Below, one piece after another: positions 1 to 64,000 of a DNA stretch of 64,000 nt (within the stretch, counting starts at the first letter, position 1; each line of letters starts with the position of its first letter). The translations under genes were made by a program, and so were the position numbers. Source of the stretch: Waddliaceae bacterium (GTDB taxonomy: Bacteria > Chlamydiota > Chlamydiia > Chlamydiales > SLFE01); assembly GCA_963783885.1 (NCBI GenBank), contig CAWAPJ010000010.1, forward strand, positions 1 to 64,000, read 5' to 3'. Below the pieces are notes generated by a model. The model worked only from the letters and a program-made list of their open reading frames with translations. It was not told where the DNA came from and did no database searches.

Positions 1-414
1 GTATTCAGGCATCCCGAGTACGGAGACAGTATTGAGATCTTTATCGACACTAGGGATATCAAATCTGCCGGCTTCAATCATCGGTTTTGCCACCATTTTG
101 TTTTCCTGGCAGAGCCGGTCGACGGCAATCAAGCCATGGAAGCGACCCGCTTCAGAACAGAGGATGTTCACGAGCTTTGCAATCCCGAAGATCTGGAAGT
201 AAAAACATTTTGCAAACGCTCTTCTTATAATATGTCGATTTGGATACCGGCATCCTGCCTTCACGGTTTCGATACGCGGCAGTTCAAACGTCTTGGATTT
301 ACTTACCGGATTAACCGCTCCGGAGGCGATGCCCAGCACTTTTCCATTCATACGGCGGAATATCAAATTGATCAAAATTCGGCGCTTTGGAGTACAATGA
401 GGCTGGTAAAATGA
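1..414 (+). CDS. Conserved hypothetical protein, 5'-truncated by window edge (possible DOMON/CBM9-like fold)
   Basis: Frame 1 is open from base 1 (VFRHPEYGDSIEIFIDTRDIKSAGFNHRFCHHF...) to TGA 412-414, which overlaps the gcvT ATG (ATGA). Confidence 0.7.
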   Translation, partial: VFRHPEYGDSIEIFIDTRDIKSAGFNHRFCHHFVFLAEPVDGNQAMEATRFRTEDVHELCNPEDLEVKTFCKRSSYNMSIWIPASCLHGFDTRQFKRLGFTYRINRSGGDAQHFSIHTAEYQIDQNSALWSTMRLVK

Positions 415-1478
415 AAGAGACTGTCCTTTATCCCAAACATAAGAAACTCGGGGCTAAGATGGCCGAATTTGCCGGCTTCGAGATGCCCATTCAGTACAAG
501 GGAATCATTCAGGAACATCTTGCCGTCAGAGAAAATGTCGGAATTTTTGATGTTTCCCACATGGGGCGGATCATTGTCAAAGGAACCGGCGCAGAAGCCC
601 TTCTTGACACTCTTTCGACGAACAAAATTGCGGGCAAGAAGCCGGGGTCTGCTACCTATACTGTCTGGTGTCATACCCATGGGGGATGCGTTGACGATCT
701 GATTGTCTATCGCTTGGGCACGGAGGAATTTTTTATCGTTGTCAACGCATCAAACAGAGAAAAAGACCTAGAGCACCTTCAACGGCATGCAAACTCGTAT
801 GATGTGGAGATCATTTCCTGCTATGATACCGAAGGGATTGTCGCCATTCAAGGACCCAAAGCCGTAGAACTTGTTTCGGAAATATTTCCCGAAGCTTCGG
901 AAATGAAGCCCATGAAAGTGCAGAGGGTCGGGCTTCTTGGGGAAACCGCCCTGCTTGCCTCTACAGGATACACCGGTTCGGGAGGATTCGAAGTTTACGC
1001 TTCCAATCAGGCCATTGATCGTCTATGGGATCTTTGCCTGGAAAAAGGAAAACGGCTTGGTATTCAGCCGGCGGGATTGGGAGCTCGCGATACGCTTCGT
1101 CTCGAGATGGGTTTTGCCCTTTACGGTCATGAGCTTGCAGATGACATTTATCCTACCGAAACAGTGTCTTGCTGGACGGTGAAATTGAACGGCCGCGATT
1201 TTGTGGGGAAAGAAGCTCTGCAAAAACTTCAAACGAAGCGGCATCAATTTGGGGCGATTGTCGAGAAAGGGGGGATTGCCCGCGAGGGATGCGAAGTATT
1301 TTTCAAAGGCGAGTCCATCGGAAAAGTCACATCGGGAACATTTTCACCTTCCTTAAAGCAGGCGATCGCCATTGTTTTGGTCGACCGAAAATTAGAGATT
1401 GATGATAGTATTGAAATTCAGGTAAGGCAGCGCAGGCTTTCTGCCCGCGTCGTCAAAATGCCTTTCTACAAACCTTAA
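411..1478 (+). CDS. gcvT: Glycine cleavage system aminomethyltransferase T
   Basis: FAGFEMPIQY, FDVSHMG, TGYTG..GFE and GLGARDTLRLEMG motifs; ATG at 411. Confidence 0.96.
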   Translation: MKETVLYPKHKKLGAKMAEFAGFEMPIQYKGIIQEHLAVRENVGIFDVSHMGRIIVKGTGAEALLDTLSTNKIAGKKPGSATYTVWCHTHGGCVDDLIVYRLGTEEFFIVVNASNREKDLEHLQRHANSYDVEIISCYDTEGIVAIQGPKAVELVSEIFPEASEMKPMKVQRVGLLGETALLASTGYTGSGGFEVYASNQAIDRLWDLCLEKGKRLGIQPAGLGARDTLRLEMGFALYGHELADDIYPTETVSCWTVKLNGRDFVGKEALQKLQTKRHQFGAIVEKGGIAREGCEVFFKGESIGKVTSGTFSPSLKQAIAIVLVDRKLEIDDSIEIQVRQRRLSARVVKMPFYKP

Positions 1479-1487
1479 GGGGATTTT

Positions 1488-1853
1488 ATGAAATATACCC
1501 AATCGCACGAATGGATTGATGTTATTGGCGGCATCGGCACTGTCGGCGTGAGCGATTATGCGCAGGAAGAACTCGGGGATGTCGTTTATGTGGAACTCCC
1601 GACTGTCGGCAAGACGGTTTCTGCGGGAGAGGAAGTGGCCGTTCTTGAATCGACAAAGGCTGCTGCCGATGTCTATTCGCCGGTGTCGGGAAAGATTGTT
1701 GAGGTTAACGAAAAACTGCAGGATTCCTCCGATCTTGTGAATTCCTCCCCACAGGACCAGGGGTGGATTTTTAAGCTGGAGCTTTCGAATGCAGAAGAAC
1801 TTGAAAAATTGATGGATCAAGGGCAATATAAGGCTCAGTTTCAAAAGGGATAA
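1488..1853 (+). CDS. gcvH: Glycine cleavage system H protein
   Basis: SHEW, YAQEELGDVVYV and lipoyl-lysine motif ESTKAA. Confidence 0.97.
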   Translation: MKYTQSHEWIDVIGGIGTVGVSDYAQEELGDVVYVELPTVGKTVSAGEEVAVLESTKAAADVYSPVSGKIVEVNEKLQDSSDLVNSSPQDQGWIFKLELSNAEELEKLMDQGQYKAQFQKG

Positions 1854-1859
1854 TCGTCA

Positions 1860-3200
1860 ATGGACTTCATCTCCAACAGCGAGGCCCAGGTGCAGGAGAT
1901 GCTTGCCGCTCTAAGCGTTGAAAGCATTGAAGATCTCTTTCAGGATGTACCTGAATCGCTCCTGCTTGAAAGGCCGAAAGAAGATGACGGCCTTTCCGAA
2001 TACGAAGGCATTAAACGACTGGAAGAGATTGCAGGTGGCAATCGGTTTCCCAAGCTGGAAAACTACTTGGGCGCCGGAGCTTATGAGCATCATGTGCCGG
2101 CTATTGTTTCGGCAGTGACATCCAAATCGGAATTTCTCACATCTTATACCCCTTATCAAGCGGAAGCTTCTCAAGGAATGCTTCAGGCCATTTTCGAATT
2201 TCAGTCGGCCATCTGTGCTTTGACCGGGATGGATGTGTCTAATGCCTCGGTTTATGATGGCGCCTCCGCTTGCGCCGAAGCAGCTCTGATGTGTCTGCGG
2301 CATAAAAAAGGAAGCTCGAAAATTTTACTTGCCGAAACGCTCCATCCCCACTACCAAGCTGTCGTCAGGCTTTATACCGAAGGGACGGGCGCAGAAATCG
2401 CTGTCACTGCCCATCTTGAAGATGGCCGGCTTGATACCGAAGCCCTGCAAGAGCAGCTAGGCGACACCGTTGCATGCGTGATTGTCCAATCGCCCAACTT
2501 TGTCGGCTCTATCGAAGATGCCGCCGCCATTTCCGCAAAAATTCAAGACAATGGCTCTCTTTTTGTCCTGGCCGCCAATCCGCTTTCCTACGGTTTATAT
2601 GAAAACGCAGCAAAGCTTGGCGCCGATATTGCCGTCGGCGAGGCTCAGCCTTTCGGTCTTCCCCTTCAATTCGGCGGTCCTTATGCCGGTTATATTGCCT
2701 GCAAACAAGAACTCGTGAGACAGCTTCCGGGAAGAATTGCGGGAGAAACAGTCGACACCGAAGGAAACCGGGGTTTTGTCCTGACCCTTCAGGCAAGGGA
2801 GCAGCATATCAGACGGGATAAAGCGACTTCAAATATCTGCACCAACCAGGCGCTGGCCGCGCTGGCGTGCCTTGTGGGTATGCTTTGGTATGGGAAGCAG
2901 GGCGTGAAAGAGGCAGCGCTGACTAACTTCCAGCGCGCTTCCTATTTAAAATCGAAACTCAGGCAAATCCCAGGAGTTAAAGTCCTCGAAGCTCCTATCT
3001 TTAATGAATTTGCGGTTCACTTCGGAACTTCTTTTGACCGCGTTTGGGATCACTTTGAAAAAGCGGGCATCGCTTGCGGGGTCGATCTGGGAAGGTATTA
3101 TCCCCGATTCAAAGATTACTGCCTTATCGCCGTAACGGAAACGAAAAGCAAAGCCCAGCTTGACCGCTATATTGAAATTGGAAGAGAGGTTGCCGGGTGA
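1860..3200 (+). CDS. gcvPA: Glycine dehydrogenase subunit 1
   Basis: FLTSYTPYQAEASQG, NASVYDGA, REQHIRRDKATSNICTNQ. Confidence 0.96.
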   Translation: MDFISNSEAQVQEMLAALSVESIEDLFQDVPESLLLERPKEDDGLSEYEGIKRLEEIAGGNRFPKLENYLGAGAYEHHVPAIVSAVTSKSEFLTSYTPYQAEASQGMLQAIFEFQSAICALTGMDVSNASVYDGASACAEAALMCLRHKKGSSKILLAETLHPHYQAVVRLYTEGTGAEIAVTAHLEDGRLDTEALQEQLGDTVACVIVQSPNFVGSIEDAAAISAKIQDNGSLFVLAANPLSYGLYENAAKLGADIAVGEAQPFGLPLQFGGPYAGYIACKQELVRQLPGRIAGETVDTEGNRGFVLTLQAREQHIRRDKATSNICTNQALAALACLVGMLWYGKQGVKEAALTNFQRASYLKSKLRQIPGVKVLEAPIFNEFAVHFGTSFDRVWDHFEKAGIACGVDLGRYYPRFKDYCLIAVTETKSKAQLDRYIEIGREVAG

Positions 3201-4633
3201 CAAAAACCATTTTCGAAAAATCTCAGCAAGGACAAAAAGCCTTCAGCCTACCTGCCGGCGACCCGGCTTTTGAAGAATTTCAACCCGATCCGGGCCTCAC
3301 AAGAAAATCGGATGTCCCGCTTCCCGAAATTTCCGAGATCGATCTGACGCGGCACTTTTCCGACCTGGCTTCCCGCAATGTGGGAATCGACAATATTTTT
3401 TATCCCCTCGGCAGCTGCACGATGAAGCTCAACCCCCGCGTCAATGAACAGGCGGCAGCTCTCACCGGATTTACCAGGACGCACCCTTTGGCTCCCGCGC
3501 ATACAGTTCAGGGAAATTTGTATGTGATCGATGAACTCGTCAAGCTTCTTTGTGAAATTTGCGGAATGACAGACGGTACTGTCGCTACCAATGCGGGAGC
3601 TCAGGGTGAATTCGTCGGCATCAAAATGATAGCTGCCTATCATAAAGAGCGTGGCGACGCCAACCGGACGGAAATCCTGATTCCCGACGATGCCCATGGA
3701 ACCAACCCGGCAACTGCCAGAATGGCCGGCTTCAAAGCCGTTCCCATCGATACCGATCCCAATGGAGATCTGTCGCTGGCTCATCTTAAGGGGCTTGTTT
3801 CGGAAAGGACAGCCGGACTCATGCTCACCAATCCGAACACTCTGGGAATTTTCAGCTCGAAAATCTTGGAAATTTCCAAAATCATCCATGAAAGCGGGGG
3901 GCTTTTGTTTTACGACGGAGCCAACCTAAATGCCATACTCAACGTCTGTCGTCCCGGCGATATGGGCTTTGACGTTATGCACATCAATTTGCACAAAACG
4001 TTTTCGACGCCGCATGGAGGAGGGGGGCCCGGATCAGGTCCTGTCCTTTGCAACGATAAACTCAAAAAATATCTTCCCGTTCCCCGCATCAAAGAAAATA
4101 ATCAATACAGCATTGTTTGGAATGATCGTGAAAGCATTGGACATATTTCCTCATTTCATGGGAATTTTGCGATTTACCTCCGCGCTTACCTCTATATTTT
4201 GCTTCACGGACACTATGGCCTAAGAAGAATTGCCGAAAACGCCGTACTCAATGCCAATTATTTAAAAAAGAAACTCGAGGGACTCTTCACGATTCCTTAT
4301 CCCCGGTTTTGCATGCACGAGTTTGTGCTGCAGGCCGACAACTATCTCAGCCAAGGTGTGAGAGCGCTCGACATCGCCAAGCGCATGCTTGACTACCATG
4401 TGCATGCGCCCACCATTTATTTTCCCCTTATCATCAAAGAATGCATGTTGATAGAACCTACCGAAAGCGAATCGAGGGCAACGCTGGATAATTTCATACG
4501 CATCATGGAAACAATTGTGGACGAAATCAAGCGGGATCCCGGTCTCGTCAAAGGGGCCCCTTACTCCCGTCCGGTGACACGCCTGGACGAAGTGCGCGCC
4601 GCCAAAGAGCCTATTCTGAAGGCAGAATTATGA
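3197..4633 (+). CDS. gcvPB: Glycine dehydrogenase subunit 2
   Basis: YPLGSCTMK and PLP-lysine motif HINLHKTFSTPHGGGGPG; GTG start overlaps the gcvPA stop. Confidence 0.96.
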   Translation: MTKTIFEKSQQGQKAFSLPAGDPAFEEFQPDPGLTRKSDVPLPEISEIDLTRHFSDLASRNVGIDNIFYPLGSCTMKLNPRVNEQAAALTGFTRTHPLAPAHTVQGNLYVIDELVKLLCEICGMTDGTVATNAGAQGEFVGIKMIAAYHKERGDANRTEILIPDDAHGTNPATARMAGFKAVPIDTDPNGDLSLAHLKGLVSERTAGLMLTNPNTLGIFSSKILEISKIIHESGGLLFYDGANLNAILNVCRPGDMGFDVMHINLHKTFSTPHGGGGPGSGPVLCNDKLKKYLPVPRIKENNQYSIVWNDRESIGHISSFHGNFAIYLRAYLYILLHGHYGLRRIAENAVLNANYLKKKLEGLFTIPYPRFCMHEFVLQADNYLSQGVRALDIAKRMLDYHVHAPTIYFPLIIKECMLIEPTESESRATLDNFIRIMETIVDEIKRDPGLVKGAPYSRPVTRLDEVRAAKEPILKAEL

Positions 4634-5592
4634 GATTTACGAGTGCAATCCTCATTTTTTTTGCCATGTACGTTCACCTATGGGCCGAGCCAACACTTCT
4701 TTCGGCAAAAAAGATTTGGGATCACGCTCCGCATAACGCCTTCACCGACCTGATTGATTACAAAAGTAAATGGTATTGTGTGTTTCGGGAAGGAGAAGCT
4801 CATGCGGGAAAAAGCTTTGGGAAGATCCGTCTTCTGGCCAGTTCCGATGGCAAGACCTGGGAATCCGTGCACCTATTTCAACAAGAGGGCGTTGATCTGC
4901 GCGACCCCAAGTTGTCGATCACCCCAGACAACCGATTGATGCTCCTTTTGGGCGGCACCATATTTGACAAAAATAAAATCACCCGAAACTCCCAGGCGGC
5001 ATTTTCATCCGACGGCAAAAACTGGACCCCTTTTACCACAGTCCTTCCCGAAAATGAGTGGCTTTGGCGCGTGACCTGGCATGAGGGGAAAGCTTATGGG
5101 GTCTCTTACCGCGTGGAAAAGGAGTCGTGGCCTGTCACGCTTTTTGTTAGCAGCAACGGAATTGATTATGAAAAGATCAAAGAATTTAAAATTCAGGGAA
5201 AGCCGAGCGAAACTACTTTGAGGTTCACAAAAACCGGCGAGATGATAGCCCTTATGCGCCGAGGATCCGGCGCCTTGATCGGCCGCAGCCCGCCTCCCTA
5301 TACCGAATGGTTTTGGAGCAATACAAATATCACTTTCGGCGGCCCTGATTTTTTAATTTTGCCGAGCGGCGCTATGTGGGCTGCCGGAAGGATTATCGAG
5401 CATGGCAGCCAAGAAAAAACGGCACTTGCGAAAATGGATATGCACTCGCTAATTCCGGTTTTGGAACTGCCGAGCGGCGGCGATGATACGGGCTATCCGG
5501 GTATGGTTTACAAGGATGGCATTTTGTGGATCAGCTATTATTCCTCACATGAGGGCAAGTCCGGCATCTACCTGGCAAGAATTCTCCTGTGA
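4630..5592 (+). CDS. Exported sialidase-like/BNR (Asp-box) beta-propeller protein
   Basis: Signal peptide; Asp-box repeats SSDGKTW, SSDGKNW, SSNGIDY; HNAFTDL, DLRDPKL and DTGYPG motifs; ATGA overlap with gcvPB. Confidence 0.7.
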   Translation: MRFTSAILIFFAMYVHLWAEPTLLSAKKIWDHAPHNAFTDLIDYKSKWYCVFREGEAHAGKSFGKIRLLASSDGKTWESVHLFQQEGVDLRDPKLSITPDNRLMLLLGGTIFDKNKITRNSQAAFSSDGKNWTPFTTVLPENEWLWRVTWHEGKAYGVSYRVEKESWPVTLFVSSNGIDYEKIKEFKIQGKPSETTLRFTKTGEMIALMRRGSGALIGRSPPPYTEWFWSNTNITFGGPDFLILPSGAMWAAGRIIEHGSQEKTALAKMDMHSLIPVLELPSGGDDTGYPGMVYKDGILWISYYSSHEGKSGIYLARILL

Positions 5593-5665
5593 GCCGATCT
5601 GAAGTTTATTTTATTATGAATTCTAAAATTTTCCTGCGCGAATTTTTGATGTCATTTAAATAGAA

Positions 5666-5813
5666 GTAAGTGTTCGGTGATATACGTGCCCGGAGAACAC
5701 AGCTAAGGGAGAAGGACTGCAAGGCGCCCGATACAGGAAACCCCTCCATGGGTTGTCGAAGCAGACCAAAGCCCCCGCAATTTATCCGGGCACGTAGACT
5801 GCCGAATGCTTAC
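5666..5813 (-). mobile_element. MITE family A copy (GTAA-ended palindromic element)
   Basis: About 30-bp imperfect TIR GTAAGTGTTCGGTGATATACGTGCCCGG / CCGGGCACGTAGACTGCCGAATGCTTAC; reverse-complement homologue of 27907-28066. Confidence 0.85.
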
Positions 5814-5885
5814 AAATATTTTTGGTAATCACGCGGCACGTATCAGACCATTTTGGATAATTGTTATAATTAAAGGAGATTTACT

Positions 5886-6275
5886 TTGATAATCAGCAAT
5901 CAAAAAAATATGCAAATTTTGAACGAAGACACCTCAGAGAATGCAACCCACACAAATGAGGCTAGCCCCCTTAAAAAACCCAGCAACCCAGCTGCTTCGG
6001 TTTTTAGCCTGATTCAAAAGGTAATGGAGTCCAAAATATCGGTTTTAATCCATGCAGGTAATCATTTAATAAACTATTATGAACATGACAAGACCAGATC
6101 CTATCAGGTTGTAGCCAATAAAGTTTCAGCTTCGAATAACTGCGGTCTATATTCTCATGCCCTCCATTCAATATTTCTCAAAGATGCTAGAAGTAAGTCT
6201 GAAAACTGTTATGAACATGGTTCATTTATTAATGAAGGTGTTTCTCTTTTTGCTAAGACCCTGATTGCTACCTAA
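5886..6275 (+). pseudogene. 5' part of a hypothetical gene apparently interrupted by IS982
   Basis: AAGGAG RBS before TTG; ORF stops immediately where the IS-associated sequence begins; a candidate C-terminal remnant lies at about 7192-7329. Confidence 0.5.
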
Positions 6276-6277
6276 AC

Positions 6278-6394
6278 TTGTTGTTAAAGTCTTTCGTTGG
6301 ATTCAGATGCGTAGACTCGATTTGAAGGCAAGGGTAATCCCTTGCCGATAATCGAGGCTTAGCAGATGAATTCAATGAAAGATTTTAACGACAA
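6278..6394. repeat. Palindromic element D / structured leader upstream of the IS982 transposase
   Basis: Arms TTGTTGTTAAAGTCTTTCGTTGGATTCA / TGAATTCAATGAAAGATTTTAACGACAA with apical hairpin GGCAAGGG-TAAT-CCCTTGCC. Confidence 0.7.
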
Positions 6395-6435
6395 TAGTCT
6401 CTATGATACTTCCTTAGCAAAAAAAAGGGGGCATC

Positions 6436-7329
6436 ATGGAAACTTACGCAACAACAGTTTATGTCATCAGCGAAGAAATCCTTCGAATTTTGGGGATTAA
6501 AGACGATCCTCAATCTCAAATGTCCAACGCAGAAGTGATAACTTTTGCTATTTTATCAGCAAAATATTTTTCTTGTAACTATAAAATGTCCAGATATTTA
6601 TGTAAAAGATTACGATTATTCAGAGCTATTTTAAGCAATAGCCGGCTAAATCGCCGAATTCATAAAATTCCTTGGATTTGTTGGAACGCCATTTTTCGTT
6701 TTTTAGCTCTATTTTTTAAGCAAATAAATAAAGATCAGGGTTTTGCTATAGACAGCTTTCCAGTTTCATGTTGTCAGAAAAATAGAATCGATAAACGGAA
6801 GGTTTTTCTAGAACGAAGGTATTTAGGTTTCGCAGCTTCTAAAAAGCGTTACTTTTGCGGCATAAAAGTTCATATGATTGTGACGAGTGAAGGCAAGCCG
6901 GTTGAAGTTCTTTTCAAGCCAGGAGCAGTAAGCGATGTAAAGGTGCTCTGGGAAATGAAACTGGACATTCCACCAGATTCTAAACTTTATGCAGATGGTG
7001 CGTATAATTGCTTTGATTTAGAAGACATCTTGAAAGAAGAACAAATTACATTGCTTGCAAAACGGGGATGTAAAGCAAAGAATAGAGTCCGAACACCAAT
7101 TGAAGAGAGGGAAATTAGCAGCAAGCGACAGATTGTCGAGACGACATTTAGCTGCATAACAAACCTTTTCCCCAGAACTTTTAAGTTCAGATTACACTAC
7201 CCTTTATTTTTAAAAGATGGGCTTTATCTCTCAAAATTTGGTGTTTCAGGCCCTTTGAGTATCACAACATTAGGTGCAATGAAGATATTGTTTAATGGCG
7301 TCATCGTTGGAAAAGTGCATTTCTGTTAA
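6436..7329 (+). mobile_element. IS982-family transposase, C-terminally truncated and fused to unrelated sequence after about 7185
   Basis: MSNAEVIT, IDSFPV, YFCGIKVH, YADGAY and KRQIVETTFS (DDE) motifs; the tail after FPRT does not resemble an IS982 C-terminus. Confidence 0.85.
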
Positions 7330-7334
7330 AAAGG

Positions 7335-7660
7335 GTAAACATTTGGTGATCTACGTCCCTAGTGTCTATTCCATTAAATTAGCGATTTATTTACGCCATC
7401 TTTTCCCGCATCTCACAAAGACTGGAATCGAGTCTACATCCAATGTATGTCCCGATTCCAGTCTTTGCAATCTGCGGCAAAATCTGACATAACTAATATC
7501 GCAAATTTAATGGAATAGACACTAGATAACTTGCGGGGGCTTCCGGTCTGCTGCGTTGCCCTGCTTCGGCAACCCCATGGAGGGGTTGCCTGCTATCTGT
7601 CGCCTTGCATACCGTCGCCTGCGCTTCGTTCTCTAAAGACGCAGATCACCGAATGTTTAC
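7335..7660 (+). mobile_element. MITE family A copy with 8-bp TSD, interrupted by nested MITE C
   Basis: Ends GTAAACATTTGGTGATCTACGTC / GACGCAGATCACCGAATGTTTAC; TAAAAAGG duplicated at 7327-7334 and 7661-7668. Confidence 0.88.
7359..7525. mobile_element. MITE family C inserted at a CTAG site
   Basis: Perfect 22-bp inverted repeat CTAGTGTCTATTCCATTAAATT; internal stem CAAAGACTGGAATCG / CGATTCCAGTCTTTG. Confidence 0.88.
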
Positions 7661-7733
7661 TAAAAAGGTGACATGCAGTTTGACATTTCGGCCTTTAAAT
7701 TATGCAAAAGCAATAAAAGCGATTTCATAAACC

Positions 7734-8441
7734 CTACTGCTTCTCCTCATTCTGCTTGATGACTTTTTTTGCGGGCTCGACTTTGCCGGTAGGGTTGGCG
7801 AGTTTGATTCCGGTAAAGCCAAGGAAGGCAAGAGACATCAGGCCCGACATGACAAACGTGATTCCCATGCCCTTTAAATTGAAAATGACGTTGGAGGTGC
7901 GGAGCCTTTCGCGGATCGAGGCGATGAGAGCGATTGCCAGCCACCAACCGAGCCCCGAGGCAAAAACATAGACGACATTGGGAATGAAGGGGTACTCTCT
8001 TGTGACGGCAAAGAGGCACGCGCCCAAAATAGCGCAATTGACAGTAATCAAGGGAAGGTAGATTCCCAAGGACATATAGAGGGCGGGAGCGAACTTTTCA
8101 ATAACGATTTCAAGGACCTGGACAAAACCGGCAATAACGGAAATAAAAATCAGGAATTGAAGAAAGTTGAGATTGATGCCGGAGGCGTCGAGGCCAAGAT
8201 AGCCGAGCCAGGCGAGGGCATTGGGGCCGGTGATGAAAGCATTGACCAGCCAGTTGAGCGTTCCGGCAACGGTCAGTACAAAGACGACGGCTACTCCGAG
8301 ACCGTTTGCGGTTTTTAATTTCGCCGAACAGGCGAGGTAGGTGCACATGCCCAGAAAGTTGGCGAGGATAAAGTTCTCAATAAAGACTGCCTGAACAAGC
8401 AGGCCAAGTAAATTAAGCGGCTCGTAAGGACCCATTAACAT
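7734..8441 (-). CDS. nqrE: Na(+)-translocating NADH:quinone reductase subunit E
   Basis: FLGMCTYLACS and GIYLPLITVNCAILG motifs; operon position; start 8441 or 8435. Confidence 0.95.
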   Translation of the reverse strand: MLMGPYEPLNLLGLLVQAVFIENFILANFLGMCTYLACSAKLKTANGLGVAVVFVLTVAGTLNWLVNAFITGPNALAWLGYLGLDASGINLNFLQFLIFISVIAGFVQVLEIVIEKFAPALYMSLGIYLPLITVNCAILGACLFAVTREYPFIPNVVYVFASGLGWWLAIALIASIRERLRTSNVIFNLKGMGITFVMSGLMSLAFLGFTGIKLANPTGKVEPAKKVIKQNEEKQ

Positions 8442-8445
8442 GAGA

Positions 8446-9081
8446 TCATTCCTCCTTTTCAACAGTTGCGTTAGAGATCCATATCAGCCCGCCGATAATG
8501 AAAAATGCCGCCGGCGGGCTCACCATAAGTCCAAAATTCTCGTAGGCGTTCGGCTGGGCCGCGGAGGCATACCAGCTCTCGGGGACAACCTGGATATTAA
8601 AGAGTTGCCCGAATCCAAAAAATTCTCGGATGGCCCCGACGATCAGCAAGACCATAGCATACCCGAGGCCGGCGCCCATGCCGTCGAGGAAGGCAGGCCA
8701 AGGGGTGACGTTTTTGGCCATCCCTTCTGCTCTTCCCATAACCAGGCAGTTGGTGATGATCAGGCCGACAAAAACGGTCATTACTTTCCAGATCGCATAG
8801 TAATAGGCTTGCAAAAACTGGTCGATGATAATGACGAAAACGGAAATGATCGCAAGCTGAGTGATCATCCTGACACTCGGAGGAGTGTAATGTCTGAGAA
8901 GGGAGACGAAGAAACAAGAACACGCAGTAACAAATGTAACTGAGAGCCCCATAGTCAGAGCGACGGATAGCCTGTTTGTGATGGCAAGGGCCGAACAGAT
9001 GCCTAAAACAGCCACAAGGATTTGGTTGCTGCTCCAAATTTGATCCGTCAAGTAGTGGAAATTTCCTTTCTGCGCCATCAT
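8446..9081 (-). CDS. nqrD: Na(+)-NQR subunit D
   Basis: [10 protein letters not shown] and [17 protein letters not shown]. Confidence 0.95.
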
Positions 9082-9986
9082 TTCCCCTCGTTTTTTTGAG
9101 ATTCTTGATGAAGTTTAATAAAAAACGGACGGTAGGGAGCGAGGGAATCGTGATAGGCTTTTGTGACTCCCACTCCAGTCAACGTGGCTCCCGGTATGCC
9201 GTCGACTGCAGTTTTGGCTTTGGGTTTGTCTCCAATAACGTTTTTAACTTCTCCTTTGACAACCGTAAGGCCTAAGGGAGCGGTTTTAAAATCCGTTTTT
9301 CCATCGGGACTGGGGAGAAATATGTCCTTGCCGTGGAACTGAGCCTGCCACTTGGGCTCGGAAATGACAGCACCCAGTCCGGGGGTTTCTTTTTGCTCAT
9401 ACCAGGTGGTGCCGATCACGGTGTCGCCGTTTGCGTCAATGGCCAAAAAGCCATAGATAGCATCCCAAAGTCCGTAGCCGTTAACCGGAATGACATAGCC
9501 GATCGGTTTTTCGTTTTTCTCTTTTTCCCCTGAAGGGTTGGGAAGAATTTCGTAGACCAGCATTAGCGGAAGAGTGTAATAACCCCGCTTTCTGTTGCTG
9601 TTGATATAGTCCCTTTCCTTTATGTCTGCTTTTTTGAATGTCACGAGGTTGCCTTTATGGTCGACAAGCATCGAACGAATGCGTTTTTGATAAACCTCAA
9701 AAAGCTGGTCTTTATCGGGATATTGTCCATTTTTCGAAGGAACGAGCCTGCCTTCTTTTTCAAGTTTGGCGGGGACATATTGATTACCTTTCTTAATTTG
9801 AAAGGATCCTGATGGATTCACAATTCTCGCTGCGATCATCATTTGTCTGCTTCTGTCGAGTTCCTGGGCAATTTCCTGAGGTTTTCTCAGTGCGCTGGCG
9901 AGAATAGCGAGGATAAGGGCGCAGACAAAGCTTAGGATGACGATAAAGATGATAACGCGGGTATTGCTTGGGGGGGTAACCGTCAT
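9078..9986 (-). CDS. nqrC: Na(+)-NQR subunit C
   Basis: [16 protein letters not shown] and FMN-attachment motif [10 protein letters not shown]. Confidence 0.95.
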
Positions 9987-10040
9987 TTCTCATACCTCCC
10001 CGTTTGCACAACTTTCACAAGTAGGTGTGAGAAATGCGCG
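9980..10040 (-). mobile_element. Internally deleted MITE family E remnant containing the present nqrC RBS and ATG
   Basis: TTGCACAACTTTCACAAGTAGGTGTGAGAAATGCGCG-TTAA matches the terminal arm of element 31323-31484; the other end is GTAA-CCGTCATTTCTCATACC. Confidence 0.8.
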
Positions 10041-11570
10041 TTAAGCGGCTGCTTTGGCACGGCGGCGTTTCCTCCTATAGTTAAGGACAACGTAATAATC
10101 AATCAGCGAGGCAAAAACATTGCCCGTTAGTATTGCAAGCATGACCCCTTCGGGAAATGCCGGATTAATATAGCGAATGACGATAGTGATGATGCCGATA
10201 AGGATTCCATAAACCCACCTTGAAACAGGTCTGTCGGGGGATGAAACCGGATCTGTTGCCATGTAGACAAGGCCGAAAGCAAGACCTCCCAAAATAAGCA
10301 TTTTGTAGGCGGGGAAGCCGAATTGCGCGGCTGTCCAAGCTCCTCCGTCGGGTGCGAGAAACGCCGATCCCCACTCGAACAGACTGGCCGTGCCGAAGGC
10401 GCCGATGGCATAAGCGGCCATCGTTCTCCAGGATCCGATCCCGAAGAAAATGATCAGAAGGGCGCCGATAATGCAGGCAAGAGTGCTGGTTTCTCCCATG
10501 GATCCCAATTTATTTCCTAAAAAGAAAAGCCAGTTTCCATTTGTTTCACCGAGGCCGTATTGAAGGGCGGAGAAATGATAGGCGTCGTAATAATCTCCGA
10601 CGGAAAGTCCCAGACCTCCCTCACTGGCCGGAGAGGTGACGAACGACTGCATCTGGTCCGATGTCAATTGTCCCAATTTCGCCTCGCTTCCTTTGCTCCA
10701 TTTCGAGAAGTATTCCTTGATCAAATCGAAATGGCGGACATTGTCTCCAAGATTGTTTGTCGCAATTGCGTCGACGTGGATCTGCTTGATTTCGGGAGAG
10801 ACATTGAATTGGTTCAATTTGCTTGCCTGAGTATAGCCATCAATAGCCGGGCGTCCCGATTCGGCATTCATTTTGACGAGGCTTTCTCTGACGACAACGG
10901 GATTTCTTCCTACCCAAACTTCCCCGGACATCCTTGTCGGATAGGCAAAGAAGAGAAACGCGCGGCAGCAGAGGGCCGGATTCATAATATTCATACCCGT
11001 TCCTCCAAACAATTCCTTGCTTAGGACAACACCGACAACGACTCCGACAGCAACCATCCAGAGAGGAATTGTGGGGGGAAGAACAAGGGGGAACAGCATC
11101 CCGGTAACCAAAAATCCTTCCGCTACATCGTGGCCGCGGACAACGGCAAAGATCATTTCTGCAACGCCTCCAAAAAGATACGAGACTAAAACGACAGGCA
11201 GGAAGGCGAGGCACCCTTCTTTTAAAATGGTCATCCATCTGTTATCTTTAGCGGCAAAGGCAAAATAGTCGCTTAGCGAATCAAGCGAGGTCAGGTAATC
11301 ATCCATAAGGCTGTAGTTCCCGCTGGAATAGACATAGCTTTGGAGTCCCGTATTCCAAATAGCCATGATGATTGCCGGCACCATTGCAAAGACAACGAGC
11401 AGCATCCACCGTTTTAAATCTGTAGCGTCGCGAATATGAGGCGCGGTTTTTGTATTTTCCGGCGCTTCATAGAGGAATGTGTCGAGGGCGGAAAATGCGG
11501 GACGGAGCTTTTTGAAAACTTTATTCTTTTCCGTAAGAGACATCTGGTAGTCAAGTATCTTTCTAAGCAT
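10041..11570 (-). CDS. nqrB: Na(+)-NQR subunit B
   Basis: PHIRDATDLKRWM, EGFLVTG, KELFGGTGMN, GSMGETS, YMATDPVS. Confidence 0.96.
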   Translation of the reverse strand: MLRKILDYQMSLTEKNKVFKKLRPAFSALDTFLYEAPENTKTAPHIRDATDLKRWMLLVVFAMVPAIIMAIWNTGLQSYVYSSGNYSLMDDYLTSLDSLSDYFAFAAKDNRWMTILKEGCLAFLPVVLVSYLFGGVAEMIFAVVRGHDVAEGFLVTGMLFPLVLPPTIPLWMVAVGVVVGVVLSKELFGGTGMNIMNPALCCRAFLFFAYPTRMSGEVWVGRNPVVVRESLVKMNAESGRPAIDGYTQASKLNQFNVSPEIKQIHVDAIATNNLGDNVRHFDLIKEYFSKWSKGSEAKLGQLTSDQMQSFVTSPASEGGLGLSVGDYYDAYHFSALQYGLGETNGNWLFFLGNKLGSMGETSTLACIIGALLIIFFGIGSWRTMAAYAIGAFGTASLFEWGSAFLAPDGGAWTAAQFGFPAYKMLILGGLAFGLVYMATDPVSSPDRPVSRWVYGILIGIITIVIRYINPAFPEGVMLAILTGNVFASLIDYYVVLNYRRKRRRAKAAA

Positions 11571-11660
11571 GGTCTATATTCCTTATTCTTCCTAAGAGTA
11601 TCAAAAACGGGGTCAAAAATAAAATGAAAAAATCTAGGTATTTTTGGTATAAATAAGCCT

Positions 11661-14600
11661 ATGAAACGACGCAATCTCTTTTTTTTCATTATTTTACCCT
11701 TTTTGCTTTTAGGTTTGGTCGCGGCTTTCTGGAAAAGTCTGCAGCTGACTTTCGTTCATTGGACGCTCAGCGAGTATTGCGAAAAGAATTTCGGTTACCG
11801 AATGAGCTTTGAAAGAATGGCTTTTCTCGAGCAGGATATCATTTTGATCGAGGGGATTACTTTAAGGCCGGCCGACCCCGAGTCCCTCTGCTGGGGAACT
11901 TTGACATGCCCTGCGGCTTACGTGAAAGCCAATCTTGATTTAAGTTCTAAAACCTTTTACAGTCAAATACATCTGCAAAATTTCGAACTAAATCTGGACG
12001 ATGAACCGATTCGCCCGGCCCGGAGCTTGAGCCTGCCTTCGGGTAACCGGGGGTTTATTATCAACCCTTCCATCTCATTATCGGGAGAGGGGGCCGTTCG
12101 GTTTGACGGCCGGCTGAGCGGATGCATACTCGACACTGTGCTTGCAGATGATATCTCCGGAATGGTTCAGCTTGATGAGCTGTCCATCGATATCTGCAGG
12201 TCCAAGGGATCGAAAGAGCTAGTATTTAGGGGAAAAGATCTCAATGCCGCCAATATTGCGGGTTTGGGAAAAGCAGTTGTGCCCGATTGGTTTCCCTGGG
12301 AAGTCAGGCGGGGAAGCCTTTCAGGGGCTTTGGTCTTAAGAAACGGGGTCGTGTATGGCGCTTTGGAGACGGAAAACGTACAGCTTAGCATCGATTCCTT
12401 GTATCTGACGTTTCCTTCCGCGCATATGGACATCGACCAGGGAAGGGGGTATATCGCCTTTGATTCCGCTCTTATAGAAAATTCCAGCAATAGGATTACC
12501 GATATAAACGGAACCGTCGAATTCGACGGGACGGAGTGGAGTTTGAAAAGCGAAGGAAATTTCCGCGGAATGAAAGCATGGGCCGATCTCAAATCTTCGG
12601 GATTGGATTTTTATGAGGGGTCGCTTGTTAAGTTGGAATCGGAACGAACTCGCGGAACTTTGTATCTTTCAGGACAAAAAGGAAGGGTGGAATATTCAGG
12701 CAGCAGCAGTATTTTCGGGCTGCCGATCGAGCCCGGGGAATTGCTTGTTCGGGCGGAATTGACGAATGTCTGCGGAGATCTTGCCCTCTCGGAGATTGTG
12801 TTTGAGGGAAAAACCGAGGATTTTGCCTTCAATGGAGATGACTGGACATTTGAGCTTTCTTCATCCTCTTCATTTGTTATCAGAATGGACGACAATCGAG
12901 AATGTATCGATTTTTCCGGCAGCTTTAGCAAGGGAAAGTTTATTTATATGCCTGCAAATTTTATTTTAGATGATATCGCCTCGTCTTTTCAGGGAACCGA
13001 CAGGCAAATTTCATTTGAAAATATCCGGGCTTCTTGCGGCGATGTCGCCCTTGGCGGCGATGTGTCGATGACCTTAAAACCTTTCTTCGACATTGAGATC
13101 TATCAGCACACGCTGCAGGGAAAAATTTCCGATGTTCAGCAGATATTCGGAAAATTCGGAATCGATTCCTCTCTATTTTTACTTCCGGTTGCAGGAGACC
13201 TTACCTACCAGGATGAGGGGGCTTTTTTTAAATGGAGCGAGTCGGATCGGGTATTTTCCGGAACTGTTGGGGCAACTCTGCAAAGCGGAACTCTTGAGTT
13301 TGCCGATTATGACTTTTCGCTGCATGACCTGACTCTGAACTTTGTGTATGATATTGCTTCGGATTTTTTGGATATTCGCGGAGGGACAGGCAGTTTTCGG
13401 TTGGGTGAAAACAATGATCTTGGTTTTGTTGTCGATCACATCGTTTGTTCGGAACTTTCCAAAGGGGTCTGTAATTTTGATTTTTGGTGCGGGGATAAAA
13501 AAAGGGACAGAATTCGGGTTTGCGGAAAAAGTATCAGAAAAGGGAGAGAGCTTTCGGTTCAATTCGATGAGGAGGCGACTCATTTCGGAACTCTCTATCC
13601 CGACAAGATGTCAATTTCCATTGACGAGGCGGGATCCTTAAAGGGTTGGGATTTGGATTTGAATTTTTCGTGGCAGGAGTCTAAAAACGAATTGCTGCAA
13701 CTGCTTGGCACTTCCTTATTTCCATTTCATCATAACCTTCATTTACTGCTTTTCCGCACAGACATCATGGAAGGGGATTTCGGGGTAAACATCTGCTATG
13801 ATAAAAATCTGGAAACATTGGATTTCAGCATTTTAGGAAAAGAGCTCCTGTTTGGGGATTGGGCTGTCAACCAATTCAAATTTCAGGGATGCTGCTGCCG
13901 CGATCAGTGGAGAATTCACAAATGTGAATTTGACAATCTATCCATTGCTGCTGATTTGGCTTTGGATAAAGATTGCTATCGTGTCAGTTTTTTGGGATGC
14001 CGTTTGGGAAACATCTCTTTGCTGGGTATGGACGGAAAATTTTTTCCGAAAAAAAATCTGGTGGAAGCGAATGTCAATCTTGTAGATATCAATCTTGCCG
14101 AACTTCACAATATTAAACCTTTAAAAGCATTCGCCAATAAGTTTCAACCCCGGGGGGAGGCACGGGCGAATTCCGGAAAACTCATTATACAGATTGCGGA
14201 AAACGACTGGTCAATGGATTTATCTTTTATCGCGTCTCTGAAAAATTTTTCCCTGCAGGGGATCCCTTTTCGAGATACTGAAACTATGGAAGTTGCATTT
14301 CAAACGGATAAAAAGCTCACTATAAAAAACCTACGGCCTTCTGCCGGCAATGAAAAAGATTCCTTTTTCCTCGAGTTAGAGAAAGCTGTTTTTGACCTCA
14401 GCTATAACAAGATTGATATCAAGGGGTTGCATTTCTGCTCTCCTGCCTCGAAATCGGAATGGATTGTGGGTTTTTTAAGGAACTCATTTCCCGGGGCCGT
14501 CAATGCTTCGCTTGCGGGCTTCTTAGATGAAATTAAGGCTGGAAATTCTTTTGATGGAGTTTTGGACTTTAAGTTAAATCCTGTTTCCAGTTTTTTATCC

Positions 14601-15590
14601 GTTCATCTGAAGGACGGAGTCTACCAGTTTTTAGGTAAAACTTATTGTCTAAAGGATTTTTGCTTTTGTAAAAGAGATCAGGAAATTGAAGTGATGGCTA
14701 AATGCTTCGCTCTCAATCAATGGTTTGAGCTTCAAACACGATTTTTAGGAAAAGCTTTTCCGCATGGGGTGCTTGAAGTGCGCAGTCCCGAAGTTTTTGA
14801 TTCTCCTCCATTAAACATTTTTTGGAGAAAGGGGGAGGCTTTGGAAATAGAAAGAGTCAATGGGACTCTTGCAGGCTGCCGCATCGACCTGGAACCTGCC
14901 CAAAACGGTTTGAAAGGGAGTGTCAAAAAGGACGGCTTTTCAGGAGAACTTGAAGCAACAGGCAGCCGGATTCTTTGCCGCAACGTCCAGGGGGAGATGA
15001 TGAGCGGCACTTTTTTTTGTCCTTATGCTGAAATTTGCGAGAACAATCGGATGTGGGAAATATCTATTCCGAAAATTTTCGCTCAAAGGCTGCATTTAGG
15101 TCTTCTACCCGGTTGGGAAGAATTTTTTGATCATTCATTGGTTGTCGATTCGTTGGAAATTTCCGATCTTCACGGGCCTCAGGATGATTTGAGACGATTT
15201 GAGTGCCGGGGCAAGGCTTCCTTTTCCAGCGACGAAAAACAAAAGAAAATGTTTCCTTTCGTTAAGGAGAAAATTAAAGGCATCTCAGCTTTGAGGCCCT
15301 CTTCAGGAGACATTGAATTTTATTTGGATTCAGGTAATCTAGTCTTGTCTGAGGTGCATAATATGATTGACGGAAGGCAGTTATTTCGTTACACGCTTCC
15401 TTCATATTATTCGAATCATATCAGCGCCGATGGGAGTGTGTTTTTGGTTTTTAACTTAGTTCCCCATAACTCAAAAGTAAGAGTGGAAGATTTTATTTCC
15501 GTTGTGATTGAAGGGACGGTTGACTGTCCTGTTTTTTCTCTGAAGAAGACAACCGAAATGCAGCAAGTCACTCAATATTTGTCCGAATAA
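11661..15590 (+). CDS. Large membrane-anchored beta-rich hypothetical protein (possibly AsmA/TamB-like)
   Basis: 1309-aa ORF with an N-terminal TM anchor followed by long amphipathic beta-strand patterns. Confidence 0.6.
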   Translation: MKRRNLFFFIILPFLLLGLVAAFWKSLQLTFVHWTLSEYCEKNFGYRMSFERMAFLEQDIILIEGITLRPADPESLCWGTLTCPAAYVKANLDLSSKTFYSQIHLQNFELNLDDEPIRPARSLSLPSGNRGFIINPSISLSGEGAVRFDGRLSGCILDTVLADDISGMVQLDELSIDICRSKGSKELVFRGKDLNAANIAGLGKAVVPDWFPWEVRRGSLSGALVLRNGVVYGALETENVQLSIDSLYLTFPSAHMDIDQGRGYIAFDSALIENSSNRITDINGTVEFDGTEWSLKSEGNFRGMKAWADLKSSGLDFYEGSLVKLESERTRGTLYLSGQKGRVEYSGSSSIFGLPIEPGELLVRAELTNVCGDLALSEIVFEGKTEDFAFNGDDWTFELSSSSSFVIRMDDNRECIDFSGSFSKGKFIYMPANFILDDIASSFQGTDRQISFENIRASCGDVALGGDVSMTLKPFFDIEIYQHTLQGKISDVQQIFGKFGIDSSLFLLPVAGDLTYQDEGAFFKWSESDRVFSGTVGATLQSGTLEFADYDFSLHDLTLNFVYDIASDFLDIRGGTGSFRLGENNDLGFVVDHIVCSELSKGVCNFDFWCGDKKRDRIRVCGKSIRKGRELSVQFDEEATHFGTLYPDKMSISIDEAGSLKGWDLDLNFSWQESKNELLQLLGTSLFPFHHNLHLLLFRTDIMEGDFGVNICYDKNLETLDFSILGKELLFGDWAVNQFKFQGCCCRDQWRIHKCEFDNLSIAADLALDKDCYRVSFLGCRLGNISLLGMDGKFFPKKNLVEANVNLVDINLAELHNIKPLKAFANKFQPRGEARANSGKLIIQIAENDWSMDLSFIASLKNFSLQGIPFRDTETMEVAFQTDKKLTIKNLRPSAGNEKDSFFLELEKAVFDLSYNKIDIKGLHFCSPASKSEWIVGFLRNSFPGAVNASLAGFLDEIKAGNSFDGVLDFKLNPVSSFLSVHLKDGVYQFLGKTYCLKDFCFCKRDQEIEVMAKCFALNQWFELQTRFLGKAFPHGVLEVRSPEVFDSPPLNIFWRKGEALEIERVNGTLAGCRIDLEPAQNGLKGSVKKDGFSGELEATGSRILCRNVQGEMMSGTFFCPYAEICENNRMWEISIPKIFAQRLHLGLLPGWEEFFDHSLVVDSLEISDLHGPQDDLRRFECRGKASFSSDEKQKKMFPFVKEKIKGISALRPSSGDIEFYLDSGNLVLSEVHNMIDGRQLFRYTLPSYYSNHISADGSVFLVFNLVPHNSKVRVEDFISVVIEGTVDCPVFSLKKTTEMQQVTQYLSE

Positions 15591-16294
15591 TGATTAAAGC
15601 GCTGCTTTCTTTTCTGTATCCCCCCAATTGCTTGGCATGCGGTGGGGCGTGCCGGATTCCCGAGCATAGACTCTGCGAATCCTGCGTCTCTTTACTCGAG
15701 CTTGTCAATCCTTTAGAGCGCTGCCGAAGGTGCTTCTCCCCTATTGATTCTTTAAAGTGCCGGTTCTGCGCTAAGGTTGCCCATCCTTTTTCGGGGGTGG
15801 CCTCTGCCTTTGAGTTTAAAGGCCCGCCCTCTATGCTTGTGAACCATTTGAAAAATCAGAGGCAGCACTATTTGGCCAAGTCGCTTGCTGCCTTTTTAAT
15901 TATGCAATTCCTCAGGCTTGATTGGCCCCTTCCCGATGCAGTTATCTCTGTTCCCATCCCTTTTGTTCATCGTTTATTTCATGGAGCCGGCCCGGGGGCA
16001 TTAATCGGCAGGGAAGTGGCCCATTTTCTGAGGCGTCCCTTCATCGATGGCATCAAGTGCGTCGTTGATAGACATTCATCTTTTCGTTTTTCTTTGAAAC
16101 CTTCTTTAGAAATTCAGGATAAGACTCTATTGCTGATCGATGACGTTATCAAGCCCGGGGAAGCTATTTTTTCTTGCGGGGAAAAGCTTTTGGAAGGTTT
16201 CCCTAAATGCCTTTATGGCCTTGCTGCCATGTTAGATCCATCGTTTTATTCTGAAGAACAGAAGCATCGAGCCGCTGATGGCAAGCATAAATAA
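15590..16294 (+). CDS. comF: ComF family protein (double zinc ribbon plus PRTase-like domain)
   Basis: LYPPNCLACG...LCESC...CRRC...CRFC and LLLIDDV. Confidence 0.8.
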   Translation: MIKALLSFLYPPNCLACGGACRIPEHRLCESCVSLLELVNPLERCRRCFSPIDSLKCRFCAKVAHPFSGVASAFEFKGPPSMLVNHLKNQRQHYLAKSLAAFLIMQFLRLDWPLPDAVISVPIPFVHRLFHGAGPGALIGREVAHFLRRPFIDGIKCVVDRHSSFRFSLKPSLEIQDKTLLLIDDVIKPGEAIFSCGEKLLEGFPKCLYGLAAMLDPSFYSEEQKHRAADGKHK

Positions 16295-17293
16295 GGCTAT
16301 TAAAGAAAAGCCCCACGTATTGTGGATTCCCGGCATAAAATCAAAATTCATACCATAAACCCCGGTCAAAAATGTAATGGGGGCAAATATTGTGGCCACG
16401 ACCGTTAAGACTTTCATGATTTCATTGAGCCTTTGACTGATAGTCGACATATAGATCTCGAGCATTCCTCCGACAATATCTCGAAAGCCTTCGATCGTAT
16501 CGATTGCCTGGATGGTGTGGTCGTAGACGTCGTGGATATAAAAATGGATTTCTTTTTGAATGAGACGCGAGTCCAGTCGCATAAATTGGCTGATCAATTC
16601 TCTCATTGGCCAAACCGTGCGTCTCAAAATCGTCATCTCTCTTTTGATTTTTTGGATTTTATAAAGAGTGTTCGTTGAAGGATCATGAACCAATTCATCT
16701 TCGAGTTTTCCAAGCTTTTCATCAACCTGCGCCAGGATGACAAAATATTTATCGACGATGATGTCAATTAAGGTGTAGGTTAAATAATCGGCTCCAAGTC
16801 TTCTGATTCTGTTATTTCCCCTTCTGATTCTATCTTTGATAGGACTGATGATCCCAGCCTCAACATTGAAAAACGAGATCACATAATTCTTGCCTAAAAT
16901 TATGCTCACCTGATAATCGGCGACTTTTTTGGTTTTCTTGTCAAAATCCAGAAGGCGCAAGATAATGAAGACATTGTCTTCATAAGTTTCTATCTTGGAT
17001 CTTTCTCCCGAACTGGCTATATCCTCTAGAAGAAGCGGGTGAAGTTCAAAAATTTTTCCTATTTTTTCCATGGCGGATGGATTGTGAGTTCCGGTAACAT
17101 TGATCCATGTCACACCTTCTTTATTCAGATATTTAAGGCAATCTTCAATATGAATGTTCTCATGCTCTTCGATTGTCTGCTGATTATAATAAGTTAAAGA
17201 GATGAGAAGATTCTCAATTTCATCACCAGGATGAAGCTTCAAACTTCCCGGCGGAGATCCGATTGAGTTGTCTATATCCTGACTCATAACCAT
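16232..17293 (-). CDS. corA: Magnesium/cobalt transporter CorA
   Basis: LHPLLLEDI, NEIMKVLT and signature GVYGMNF. Confidence 0.95.
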   Translation of the reverse strand: MVMSQDIDNSIGSPPGSLKLHPGDEIENLLISLTYYNQQTIEEHENIHIEDCLKYLNKEGVTWINVTGTHNPSAMEKIGKIFELHPLLLEDIASSGERSKIETYEDNVFIILRLLDFDKKTKKVADYQVSIILGKNYVISFFNVEAGIISPIKDRIRRGNNRIRRLGADYLTYTLIDIIVDKYFVILAQVDEKLGKLEDELVHDPSTNTLYKIQKIKREMTILRRTVWPMRELISQFMRLDSRLIQKEIHFYIHDVYDHTIQAIDTIEGFRDIVGGMLEIYMSTISQRLNEIMKVLTVVATIFAPITFLTGVYGMNFDFMPGIHNTWGFSLIALFMLAISGSMLLFFRIKRWI

Positions 17294-17341
17294 TCTACTG
17301 TGAGAGGCTCTCTGCAGCTCACTGTAGCACAAATGTTTTTA

Positions 17342-17506
17342 GAGGGAATTGCAAAAACTTTGGCAGACCGCTTTTTGGCTCTTGCACCGACCTTGGCCAT
17401 TTTGCTTAGAAGCCCCTACTCTCCAGAGTATGTGAATTTTAAGAAAATGGCCAGTTTCGGCAAAATAGCTCAAAAATTGGTTGTGCCGGAGTTTTGCAAT
17501 TCCCTC
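17342..17506. mobile_element. MITE family B copy
   Basis: TIR GAGGGAATTGCAAAA / TTTTGCAATTCCCTC flanked by TTTA on both sides; homologous to 27581-27743; abuts the dnaA stop. Confidence 0.87.
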
Positions 17507-17507
17507 T

Positions 17508-18857
17508 TTAGACTTCCAAATTGCGTTTTACGAGGTCAATTTGCCGCTTAAGTCTCTCATCTTCTTTGATTTTTTGTTCTATAGCCCTGCAGGCATGCAG
17601 AATAGTAGAATGGGTTTTATTGAAATAGACCCCTAACGACATCAAAGAGTCGTTGACCAGCATTTTAGAGAGATACATGGCTACCTGGCGCGCTATGGCG
17701 ACCGTTTTTGTGCGCGCGGATCCCTTTAGATCGCTTACACGAACCTGAAATATGGTGGCGACGCTTTTGAGGATTTGTTCCACGGTGATGGTTTGTTTTG
17801 GAGACTGCTGGAACATCTCTCCCAAAGTGTTGATGACCAAGTCGCGGGTGATTGATGTATTGAGAAGGCGGCTATGAGCATTCAAACGGTTGATAGCTCC
17901 TTCCAGCTGCCTTACATTATTATAAAGATGTTCGGCGATAAAGAAGGCGATGTCATTGGGAAGGTCAAGTCCTTTTTGCTCGGATTTGTGCTTCAGTATG
18001 GCAACGCGCGTTTCGAGATCAGGTATCCCCATGTGGGCCACAAGGCCCCACTCCATTCTGGCCTTCATCCTTTCGGATAGCTTCAATTGAGATGGAGGTT
18101 TATCGCAGGTCAAGACAACTTGTTTACCATTGTTGGCGTAATGGTCGAGCAAGATGCAGAACTCCTCTTCGAAGTTAAGTCTGTTTTGAAGGAATTGTAT
18201 ATCGTCGATAAGCAGGACGTCGACATCGGAGCGGTAGAACCGTTTCATCTTATCAACGGTTTTTCTTCTCAGGTTTTCCACCAGGTCATTGATAAATCCT
18301 TCCGTAGTGATCAACTGGATTCGCTTTTTCTTATCGCTTGAGGCAATATGATGCCCTATGCTGTGGAGGATGTGTGTTTTTCCAAGTCCCACTCCGCCGT
18401 GAATGAAAAGGGGATTGTAAGATTTTCCGGGACGGTTGGCCACTCCCATGGCAGCAGATTTGATAAACTGGTTCGAAGATCCTTCGATGAAAGTTGAAAA
18501 CTTGTAGCGATGGTTCAGTTTGACTTCATAAAAATTCGATTGAGGTGAAGGCGGGGGGGCAGGTTTGGTTTTAACTATCGGAGTGGAAGCAGGCTCAGCT
18601 GCCGGCGCTTCGATGATAAAGTTTATGGCGGGATCGCCATTTTCTCGAACCGGCAAAAACATTCCGAGTTCTTTTTTATAATTGGATAGGAGGTACTCCT
18701 GAACAAAGATATTGGGAACGACCAGGGTGATATCTTCTTCAGTTGCTTCTTTCACAACTATAGGGGCAAGCCAGTTCCCGTATGCTGCAGCGGAGCAGCG
18801 CTCTTTGACATAGGTTAAAAATTGTGTCCAGGATTCCTGAGTATCACAAGCGAGCAT
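17508..18857 (-). CDS. dnaA: Chromosomal replication initiator DnaA
   Basis: YNPLFIHGGVGLGKTH, LLIDDIQ, NVRQLEGA and ARQVAMYL. Confidence 0.97.
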   Translation of the reverse strand: MLACDTQESWTQFLTYVKERCSAAAYGNWLAPIVVKEATEEDITLVVPNIFVQEYLLSNYKKELGMFLPVRENGDPAINFIIEAPAAEPASTPIVKTKPAPPPSPQSNFYEVKLNHRYKFSTFIEGSSNQFIKSAAMGVANRPGKSYNPLFIHGGVGLGKTHILHSIGHHIASSDKKKRIQLITTEGFINDLVENLRRKTVDKMKRFYRSDVDVLLIDDIQFLQNRLNFEEEFCILLDHYANNGKQVVLTCDKPPSQLKLSERMKARMEWGLVAHMGIPDLETRVAILKHKSEQKGLDLPNDIAFFIAEHLYNNVRQLEGAINRLNAHSRLLNTSITRDLVINTLGEMFQQSPKQTITVEQILKSVATIFQVRVSDLKGSARTKTVAIARQVAMYLSKMLVNDSLMSLGVYFNKTHSTILHACRAIEQKIKEDERLKRQIDLVKRNLEV

Positions 18858-19039
18858 AGTTTCGTTTCCTTCAAGTCTTAAAAAGTCGGCAAATTTGATT
18901 AGCTATTGGACAATTCCAGCGATGTCTAACCTTATTATGTCTTCAGCAGCTAACATTGAAAACTCTGCCAGTCCTTTTATTATTTGTTACAAGTTTTTTT
19001 CATTTTTTTTCCTCAAAAGGGTTGAAGGAAAAATCAAAA

Positions 19040-19080
19040 TAAGTTATGAACATTGTTTCCACAACCTGTTCTCAGGCTGT
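19040..19080. promoter_or_regulatory. Possible DnaA-box cluster upstream of dnaA
   Basis: Near-consensus boxes TTATGAACA and GTTTCCACA in tandem in an AT-rich intergenic region. Confidence 0.4.
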
Positions 19081-19205
19081 TTCAATCAAGAATCTATCAT
19101 TTGGTTTGATACGTTGCAACAAAAAATCCGGCCATTTTTTTTCCTGAAAAACTAAGTTGCTGATAATCAAATGAGGCAAATTGAAAAAAAAATGAGACCG
19201 CATTT

Positions 19206-38189: not shown

Positions 38190-39641
38190 ATGGCAGATGC
38201 AGACATCGGACTTATCGGTCTTGCCGTTATGGGGCAAAACCTTGTCCTGAATATGAATGATCATGGGTATACTGTGGCGGTTTTTAACCGCACGGTGTCT
38301 AAAGTCGACGACTTTCTGAATGGTCCCGCCAAAGGGACAAAGATTATTGGAACCCACGACCTAAAAGAATTTATCTCCAAACTGAAAAGACCTCGCAAAG
38401 TGATGCTTATGGTGAAGGCCGGACAGGCAGTCGACGCTTTTATCGACAAAGTTGTCCCCTTGCTAGACAAAGGCGATATCATCATCGACGGCGGCAACAG
38501 CCGTTTTACCGACACCAACCGCCGAACCGAAGATCTCAAGAAAAAAGGAATCCTCTTTGTCGGCACCGGAATATCCGGAGGGGAGGAGGGCGCCCGCCAC
38601 GGACCTTCGATCATGCCGGGGGGAAATCCCGATGCCTGGCCGCATGTTAAAGAAATTTTGCAGTCGATAGCGGCAAAAGCAGGCACTGGAGAGCCCTGCT
38701 GCGATTGGGTCGGCGAAAACGGTGCCGGACACTATGTCAAGATGATTCACAACGGAATCGAGTACGGAGATATTCAAATTATTTGCGAAGCTTATCAGCT
38801 TCTCCACCAGGGACTGGGGCTGACAGCCGATGAGCTGCATGAGATTTTTACCAATTGGAACGAGGGTGTTTTGAGCAGTTATCTGATCGAAATCGCCAGC
38901 CATATATTTACGCATATGGATCAGGACGGCAGACCCCTTGTGGATAAAATCCTTGATGTCGCCGGGCAAAAGGGGACAGGAAAGTGGGCCTGCATCGATG
39001 CGCTTGAACTCGGATTTCCTCTGACGCTGATCTCCGAGGCGGTCTTTGCCCGCTGCCTTTCCGCCATGAAGGAGGAAAGGGTCAACGCAAGCAGTATCCT
39101 GAAAGGACCCGATTCGCTTTTTGCCGGCAATCAAAAAGAATTCATCAATGATCTTATGCAGGCGTTGTATGCTTCGAAAATCGTCAGCTACGCGCAAGGG
39201 TTTATGCAGATGCGCGAAGCGTCTAAAGAGTATAACTGGAACATCAATTACGGAAGCGTTGCTTTGATGTGGCGTGAAGGCTGCATCATTCGAAGCAAAT
39301 TTTTGGGAAATATCAAAGAAGCTTATGATAAGAACCCAAAACTCGACAGTTTGCTGCTCGACAATTTTTTTCATGACGCGATTTCCAAAGCGCAGGAAGG
39401 TTGGAGGCGGGTTGTGATCAAAGCGATAGAGCTCGGGGTCCCAACACCTGCGTTTAGCACAGCTCTGGCTTTTTACGACGGGTATAGAACCTCGAGGCTT
39501 CCAGCTAATCTGCTTCAGGCTTTAAGAGATTATTTTGGCGCCCATACGTACGAGCGGGTGGACCAGCCGCGAGGAAAATTTTTCCATACAAACTGGACAG
39601 GAACCGGAGGCAAAGTCAGCGCAACATCATATAATGTTTAA
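38190..39641 (+). CDS. gnd: 6-phosphogluconate dehydrogenase, decarboxylating
   Basis: IGLAVMG, GAGHYVKMIHNGIEYG, GQKGTG, RDYFGAHTY. Confidence 0.97.
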   Translation: MADADIGLIGLAVMGQNLVLNMNDHGYTVAVFNRTVSKVDDFLNGPAKGTKIIGTHDLKEFISKLKRPRKVMLMVKAGQAVDAFIDKVVPLLDKGDIIIDGGNSRFTDTNRRTEDLKKKGILFVGTGISGGEEGARHGPSIMPGGNPDAWPHVKEILQSIAAKAGTGEPCCDWVGENGAGHYVKMIHNGIEYGDIQIICEAYQLLHQGLGLTADELHEIFTNWNEGVLSSYLIEIASHIFTHMDQDGRPLVDKILDVAGQKGTGKWACIDALELGFPLTLISEAVFARCLSAMKEERVNASSILKGPDSLFAGNQKEFINDLMQALYASKIVSYAQGFMQMREASKEYNWNINYGSVALMWREGCIIRSKFLGNIKEAYDKNPKLDSLLLDNFFHDAISKAQEGWRRVVIKAIELGVPTPAFSTALAFYDGYRTSRLPANLLQALRDYFGAHTYERVDQPRGKFFHTNWTGTGGKVSATSYNV

Positions 39642-39654
39642 GGAATGAAAAATT

Positions 39655-39677
39655 GGCGGGCCGCATGAAGGCCCGCC
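39655..39677. terminator. GC-rich hairpin between gnd and the permease
   Basis: GGCGGGCC-GCATGAA-GGCCCGCC; no U-tract on the + strand. Confidence 0.45.
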
Positions 39678-39687
39678 GCCTAGCACT

Positions 39688-41943
39688 ATGAATTTACTCG
39701 GAAAAATATCAAATCTGTTCTCTTCCAATCAAGAAAACGAAGGCGACGAAAAGGGATTCGGCACACTCATGGGCGTGTTTATCCCGAACATTACCTTCAT
39801 GTTCGGGGTCATCATTTTCCTCCGCCTTGGAGTGGTTGTCGGAACAGTCGGCCCCTGGTGGATGGCGGCTATTTTGTTTCTTTCCGCCGTCATCATGATT
39901 TTGACTTCCCTTTCGATCACTGCCATCGTGACAAACATGAAAGTAGGAACGGGAGGGGTATATTATATTATCTCCCGATCGGTTGGCATTGAAATCGGCG
40001 GAGCCATCGGTTTTGCTCTGTATGCCGCCCAAATCTGTTCGATTTCCCTATGCGTCAGCGGCTTTGCCTATTCTCTCCAGGACTTTATGGGCAATATCAA
40101 CATTTTTTTAGTCGAAGTGATCACGATAGCCCTTTTAGCTTTGCTGACTTTAGTCTCAACCTCTTCGGCTCTGAAAACGCAGCTGTTGATTTTTGTGATT
40201 CTCATTTTGGCAGTCATTTCCATTTTATTCGGCAGCTCCGAGAATCTCCCCGAAGCCACTTTGCCGGCATTTTATATCGGGGGGCTTGGATTCTGGGCGG
40301 CATTTTCAATAATTTACCCCGCTATGACAGGAATCGAGGCTGGTATGGCGATGTCGGGAAACTTAAAAAATCCTTCCCGGTCTCTTCCGATCGGCAATAT
40401 CACATCGCTGCTCTTTGCGGGTGCCACCTATCTCATTCTGGCGATTTTTCTCTATCGCAACATACCGACAGATATTTTGGCCTCCGACCCTTTTGCTGTG
40501 ATCGACTTTGCGAGGTGGAGATCTTTGATTTTGCTCGGAATCTGGGGAGCAACCCTCTCGAGTGCATTGGGATGTCTTCTTGGGGCTCCCAGAATGCTTC
40601 AGAGTTTTGCAGAAGACGGCATTATACCCGAAATATTTTCACAGACCTTTGGCAAGCATGGCGAACCGAGATATTCCATATTGCTTACTTTTCTTTTATC
40701 TTTAATTCTCCTCATGTCGACGACAATCGATCAGATCATCCCGATATTGGCGATGATATGCCTGATTTCCTATGGAACGCTCAATTCCGTGGCTCTGTTT
40801 GCAGAAATTATCAACAGCCCCAGCTGGCGTCCTGCAGTCAGAGTTCACTGGCTGGTTTCTTTTCTAGGGGCGCTGCTTTGTCTTTTTGTTATGTTCATGA
40901 TCGATTCCGGCTGGGCCTTTACGGCAATCATACTCGTGATTGCCATTTATCTTGTCATTTCAAGAAAACAGGTGCCGGTCAGCTTTCAGGATTTTAGGGA
41001 AAGTTTGATTTTCTTTGTCTCCCGTCTGGCCCTATACCGCCTTTCGGATTCCATCACCCATGCGATTCACTGGCATCCCCAGCTTCTGGTATTCACAAGT
41101 GCACCCGTCCAGCAGGAAAAGATGATACGGCTTGTTCATTCTCTTACTAAGCGAAGCGGTATTTTGACCTATTCGGCAGTCCTCACAGCACCGCATTTTG
41201 AAGATGAGTATCAGATCAATACATTGAAAAATTCCTTAGACGAGTATTTTAGAAAAATTGGACTGACCTGTCTGACTGTCGTTCAGTCCTATCCGACAAT
41301 CCAGGAAGGGATTATCAATCAGATTAAATCCTTTGGAATCGGACCCATTGCTCCGAACACCATTGTCCTTGGGCTTTCTCAATTCGAATCGGAAACAGTC
41401 AACTATGTAGAAATTCTCGATACCGCAAAAATTGACAAAAAGAACGTATTGATTTTTTCTTCCGGGGGAAAAGAAATTTCCGACAACATTTTTGCAAAGC
41501 GGCTAAGAAAAATGAGAAAAGAGATCGATATTTGGTGGGACGGATCCTATCGGAATAACTTTGAACTGATGCTCTCTTACACCACAACTTTGACTGACGG
41601 CATAATATGGGGAAATACCGATGTGACCTTGAAAAGTGTTGTCTCGGATGAAGGTGCCAAGGAAAATCTCGAAACCTACTTTCGCGACTATTTAACCGAA
41701 AGTCGGTTGAAATTCGGCCTTGAGATTTATGTCGAACCGGGATCTCAGGATTTTCTTCCCTATATTTCCAAGCACTCCTATGATTCTCATTTGACCTTTG
41801 TCGGCCTTCCCCAATCGGAGACCGAAGAAGAGACCTCCCGTCATATTGCTCAAATCAAAGAACAGCTCGAAACCATGGGTCCTGTCGCCCTCGTCGCCTG
41901 TTTTGACAACATCGACCACAAAGAAATCTACGATAAAAGATAA
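39688..41943 (+). CDS. Cation-chloride cotransporter (SLC12)-like APC permease
   Basis: FGTLMGVFIP, GVIIFLR, GGVYYIISRS, YPAMTGI, NPSRSLP, APRMLQ, SPSWRP, WHPQLLV, IDIWW; large C-terminal domain. Confidence 0.82.
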   Translation: MNLLGKISNLFSSNQENEGDEKGFGTLMGVFIPNITFMFGVIIFLRLGVVVGTVGPWWMAAILFLSAVIMILTSLSITAIVTNMKVGTGGVYYIISRSVGIEIGGAIGFALYAAQICSISLCVSGFAYSLQDFMGNINIFLVEVITIALLALLTLVSTSSALKTQLLIFVILILAVISILFGSSENLPEATLPAFYIGGLGFWAAFSIIYPAMTGIEAGMAMSGNLKNPSRSLPIGNITSLLFAGATYLILAIFLYRNIPTDILASDPFAVIDFARWRSLILLGIWGATLSSALGCLLGAPRMLQSFAEDGIIPEIFSQTFGKHGEPRYSILLTFLLSLILLMSTTIDQIIPILAMICLISYGTLNSVALFAEIINSPSWRPAVRVHWLVSFLGALLCLFVMFMIDSGWAFTAIILVIAIYLVISRKQVPVSFQDFRESLIFFVSRLALYRLSDSITHAIHWHPQLLVFTSAPVQQEKMIRLVHSLTKRSGILTYSAVLTAPHFEDEYQINTLKNSLDEYFRKIGLTCLTVVQSYPTIQEGIINQIKSFGIGPIAPNTIVLGLSQFESETVNYVEILDTAKIDKKNVLIFSSGGKEISDNIFAKRLRKMRKEIDIWWDGSYRNNFELMLSYTTTLTDGIIWGNTDVTLKSVVSDEGAKENLETYFRDYLTESRLKFGLEIYVEPGSQDFLPYISKHSYDSHLTFVGLPQSETEEETSRHIAQIKEQLETMGPVALVACFDNIDHKEIYDKR

Positions 41944-42015
41944 AGGTTTCAATAAGGTTGAAATTTTTCCACTATTTTTATTAAATAATGAGGAAATTTA
42001 AAGGCCGAAGGATCG

Positions 42016-42690
42016 ATGTTTAAGTATTTTTTCTTTTGTATGATTTTTTTGGTTGGAGCTATGCTCAACTATGATCTATTAAATGGTGAGTCAAATTTTC
42101 TTCTTATCACAGGTTGTGGAAGAAGTGGGACTTCCTATATGACAAAATTTCTCAAAAAGTCAGGTGTCCGTGTTGAACATGAAAAACCGGGAGAAGATGG
42201 CTGTGTCTCATGGCCAATGTCGGTTAATTATTACTCTCCTTGGGGCCCTAATGCAGGGAATATCGAATTCATACATGTTTTTCACCAAGTACGAAACCCT
42301 TTGCATGTAATTACCTCTTTTTATACTAATTTACCCTCATTAGATAGAGATGAATGGGAATTTATTAGAAAACATGTTCCTGAAATCTCGCGGGAAGATT
42401 CTTTGCTTCTCCACTGTGCCAAATATTGGTACTATTGGAACCTGAAAGCAGAAAAAATTTCACATATGCGCTACCAGATCGAAAATCTAGAACAAACGCT
42501 TCCTGAAATTGCAAAGTTAACAGGTCTGAAGCTAGATCCGGAGTTATTGAAAAAATTAGCCATTAACGAAAATTCTTGGTTGCCAACGCCTGATAAAATC
42601 ACTTGGAAAGAACTGAAATCCGAACTTCCCAATGAGTTGTTTGAAAACATTCAGTCAATGAGTGAACGGTACGGTTATCCTTGTTTCTGA
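42016..42690 (+). CDS. Sulfotransferase-like P-loop protein
   Basis: ITGCGRSGTS, HE and VRNPLHVITS motifs; N-terminal hydrophobic signal. Confidence 0.7.
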   Translation: MFKYFFFCMIFLVGAMLNYDLLNGESNFLLITGCGRSGTSYMTKFLKKSGVRVEHEKPGEDGCVSWPMSVNYYSPWGPNAGNIEFIHVFHQVRNPLHVITSFYTNLPSLDRDEWEFIRKHVPEISREDSLLLHCAKYWYYWNLKAEKISHMRYQIENLEQTLPEIAKLTGLKLDPELLKKLAINENSWLPTPDKITWKELKSELPNELFENIQSMSERYGYPCF

Positions 42691-42730
42691 CTTTTGCTAA
42701 CATTAAATGTTTTGCATTAGCCAGGATTTC

Positions 42731-43450
42731 TCATATGCTTTTTCGTTTAAATAAATAATCATTATGCGTTCCATCCCAGATACTATTATCTGTAATATTG
42801 TAATTTGAAAAGTTTTCAGTTAATTCATATCCAAAATTGTCTAAGAGATTAACAATATCATCGAACTGATGAATTTGAATTTCCACCAACAAGTAATCAA
42901 AAACAGTTTTATCAAAATCAATACCTAATAGCACATTAAGTTCATAACCTTCGACATCTAAACTAAAGAAATTAATGTGATGAATTCCAACCTCGTCAAG
43001 GATAGACTGCAAGCTTCTGACGAGTACTTTTTGATCTGCTTCTTGATTCAGTCGCATGCCATTTACACTTGACATAAGACCTCCGTTAAAATCTCCCCAT
43101 ATATACGTATTATCTTCTTCAAATGATCCAAGAGCGCATTCAAAGCAGAGAGAGTTTGGTCGGTTTCGGCATAAATCTTCAAATAAATTGGGGGAAGGTT
43201 CAACTAAAATGCCTCTCCAACCGTAACATTCTTCTAAAAGTTTTGTGTTTGATTGAATAATTCCATCATTGGCTCCAACTTCAATAAAGATGCCATTTTT
43301 TAAATCCATTATTTTTACAAGCTTTTGATCGAGAGGAATTCCTAGATTATCCGTTAGAGAATAACTAGTTTCATGTTCAGAATAAAAATAAAAATTTGAT
43401 AAAAAAATAATATAAAATAAAAAAAGATTAATATTTGATAGGAATGGCAA
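42731..43450 (-). CDS. FkbM family methyltransferase
   Basis: FIEVGANDG...SNT, WRGILVEP, SLDVEGYE. Confidence 0.88.
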   Translation of the reverse strand: MPFLSNINLFLFYIIFLSNFYFYSEHETSYSLTDNLGIPLDQKLVKIMDLKNGIFIEVGANDGIIQSNTKLLEECYGWRGILVEPSPNLFEDLCRNRPNSLCFECALGSFEEDNTYIWGDFNGGLMSSVNGMRLNQEADQKVLVRSLQSILDEVGIHHINFFSLDVEGYELNVLLGIDFDKTVFDYLLVEIQIHQFDDIVNLLDNFGYELTENFSNYNITDNSIWDGTHNDYLFKRKSI

Positions 43451-43472
43451 TTTAATGTTCCTTTATATTTTA

Positions 43473-43812
43473 GTAAGCATTTTGCAATCTACTTTCCTGG
43501 ACAACTTGCCGGATCTTTGGTTTGCATCGCCCGGCTGCATCTGCAATCCACCTGAAGAGGTTGCCTGTATCGAGCGTCTTGGAGCCCTTTAGCCGAGCTA
43601 TATTCTCCAGGGAAGTAGATTACCGTTAAAAGAGTATGAAAATGTTTGTCTAATGGCAAATTTCGGCAAACAAGCTTATAAATCGGTTATTTTCTTAAAT
43701 TTTATAATTCTTTTTTTAAATGAAACATTTACATCTGTCAAGGAAAAGGGGGGACTGCATCAAGTGTTTTCCAGCACTTTGCCCGCGCTGCGTTTTCCAA
43801 GAATGTAGATTT
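43473..43812 (+). repeat. Cluster of decayed MITEs (A 43473-43625, B right half about 43627-43690, A fragment about 43772-43811)
   Basis: GTAAGCATTTTGCAATCTACTTTCCTGGA...TCCAGGGAAGTAGATTACCG; AAAGAGTATG...AATGGCAAATTTCGGCAAA...AAATCGGTT; GCCCGCGCTGCGTTTTCCA. Confidence 0.7.
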
Positions 43813-44808
43813 TTAAGGCTCAAGAATAATATCGGCAATTAAAGGCATGTGATCCGACGGGAAAAGGCCATTCACCTGACCCGGGTTCACTGCATGCAAA
43901 AGCACTTTTACCTCTTTGGAGACAAAAATATGGTCTAAAAAGACGCCGGGAGTTCCCAAGCCTTTGAATGGCTCGGTTCCCGTTTCATCATTTGTAAACG
44001 TTGAAAGGGGGCCGATGTGTCCGAGAAGCGAGGCTTCTTTTGCGTTTACCAGAAGGTCTGCTTTGAGGATTTTTTGAATATAGTCTCCGTCATAGAAAGG
44101 GAGCTTCTCTAAATCGGGGCGGTTTGGAAATGTGTTCAAATCCCCGGTCAAAACAAGAGGACCGTTGTGGGTTTGGCTGAGGATTTCCTGTATCATTTCG
44201 GCTTGCTGCTCTCTTTTGGCGATGTTAGAGAAAGCCAGATGGACGTTCAAGACAGAAAGAGCCTTCCCATTGACCTTGTCGACAAGCTGAATCATCGTCA
44301 AAGTCGATGCGCTGGTGTTTTCAGGATTCGTTTTCGACAAGTGCCAGATGCGGCTATTATCAAGAATAAACCGCTCTTTCTTGTAAAAAAGGCCGTTAAT
44401 TTCTCCATCCTTGCAAGGGGAGCCGAAGAATTCATATTTCTCCGATAGGGCCTCCATAAGATCGTCTAATTGATTGCCGTAAAGCTCCTGAACTCCTACA
44501 ATATCGGCGTCCATATCGTCAAACATGTCGATCACTCTTGCGCACCGGTTCGGCCAGCGGTTCTCTTCATCGAGGTTGTGATCGTAGAGATCGAACAGAA
44601 CATTGAAGCTGACGATTCGTATGCGTTCATCCAGAAGCTCAAGATTTTCTCTGATCTCAATTCTCTGGCCGGGGGCATATTTGTCCAAGTCTATCCCTTC
44701 CAGACGTTCTATTTTTTCCATTAAGGGAACAATGGAATTTTGAGAGGCAGTAAGAGAGGCCGCAAATGCAATTAAGAAAGAAATTAGTAAAAAATATTTT
44801 AATTTCAT
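43813..44808 (-). CDS. Exported endonuclease/exonuclease/phosphatase family protein
   Basis: Signal peptide; SFNV, GVQE, GDLN, LDHIF, SDH. Confidence 0.88.
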   Translation of the reverse strand: MKLKYFLLISFLIAFAASLTASQNSIVPLMEKIERLEGIDLDKYAPGQRIEIRENLELLDERIRIVSFNVLFDLYDHNLDEENRWPNRCARVIDMFDDMDADIVGVQELYGNQLDDLMEALSEKYEFFGSPCKDGEINGLFYKKERFILDNSRIWHLSKTNPENTSASTLTMIQLVDKVNGKALSVLNVHLAFSNIAKREQQAEMIQEILSQTHNGPLVLTGDLNTFPNRPDLEKLPFYDGDYIQKILKADLLVNAKEASLLGHIGPLSTFTNDETGTEPFKGLGTPGVFLDHIFVSKEVKVLLHAVNPGQVNGLFPSDHMPLIADIILEP

Positions 44809-44870
44809 CTCTTCTCTTTTTTAATTAAATTGAATTATAAAATTGGAATATTAAATTTTAATAAATTTTA

Positions 44871-46121
44871 CTAACAAAGAAGCCGCCAAGCGGGTACAGC
44901 CCAAGTATTGTCCTCAGATAATCTCTCAATACTGGATCCATTATAGACGATGAGCGACCCAAGCCAGTTTCTGTTAAATCTTTTTTTGATTTCTCTTAAA
45001 GATGTCAGATCTTTTGGATAAATTTTGTCTCTCAGTTTAATCTCAACTCCTATGAATCCTCCGGGGGTTTCCAATAGTAGATCACACTCCAAACCACTAT
45101 GAGTTCTATAAAAGGAAAGTGGTATATCTTTTTCATTTGTCTTGATCCATTTATAAATTTCCGATATAACCATGGTCTCAAAATAACTGCCTGTCGCCGG
45201 CCCCCAGTGGCCCGTAGCTTGTCTAAGCATTCCAATATCAAGCCAATAGACTTTTGGAGTTTTTATCAACGAAGTGGTGGAATTCTTATAGAAAGGCTGC
45301 AAAAAGAAAGTCTGATAAGATAATCTCAAATATTCAAAATATCTTCTAGAGGTGTCTACACTGATAGAAGCGTCTCTGGCAAGTTCGGAATAGCTGAGAA
45401 GCTGACCGCTCCTCAATGCGGCTAATATCTGAAATTTTCGAAAAGGTTCTAAATCATGAATTCTTGCTAAATCAACTAAATCTCTTTCAAGATAAGTATA
45501 TTCATAATCCTTCAGCCATTTTTTCTTCTCATCCTGGGAGGCAATTGTGAAAAGAGCCGGCATCCCTCCCCATTGTAGGATGTAATCAGCAGCTTGCAGT
45601 CTACCTTGTTCCTGCTGACCAAATAAAACTCCCGGGATCTCGCTAAGCACCTTATCAAGAGGGGCGCCTGAAAGAAAAGAATCAAGCAGCGGCGCTTCAA
45701 GATTCTTTTCAGGATTGATTTCTGAAATCATAAAAGGGAACAGCTCGTATAAGGAAACTCTGCCCGCTAGCGATTCTCTGACTTTTTTCAGGAGCATGAG
45801 CTGTGAAGACCCTAACAAAACAGAAAATTTAAGTGTTTTATCATCGAAGCAGTATTTAATTTTTTCCAGGATTCCGGGTTCTTTCTGAACTTCATCCAAG
45901 ATAGCTTCCCCAACATCTCTCACCCAGGAACTTGTGGAAATCTTCCTCATTTTTCCTCGAATTTCGGGTGCATCAAGATTAAAATATTGGAGAGAGGAGT
46001 ATTGGTTTCTTGCGATTGTTGTTTTTCCTGTTTGTCTTGCGCCGGTAATCAAAGTGAGCTTGTTTTGATCAATCCCAGGAAGTTTTTTCTCTAAATGCCT
46101 GTGTTTATAGCGGTTTTCCAT
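44871..46121 (-). CDS. AAA_14-type ATPase with DUF4143 and C-terminal PD-(D/E)XK-like domain
   Basis: GARQTGKT, LDEVQ, ESLAGR, GGMP, KTPKVYWLDIG, FYRT...ECD...EIK. Confidence 0.88.
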   Translation of the reverse strand: MENRYKHRHLEKKLPGIDQNKLTLITGARQTGKTTIARNQYSSLQYFNLDAPEIRGKMRKISTSSWVRDVGEAILDEVQKEPGILEKIKYCFDDKTLKFSVLLGSSQLMLLKKVRESLAGRVSLYELFPFMISEINPEKNLEAPLLDSFLSGAPLDKVLSEIPGVLFGQQEQGRLQAADYILQWGGMPALFTIASQDEKKKWLKDYEYTYLERDLVDLARIHDLEPFRKFQILAALRSGQLLSYSELARDASISVDTSRRYFEYLRLSYQTFFLQPFYKNSTTSLIKTPKVYWLDIGMLRQATGHWGPATGSYFETMVISEIYKWIKTNEKDIPLSFYRTHSGLECDLLLETPGGFIGVEIKLRDKIYPKDLTSLREIKKRFNRNWLGSLIVYNGSSIERLSEDNTWAVPAWRLLC

Positions 46122-46130
46122 TATAAACTG

Positions 46131-46189
46131 ATTTTACGATGGCATCGTAAGATTTGCAAGAAAATTTACGATACCATCGTAAATTTTCT
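46131..46189 (-). promoter_or_regulatory. Sigma70-type promoter with two palindromic operators
   Basis: TTGCAA-17 bp-TAAAAT on the minus strand; TTACGAT-N3-ATCGTAA twice (one in the spacer, one upstream of -35). Confidence 0.7.
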
Positions 46190-46190
46190 A

Positions 46191-46871
46191 TTAGATCTGC
46201 CGTTTTTGGCGATCTTTGCACTCTAAGACTTTATAAACGACTTCCTCGGGGGTGAGGTCGGAGGTGTCTATGATATGGGCATCTTCCGCTTGTTTCAGCG
46301 GAGATACTTTTCTTGTTGAGTCGTAATGGTCCCGTCTGTTGATCTGCTCGAGAACTTTCTCCATAGTGAGTTCGTCTGCTGTTTCGGGAAATTTTTGTTT
46401 GAGTTCATCCATCCGTCTTTGGGCTCTTACTTCCGGACGGCCCTTTAAAAAGATTTTCAGGTCGGCGTTGGGAAAGACGACCGTCCCCATATCGCGGCCC
46501 TCGAAAACGGAATTGACCCCTCTTGCCAGCTCGCGCTGAATGGAAACCAGTTTTTCTCGAACTTGCGGGATCGCTGCCACTTCAGAAACTTTGGAGGTGA
46601 CTTCATCGCCCCGAATCACATTGGTGACATTTTCCTCGCAGACATAATAGCATTTTTCTCCTCGTCTGATCTTCATGTCAAATTCAAACTTGTCGAGAAA
46701 TTCTTGAAGCTTTACGGGATCGTCCAAAGGAACATTTTGTTTGATGATTCCATAGGTGGCGCATCTGTACATGGCGCCCGTATCGAAAAAAATATAGCCT
46801 AAAGCATCCGCAACTTTTTTGGCGACAGTGCTTTTTCCTGTTGCGACTGAACCGTCTATTGTAATAATCAT
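46191..46871 (-). CDS. cmk: Cytidylate kinase
   Basis: ITIDG..ATGKST, DTGAMYR, EGRDMGTVVFP. Confidence 0.95.
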   Translation of the reverse strand: MIITIDGSVATGKSTVAKKVADALGYIFFDTGAMYRCATYGIIKQNVPLDDPVKLQEFLDKFEFDMKIRRGEKCYYVCEENVTNVIRGDEVTSKVSEVAAIPQVREKLVSIQRELARGVNSVFEGRDMGTVVFPNADLKIFLKGRPEVRAQRRMDELKQKFPETADELTMEKVLEQINRRDHYDSTRKVSPLKQAEDAHIIDTSDLTPEEVVYKVLECKDRQKRQI

Positions 46872-47719
46872 ATTGCTAACATCCTAACATAACCATACAC
46901 GAGTGGGAGAGTAAAAACAAGGGAATCAAAAATATCAAGCAGTCCTCCAAGTCCGGGTAGCTGGCTGCTGTCTTTTACCTTGGCATCCCTCTTGAGAAGC
47001 GATTCCGAAAGGTCCCCCAGTTGAGAGAGGACAGCGATAATCAATCCGAGAGTTAAAGAGGAAACAACACCGATGTCGAGTGCGCGGCTTCCCGAAACCG
47101 TGGCAGCGATAAAGGGGAGGGAGGCGCTGGTCCCGAGGGCAAGTAAAAATCCGCACAAGGTTCCTTCGACGGTTTTATTCGGGCTGACAAAGGGGGCAAG
47201 GGGTTTTCTTCCAAAGAATTTTCCGCCGAAATAGGCTCCGGTATCATACATTTTGCTTACGGCAATCGCAAAGACGACCCACCATCTGCCGTCCCCGCCG
47301 GCGTTTGGAGGGAAATAATAGGTGATGAGCAAAATGCAGCTGAGAGGGACAGCCAGGTAAAAAATCCCAAAAAAAGTGATGGAAAGATTGACGAAAGGGT
47401 TCTCTCCTTTAAGCAGAAAGAGGCAAAAGGCGAAAAGAAGGGAAAGTATCACGATCAGGTATGGCAAAAAACAAAAAGGTGGGGCTTGAGTTGCTGTAAA
47501 AACTGCAAGAGCGTAGGCAAATCCGGTCGCCATTCCGAGCTGCGTCAGCGGCTTGTGCCCTTTAAACGCGGCCAGCCGATAGAATTCCCAAAGGACAACG
47601 GCTGTTAAACAAGAAAAGCCAAGAGCAAAAAATGGCATGAATGCCGGCCATGTGGAGAAAAAGATCGCAATGCCAGCGGCAATCACCAGAATGGTTCCAA
47701 TCGCGACTCTTTGCAGCAT
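46868..47719 (-). CDS. cdsA: Phosphatidate cytidylyltransferase
   Basis: DTGAYF, SPNKTVEG, GDLSESLLKR...KDS...PGLGG.LD. Confidence 0.94.
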   Translation of the reverse strand: MLQRVAIGTILVIAAGIAIFFSTWPAFMPFFALGFSCLTAVVLWEFYRLAAFKGHKPLTQLGMATGFAYALAVFTATQAPPFCFLPYLIVILSLLFAFCLFLLKGENPFVNLSITFFGIFYLAVPLSCILLITYYFPPNAGGDGRWWVVFAIAVSKMYDTGAYFGGKFFGRKPLAPFVSPNKTVEGTLCGFLLALGTSASLPFIAATVSGSRALDIGVVSSLTLGLIIAVLSQLGDLSESLLKRDAKVKDSSQLPGLGGLLDIFDSLVFTLPLVYGYVRMLAI

Positions 47720-48429
47720 TAAGATCCTCCCAGGCGCCTTTCGCGCTGCTTATAATCGTCAATTGCGGCATAAAAGCGGTCGGGGGTAAAGTCGGGCCAG
47801 AGGGTCTCGGTGTAATAGAATTCCGAATAGGAAAGCTGCCACAAAAGATAGTTGCTGATTCTCATTTCTCCGCTGGTGCGAATGAGAAGGTCGGGATCGG
47901 GCCACCGGGAAGTATCGAGATGACGGCTGACGGTCTCTTCGGTCACATCTTCTTTTTTAAGCGTTCCTTTTTCAATTTTGCTGCAAATTTTTGAAAAGGA
48001 GCGGCAGATCTCGGAACGTCCGCCATAATTTAGCGCGAGAATGAGATGGATCTTGCTGCAATGAGCTGTTTTTTCTTTGCTTTCCTTTATGGTCTGTTTA
48101 ACATCTTCCGGCAAAGGATCCAAAACCCCAATTGTATTCAGTTTAACCCCTTTTTCGATCATGCGGGGGGTTTCTCTTTGCAAGTAGAGTTTGAGAAGCC
48201 CCATCAAAGCGTCGATCTCCATTTTAGACCGCTTCCAGTTCTCCGTGGAAAAAATGTAGAGGGTCATATATTCGATATCGATATCGGAGGCGGCTTCCAC
48301 GATATCTAAAATGATGTCGCAACCTTTTTGATGGCCGAAAGGGGCGTCCTGCTGAAGGCGGGCTGCCCATCGCCTGTTGCCGTCGGGGATGATGGCGACA
48401 TGTCTCGGGACTAATTTTAAGGGGATCAT
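47719..48429 (-). CDS. uppS: Undecaprenyl diphosphate synthase
   Basis: HVAIIPDGNRRWA, FSTENWKR, RTSGEMRISNY. Confidence 0.95.
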   Translation of the reverse strand: MIPLKLVPRHVAIIPDGNRRWAARLQQDAPFGHQKGCDIILDIVEAASDIDIEYMTLYIFSTENWKRSKMEIDALMGLLKLYLQRETPRMIEKGVKLNTIGVLDPLPEDVKQTIKESKEKTAHCSKIHLILALNYGGRSEICRSFSKICSKIEKGTLKKEDVTEETVSRHLDTSRWPDPDLLIRTSGEMRISNYLLWQLSYSEFYYTETLWPDFTPDRFYAAIDDYKQRERRLGGS

Positions 48430-49715
48430 GTCACCTCCGCAAGTTGGGGGAGAAGGTTAATTGTCTGCTTGCGGTCAGGGCCGACAGATATCAGCGAAAT
48501 CGGAACGCCGCAAAGGGATTCAATCATCTCGAGATAATTTTTGGCGTTTTGTGGAAGTTCCTCATATTTTGTCACATGGGATGTGGATGACATCCACCCT
48601 GGCAATGTCTCATAGACAGGTTCTATTTTATCCCAAAGATGAATATCGGCCGGAGGAATATCAAAGATTTTGTCTTTTAACCTATAGGCTGTGCAAATCT
48701 TGATTTCGGAAAAATTGTCGAGAATATCAAGTTTTGTCATAGCTAGTGAAGAAAAGCTGTTGATGCGGACAGCAGCCTTTGCGAGGACAGCGTCGAACCA
48801 GCCAATCCGCCTGTTTCTTCCTGTCGTAGTGCCGACCTCTCGAGCTGTATGAAGGTCAAATTCAGGCGAGGAAGGAAATTCGGTGGGGAAGGGGCCGTTG
48901 CCGACACGTGTTGTGTAAAGCTTCATGACTCCTAAAATATGGTCTATGGATGCAGGTCCGACCTCGGCTCCTGAGCAGATGCCTGCAGCTGTGGTGTTTG
49001 ATGACGTCACATAAGGGTAGGTTCCCGATGTGACATCAAGAAATGTCCCTTGCGCTCCTTCGAATAGAACGGTTTTATCTGAAGCGTTCTCAAGCAGAGG
49101 GTTGATATCCCGTACATGAGGACGCAATCTTTCAGCAGCATGGGCGTAATCGGTAAAAACCTCTTCAAAGGAGAGGGGAGAAGCTCCGAAAAGTTTTGTC
49201 AGCTCTTCATTTTTGATCTTGAGCATATACTTTAAAAGGGAATGGAAATGATCCAGATCCAAAAGGTCGGCGACGCGGACGCCGGAGCGGCTCACTTTGT
49301 CCGCATAGCAGGGGCCGATGCCGCGCTTAGTCGTTCCGATAGCGTCGTCTGCCTTCCTTTTTTCCTGAAGGGTGTCGAAGACCTTGTGGTAAGGCATGAT
49401 AAGATGGGCATTCGGAGAGATCCACAGCCTATCGTCAATGTCGATACCCTTTTCTTTCAGCATATCCATTTCTTTAGTCAGTACAAACGGGTCGATGACA
49501 ACACCTGCTGCAATCGCGCATTGGGTGTGTGGCTGGAGGATGCCTGTCGGGATGAGATGCAGTTTGTATTCTTGCGAATTAAAGAGAATCGTGTGGCCTG
49601 CGTTGTTGCCTCCCTGAGCGCGGACAATCCAGTCGGACTGCTGAGCCAGTAGATCGATGACTTTTCCCTTTCCTTCGTCTCCCCATTGGGCGCCGACAAC
49701 AATGATTCTTGGCAT
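48426..49715 (-). CDS. purA: Adenylosuccinate synthetase
   Basis: QWGDEGKGK, GGNNAGH, GTYPYVTSS, GTTTGR. Confidence 0.96.
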   Translation of the reverse strand: MPRIIVVGAQWGDEGKGKVIDLLAQQSDWIVRAQGGNNAGHTILFNSQEYKLHLIPTGILQPHTQCAIAAGVVIDPFVLTKEMDMLKEKGIDIDDRLWISPNAHLIMPYHKVFDTLQEKRKADDAIGTTKRGIGPCYADKVSRSGVRVADLLDLDHFHSLLKYMLKIKNEELTKLFGASPLSFEEVFTDYAHAAERLRPHVRDINPLLENASDKTVLFEGAQGTFLDVTSGTYPYVTSSNTTAAGICSGAEVGPASIDHILGVMKLYTTRVGNGPFPTEFPSSPEFDLHTAREVGTTTGRNRRIGWFDAVLAKAAVRINSFSSLAMTKLDILDNFSEIKICTAYRLKDKIFDIPPADIHLWDKIEPVYETLPGWMSSTSHVTKYEELPQNAKNYLEMIESLCGVPISLISVGPDRKQTINLLPQLAEVT

Positions 49716-49728
49716 TGTATTTTCCCCC

Positions 49729-51540
49729 TCAATCGGTTTTCAATAATTTGATGAAAGCGTCCTGGGGAATTTTGACCTTTCCAATCCCCATCTCTTTCAT
49801 TTTCTGCTTACCCTTTTTCTGCTTTTCCCACAGTTTCCGTTTGCGGGTGATGTCTCCGCCGTAACACTTGGCGGTGACGTTTTTTCCCATCGCAGAGAGG
49901 GTCTCCCTGGCGATAATTTTCCCGCCGATGACAGCCTGAATCGGCACTTTGAAAAGTTGGCGGGGGATCACTTCTTTCAGTTTTGCGCAGATGGCCCGCC
50001 CTTTTGCCAGCGCTTTGTCCTTGTGGACAAGGCAGGAGAACGCATCTACCGGTTCATCGTTCACCCTCACTTCGAGTTTGACAATTTGGCTTTCTTCATA
50101 GCCGTAAAACTCATAATCGAAAGAACCGTAGCCCCGCGTCAGCGATTTCAGTTTATCGTTAAAGTCCGAGATGATTTCAGCAAGGGGAAGGCGGTATGTT
50201 AGAAGAAGCCTGTGGGAATCGAGTGTTTCGGTATGTTCGCAGATTCCCCGCTTCTCCAGGCCGAGATTCATTATCTGTCCGAGGTATTCGTTCGGAATGA
50301 TGACATGGGCCCGCACCCAGGGTTCTTCAGCCCATTCTATGGCTGCGGGGTCGGGATAGTGGACGGGATTGTCGACTTCCTTTTCTGTGCCGTCAGTCAG
50401 GGTAAATTTATAAACGACGCTGGGGGCTGTCATGATAATATCAAGGTCGAATTCTCGTTGCAGCCTTTCAAAGATGATTTCAAGGTGAAGAAGCCCTAAA
50501 AATCCGCACCGAAAACCGAAACCGAGCGCATGGCTGCTTTCCTGTTCGATATAAAGGGCCGAGTCGTTGAGCTGCAGTTTGACAAGGGCGTCGCGGAGGT
50601 TTTCATAGTCAGGCGAGTCGATTGGGTAAATTCCTGCAAAAACAACAGGCTTCATCAACTCAAAGCCCGGGAGAGGCTCGGGAGCGGGAGATTTTTTGTG
50701 TGTTATCGTATCGCCGATCTTCACATCGGCAGTGTTTTTTATGTTGCAGACTAGATAACCCACTTCGCCAGGCATAAGGGTGTCGACCGGCTTTTGGTGG
50801 GGGACAAAGATGCCCGGCTCGAGCACCTCATACTCTTTGCCAGTAATCATCATTTTGATGGAGTCTCCTTTTTTAACTTTACCGCTGATGACGCGGACAT
50901 AAATCATGGCTCCCCGGTAGATGTCGTAATGGGAATCAAAAATAAGGGCTCTCAGATAATCGTCCTTCGGCTCTGCCGGAGGGGGAACCTCCCTGATGAC
51001 ACGCTCGAGAATTTCGTCCGTCCCTTTTCCCAATTTTGCCGAACAGCAAATCGCGTCGGAGGCGTCGAGTCCGATCACATCTTCAATTTGATGCCGCACA
51101 TCTTCGACATCAGCTGTCGGCAGGTCGATTTTGTTGATAACCGGAATGATTTCCAGATTTCTATTAAGAGCCAGATGGACGTTGGCCATTGTCTGCGCCT
51201 GCACCCCCTGGCCGGCATCGACAACTAGCAGAGCGCCTTCGCAGGCGGCAAGAGAACGGGAAACTTCATAGGTGAAGTCGACGTGGCCGGGTGTGTCGAT
51301 CAGGTTGATCTGGTAGATCTGACCGTCTTTGGCTTGATAGAACATGGTCACAGGGTGAGCTTTGATGGTGATGCCCCGCTCCCGTTCGAGGTCCATATCG
51401 TCTAAGACTTGCTCCTGCATTTCCCGTTTTTGGAGAGTGTGGGTCTGTTCTAGCAGACGGTCGGCAATTGTCGACTTCCCATGGTCGATATGAGCGATAA
51501 TGCTAAAATTGCGTATTTTGCTTCGGTCATACTGGAACAT
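49729..51540 (-). CDS. lepA: Elongation factor 4
   Basis: [36 protein letters not shown]. Confidence 0.97.
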
Positions 51541-51643
51541 AGAGCTTATGATACCAAACTCAGGACTAATCTTCTAGCCTGGATTTCTCACAAGGAGTGG
51601 TTAGAACCTGGCCGTTAAAAAATAATAGAAACTAAGAGGCACT

Positions 51644-51750
51644 TAGACACAATGTGCGTCATTTGGGGGGGGTACAGTTCACTAACAAGTGCCACCTATG
51701 CTGGTAAACTGCACCTTCTCATTTTCCTCTGTTGTGAAAATCATTGTCTA
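51644..51750. repeat. Degenerate palindromic element
   Basis: TAGACA...TGTCTA ends; inner arms GGTACAGTTCACTAACA / TGCTGGTAAACTGCACC. Confidence 0.4.
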
Positions 51751-51857
51751 TCTGTAGGATAGATTCAAATTATTAATGTAACAAGGTCTAAAGGTTGTCA
51801 AGAAGTTAACTTTAGATCCGAGATAATTTTCAAAGAAAGTCTCTTATATCTAATGAT

Positions 51858-53282
51858 TTAATTTTTGTAGGGAGGTTTAACTTGGGGGATAAAGGCTGTA
51901 TCGAGATATTTTTTTGGCACTTCTTCCCACCGGCGTCCATAATAACGATGAAGTTTTCCGGGGACGCACCCTTTGGCAAACACATTGGGCATAGAGAAGA
52001 AATCAGGTTTTTTCCAATCCCCAAAAACGAGCGATTTAGTTTTCCAGTTTTCTGAATTCTCATAATTGCATAATTGCTGCAGAGCTTTGCATTCATCTTT
52101 CTTTAAAGGGAGCTGAGTGACATTAGGAATGATTCCATGGGTGATGATATGGGCTTTGATGCGCCCATTAAGCGGCCAACCGTCGAACATTTTGATTGCT
52201 TCCTTGATTTTCTTATAAGCGGCAGTTGTCATATAGGGGATGATAAAAATCAGATGCTGCTGAGCAATTGTGTTTGGGTTGCCGGGAGCGATCCTAGCCG
52301 CTTGGTTCCAAAGTTTATGTATGATTTTTTCATCTATTTGAGTTCCCGAATAACTGCAGTCGTCAAAAATCAAAAGAGCATGATTTTCCTTTTTGAGAAA
52401 CTCGGTATTAGTCCCATCAAAATCAAAGTCCCCTCCAAATAGGGTTGTATCAGGATGAATATTGACGGCTTCTTGGGGAAAATAACTTAAGTGAGGAAGG
52501 GCCAATTCAGCCACCCATTTTTGGCTTCGTGTTGGAGCATAGGCGACTGAAACATTTTTGATTTCAGGATGTGCGGCGAGAAAAAGATTGAGCTTATGGC
52601 ACGATTTTTTTAAAGCATTAAGGAACTGAGACATTGTGATGTGCATAATGTGGTGGTCGATAACTTTTTTGGCTACATTTCTTATTTTTTCGTCATTAAT
52701 CAGTTCAAGGTATAACTGAGCTTTCTCAGTATCGATCTTTTGGCTTTCGGCAAGGGGAGGATTAGCACTTAGACAAGTTAAATCACATTGGTTTAATCGC
52801 TGCTGAATCTTTGATTTATCAGAAGGTTTTTTGTATGTTTGGCGCGCCCTCCATGTCCTTTGGATGACAGTGGCGGCACGATTTTCGCGATCGGTTGGTT
52901 CTTTATATTTTACACTAAAACGAGTGGATGGCTGATGGGAAGCGGCTGCTTCTTCTGATTTTTCACTAGAATTATGGGAAGACAGAGAAGAAACGGGTGA
53001 TGTTTGGATGACGTAATCATGAGACGATCTCAGGGCGGCTTTTAAACCGAGCATTATCAGAGGCAGGATAATGGTAAAATAGGACGTGATTTTTAAGGCG
53101 GTTGTCAGCATTGATGCTTGACTATCGACCAATTTGACACTTTCGGATTTATCATCAATGGAAATAACCTTGGCTTTTCGCCCTCCGAGATAAAAATAGC
53201 TATCGACCTTTTCCCGAAAGGCCTGCCCATGGGTTTTGGGGTTATTATAGCTAACAGCTGTAAAAAAATTAATATCACTCAT
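51858..53282 (-). CDS. DUF648-like N-terminus plus IQ motif plus PRTase-like domain (candidate effector)
   Basis: EKVDSYFYLGGRKA...TALKITSYFT; AATVIQRTWRAR; LLIFDDCSYSGTQ. Confidence 0.7.
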   Translation of the reverse strand: MSDINFFTAVSYNNPKTHGQAFREKVDSYFYLGGRKAKVISIDDKSESVKLVDSQASMLTTALKITSYFTIILPLIMLGLKAALRSSHDYVIQTSPVSSLSSHNSSEKSEEAAASHQPSTRFSVKYKEPTDRENRAATVIQRTWRARQTYKKPSDKSKIQQRLNQCDLTCLSANPPLAESQKIDTEKAQLYLELINDEKIRNVAKKVIDHHIMHITMSQFLNALKKSCHKLNLFLAAHPEIKNVSVAYAPTRSQKWVAELALPHLSYFPQEAVNIHPDTTLFGGDFDFDGTNTEFLKKENHALLIFDDCSYSGTQIDEKIIHKLWNQAARIAPGNPNTIAQQHLIFIIPYMTTAAYKKIKEAIKMFDGWPLNGRIKAHIITHGIIPNVTQLPLKKDECKALQQLCNYENSENWKTKSLVFGDWKKPDFFSMPNVFAKGCVPGKLHRYYGRRWEEVPKKYLDTAFIPQVKPPYKN

Positions 53283-53373
53283 TATTTATCTAGTAAATAT
53301 TATATAAGACGTTATTATCCTCAATAATTATTAAGATTTAATTAATAATAGAGAAGGTCACTTACATAGAGAT

Positions 53374-53458
53374 TGCGGCCAAGAAGACTTGAACTTCCAC
53401 CGAGATAATCTCGACAAGAACCTGAATCTTGCGCGTCTACCAATTCCGCCATGGCCGC
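53374..53458 (-). tRNA. tRNA-Leu(CAG)
   Basis: GCGGCCATGGCGGAATTGGTAGACGCG-CAAGA-TT-CAG-GT-TCTTG, long variable arm, GTTCAAGTC. Confidence 0.93.
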
Positions 53459-53471
53459 AAAAAAAAAAGAT

Positions 53472-53554
53472 TGCCGAAGGTGGGACTCGAACCCACACCC
53501 GGTTGCCCAGAGCAGATTTTGAATCTACCGCGTCTACCGTTCCGCCACTTCGGC
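53472..53554 (-). tRNA. tRNA-Leu(CAA)
   Basis: GCCGAAGTGGCGGAACGGTAGACGCG-GTAGA-TT-CAA-AA-TCTGC, long variable arm, GTTCGAGTC. Confidence 0.93.
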
Positions 53555-53668
53555 AAGAGCAAAATTATATGAAAAAGAGGATTTAAATTAAAAGGATATT
53601 GTGTCAGATGGCACTGGCGCAAAATAAAATTTTTGTTCGATAATGGCAATTTGAATTAGGAGGTAGCT

Positions 53669-54010
53669 ATGATTGAAGGAATTAAAAGGGGTTTTTTCGA
53701 CAATTATAATCAGAGAAACTGGGAAGCTCTTAAAGAAATTTACACAGTTGACGCGGTCATTCATACACCGGTAGGGGATCTTAAAGGCGGGCAGGCAGTT
53801 GTTGATATCGCAAAAAGGAAGTTGAAGGCCATGCCGGATATGCAGTTCACTCCCTTGTTTGGCAGTTATGACGATAATATTGTTGTTTTGCAGTGGTGCG
53901 CGAAGGGAACTGCAGTTGGTTCTGAGAAGGAAGAAACTGTCTTTTGCGGCAGCTATAAATTTCGCATGAGCGGCAAGATGGTGGCTGAACAATGGGAAAA
54001 AAGGTATTGA
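53669..54010 (+). CDS. SnoaL-like/NTF2-fold protein
   Basis: AGGAGG RBS; YN..WEALKEIYTVDAVIH...G...MPDM pattern. Confidence 0.75.
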   Translation: MIEGIKRGFFDNYNQRNWEALKEIYTVDAVIHTPVGDLKGGQAVVDIAKRKLKAMPDMQFTPLFGSYDDNIVVLQWCAKGTAVGSEKEETVFCGSYKFRMSGKMVAEQWEKRY

Positions 54011-55231
54011 TTACTTATCGAAGCAGCCGATTTCATCGGACGTCTCTTCGGAAGAGTCTGATTCTTCGAGGAGATGAGCGGTAGTTCCGGGAGGGTGGCG
54101 GTACCAGCCCGGATCTTCATAGCTGGTGATCCCTTCGCGCACTTTCACCACTGTAAACATGCCTGACAGTTCTATGTTGCCGAATTGCCCGGGAACGCCC
54201 CAGGGGACAAAGTTGGAGGGGCGTGGAATTTGGCGGTGCTTTTCGGTAAACATATTCCCGAATCCTTTTTGTCCCATAGGCATGTAGCCGGGTATGAGGG
54301 CGGCGATCCGCTTGGCGACTTCCCCTTGGTCGGCGCCGAGCATATTGGTCCCGAGGCCCATGCCGTTCATTGCCGCGTGATGGGTGATATGGCAGTGCAT
54401 GGCCCAGTCGCCGGGGTTGTCGGCAGTAAATTCGATGTCGCGGGTCGTGCCGACAGGAACGTTGATGGTCACGGTGGACCACTGAGCCGATTCGGGCAGT
54501 CTTGCGGCGCCCATTCTTGTGACCATAAACTCATAGCCGTGAAGATGAATGGGATGGGGAATAAGGCTGAGGTTGCCGTATCGGATCCTGACTTTTTGTC
54601 CCTGTCTGATGACAAGGGGTTCGGTTTTTGGGAAGAAGCAGCTGTTGAAGGTAAAATAATTGAGGTCCATGGTCATGACATTGGGAGTGGCTGCTCCCGC
54701 GGGTATGGACCAGGCCATCAGCATAATGACAAAATCCCTGTCGACGGGTTCTTCTTCCGGCTCTTTGGGATGAATGATGAAAAAGCCCATCATTCCCATA
54801 CCGATTTGGGTGATGTCATCGTAGTGGGGGTGGTACATGTAGGTGCCGTTTTGTTTGAGTGTGAACTCGTAAACAAATGTTTCTCCGGGAGGAATTTCGG
54901 GTTGGGTCAAAGCCATGACGCCGTCCATTCCGTTTGGAAGGATGATGCCGTGCCAGTGTACTGTGGTGGGCTCGGGAAGTTTGTTGGTGACAAGAATGCG
55001 GACACGGTCGCCTTCGACAGCCTCGATCACCGGTCCCGGAGACTGCCCGTTGTATCCCCAGCAGTTGACGACCATCCCCGGAGAAAATTCCTGTTTGATC
55101 GGTTCTGCTATGAGGTGGAATTCTTTGACTCCATCGACCATTTTGTAGGGCAGCGTCGAGCCGTTCGGCATTGTGACGGGGGTATACGCCATCAGTGAAA
55201 GGGGTAAGAGCAAAAGGCAAAACCATTTCAT
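54011..55231 (-). CDS. Two-domain multicopper oxidase
   Basis: HWHG, MYHPH, HPIHLHG, MHCHITHH; Met-rich tail. Confidence 0.92.
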   Translation of the reverse strand: MKWFCLLLLPLSLMAYTPVTMPNGSTLPYKMVDGVKEFHLIAEPIKQEFSPGMVVNCWGYNGQSPGPVIEAVEGDRVRILVTNKLPEPTTVHWHGIILPNGMDGVMALTQPEIPPGETFVYEFTLKQNGTYMYHPHYDDITQIGMGMMGFFIIHPKEPEEEPVDRDFVIMLMAWSIPAGAATPNVMTMDLNYFTFNSCFFPKTEPLVIRQGQKVRIRYGNLSLIPHPIHLHGYEFMVTRMGAARLPESAQWSTVTINVPVGTTRDIEFTADNPGDWAMHCHITHHAAMNGMGLGTNMLGADQGEVAKRIAALIPGYMPMGQKGFGNMFTEKHRQIPRPSNFVPWGVPGQFGNIELSGMFTVVKVREGITSYEDPGWYRHPPGTTAHLLEESDSSEETSDEIGCFDK

Positions 55232-56562
55232 GGGAGGCCCCCTCCCACAGCAAGCGTGAGATTGGCCCGGAAGATCAGGTAATCCCGGGCGGTGTCGGCA
55301 ATCATCATTTTTGTGCTGATTTCTTCGGCTTTGGACTCAAGAAGCTCATAAACTCCTGCGTTCATAAAGTTGTAGAGGCAAAGGGTTTGATCGATGATCA
55401 ATTTGTTATTGGGGAGGATGATATCCAACAGATCATCCAGCTTTTCTTTCGAGACAACCACCCCTTCAAATGCAGTGTTGACATCTTGGGAAACCTGCAG
55501 GGCCAAATTTCGGTACATTTGATAACTTTGCTGAAATTCCGCGCAGGCTCTCATTCGGTCGCCCTGGCCGTAATTGAACACAGGAATCTCAAGAGCGAAA
55601 CCGGGCCCTGTTTTTCTCAATCCATCGGGTTCGCTTTCATAAGCGGCTCCTGCCATAAAATCCGTGTAGGCCCACCAGCGGTAGAGGCCGAAAGAGGCGG
55701 CGATGCTGTCGGTTTTAAGTCGTTGCGCTAAAAGGTCGAGTCTTTGGCAAAAGGCAATCTCGAGCAAATCTTCTCTGCAAAGCAGAGGGGTTTCAGGGAC
55801 GGACGTTCGGCAAGGGATGTGAATTTCCGTATCGCAGATTCCCATGAGATGGGCCAGCTGCTGCCGATGAGTGTTGACATCGATTTGCATTGAGCGGTAT
55901 TGCTGCAGGGCGTGTTGATAAACATCCCAATAATGATTGAGATCGAGAGCATAGATAATGCCCGCTTCATGTTGCTTTCTCGCCAGCAGATACTGCAGCT
56001 CTTTGACTTCCAGAAGCTGGTTTTGAAGGTCGAGGTTTGCCCGGGCGGCTTGAAGAGAATAATAGCTTGAGCAGACCTGTTGGATAAAAGAGAACATCTC
56101 ATGAGCGACTTGAGCGTTTGTCTCGGCTAAAGCAAGCGAGGCGGTTTTTTTTCGGATAGGCTGAAGCAGTATATTGACAATTGGCTGCAATGCGTCAATT
56201 TCCGTGTTGAAAAGAACATAAGGCTGGTCGGGGATTCTGACGGCTGCTCCGAAAATGGGATTGGCAATCAAGCTGGCATTGACAAGGTCGGCTTGGGCGA
56301 TGCCGATCATTTCGAACAGAGCTTGTATTTCGGGACTGTTCAAAAGGGCGATTTGAACGGCTGATTCTACCGTGAGTTCATCAGTGAGAAGGCAGGAGAT
56401 CGTGTCTTCTTTGCATGTCGGCAGCCTCCTGTCCCAAGAGACTTCGTAACCGCTTCTTTCCGAGACAGTTTCGTTGACGCATTGCGCTGCCGGGTCGGGC
56501 ACCCGGGCGCAGCCGGCTAAAAGTAGAACAATGCACGTTGCGTAGAATCGTTTTTTCATCAT
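55228..56562 (-). CDS. TolC family lipoprotein linked to the copper oxidase
   Basis: Lipobox LAGC; AVQIALLNSP, IANP, EIPVFNYGQ. Confidence 0.85.
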   Translation of the reverse strand: MMKKRFYATCIVLLLAGCARVPDPAAQCVNETVSERSGYEVSWDRRLPTCKEDTISCLLTDELTVESAVQIALLNSPEIQALFEMIGIAQADLVNASLIANPIFGAAVRIPDQPYVLFNTEIDALQPIVNILLQPIRKKTASLALAETNAQVAHEMFSFIQQVCSSYYSLQAARANLDLQNQLLEVKELQYLLARKQHEAGIIYALDLNHYWDVYQHALQQYRSMQIDVNTHRQQLAHLMGICDTEIHIPCRTSVPETPLLCREDLLEIAFCQRLDLLAQRLKTDSIAASFGLYRWWAYTDFMAGAAYESEPDGLRKTGPGFALEIPVFNYGQGDRMRACAEFQQSYQMYRNLALQVSQDVNTAFEGVVVSKEKLDDLLDIILPNNKLIIDQTLCLYNFMNAGVYELLESKAEEISTKMMIADTARDYLIFRANLTLAVGGGLP

Positions 56563-56588
56563 GATAAAAATTTATCATGATGAAAAAA
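56551..56588. promoter_or_regulatory. Perfect 38-bp palindrome over the TolC start codon
   Basis: TTTTTTCATCATGATAAA-AA-TTTATCATGATGAAAAAA. Confidence 0.6.
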
Positions 56589-56592
56589 TAAT

Positions 56593-58365
56593 TTATTTCA
56601 AAAGAGTTTTTACAGCTTGCAGGTATTCCTCGGCAATGACGTCGCAGTGTTCGATACCCAGATCGACCGGAGATGTTTTATCGCTTTGAACTTCGGCATA
56701 GATTTTGACTTTGGGTTCTGTTCCCGAAGGTCTGATCGCCACTTTCGAGCCGTCTTCAAGCCAATAAACGAGAACATCGGATCGGGGAAGTTCCAGTTTT
56801 TCAGTTTTTCCCGAGTGGGTATATGTCTTAGTGGACGAGAGGTAATCGTCTATCACTTCGATTTTGCTGCCTAGCAGGGATTCCGGTGCCGATTCGCGCA
56901 GAGTTTCCATTGAGTTTTTCATCTGCTCGCGTCCTTCTTTGGTTTCTCCAAAGTTCAGTGAACAGAGCTTTGCCCGATAAACGCCATATTTTTTGTAGAT
57001 ATCGTGCAAACGGTCGACAAGGGTTTTATTTTCTTTTTTTGCTTGCAGGGCAGCCTCGGCAAGCAGGCAGCTGACAATGACAGCGTCTTTGTCTCTTGCG
57101 TAATCGCTCAGGAGGTAGCCGTAGGATTCTTCTCCGCCGAAGATGAAGGTGAGTCCTTCGGGATCATGCTCCCATTTGTTCATCATCTGGCCGATGTATT
57201 TGAATCCGGTCAGAACATTGAAGCAAGGGACGCTGTAGTGGCCGGTAATCGCTTTGAAAAGCTCGGTGGTGACGATGGTTTTAATAAAGGCGGGATTCTT
57301 CGGCATCTTTTTTTGGCTTGTGAGTGCCTCCAGAATATGTTCAAGGCAAAGGCAGGCAATTTCATTGCCGTCGAGAATAGTGATTTTATTCATGTGGTTG
57401 ACGGCGCATCCGATGCGGTCGGTATCGGCGTCTGTAGCGAGCAGGATGTCGCCCCGGATTTCGACTAAAGAGTTGATGCCCAGTTTCAAAGCATCGCGAA
57501 TTTCAGGGTTCGGGGCCGGAACTGTGGGAAACGTTCCGTCAGTCGATACCTGGCTTTCGACAATATGCGTATTGATGAAACCCCACATGGCAAGAGCCTG
57601 GGGAACAATTGTGATGCCGGCTCCGTGCAGGCTTGTGTAGATGATTTTTAGCGAGTCACCCAGCTGCTGGTTGTCTTTTGCATAATGCTGCAGTTTTTCG
57701 ATGGTTTGAAGGTAGGCCTCATCGACATCGGGGCCATACCAGACTATATTGGGGTCGCTAAGATCGGCCGCTTTAATTTGATCGAGCTCGGTCACTTTGC
57801 TTACCTCTTCAATAATGCCGACGTCGTGTGGAGGAAGGACCTGAGCGCCATCGCCCCAGTAGACTTTATAGCCATTGTAGGCGGGCGGGTTGTGAGACGC
57901 AGTAATCATCACTCCTGCCTGGCAATGTTTAAAGCGAGTGCCGAACGAGACGAGAGGAACGGGTCTCAAGTCTTCATTGATATAGGCTCTGATGCCGTTG
58001 GCGGCGAGAACGCGGGCGGTTTCTTCGGCAAAGAGGCGGGAATTCAAACGGGAGTCGTAGCCGATCAACACGGAAATGGGCGACTCGGTAAATTTTTGTT
58101 TTTTCAGATAATTGGCCAAACCTTGCGTCGCTCCACGAACGGTGTAGATGTTCATACGGTTGGTCCCCGGCCCCATTAATCCTCGCAGTCCCGCCGTTCC
58201 GAATTTGAGAGTTGTATAAAACGCGTTCACCAGTTCTTGAGGCTGCTTTTCCTGAAGGCCGCGGATTTTGGCTTTGGTCTCCTCGTCGAAGCTGCCGCTT
58301 AGCCAGGTCTCGACATTTTTCTTTGTTGCAGCATCCAAGGAGATGGTTTGGGGTGAAGTCGCCAT
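56593..58365 (-). CDS. pgm: Phosphoglucomutase/phosphomannomutase
   Basis: FGTAGLRG, TASHNP, DADTDR, GEESYG, RPSGTEPK. Confidence 0.93.
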   Translation of the reverse strand: MATSPQTISLDAATKKNVETWLSGSFDEETKAKIRGLQEKQPQELVNAFYTTLKFGTAGLRGLMGPGTNRMNIYTVRGATQGLANYLKKQKFTESPISVLIGYDSRLNSRLFAEETARVLAANGIRAYINEDLRPVPLVSFGTRFKHCQAGVMITASHNPPAYNGYKVYWGDGAQVLPPHDVGIIEEVSKVTELDQIKAADLSDPNIVWYGPDVDEAYLQTIEKLQHYAKDNQQLGDSLKIIYTSLHGAGITIVPQALAMWGFINTHIVESQVSTDGTFPTVPAPNPEIRDALKLGINSLVEIRGDILLATDADTDRIGCAVNHMNKITILDGNEIACLCLEHILEALTSQKKMPKNPAFIKTIVTTELFKAITGHYSVPCFNVLTGFKYIGQMMNKWEHDPEGLTFIFGGEESYGYLLSDYARDKDAVIVSCLLAEAALQAKKENKTLVDRLHDIYKKYGVYRAKLCSLNFGETKEGREQMKNSMETLRESAPESLLGSKIEVIDDYLSSTKTYTHSGKTEKLELPRSDVLVYWLEDGSKVAIRPSGTEPKVKIYAEVQSDKTSPVDLGIEHCDVIAEEYLQAVKTLLK

Positions 58366-58367
58366 GA

Positions 58368-59132
58368 TTAAACCCTTTCTTTTAATGTTTGTACAGCAGT
58401 GGCGAGATCGAGGAAATGCCGCCCGGCCTCTTCGTCCCCGCTGTGGCACGATGAGGGATATCCCTCGTCGCTTCCCCGGCGGATTGCCAAGGCGATGGGG
58501 ATGCTTCCCAAAAGAGGAAGATTTAAATTGCGGGCCAATTCGCGGGCCTTTCCTTCTCCGAATATCGGGTATTTTTCGTTTGTGCCGGGAACGGTAAAAC
58601 CCGCCATGTTTTCGATGATCCCCAATATGGGAATTTGCAGCTGATCGAAAGAGTTGATCGCTTTGACCGCGTCGAGCACAGCCACCTCCTGAGGAGTCGT
58701 GACGATTAAAGCTCCTTCGATCTTAAGCAGCTCTGAAAGCGATAGGGGAACATCTCCGGTGCCAGGGGGCAGGTCTATTAGTAATATGTCCAGCTGACCC
58801 CATTCTACTCCGGATATCATTTTTTGCAACATCCCATGGAGCATGGGGCCCCGCCAGAGGACCGAGCGCGCCTCCTCCAAAAAAAAGCCGATAGACATGA
58901 TATGGACGCCAAACTTAGTAAAGGGGATGATCCGCTCAAACCCTTCGCGGTCAATGGTTGTTTGAGGGCTCAGCTGCCGAAGTCCGGTCATGATCGGAAT
59001 CGATGGGCCATAGAGGTCGGCGTCTAAAACTCCTACCTTAAGGCCCTGTTTTGCTAGGGCAACCGCTAAATTGATCGTTACAGTTGATTTGCCAACCCCA
59101 CCCTTTCCCGATCCTATCGCGATCACTTGCAT
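58368..59132 (-). CDS. mrp: Mrp/NBP35 Fe-S carrier ATPase
   Basis: GKGGVGKST, DADLYGPS, WRGPM, DLPPGTGD, ENM. Confidence 0.92.
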   Translation of the reverse strand: MQVIAIGSGKGGVGKSTVTINLAVALAKQGLKVGVLDADLYGPSIPIMTGLRQLSPQTTIDREGFERIIPFTKFGVHIMSIGFFLEEARSVLWRGPMLHGMLQKMISGVEWGQLDILLIDLPPGTGDVPLSLSELLKIEGALIVTTPQEVAVLDAVKAINSFDQLQIPILGIIENMAGFTVPGTNEKYPIFGEGKARELARNLNLPLLGSIPIALAIRRGSDEGYPSSCHSGDEEAGRHFLDLATAVQTLKERV

Positions 59133-59572
59133 GACTCGTATTCCATTTGCCGGGTTAAGTTCTCTTCGATCTCATCGCATGGAACGAGTTCATCGCCCTT
59201 GTCGATCCCTTCGCAATCTGCCGCGGCCTTTTGCCACGCCTGCTCGGATGTTAAATTTTGCAGCCACCAAGGAAAGGTGCGGCATTGCGTGGGCCTCACA
59301 GGGTAAATTTGACATTTGTTGTCTTTAAGAAAAATGCAGTCGTAATTTCCCGCTCTCTCAAGGAGAGCGAATCGACTGCCGACTTTACGGAGATATTTTT
59401 TTCCGAATTCTTCTAATGAAATGTTGAGAAATTCGGCCATAGCGACGATTTCATCTTCGCAGGCCCACGTATAGCCGGGAGAGCCGCTGCAGCATTTGCC
59501 GCACTCTGTACATTTGAAATTGAGCCCTCTCTTATACCAGGGATTGACGACTTTTAATTTTGATTCACTCAT
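59123..59572 (-). CDS. YkgJ family cysteine cluster protein
   Basis: CTECGKCC...CIFL...CQIYPVRPTQCRTFPW. Confidence 0.9.
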   Translation of the reverse strand: MSESKLKVVNPWYKRGLNFKCTECGKCCSGSPGYTWACEDEIVAMAEFLNISLEEFGKKYLRKVGSRFALLERAGNYDCIFLKDNKCQIYPVRPTQCRTFPWWLQNLTSEQAWQKAAADCEGIDKGDELVPCDEIEENLTRQMEYESCK

Positions 59573-59687
59573 TTTCTTTAAGCATTTGCCGGATTCCGGC
59601 GACGACAAACAAGATCAGAAAAACGCCGCAGACAGCGCCGACAACAGCGACTTCCGTCAGTAGGCTGGCAAGAATTCCATATGGCAT
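59565..59687 (-). CDS. 40-aa single-TM small protein (not in the ORF track)
   Basis: AGGAG RBS; MPYGILASLLTEVAVVGAVCGVFLILFVVAGIRQMLKENE; stop overlaps the YkgJ start. Confidence 0.7.
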   Translation of the reverse strand: MPYGILASLLTEVAVVGAVCGVFLILFVVAGIRQMLKENE

Positions 59688-59736
59688 AAACTTCTCCTAA
59701 ACCCTGAGTAATGATAGGTCATGATAAGGGTGATTG

Positions 59737-60738
59737 TCAATTTTTCTTTGGTTTAAGCTGTTTTTTGGAAAATGCCAGCACGTCCCTTGCTGTTTGGCTG
59801 ATCTCTTCAGAATTGATTTGAATTGTTTGCTTTAAGAGACGAAGATAAACTTTCTCGGAAGCGGCATACCAAAGAAGCGCCTTGGCATAATTGAGTTTGA
59901 GATTATGGGCTTCGGCATCAGATAAGCCCAGCAAATTTTTTTTGGCCAGAAAGTCAATTCTTTCAATTGTCGATTTGGGAATCTTTTCTACTTGAATGCG
60001 GTCGAATTTGAGCAGTTCCAGGATCAGGTCGGCGAGTTTGTACTGAATAACGCGTAGGATCGGGTATTTGACTCCTTTGATTCTTTTGTGATTATAGGAA
60101 ACTGTTCCTGAAGCTAAGTTTATCTGTTCGGTATTTGGTTTAACTGTTTCGCAGCAAAGTCTTAGGATTTTTCTTGAACCGCCAAGAGCACTTGAGCGGA
60201 ATCGGCCCAAGATTTTTGTTGAGCCTTGCTTTAAATGCTCCTGAAACTTTTTTTTGAAGGCTGTCATGACAGTTTTAGATCCGATTAGCCTGGTCGAATC
60301 CAGCGCTCGGGTAGGGAAAGGACGCTTTCCTTTTTTGTACATCAGCAAGTTATCGCTGTCGATATGGTAAATTTCCAGTTCGTGATGAAAAATGGATAGA
60401 TTGCTTTTTAAGACTTGAATTATTTTTTTGATCAATTCCTCGTCATAATCTTTTTTTGTCGGGATAATTGCTTGTATTTCAACGTTTGAACTTTTGTTGA
60501 TTTTTTCTTGTCTTCCATCGCTTCCTGTATAGGCAAGGCAAAGATTCGAGCTTTTAGAAAGATCAGGGATGGCTTGTTCAAATATTTTTTTGGCAATTGA
60601 ATGAACAGAGGCGAATTGGGCTATATCGCTTTGCAGACGGTCGGGGGACAGTTCCTTTTGTATACATACTTTAGGAGGTCGATTTTCCGAGTCTGCGACG
60701 GTTATGTAATTATTGAGAAAGTTCGGTTCAAGATTCAT
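59737..60738 (-). CDS. Hypothetical protein with a nucleotidyltransferase-like motif
   Basis: CLAYTGSDGRQE resembles the GS.GR.E loop of pol-beta/GlnD-type NTases; helical C-terminal half. Confidence 0.5.
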   Translation of the reverse strand: MNLEPNFLNNYITVADSENRPPKVCIQKELSPDRLQSDIAQFASVHSIAKKIFEQAIPDLSKSSNLCLAYTGSDGRQEKINKSSNVEIQAIIPTKKDYDEELIKKIIQVLKSNLSIFHHELEIYHIDSDNLLMYKKGKRPFPTRALDSTRLIGSKTVMTAFKKKFQEHLKQGSTKILGRFRSSALGGSRKILRLCCETVKPNTEQINLASGTVSYNHKRIKGVKYPILRVIQYKLADLILELLKFDRIQVEKIPKSTIERIDFLAKKNLLGLSDAEAHNLKLNYAKALLWYAASEKVYLRLLKQTIQINSEEISQTARDVLAFSKKQLKPKKN

Positions 60739-60822
60739 ATTAAAAGATTATATATGAAACCGTTAAAGATAGTATAAAGATTATCAGTATTCTTTTTTTG
60801 CCGATTTTGTTAAACTGGTTTC

Positions 60823-62199
60823 ATGCAAAAACAAAGAGAGCATTGGAGCTCGCAAATTGGATTTATTTTGGCCGCGGCAGGATCTGCTATCGGCCTGGGA
60901 ACTCTATGGAAGTTCCCTTATGTCACCGGCCAAAATGGCGGAGGGCTGTTTGTTTTCGTCTATGTTTTTTGCACATTTTTTGTTGCCGTTCCTCTTTTTA
61001 TGGCCGAGCTGACTCTTGGAAGACGGGCGCAGCGGGGAGCGGTCGGGGTTTTCGCAAGCCTGTCGTCTAACTCGACGGTCTGGAAATCTGCGGGTTGGAT
61101 CGGTGTGGCTTCTTCGTTTTTAATTATGACCTACTACAGCGTTCTTGCCGGCTGGGGGCTCAACTACATTCTGATGTCTTTGAATCAGTTTTGGATCGGA
61201 AAATCGCCCGCGGAAATAACGCAGACCTTCGACATTCTCCAGGCTTCTGGGAGCATTACCCTTTTTTGGCAGGCTCTTTTTGTTATTTTAACCGTTGGTT
61301 TGGTCTACCCTGGCATTCGGCATGGTATCGAATACTGGAGCCGGTTCATGACTACCGGACTCCTCATTATCCTTGTCGGCCTCTGTTTATACAGCCTTAC
61401 CCTGGACGGATTTTCCGAGGCGCTTGATTTTATCTTCACTCCCAGCGCTAAAAAAATGAAGCCTTCGGGATTTTTAGAAGCCTTGGGACTTTCATTTTTT
61501 ACTCTTAGCCTGGGTCAGGGAATCATGCTCACATACGGCAGCTACTTAAGGCGCGAAGATGATATTCCCAAAACCGGCCTTGTCGTCGGCACAATGATTT
61601 TGATTGTCGCATGTCTTGCGTCTATGACGATCTTTCCCGTACTTTTTACCTTCGACCAGCCTCCCGAGGCGGGTCCCGGACTGGTTTTTAAGGCCTTGCC
61701 TTTGCTTTTTGCTAAATTACCGGGGTCTTTGCTCCTCTCGACTACTTTTTTCACGCTTTTTGTTTTTACTGCCTTAACGTCGGCTATGCCTTTGATAGAA
61801 GTTCCGGCGGCCAACTTTATGGATCTTTTCGGGTGGTCTCGGAAGAAGTCGGTCTTGATTGTCGGGACGGCTGTTTTTATAGCAGGCATTCCTTCCGCTC
61901 TTTCAGGAACCAACTTCCTCTTTCCCGAGTGGGAGCAGATTTACGGAAAAACATTCTTCGCAACCATTGACGAGCTTGTTTCCGTTTGGCTGATACCTAT
62001 TGGCGGATTTATGACTGTCATTTTTACCGGGTGGTTTTTAGACTTGTCCATGCTAAAAAAAGAATTTCAGGAAGGGTCGAAACTCCAGTGGCTTTGGCTC
62101 CCCTGGGTATTTTTCATCCGATGGGTGGCCCCTATCGCCATTGCAGCAATCCTGCTGCAAATGGCCGGCATTGTCAATTTTGACAAATGGTTCTCATAA
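60823..62199 (+). CDS. Sodium-dependent transporter (NSS/SNF family)
   Basis: REHWSS..GFILAAAGSAIGLG..WKFPY, NGGG.F, FFTLSLG, AGPGLVF. Confidence 0.93.
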   Translation: MQKQREHWSSQIGFILAAAGSAIGLGTLWKFPYVTGQNGGGLFVFVYVFCTFFVAVPLFMAELTLGRRAQRGAVGVFASLSSNSTVWKSAGWIGVASSFLIMTYYSVLAGWGLNYILMSLNQFWIGKSPAEITQTFDILQASGSITLFWQALFVILTVGLVYPGIRHGIEYWSRFMTTGLLIILVGLCLYSLTLDGFSEALDFIFTPSAKKMKPSGFLEALGLSFFTLSLGQGIMLTYGSYLRREDDIPKTGLVVGTMILIVACLASMTIFPVLFTFDQPPEAGPGLVFKALPLLFAKLPGSLLLSTTFFTLFVFTALTSAMPLIEVPAANFMDLFGWSRKKSVLIVGTAVFIAGIPSALSGTNFLFPEWEQIYGKTFFATIDELVSVWLIPIGGFMTVIFTGWFLDLSMLKKEFQEGSKLQWLWLPWVFFIRWVAPIAIAAILLQMAGIVNFDKWFS

Positions 62200-62318
62200 T
62201 CAAAGCTATAAGTTTCGTTTTCATTCTTTTTTTTAGAAAAATATCTTGATGTTTTCCTCATGTCCCCCTAAACATTAGTGTATAAAGACTTTTCGCATCT
62301 TTTGCGTAAGGAGAGATT

Positions 62319-64000
62319 ATGGATTGCAATTCCATCAGGATAGGCGGCTCTATACAAGGCTCTTTGAACGGGTTGGAAAAGATTTACAACAGCCTGGATT
62401 CTTTAAAGGCCATAGAGCCGGGATGCTACTATTATTATGATTCAGAAACAAAAGAGTTTTATCAGCATCTCCATAGTGCTAAAAAGGGAATCGAAAGCTG
62501 GACAGGCGGCAAAGGATATATTACGAGCCTTTTTGAGGTGGGCCTCCAGCCGCTCTCCCGTGCTTTATTTACCAGGGAAAACTATAAACTATTATCCGAC
62601 GGTATTCAGTCTGTTTACGATTCGGTTATCAATAAAATAAAGGAAATCGAGTATTCCTCAGTTGAGCCCGGTGTGCCTGCTCTCGACAGGGAATATGTGT
62701 TGAAGAAGGTGGAGAAACTTGACAGAAAGGTTCGTGATGCAGCCGAAGGGGTTCACACGCTGACAACGCTTTACAAAAACCAGAAATACAAAAGTGATGC
62801 GTTTTTGCATCATTGGAAACAGTTTACTAAAACACTACCTAAAAAAGTTCAAGCAGTCAGTGACAAAATCTTGAGACAGAAAGTTTTGGATGAAGAGTTG
62901 GCAAAAGATAATTGGTGTAAGCAGGAAAGACAAAGAAAGTTGGCTCAGGATAAAAAAGAGAGGCAAAAATTAGGGGATAGAAATCGCAGGTTATTGGAAG
63001 AAGCAGAAAGAAAGCGGGCCAGAGAATTTTTGCAAAATGAGAAGCAACAAGTGGATCCCAGAACGGGTTTCTCTCGTAAAGATGTTGAAAAGATTGGACG
63101 GTTTTTAAGCAATTATCGAACAAAGAATAATGCCCTTTTGGAAAAAAAAATGAGAGAAGATCCTCTCAATCCTTTTTTGTATTTGTGCCCCAAAACAACG
63201 GGTATCGATTGGACTCTACAGTATTGGAATGATAAAATAGTCGTTCTTTTATCGGACTTGATTGGCAAGGGCGATTATAAAATAGTTGAAAAATCAATTG
63301 AATTTATACCTGAAGAGGAAGCTTTGGGTAAAATTCTTGCAAACGCTACTTCGGCCATTTTTCCTTCAGAAGATCATAATAATAAGGTGGCTCAAAACGA
63401 AAGACATTTTTTGAATAAGTTTCTATATAACAAGGATCTAAAGAAATATCGATGCCTGAGGGGATTTGTGAGGGTTAAGAAAATTTCCAGCTGTGAACTT
63501 CGCAATCGGACGAAACTGCAGTCTATATTAATGAAATATTACAATCTGGGAAGTTTGGACAAATTTATCAAGGATAAGAGGCTCACGAGAGAAAAAAAAC
63601 ATATAATATTTCTAGATATTCTTCATGCCCTTGTTCTGATTCATAGGAACAATGTTATTCATAATAAGATTATTCCAGATAACATTCTTTTGGAAAACAC
63701 CTCCAAGCTAGCAATAAAAAATGGGATTAGCGCTGCACTTTGCGACTTTGGATTTTGCTGCGAAAGCTCTGAGCCTAAAGCCGCTGGGCGGCTCTATTAC
63801 ACCGCTCCCGAAGTCATAACCGCAATGTATCGGTCTAATGAATATGTAAAAAAAATCACCAAAAAGGCCGATATCTGGTCTTTTGGCTGCACACTGTGGG
63901 CCCTGTATGTCGGAGAAAATACGCCCTGGATGAAACTCATCCAGGAGAACGAAAATAAATTATCTCAAGAGGCGATTGAGTTGATGAACCGCGAAGATGC
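62319..64000 (+). CDS. Hanks-type kinase-domain protein, probable pseudokinase; 3'-truncated by window edge (not in the ORF track)
   Basis: AAGGAG RBS and ATG at 62319, open to the window end by hand translation; IGKGDYKIV, MKYYNLGSL, IHNKIIPDNILL, CDFG, YTAPE, DIWSFG. Confidence 0.82.
   Translation, partial: MDCNSIRIGGSIQGSLNGLEKIYNSLDSLKAIEPGCYYYYDSETKEFYQHLHSAKKGIESWTGGKGYITSLFEVGLQPLSRALFTRENYKLLSDGIQSVYDSVINKIKEIEYSSVEPGVPALDREYVLKKVEKLDRKVRDAAEGVHTLTTLYKNQKYKSDAFLHHWKQFTKTLPKKVQAVSDKILRQKVLDEELAKDNWCKQERQRKLAQDKKERQKLGDRNRRLLEEAERKRAREFLQNEKQQVDPRTGFSRKDVEKIGRFLSNYRTKNNALLEKKMREDPLNPFLYLCPKTTGIDWTLQYWNDKIVVLLSDLIGKGDYKIVEKSIEFIPEEEALGKILANATSAIFPSEDHNNKVAQNERHFLNKFLYNKDLKKYRCLRGFVRVKKISSCELRNRTKLQSILMKYYNLGSLDKFIKDKRLTREKKHIIFLDILHALVLIHRNNVIHNKIIPDNILLENTSKLAIKNGISAALCDFGFCCESSEPKAAGRLYYTAPEVITAMYRSNEYVKKITKKADIWSFGCTLWALYVGENTPWMKLIQENENKLSQEAIELMNRED

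Follow-up and report, generated by a model that had tools for sequence, protein, structure and literature searches.

The 64-kb window, by which we mean the whole stretch of DNA analysed, comes from an environmental chlamydia and carries the nqr operon of a respiratory enzyme, Na+-NQR. Its nqrB, nqrC, nqrD and nqrE genes all match NCBIfam models above the curated cut-offs (TIGR01937, TIGR01938, TIGR01939 and NF002200/TIGR01940, respectively). Judged by position, the junctions beyond nqrB-nqrC are tightly coupled: nqrC and nqrD share an ATGA, and the nqrD stop falls 4 nt before the likely nqrE ATG. At the nqrB-nqrC junction the two genes are separated by a spacer of 61 nt. The original prediction ascribed this spacer to a trimmed copy of a MITE that had supplied the ribosome-binding site and start codon of nqrC. 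Its minus-strand coordinates and readings all proved correct when re-checked in the sequence. The features of the junction are given below, with comparisons to a sister genome (a Waddliaceae MAG, L001) and to a more distant one (L002).

10041..11570, minus strand: nqrB coding sequence (509 aa), from the open-reading-frame list; NCBIfam TIGR01937, 503.6 bits (cutoff 349.9)
10071..10076, minus strand: ancestral Shine-Dalgarno sequence AGGAGG, within two Arg codons of the nqrB tail; identical in L001, AAGGAG at the homologous place in L002
10058..10060, minus strand: ancestral nqrC start GTG, now the start of an upstream open reading frame (uORF); at the homologous position, ATG in L001 and GTG in L002, where it is the nqrC start
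10041..10044, minus strand: left target-site copy TTAA, read in the sequence; same TTAA in L001 at 9843-9846
10043-10041, minus strand: nqrB stop TAA, inside the TTAA at 10044-10041
9980-10040, minus strand: element remnant, which is the nqrB-nqrC spacer; 61 nt, the two ends of the element at 31323-31484
10004..10040, minus strand: left arm of the remnant, 37 nt; 32/37 against 31323-31359, 30/37 against L001; nhmmer E = 7.7e-08
9980..10003, minus strand: right arm of the remnant, 24 nt, with the present Shine-Dalgarno sequence and ATG of nqrC; 17/24 against 31461-31484, 18/24 against the L001 right end
9976..9979, minus strand: right target-site copy TTAC (one change; GTAA on the plus strand), now in nqrC codons 3-4; same TTAC in L001 at 10008-10011
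9983..10060, minus strand: uORF of 25 codons plus TGA, by translation; seven old nqrC codons, then the element remnant
9996..10000, minus strand: present Shine-Dalgarno sequence GGAGG, 9 nt 5' of the ATG; aligns to GGGTG of the full-length element terminus and to AAGGT in L001
9984..9986, minus strand: present nqrC start ATG, element-derived; homologous ATG at 31478-31480 in the full-length element and at 10001-10003 in L001
9984..10036, minus strand: predicted RNA hairpin of the two arms with the Shine-Dalgarno sequence and AUG in the stem; -19.4 kcal/mol, in both the MFE and centroid structures
9078..9986, minus strand: nqrC coding sequence (302 aa); NCBIfam TIGR01938, 212.5 bits (cutoff 144); 90% identical to L001

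Where does nqrC begin today? An in-frame TGA at 9992-9990 excludes any start upstream of the ATG at 9986-9984, so this ATG is the sole possible one. Judged from the reading frames, only this codon, 8 nt from the end of the right arm, now keeps the NqrC membrane helix, and the GGAGG before it belongs to the right arm as well. Further upstream, GTG 10060 behind AGGAGG opens a 25-codon peptide whose translation is identical to the one originally given. This uORF runs in a different frame from nqrC. Its TGA (9985-9983) overlaps the nqrC ATG (9986-9984) to form an ATGA, an overlap that the prediction had also described correctly.

The spacer was said to consist of the two termini of the element at 31323-31484, flanked by TTAA and GTAA. 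Both flanks are present in the sequence: TTAA at 10044-10041 and TTAC at 9979-9976, which reads GTAA on the plus strand. A local alignment of the spacer to the element gives 37/42 identities. The original prediction allowed that this similarity might prove insignificant; for the left arm, the score of the 32/37 match was reached by none of 2000 shuffles. A 32-mer of the left terminus, with up to three mismatches, occurs in the 64 kb only in the spacer and in the element, and none is expected from 100 shuffles. The right arm alone is weak. Its score against the element terminus (17/24) is reached by 25 of 2000 shuffles, an unrelated 24-mer at 10344 matches that terminus equally well, and nhmmer reported the right arm as no separate match. 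Against the right end of the copy in L001 it scores 18/24, which 0 of 2000 shuffles reach. Its assignment is secured by its terminal position and by that orthologous, full-length copy, and the spacer can be accepted as made of the two termini.

The window and the sister genome are collinear across 20 kb at 85-92% identity, and their NqrC proteins are 90% identical. At exactly the same TTAA...TTAC site, L001 carries a full-length copy of the element, 161 nt long (9847-10007). End to end, it is identical to the window's 31323-31484 element at 122/161 positions (by blastn, 77% over 165). Both genomes carry the element at one site, so it must have inserted before the two species diverged. About 100 nt were later lost from the middle of the element in the window lineage, leaving the 37-nt left arm and the 24-nt right arm. 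In L002, the one genome in which the empty site is seen at the DNA level, nqrC starts with a GTG at 9965, the nqrB stop lies at 9988-9990, and the genes overlap without a spacer. Such an overlap in relatives had been predicted, and conservation of the spacer in distant chlamydiae, which would speak against an insertion, is not found in this one distant genome tested. Each genome thus preserves a different stage: the site is empty in L002, holds the full-length insertion in L001 and keeps a trimmed remnant in the window.

The earlier junction can also be reconstructed. In this lineage the sequence comparison places the ancestral nqrC start at a GTG within nqrB, some 20 nt from the end of that gene. 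Removal of the 61 nt at 9980-10040 had been claimed to join GTG 10060 in frame to nqrC. Taken alone, those 61 nt do not restore the frame. A virtual precise excision of the remnant together with one flank copy (65 nt, 10040..9976) does, and it yields the N-terminus originally proposed. The restored NqrC tail is 20 residues long; 72 of 119 homologues have tails of 20-23 residues, the commonest range. The present tail has 17 residues and is shorter than that of 112 of the 119; among the listed homologues, tail lengths reach 55. In the short, variable tail of NqrC, three or four new residues have thus taken the place of seven old ones. The protein P0100 begins with the same four residues as the uORF.

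NqrB was left unchanged by the insertion, because its stop is the left TTAA. The NqrB tail after the DYY motif has 19 residues; in the 117 listed tails with this motif, the window's among them, lengths run from 16 to 24 and 20 is the commonest. Because this length is normal, the TAA within TTAA can be argued to be the ancestral nqrB stop. The target duplication reads TTAA/TTAC at this site, in both the window and L001, and TTAA/TTAA at the second site of the family, described next. A duplication of 2 nt (TA) or 3 nt would also be compatible with the two sites, and the normal length of the NqrB tail favours a pre-existing TTAA.

The reference copy of the element lies in the 5' end of a fatty-acid desaturase gene:

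31319..31488, plus strand: full-length reference element of 162 nt (31323-31484) with TTAA on both sides, read in the sequence; in codons 5-6 of the desaturase gene
31306..31308, plus strand: former desaturase start ATG; today it heads a uORF of 59 codons, whose stop is the TAA within the right-hand TTAA
31478..32593, plus strand: desaturase coding sequence from the element-borne ATG; Pfam FA_desaturase, 5.9e-33; open-reading-frame list

This is a second, younger insertion of the same family. It shares the geometry of the nqr site: the codon phase of the TTAA is identical, and the right terminus again holds the new ATG. When 166 nt are removed in a virtual precise excision, the desaturase frame is restored, and the resulting N-terminus fits a relative, P0122, in length and pattern. 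At the protein level, the N-termini of P0122 and of P0121, the orthologue from the L001 genome, both fit an empty site. A promoter-like site lies at 31270-31299, outside this copy of the element. Inside the element, a promoter scan found none on the coding strand.

The element has the hallmarks of a MITE: terminal inverted repeats, a short direct target duplication, a small size without a transposase, and presence or absence between genomes, the nqr site being occupied in the window and L001 and empty in L002. Its inverted arms (31318-31385 and 31422-31489) are 68 nt each and 78% complementary, and the 31323-31484 copy folds at -77.4 kcal/mol. Copies are 161-162 nt long, and the only long frame has 56 codons. 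That frame has no family match in NCBIfam, and an exhaustive HMMER search with a 72-aa ORF over the element, against 1.84 billion representatives, returned only the window's own ORF. A two-sequence nhmmer profile was run over the 64-kb window and over 20.9 kb each of L001 and L002; the window has two copies, L001 has one and L002 none, with no further copy at E < 0.1. The family is therefore known here from three copies, which represent two independent insertions. An Rfam scan of the whole window at gathering thresholds picked up three tRNAs and no other family, so that neither element gave a match. Within the 64 kb no autonomous insertion sequence with the same termini was found. The window does hold a DDE transposase ORF (6436-7329; Pfam DDE_Tnp_1_3). 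We rejected it as the autonomous partner: it shows no terminal similarity, and the best nhmmer match there (E = 1.3) falls in the model interior.

The termini of the family carry potential start signals. An outward ATG 8 nt from the end occurs in five of the six arms seen, the exception being the left arm at 31323, which has ATA. Ahead of the new starts stands an SD-like run, GGAGG in the window's nqr remnant, AAGGT in L001 and GGGTG in the young copy. In all three copies the uORF is open to within one codon of the new AUG, and a TGA or TAA closes it no later than at that codon. These observations support the conclusion, at the level of sequence, that the present ribosome-binding site and start codon of nqrC derive from an inserted mobile element whose remnant was later trimmed.

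What would such an insertion do to expression of nqrC? A non-coding inverted-repeat element of about 161 bp inserted at the TTAA that holds the nqrB stop, in nqrC codons 6-7, and so separated nqrC from its old Shine-Dalgarno sequence and start. For translation since then we propose the following course. The old AGGAGG and start codon would now serve a uORF whose translation crosses the element and ends at the new ATG. The two arms are predicted to pair into a hairpin that buries the new Shine-Dalgarno sequence and AUG. Ribosomes on the uORF, and perhaps those terminating on nqrB, would melt this hairpin and reinitiate at the AUG. In this way a relay across the element would maintain translational coupling from B to C. 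As a whole, this history of insertion and trimming, with an element-borne start and a relay through the uORF, seems to us very probable.

The pairing of the arms over the GGAGG and the ATG, already part of the original prediction, is borne out by folding to this extent: in the window the predicted 53-nt hairpin has -19.4 kcal/mol, with pairing probabilities of 0.75 for the Shine-Dalgarno sequence and 0.56 for the AUG, and its 120-nt context is not significantly more stable than shuffled sequence (z = -1.5; 12 of 200 shuffles equal it). In L001 the copy folds over its full length at -59.8 kcal/mol, with an AUG pairing probability of 1.00 and a z of -3.9. With a ribosome modelled as parked on the nqrB stop, the AUG pairing probability in the window drops from 0.56 to 0.01, and the Shine-Dalgarno sequence stays paired (0.80) through a downstream C-run. 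In L001 the parked ribosome does not free the AUG. The result is mixed, and we count it neither way. A role of the hairpin as an intrinsic terminator is ruled out, there being no T-run. Scans of the coding strand of the nqr spacer gave neither a promoter nor a terminator.

The original prediction described an older insertion refined by deletion into a coupled start. The insertion is indeed old, trimmed and the apparent donor of the ribosome-binding site and start codon. The deletion, however, was not the source of the coupling geometry. In the full-length L001 copy a TGA already ends the uORF one codon short of the ATG, so the trimming in the window did not create this arrangement.

Must ribosomes pass through the uORF at all? 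In the closest alternative the insertion history is the same and there is no relay: ribosomes would initiate directly at the element's GGAGG and ATG, and the uORF would be an unused relic. The canonical spacing of GGAGG, 9 nt from the ATG, could support initiation without the uORF. The remnant, moreover, evolves at the rate of silent sites. Between the window and L001 its arms are identical at 48/61 positions, and third codon positions at identical residues agree at 208/271 in nqrC and 390/480 in nqrB; no extra constraint on the remnant or the hairpin is detectable in this comparison. The gene itself is under purifying selection, given that 280, 287 and 224 of 299 first, second and third codon positions of nqrC are identical. 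The old AGGAGG also encodes Arg-Arg of NqrB and is constrained anyway, so its conservation is not by itself evidence that the uORF is used. The window's hairpin, as noted, is unexceptional against shuffles. Against direct initiation, the Shine-Dalgarno sequence and AUG sit in the predicted stem, and the fold in L001 is far stronger. A start codon is retained at the old position in both species, as GTG in the window and ATG in L001. The uORF is open to the new AUG in both despite a 100-nt deletion in one, and the remaining operon is coupled by overlaps. We consider direct initiation a real possibility, but one that falls short of probable.

If ribosomes still start at the old codon, they might instead reach the nqrC frame by recoding, through a frameshift in the window or read-through of TGA in L001. 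The L001 insertion and its flank add 165 nt and keep the frame, which is interrupted by just one TGA, a codon ahead of the ATG. Among the listed NqrC homologues, moreover, some N-terminal tails are long and reach the 55 residues mentioned. Those long tails may, however, be start-codon miscalls. Recoding would require two different events at one gene in two species, no slippery site or read-through signal was noticed, and an ATG with a Shine-Dalgarno sequence stands exactly where translation must restart. We regard recoding as very unlikely.

The polarity of the change could be questioned as well, since only one empty site is seen at the DNA level: the spacer might be ancestral, the overlap in L002 and other chlamydiae having arisen by its loss. 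The longer NqrC head in 112 of 119 homologues, from many lineages, speaks against this, as do the NqrB tails and NqrC heads that fit overlapping frames, and the spacer copies an element found elsewhere with target duplications. An ancestral spacer is even harder to credit than recoding. Chance or convergence, in which an ordinary intergenic spacer would be unrelated to the 31323 element, could draw on the weak right arm (17/24, 25/2000 shuffles) and its equal at 10344, and we dismiss it as the least credible reading of all in view of the left arm (32/37, 0/2000), the 32-mer that recurs, at up to three mismatches, nowhere else in the window, and above all the full-length L001 copy at the same site (122/161 end to end), which already refutes it.

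How does the proposed insertion and relay compare with known systems? Two reviews (PMC10969869 and PMC3184786) describe bacterial MITEs as affecting neighbouring genes. The present family resembles such elements, for example Correia of Neisseria and QMITE1/2 of Coxiella, in its length of about 160 bp, long terminal inverted repeats, short duplication and absence of a transposase, as well as in its presence or absence between close genomes and its effects on neighbouring genes. In the Coxiella study (PMC5896051), every affected gene that is functional and annotated has its insertion at the 3' end. Here, by contrast, both independent insertions lie in the first codons of genes, and the gene appears to be rescued by an element-borne Shine-Dalgarno sequence and ATG.

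Repeats directly upstream of genes are also a feature of the REP2 repeats of Neisseria and the IR sequences of Borrelia. Like REP2, the element provides, judged by its sequence, an RBS together with an ATG for the downstream gene: it holds the only possible start of nqrC and heads the desaturase frame. It departs from REP2, which has a promoter and lacks terminal inverted repeats, in having long inverted repeats and no promoter-like site found on the coding strand. Nor does it head a gene as REP2 does; it replaced an existing start inside an operon.

The palindromic elements of Rickettsia (RPE) are, according to PMC10969869, about 150 bp long and lie inside protein-coding genes with an open frame across the element. 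The element studied here is similarly palindromic and tolerated in genes of an obligate intracellular bacterium. The RPE is translated in frame within the host protein, whereas here the element frame is closed by a stop and the host protein begins anew from an ATG in the terminus of the element; in-frame coding across the element is absent from all three copies, the uORF of each running into a TGA or TAA no later than at the new ATG.

In classical translational coupling, translation of an upstream frame melts a hairpin over the next start, as in the coat and replicase genes of phage MS2 or at ATGA operon junctions. The nqrB-nqrC junction resembles these cases: a stop overlaps or abuts the next start, and the next Shine-Dalgarno sequence and AUG are predicted to lie in a stem. 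It differs from them in that the hairpin, itself a prediction, and the uORF would be by-products of a transposable element and not an evolved leader. In the open-access and bioRxiv literature we found no paper on MITEs in Waddliaceae or on a MITE-borne start with translational coupling.

A more general reading is that this family of elements may be equipped to survive insertion into the opening codons of genes. Each terminus would natively carry an outward SD-like run and an ATG 8 nt from its end, the ATG would be in phase with a TTAA read as xTT AAx, and one frame would stay open across the element. The old start would then become that of a uORF whose translation melts the hairpin and delivers ribosomes to the element ATG. 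So far this geometry is shared by both of the two independent insertions, each at the sixth codon, the ATG is present in five of six arms, and the uORF is open in three of three copies. We offer the idea tentatively, and think it rather doubtful. If it is true, the element could colonise the 5' ends of essential genes, even at overlapping operon junctions, without killing its host. N-termini would be swapped, and a structured, translation-dependent switch would be placed before each gene.

The nqr junction itself offers a clean, datable case in which a mobile element split the overlapping junction of two core respiratory enzyme subunits, with rescue by the element's own signals. Without this history, the spacer between nqrB and nqrC, the shortened head of NqrC and the uORF of 25 codons would be annotated as ordinary features. 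The case shows how, in the reduced genomes of intracellular bacteria, selfish DNA can substitute for the start of a gene and its N-terminus. If the family carries start signals by design, it would represent a new way for MITEs to be tolerated inside genes, beside the in-frame insertions of Rickettsia.

The nqrB, nqrC, nqrD and nqrE genes, whose NCBIfam matches exceed the curated cut-offs, are tightly packed: nqrC and nqrD have an ATGA in common, and the likely ATG of nqrE lies 4 nt after the nqrD stop. Between nqrB and nqrC there is a spacer of 61 nt (9980-10040). The coordinates and peptides originally reported for this junction were all correct on re-reading:

11570-10041, minus strand: nqrB, with stop codon TAA (10043-10041) as part of a TTAA (10044-10041)
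10076-10071, minus strand: AGGAGG, upstream of GTG 10060
10060-9983, minus strand: upstream open reading frame (uORF) of 25 codons, from GTG 10060 to TGA 9985-9983, the stop overlapping the nqrC ATG as ATGA
9986-9078, minus strand: nqrC, with start codon ATG 9986

Because a TGA (9992-9990, minus strand) lies in frame with nqrC, there is no nqrC start upstream of ATG 9986. The gene is clearly functional, since 280, 287 and 224 of 299 first, second and third codon positions are identical to those of L001, a locus from a sister genome. Divergent from nqrB lies a 1309-aa ORF (11661-15590, plus strand) without a Pfam match, which L001 keeps at about 85% nucleotide identity.

The original prediction derived the ribosome-binding site and start codon of nqrC from a trimmed copy of MITE E, the 162-nt reference element at 31323-31484. 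This element has TTAA at both flanks and inverted arms of 68 nt that are 78% complementary. The left arm of the spacer (37 nt) is identical to the element's left end at 32/37 positions, a score reached by none of 2000 shuffles, and the left-end 32-mer of the element, with up to three mismatches, was found only at 10004-10035 and in the element itself (0 expected from 100 shuffles). The right arm (24 nt) is identical to the right end at 17/24 positions, a score reached by 25 of 2000 shuffles. Taken alone, this match is marginal; one unrelated 24-mer, at 10344, equals it, and nhmmer listed no separate match for the right arm. In the 10 nt left of the two TTAA targets (10045-10054 and 31309-31318), 6/10 bases are common (AAGC...C.C), so that a repeat-finder match here runs on to 51 nt, at 82%. 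These shared bases could reflect target preference, or chance.

For the origin of the spacer, the comparison with L001 is the decisive one. A search of genome contigs with NqrC as query gave two loci, L001 and the more distant L002, both from Waddliaceae MAGs. The NqrC of L001 is 90% identical to that of the window, and the two loci are collinear over 20 kb at 85-92% nucleotide identity. At the site of the window's remnant, L001 holds a full-length element of 161 nt (9847-10007), likewise flanked by TTAA and TTAC, which can be aligned over its full length to the whole reference element, with one gap and 122/161 identities. The window spacer matches the two ends of this copy at 30/37 positions on the left and 18/24 on the right, a right-arm score that none of 2000 shuffles reached; in the alignment about 100 nt are missing between its arms. 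L002, whose NqrC is 56% identical to the window's, has no nqrB/nqrC spacer: its nqrC starts at GTG 9965, within the last codons of nqrB (stop 9988-9990), with AAGGAG upstream. This overlapping arrangement is the one predicted for relatives free of the element. The full copy in L001 and the empty site in L002 support the core reading, an old insertion that was later trimmed.

What did the junction look like before the insertion? Deletion of the 61-nt remnant alone restores no frame. The predicted joining of GTG 10060 to nqrC does occur, but it takes the removal of 65 nt rather than 61, that is, precise excision of the remnant with one flank copy. The ends of the two proteins can be compared with their families. 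The membrane helix carries an LS..C motif in 119 of the best 120 NqrC homologues. The tail preceding this motif is 17 residues in the window and longer in 112 of the 119; the mode is 21, 72/119 fall at 20-23, and the window's restored tail would be 20. The tail is no longer than the window's in seven homologues. These are the L001 protein (P0001), which reads MSIT where the window reads MTVT; four beginning within the helix or immediately ahead of it, probably from miscalled starts; and two that are genuinely short (P0011 and P0021). The usual NqrC heads are MSEQQP-like; the homologue P0100 opens MPKQ, like the uORF. NqrB still ends where its family ends: its tail after the DYY motif is 19 residues, against a range of 16-24 and a mode of 20 among the proteins with the motif (117 of the 120 listed, the window's included). 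Most simply, the TAA in the left TTAA would be the ancestral nqrB stop and the target a pre-existing TTAA, the right flank copy having changed to TTAC before the window and L001 species split. With two sites to judge from, the target duplication may have been shorter, TA or TTA. An RVR-plus-Ala/Thr tail closes many chlamydial NqrB proteins, and an MSEQQP-like head opens many NqrC proteins. Since L002 reads NqrB tail and NqrC head from one DNA stretch in two overlapping frames, the overlap appears to be conserved widely across the phylum.

As for the reference element, it interrupts a fatty-acid desaturase gene (Pfam FA_desaturase) within its first codons:

31306-31488, plus strand: start of the desaturase gene, split by the element, with the old ATG 31306 opening a 59-codon uORF

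Read from the old ATG, the frame reaches the TTAA after five codons, with the codon phase seen at nqrC, then crosses the entire element and ends at the TAA within the right TTAA. A new start for the desaturase frame, ATG 31478, lies in the element's right terminus. Virtual excision of 166 nt restores the original frame, and the head so obtained matches that of the homologue P0122 (82% identical) both in length and in pattern; P0121, the orthologue encoded by the L001 contig (91% identical), has an old-type MK head as well. Both N-termini fit an empty site. The desaturase insertion is therefore specific to the window's lineage, a second one, younger than that at nqr, and the element family was active at at least two different times. 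The shared phase is no coincidence: only a TTAA read xTT AAx puts the terminal ATG in frame with the gene that was interrupted.

It was further proposed that deletion had refined the insertion into a coupled start. The trimming stands, but the coupling geometry predates it: it is present in the untrimmed L001 copy and was therefore not created by the deletion. In all three copies the frame from the old start crosses the element without a stop and ends at the new start, as an ATGA overlap in the window, as TGA, one codon and then ATG in L001, and in the desaturase copy with a TAA that begins eight nt past the A of the new start codon. The old start position is still occupied by a start codon in both nqr species (GTG in the window, ATG in L001), and both retain the AGGAGG, although its bases also encode Arg-Arg of NqrB. 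Selection on the remnant is not detectable between window and L001: the arms are 48/61 identical, the same level as at the third codon positions of conserved residues (208/271 in nqrC, 390/480 in nqrB).

As anticipated, the two arms can pair over the GGAGG. They are predicted to fold into a 53-nt hairpin (9984-10036, -19.4 kcal/mol), common to the MFE and centroid structures, with GGAGG and AUG in the stem. In a 171-nt context the predicted mean pairing probability is 0.75 for the Shine-Dalgarno (SD) sequence and 0.56 for the AUG; for the AUG it is 1.00 in L001 and 0.99 in the desaturase copy. The L001 region folds much better than its shuffles (z = -3.9; 0/200 as good); the 120-nt context in the window shows no such advantage (z = -1.5; 12/200 as good). 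We infer a relay in which ribosomes would start at the old site and translate the uORF, melting the hairpin over the new SD and AUG, and would then reinitiate at the element-borne AUG of nqrC. The hairpin, the open uORFs, the kept old start and AGGAGG, and the tight operon junctions argue for it. Its main rival is direct initiation of nqrC at the element-derived GGAGG and ATG. Modelling a ribosome halted at the nqrB stop had a mixed outcome, which is weighed on neither side. A seven-C run (9970-9976, minus strand; nqrC codons 4-6) follows directly on the right flank copy; in constrained folds it pairs with GGGGAGG of the new SD once the hairpin is opened, and it could be a second, weaker occluder.

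The L001 and window sequences also differ in other repeats. Just downstream of nqrE lie nested palindromic elements (7335-7660, plus strand) that belong to another family than the reference element: an outer one with 28-nt inverted ends (7335-7362 and 7633-7660), interrupted by a CTAG-bounded inner palindrome of 167 bp (7359-7525). They lie, with a DDE transposase ORF (6436-7329; Pfam DDE_Tnp_1_3), in the extra DNA of window 5618-7728 (about 2.1 kb, against about 0.4 kb at L001 12250-12644), probably a lineage-specific IS/MITE cluster. A further repeat family occurs at L001 8136-8305 and at window 5643-5821, 7524-7633 and 27906-28089. In L001 its copy lies immediately 5' of nqrB, a position that is empty in the window (11581/11570 adjacent), a presence/absence difference in the opposite direction. 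About 175 bp at window 17333-17506, absent from L001 at the orthologous point (2442-2449), belong to a palindromic repeat family with a second copy at 27580-27747.

The element is small, has terminal inverted repeats and a target duplication, lacks a transposase and shows presence/absence polymorphism, and so fits the structural definition of a bacterial MITE. The window's only transposase ORF (6436-7329) has no terminal similarity to it. RPE, described in PMC10969869 as an in-frame coding insertion, differs in that a stop intervenes in the element's frame here, and we rejected an insertion of that type. Closest in working are the Neisseria REP2 repeats, which according to PMC3184786 bring a ribosome-binding site and ATG to the downstream gene, as this element does; it differs in having terminal inverted repeats and no detectable promoter. 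Among open-access papers and preprints we found none on MITEs in Waddliaceae or on MITE-borne starts with translational coupling.

In five of the six arms (both ends of three copies) an outward ATG lies 8 nt from the end, always at the same position; the sixth, the left arm at 31323, has ATA. Upstream of the terminal ATG, the young desaturase copy reads GGGTG, L001 AAGGT and the window GGAGG, which in three copies is only suggestive of a series towards a canonical SD. The complementary left arm has a CACC-type sequence that pairs with the SD-like run. A tentative and rather unlikely reading is that start signals are built into the family by design and that it targets, or survives in, the 5' ends of genes. 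The nqrB/nqrC junction offers a well-documented natural series, from empty site (L002) through full insertion (L001) to trimmed remnant (window).
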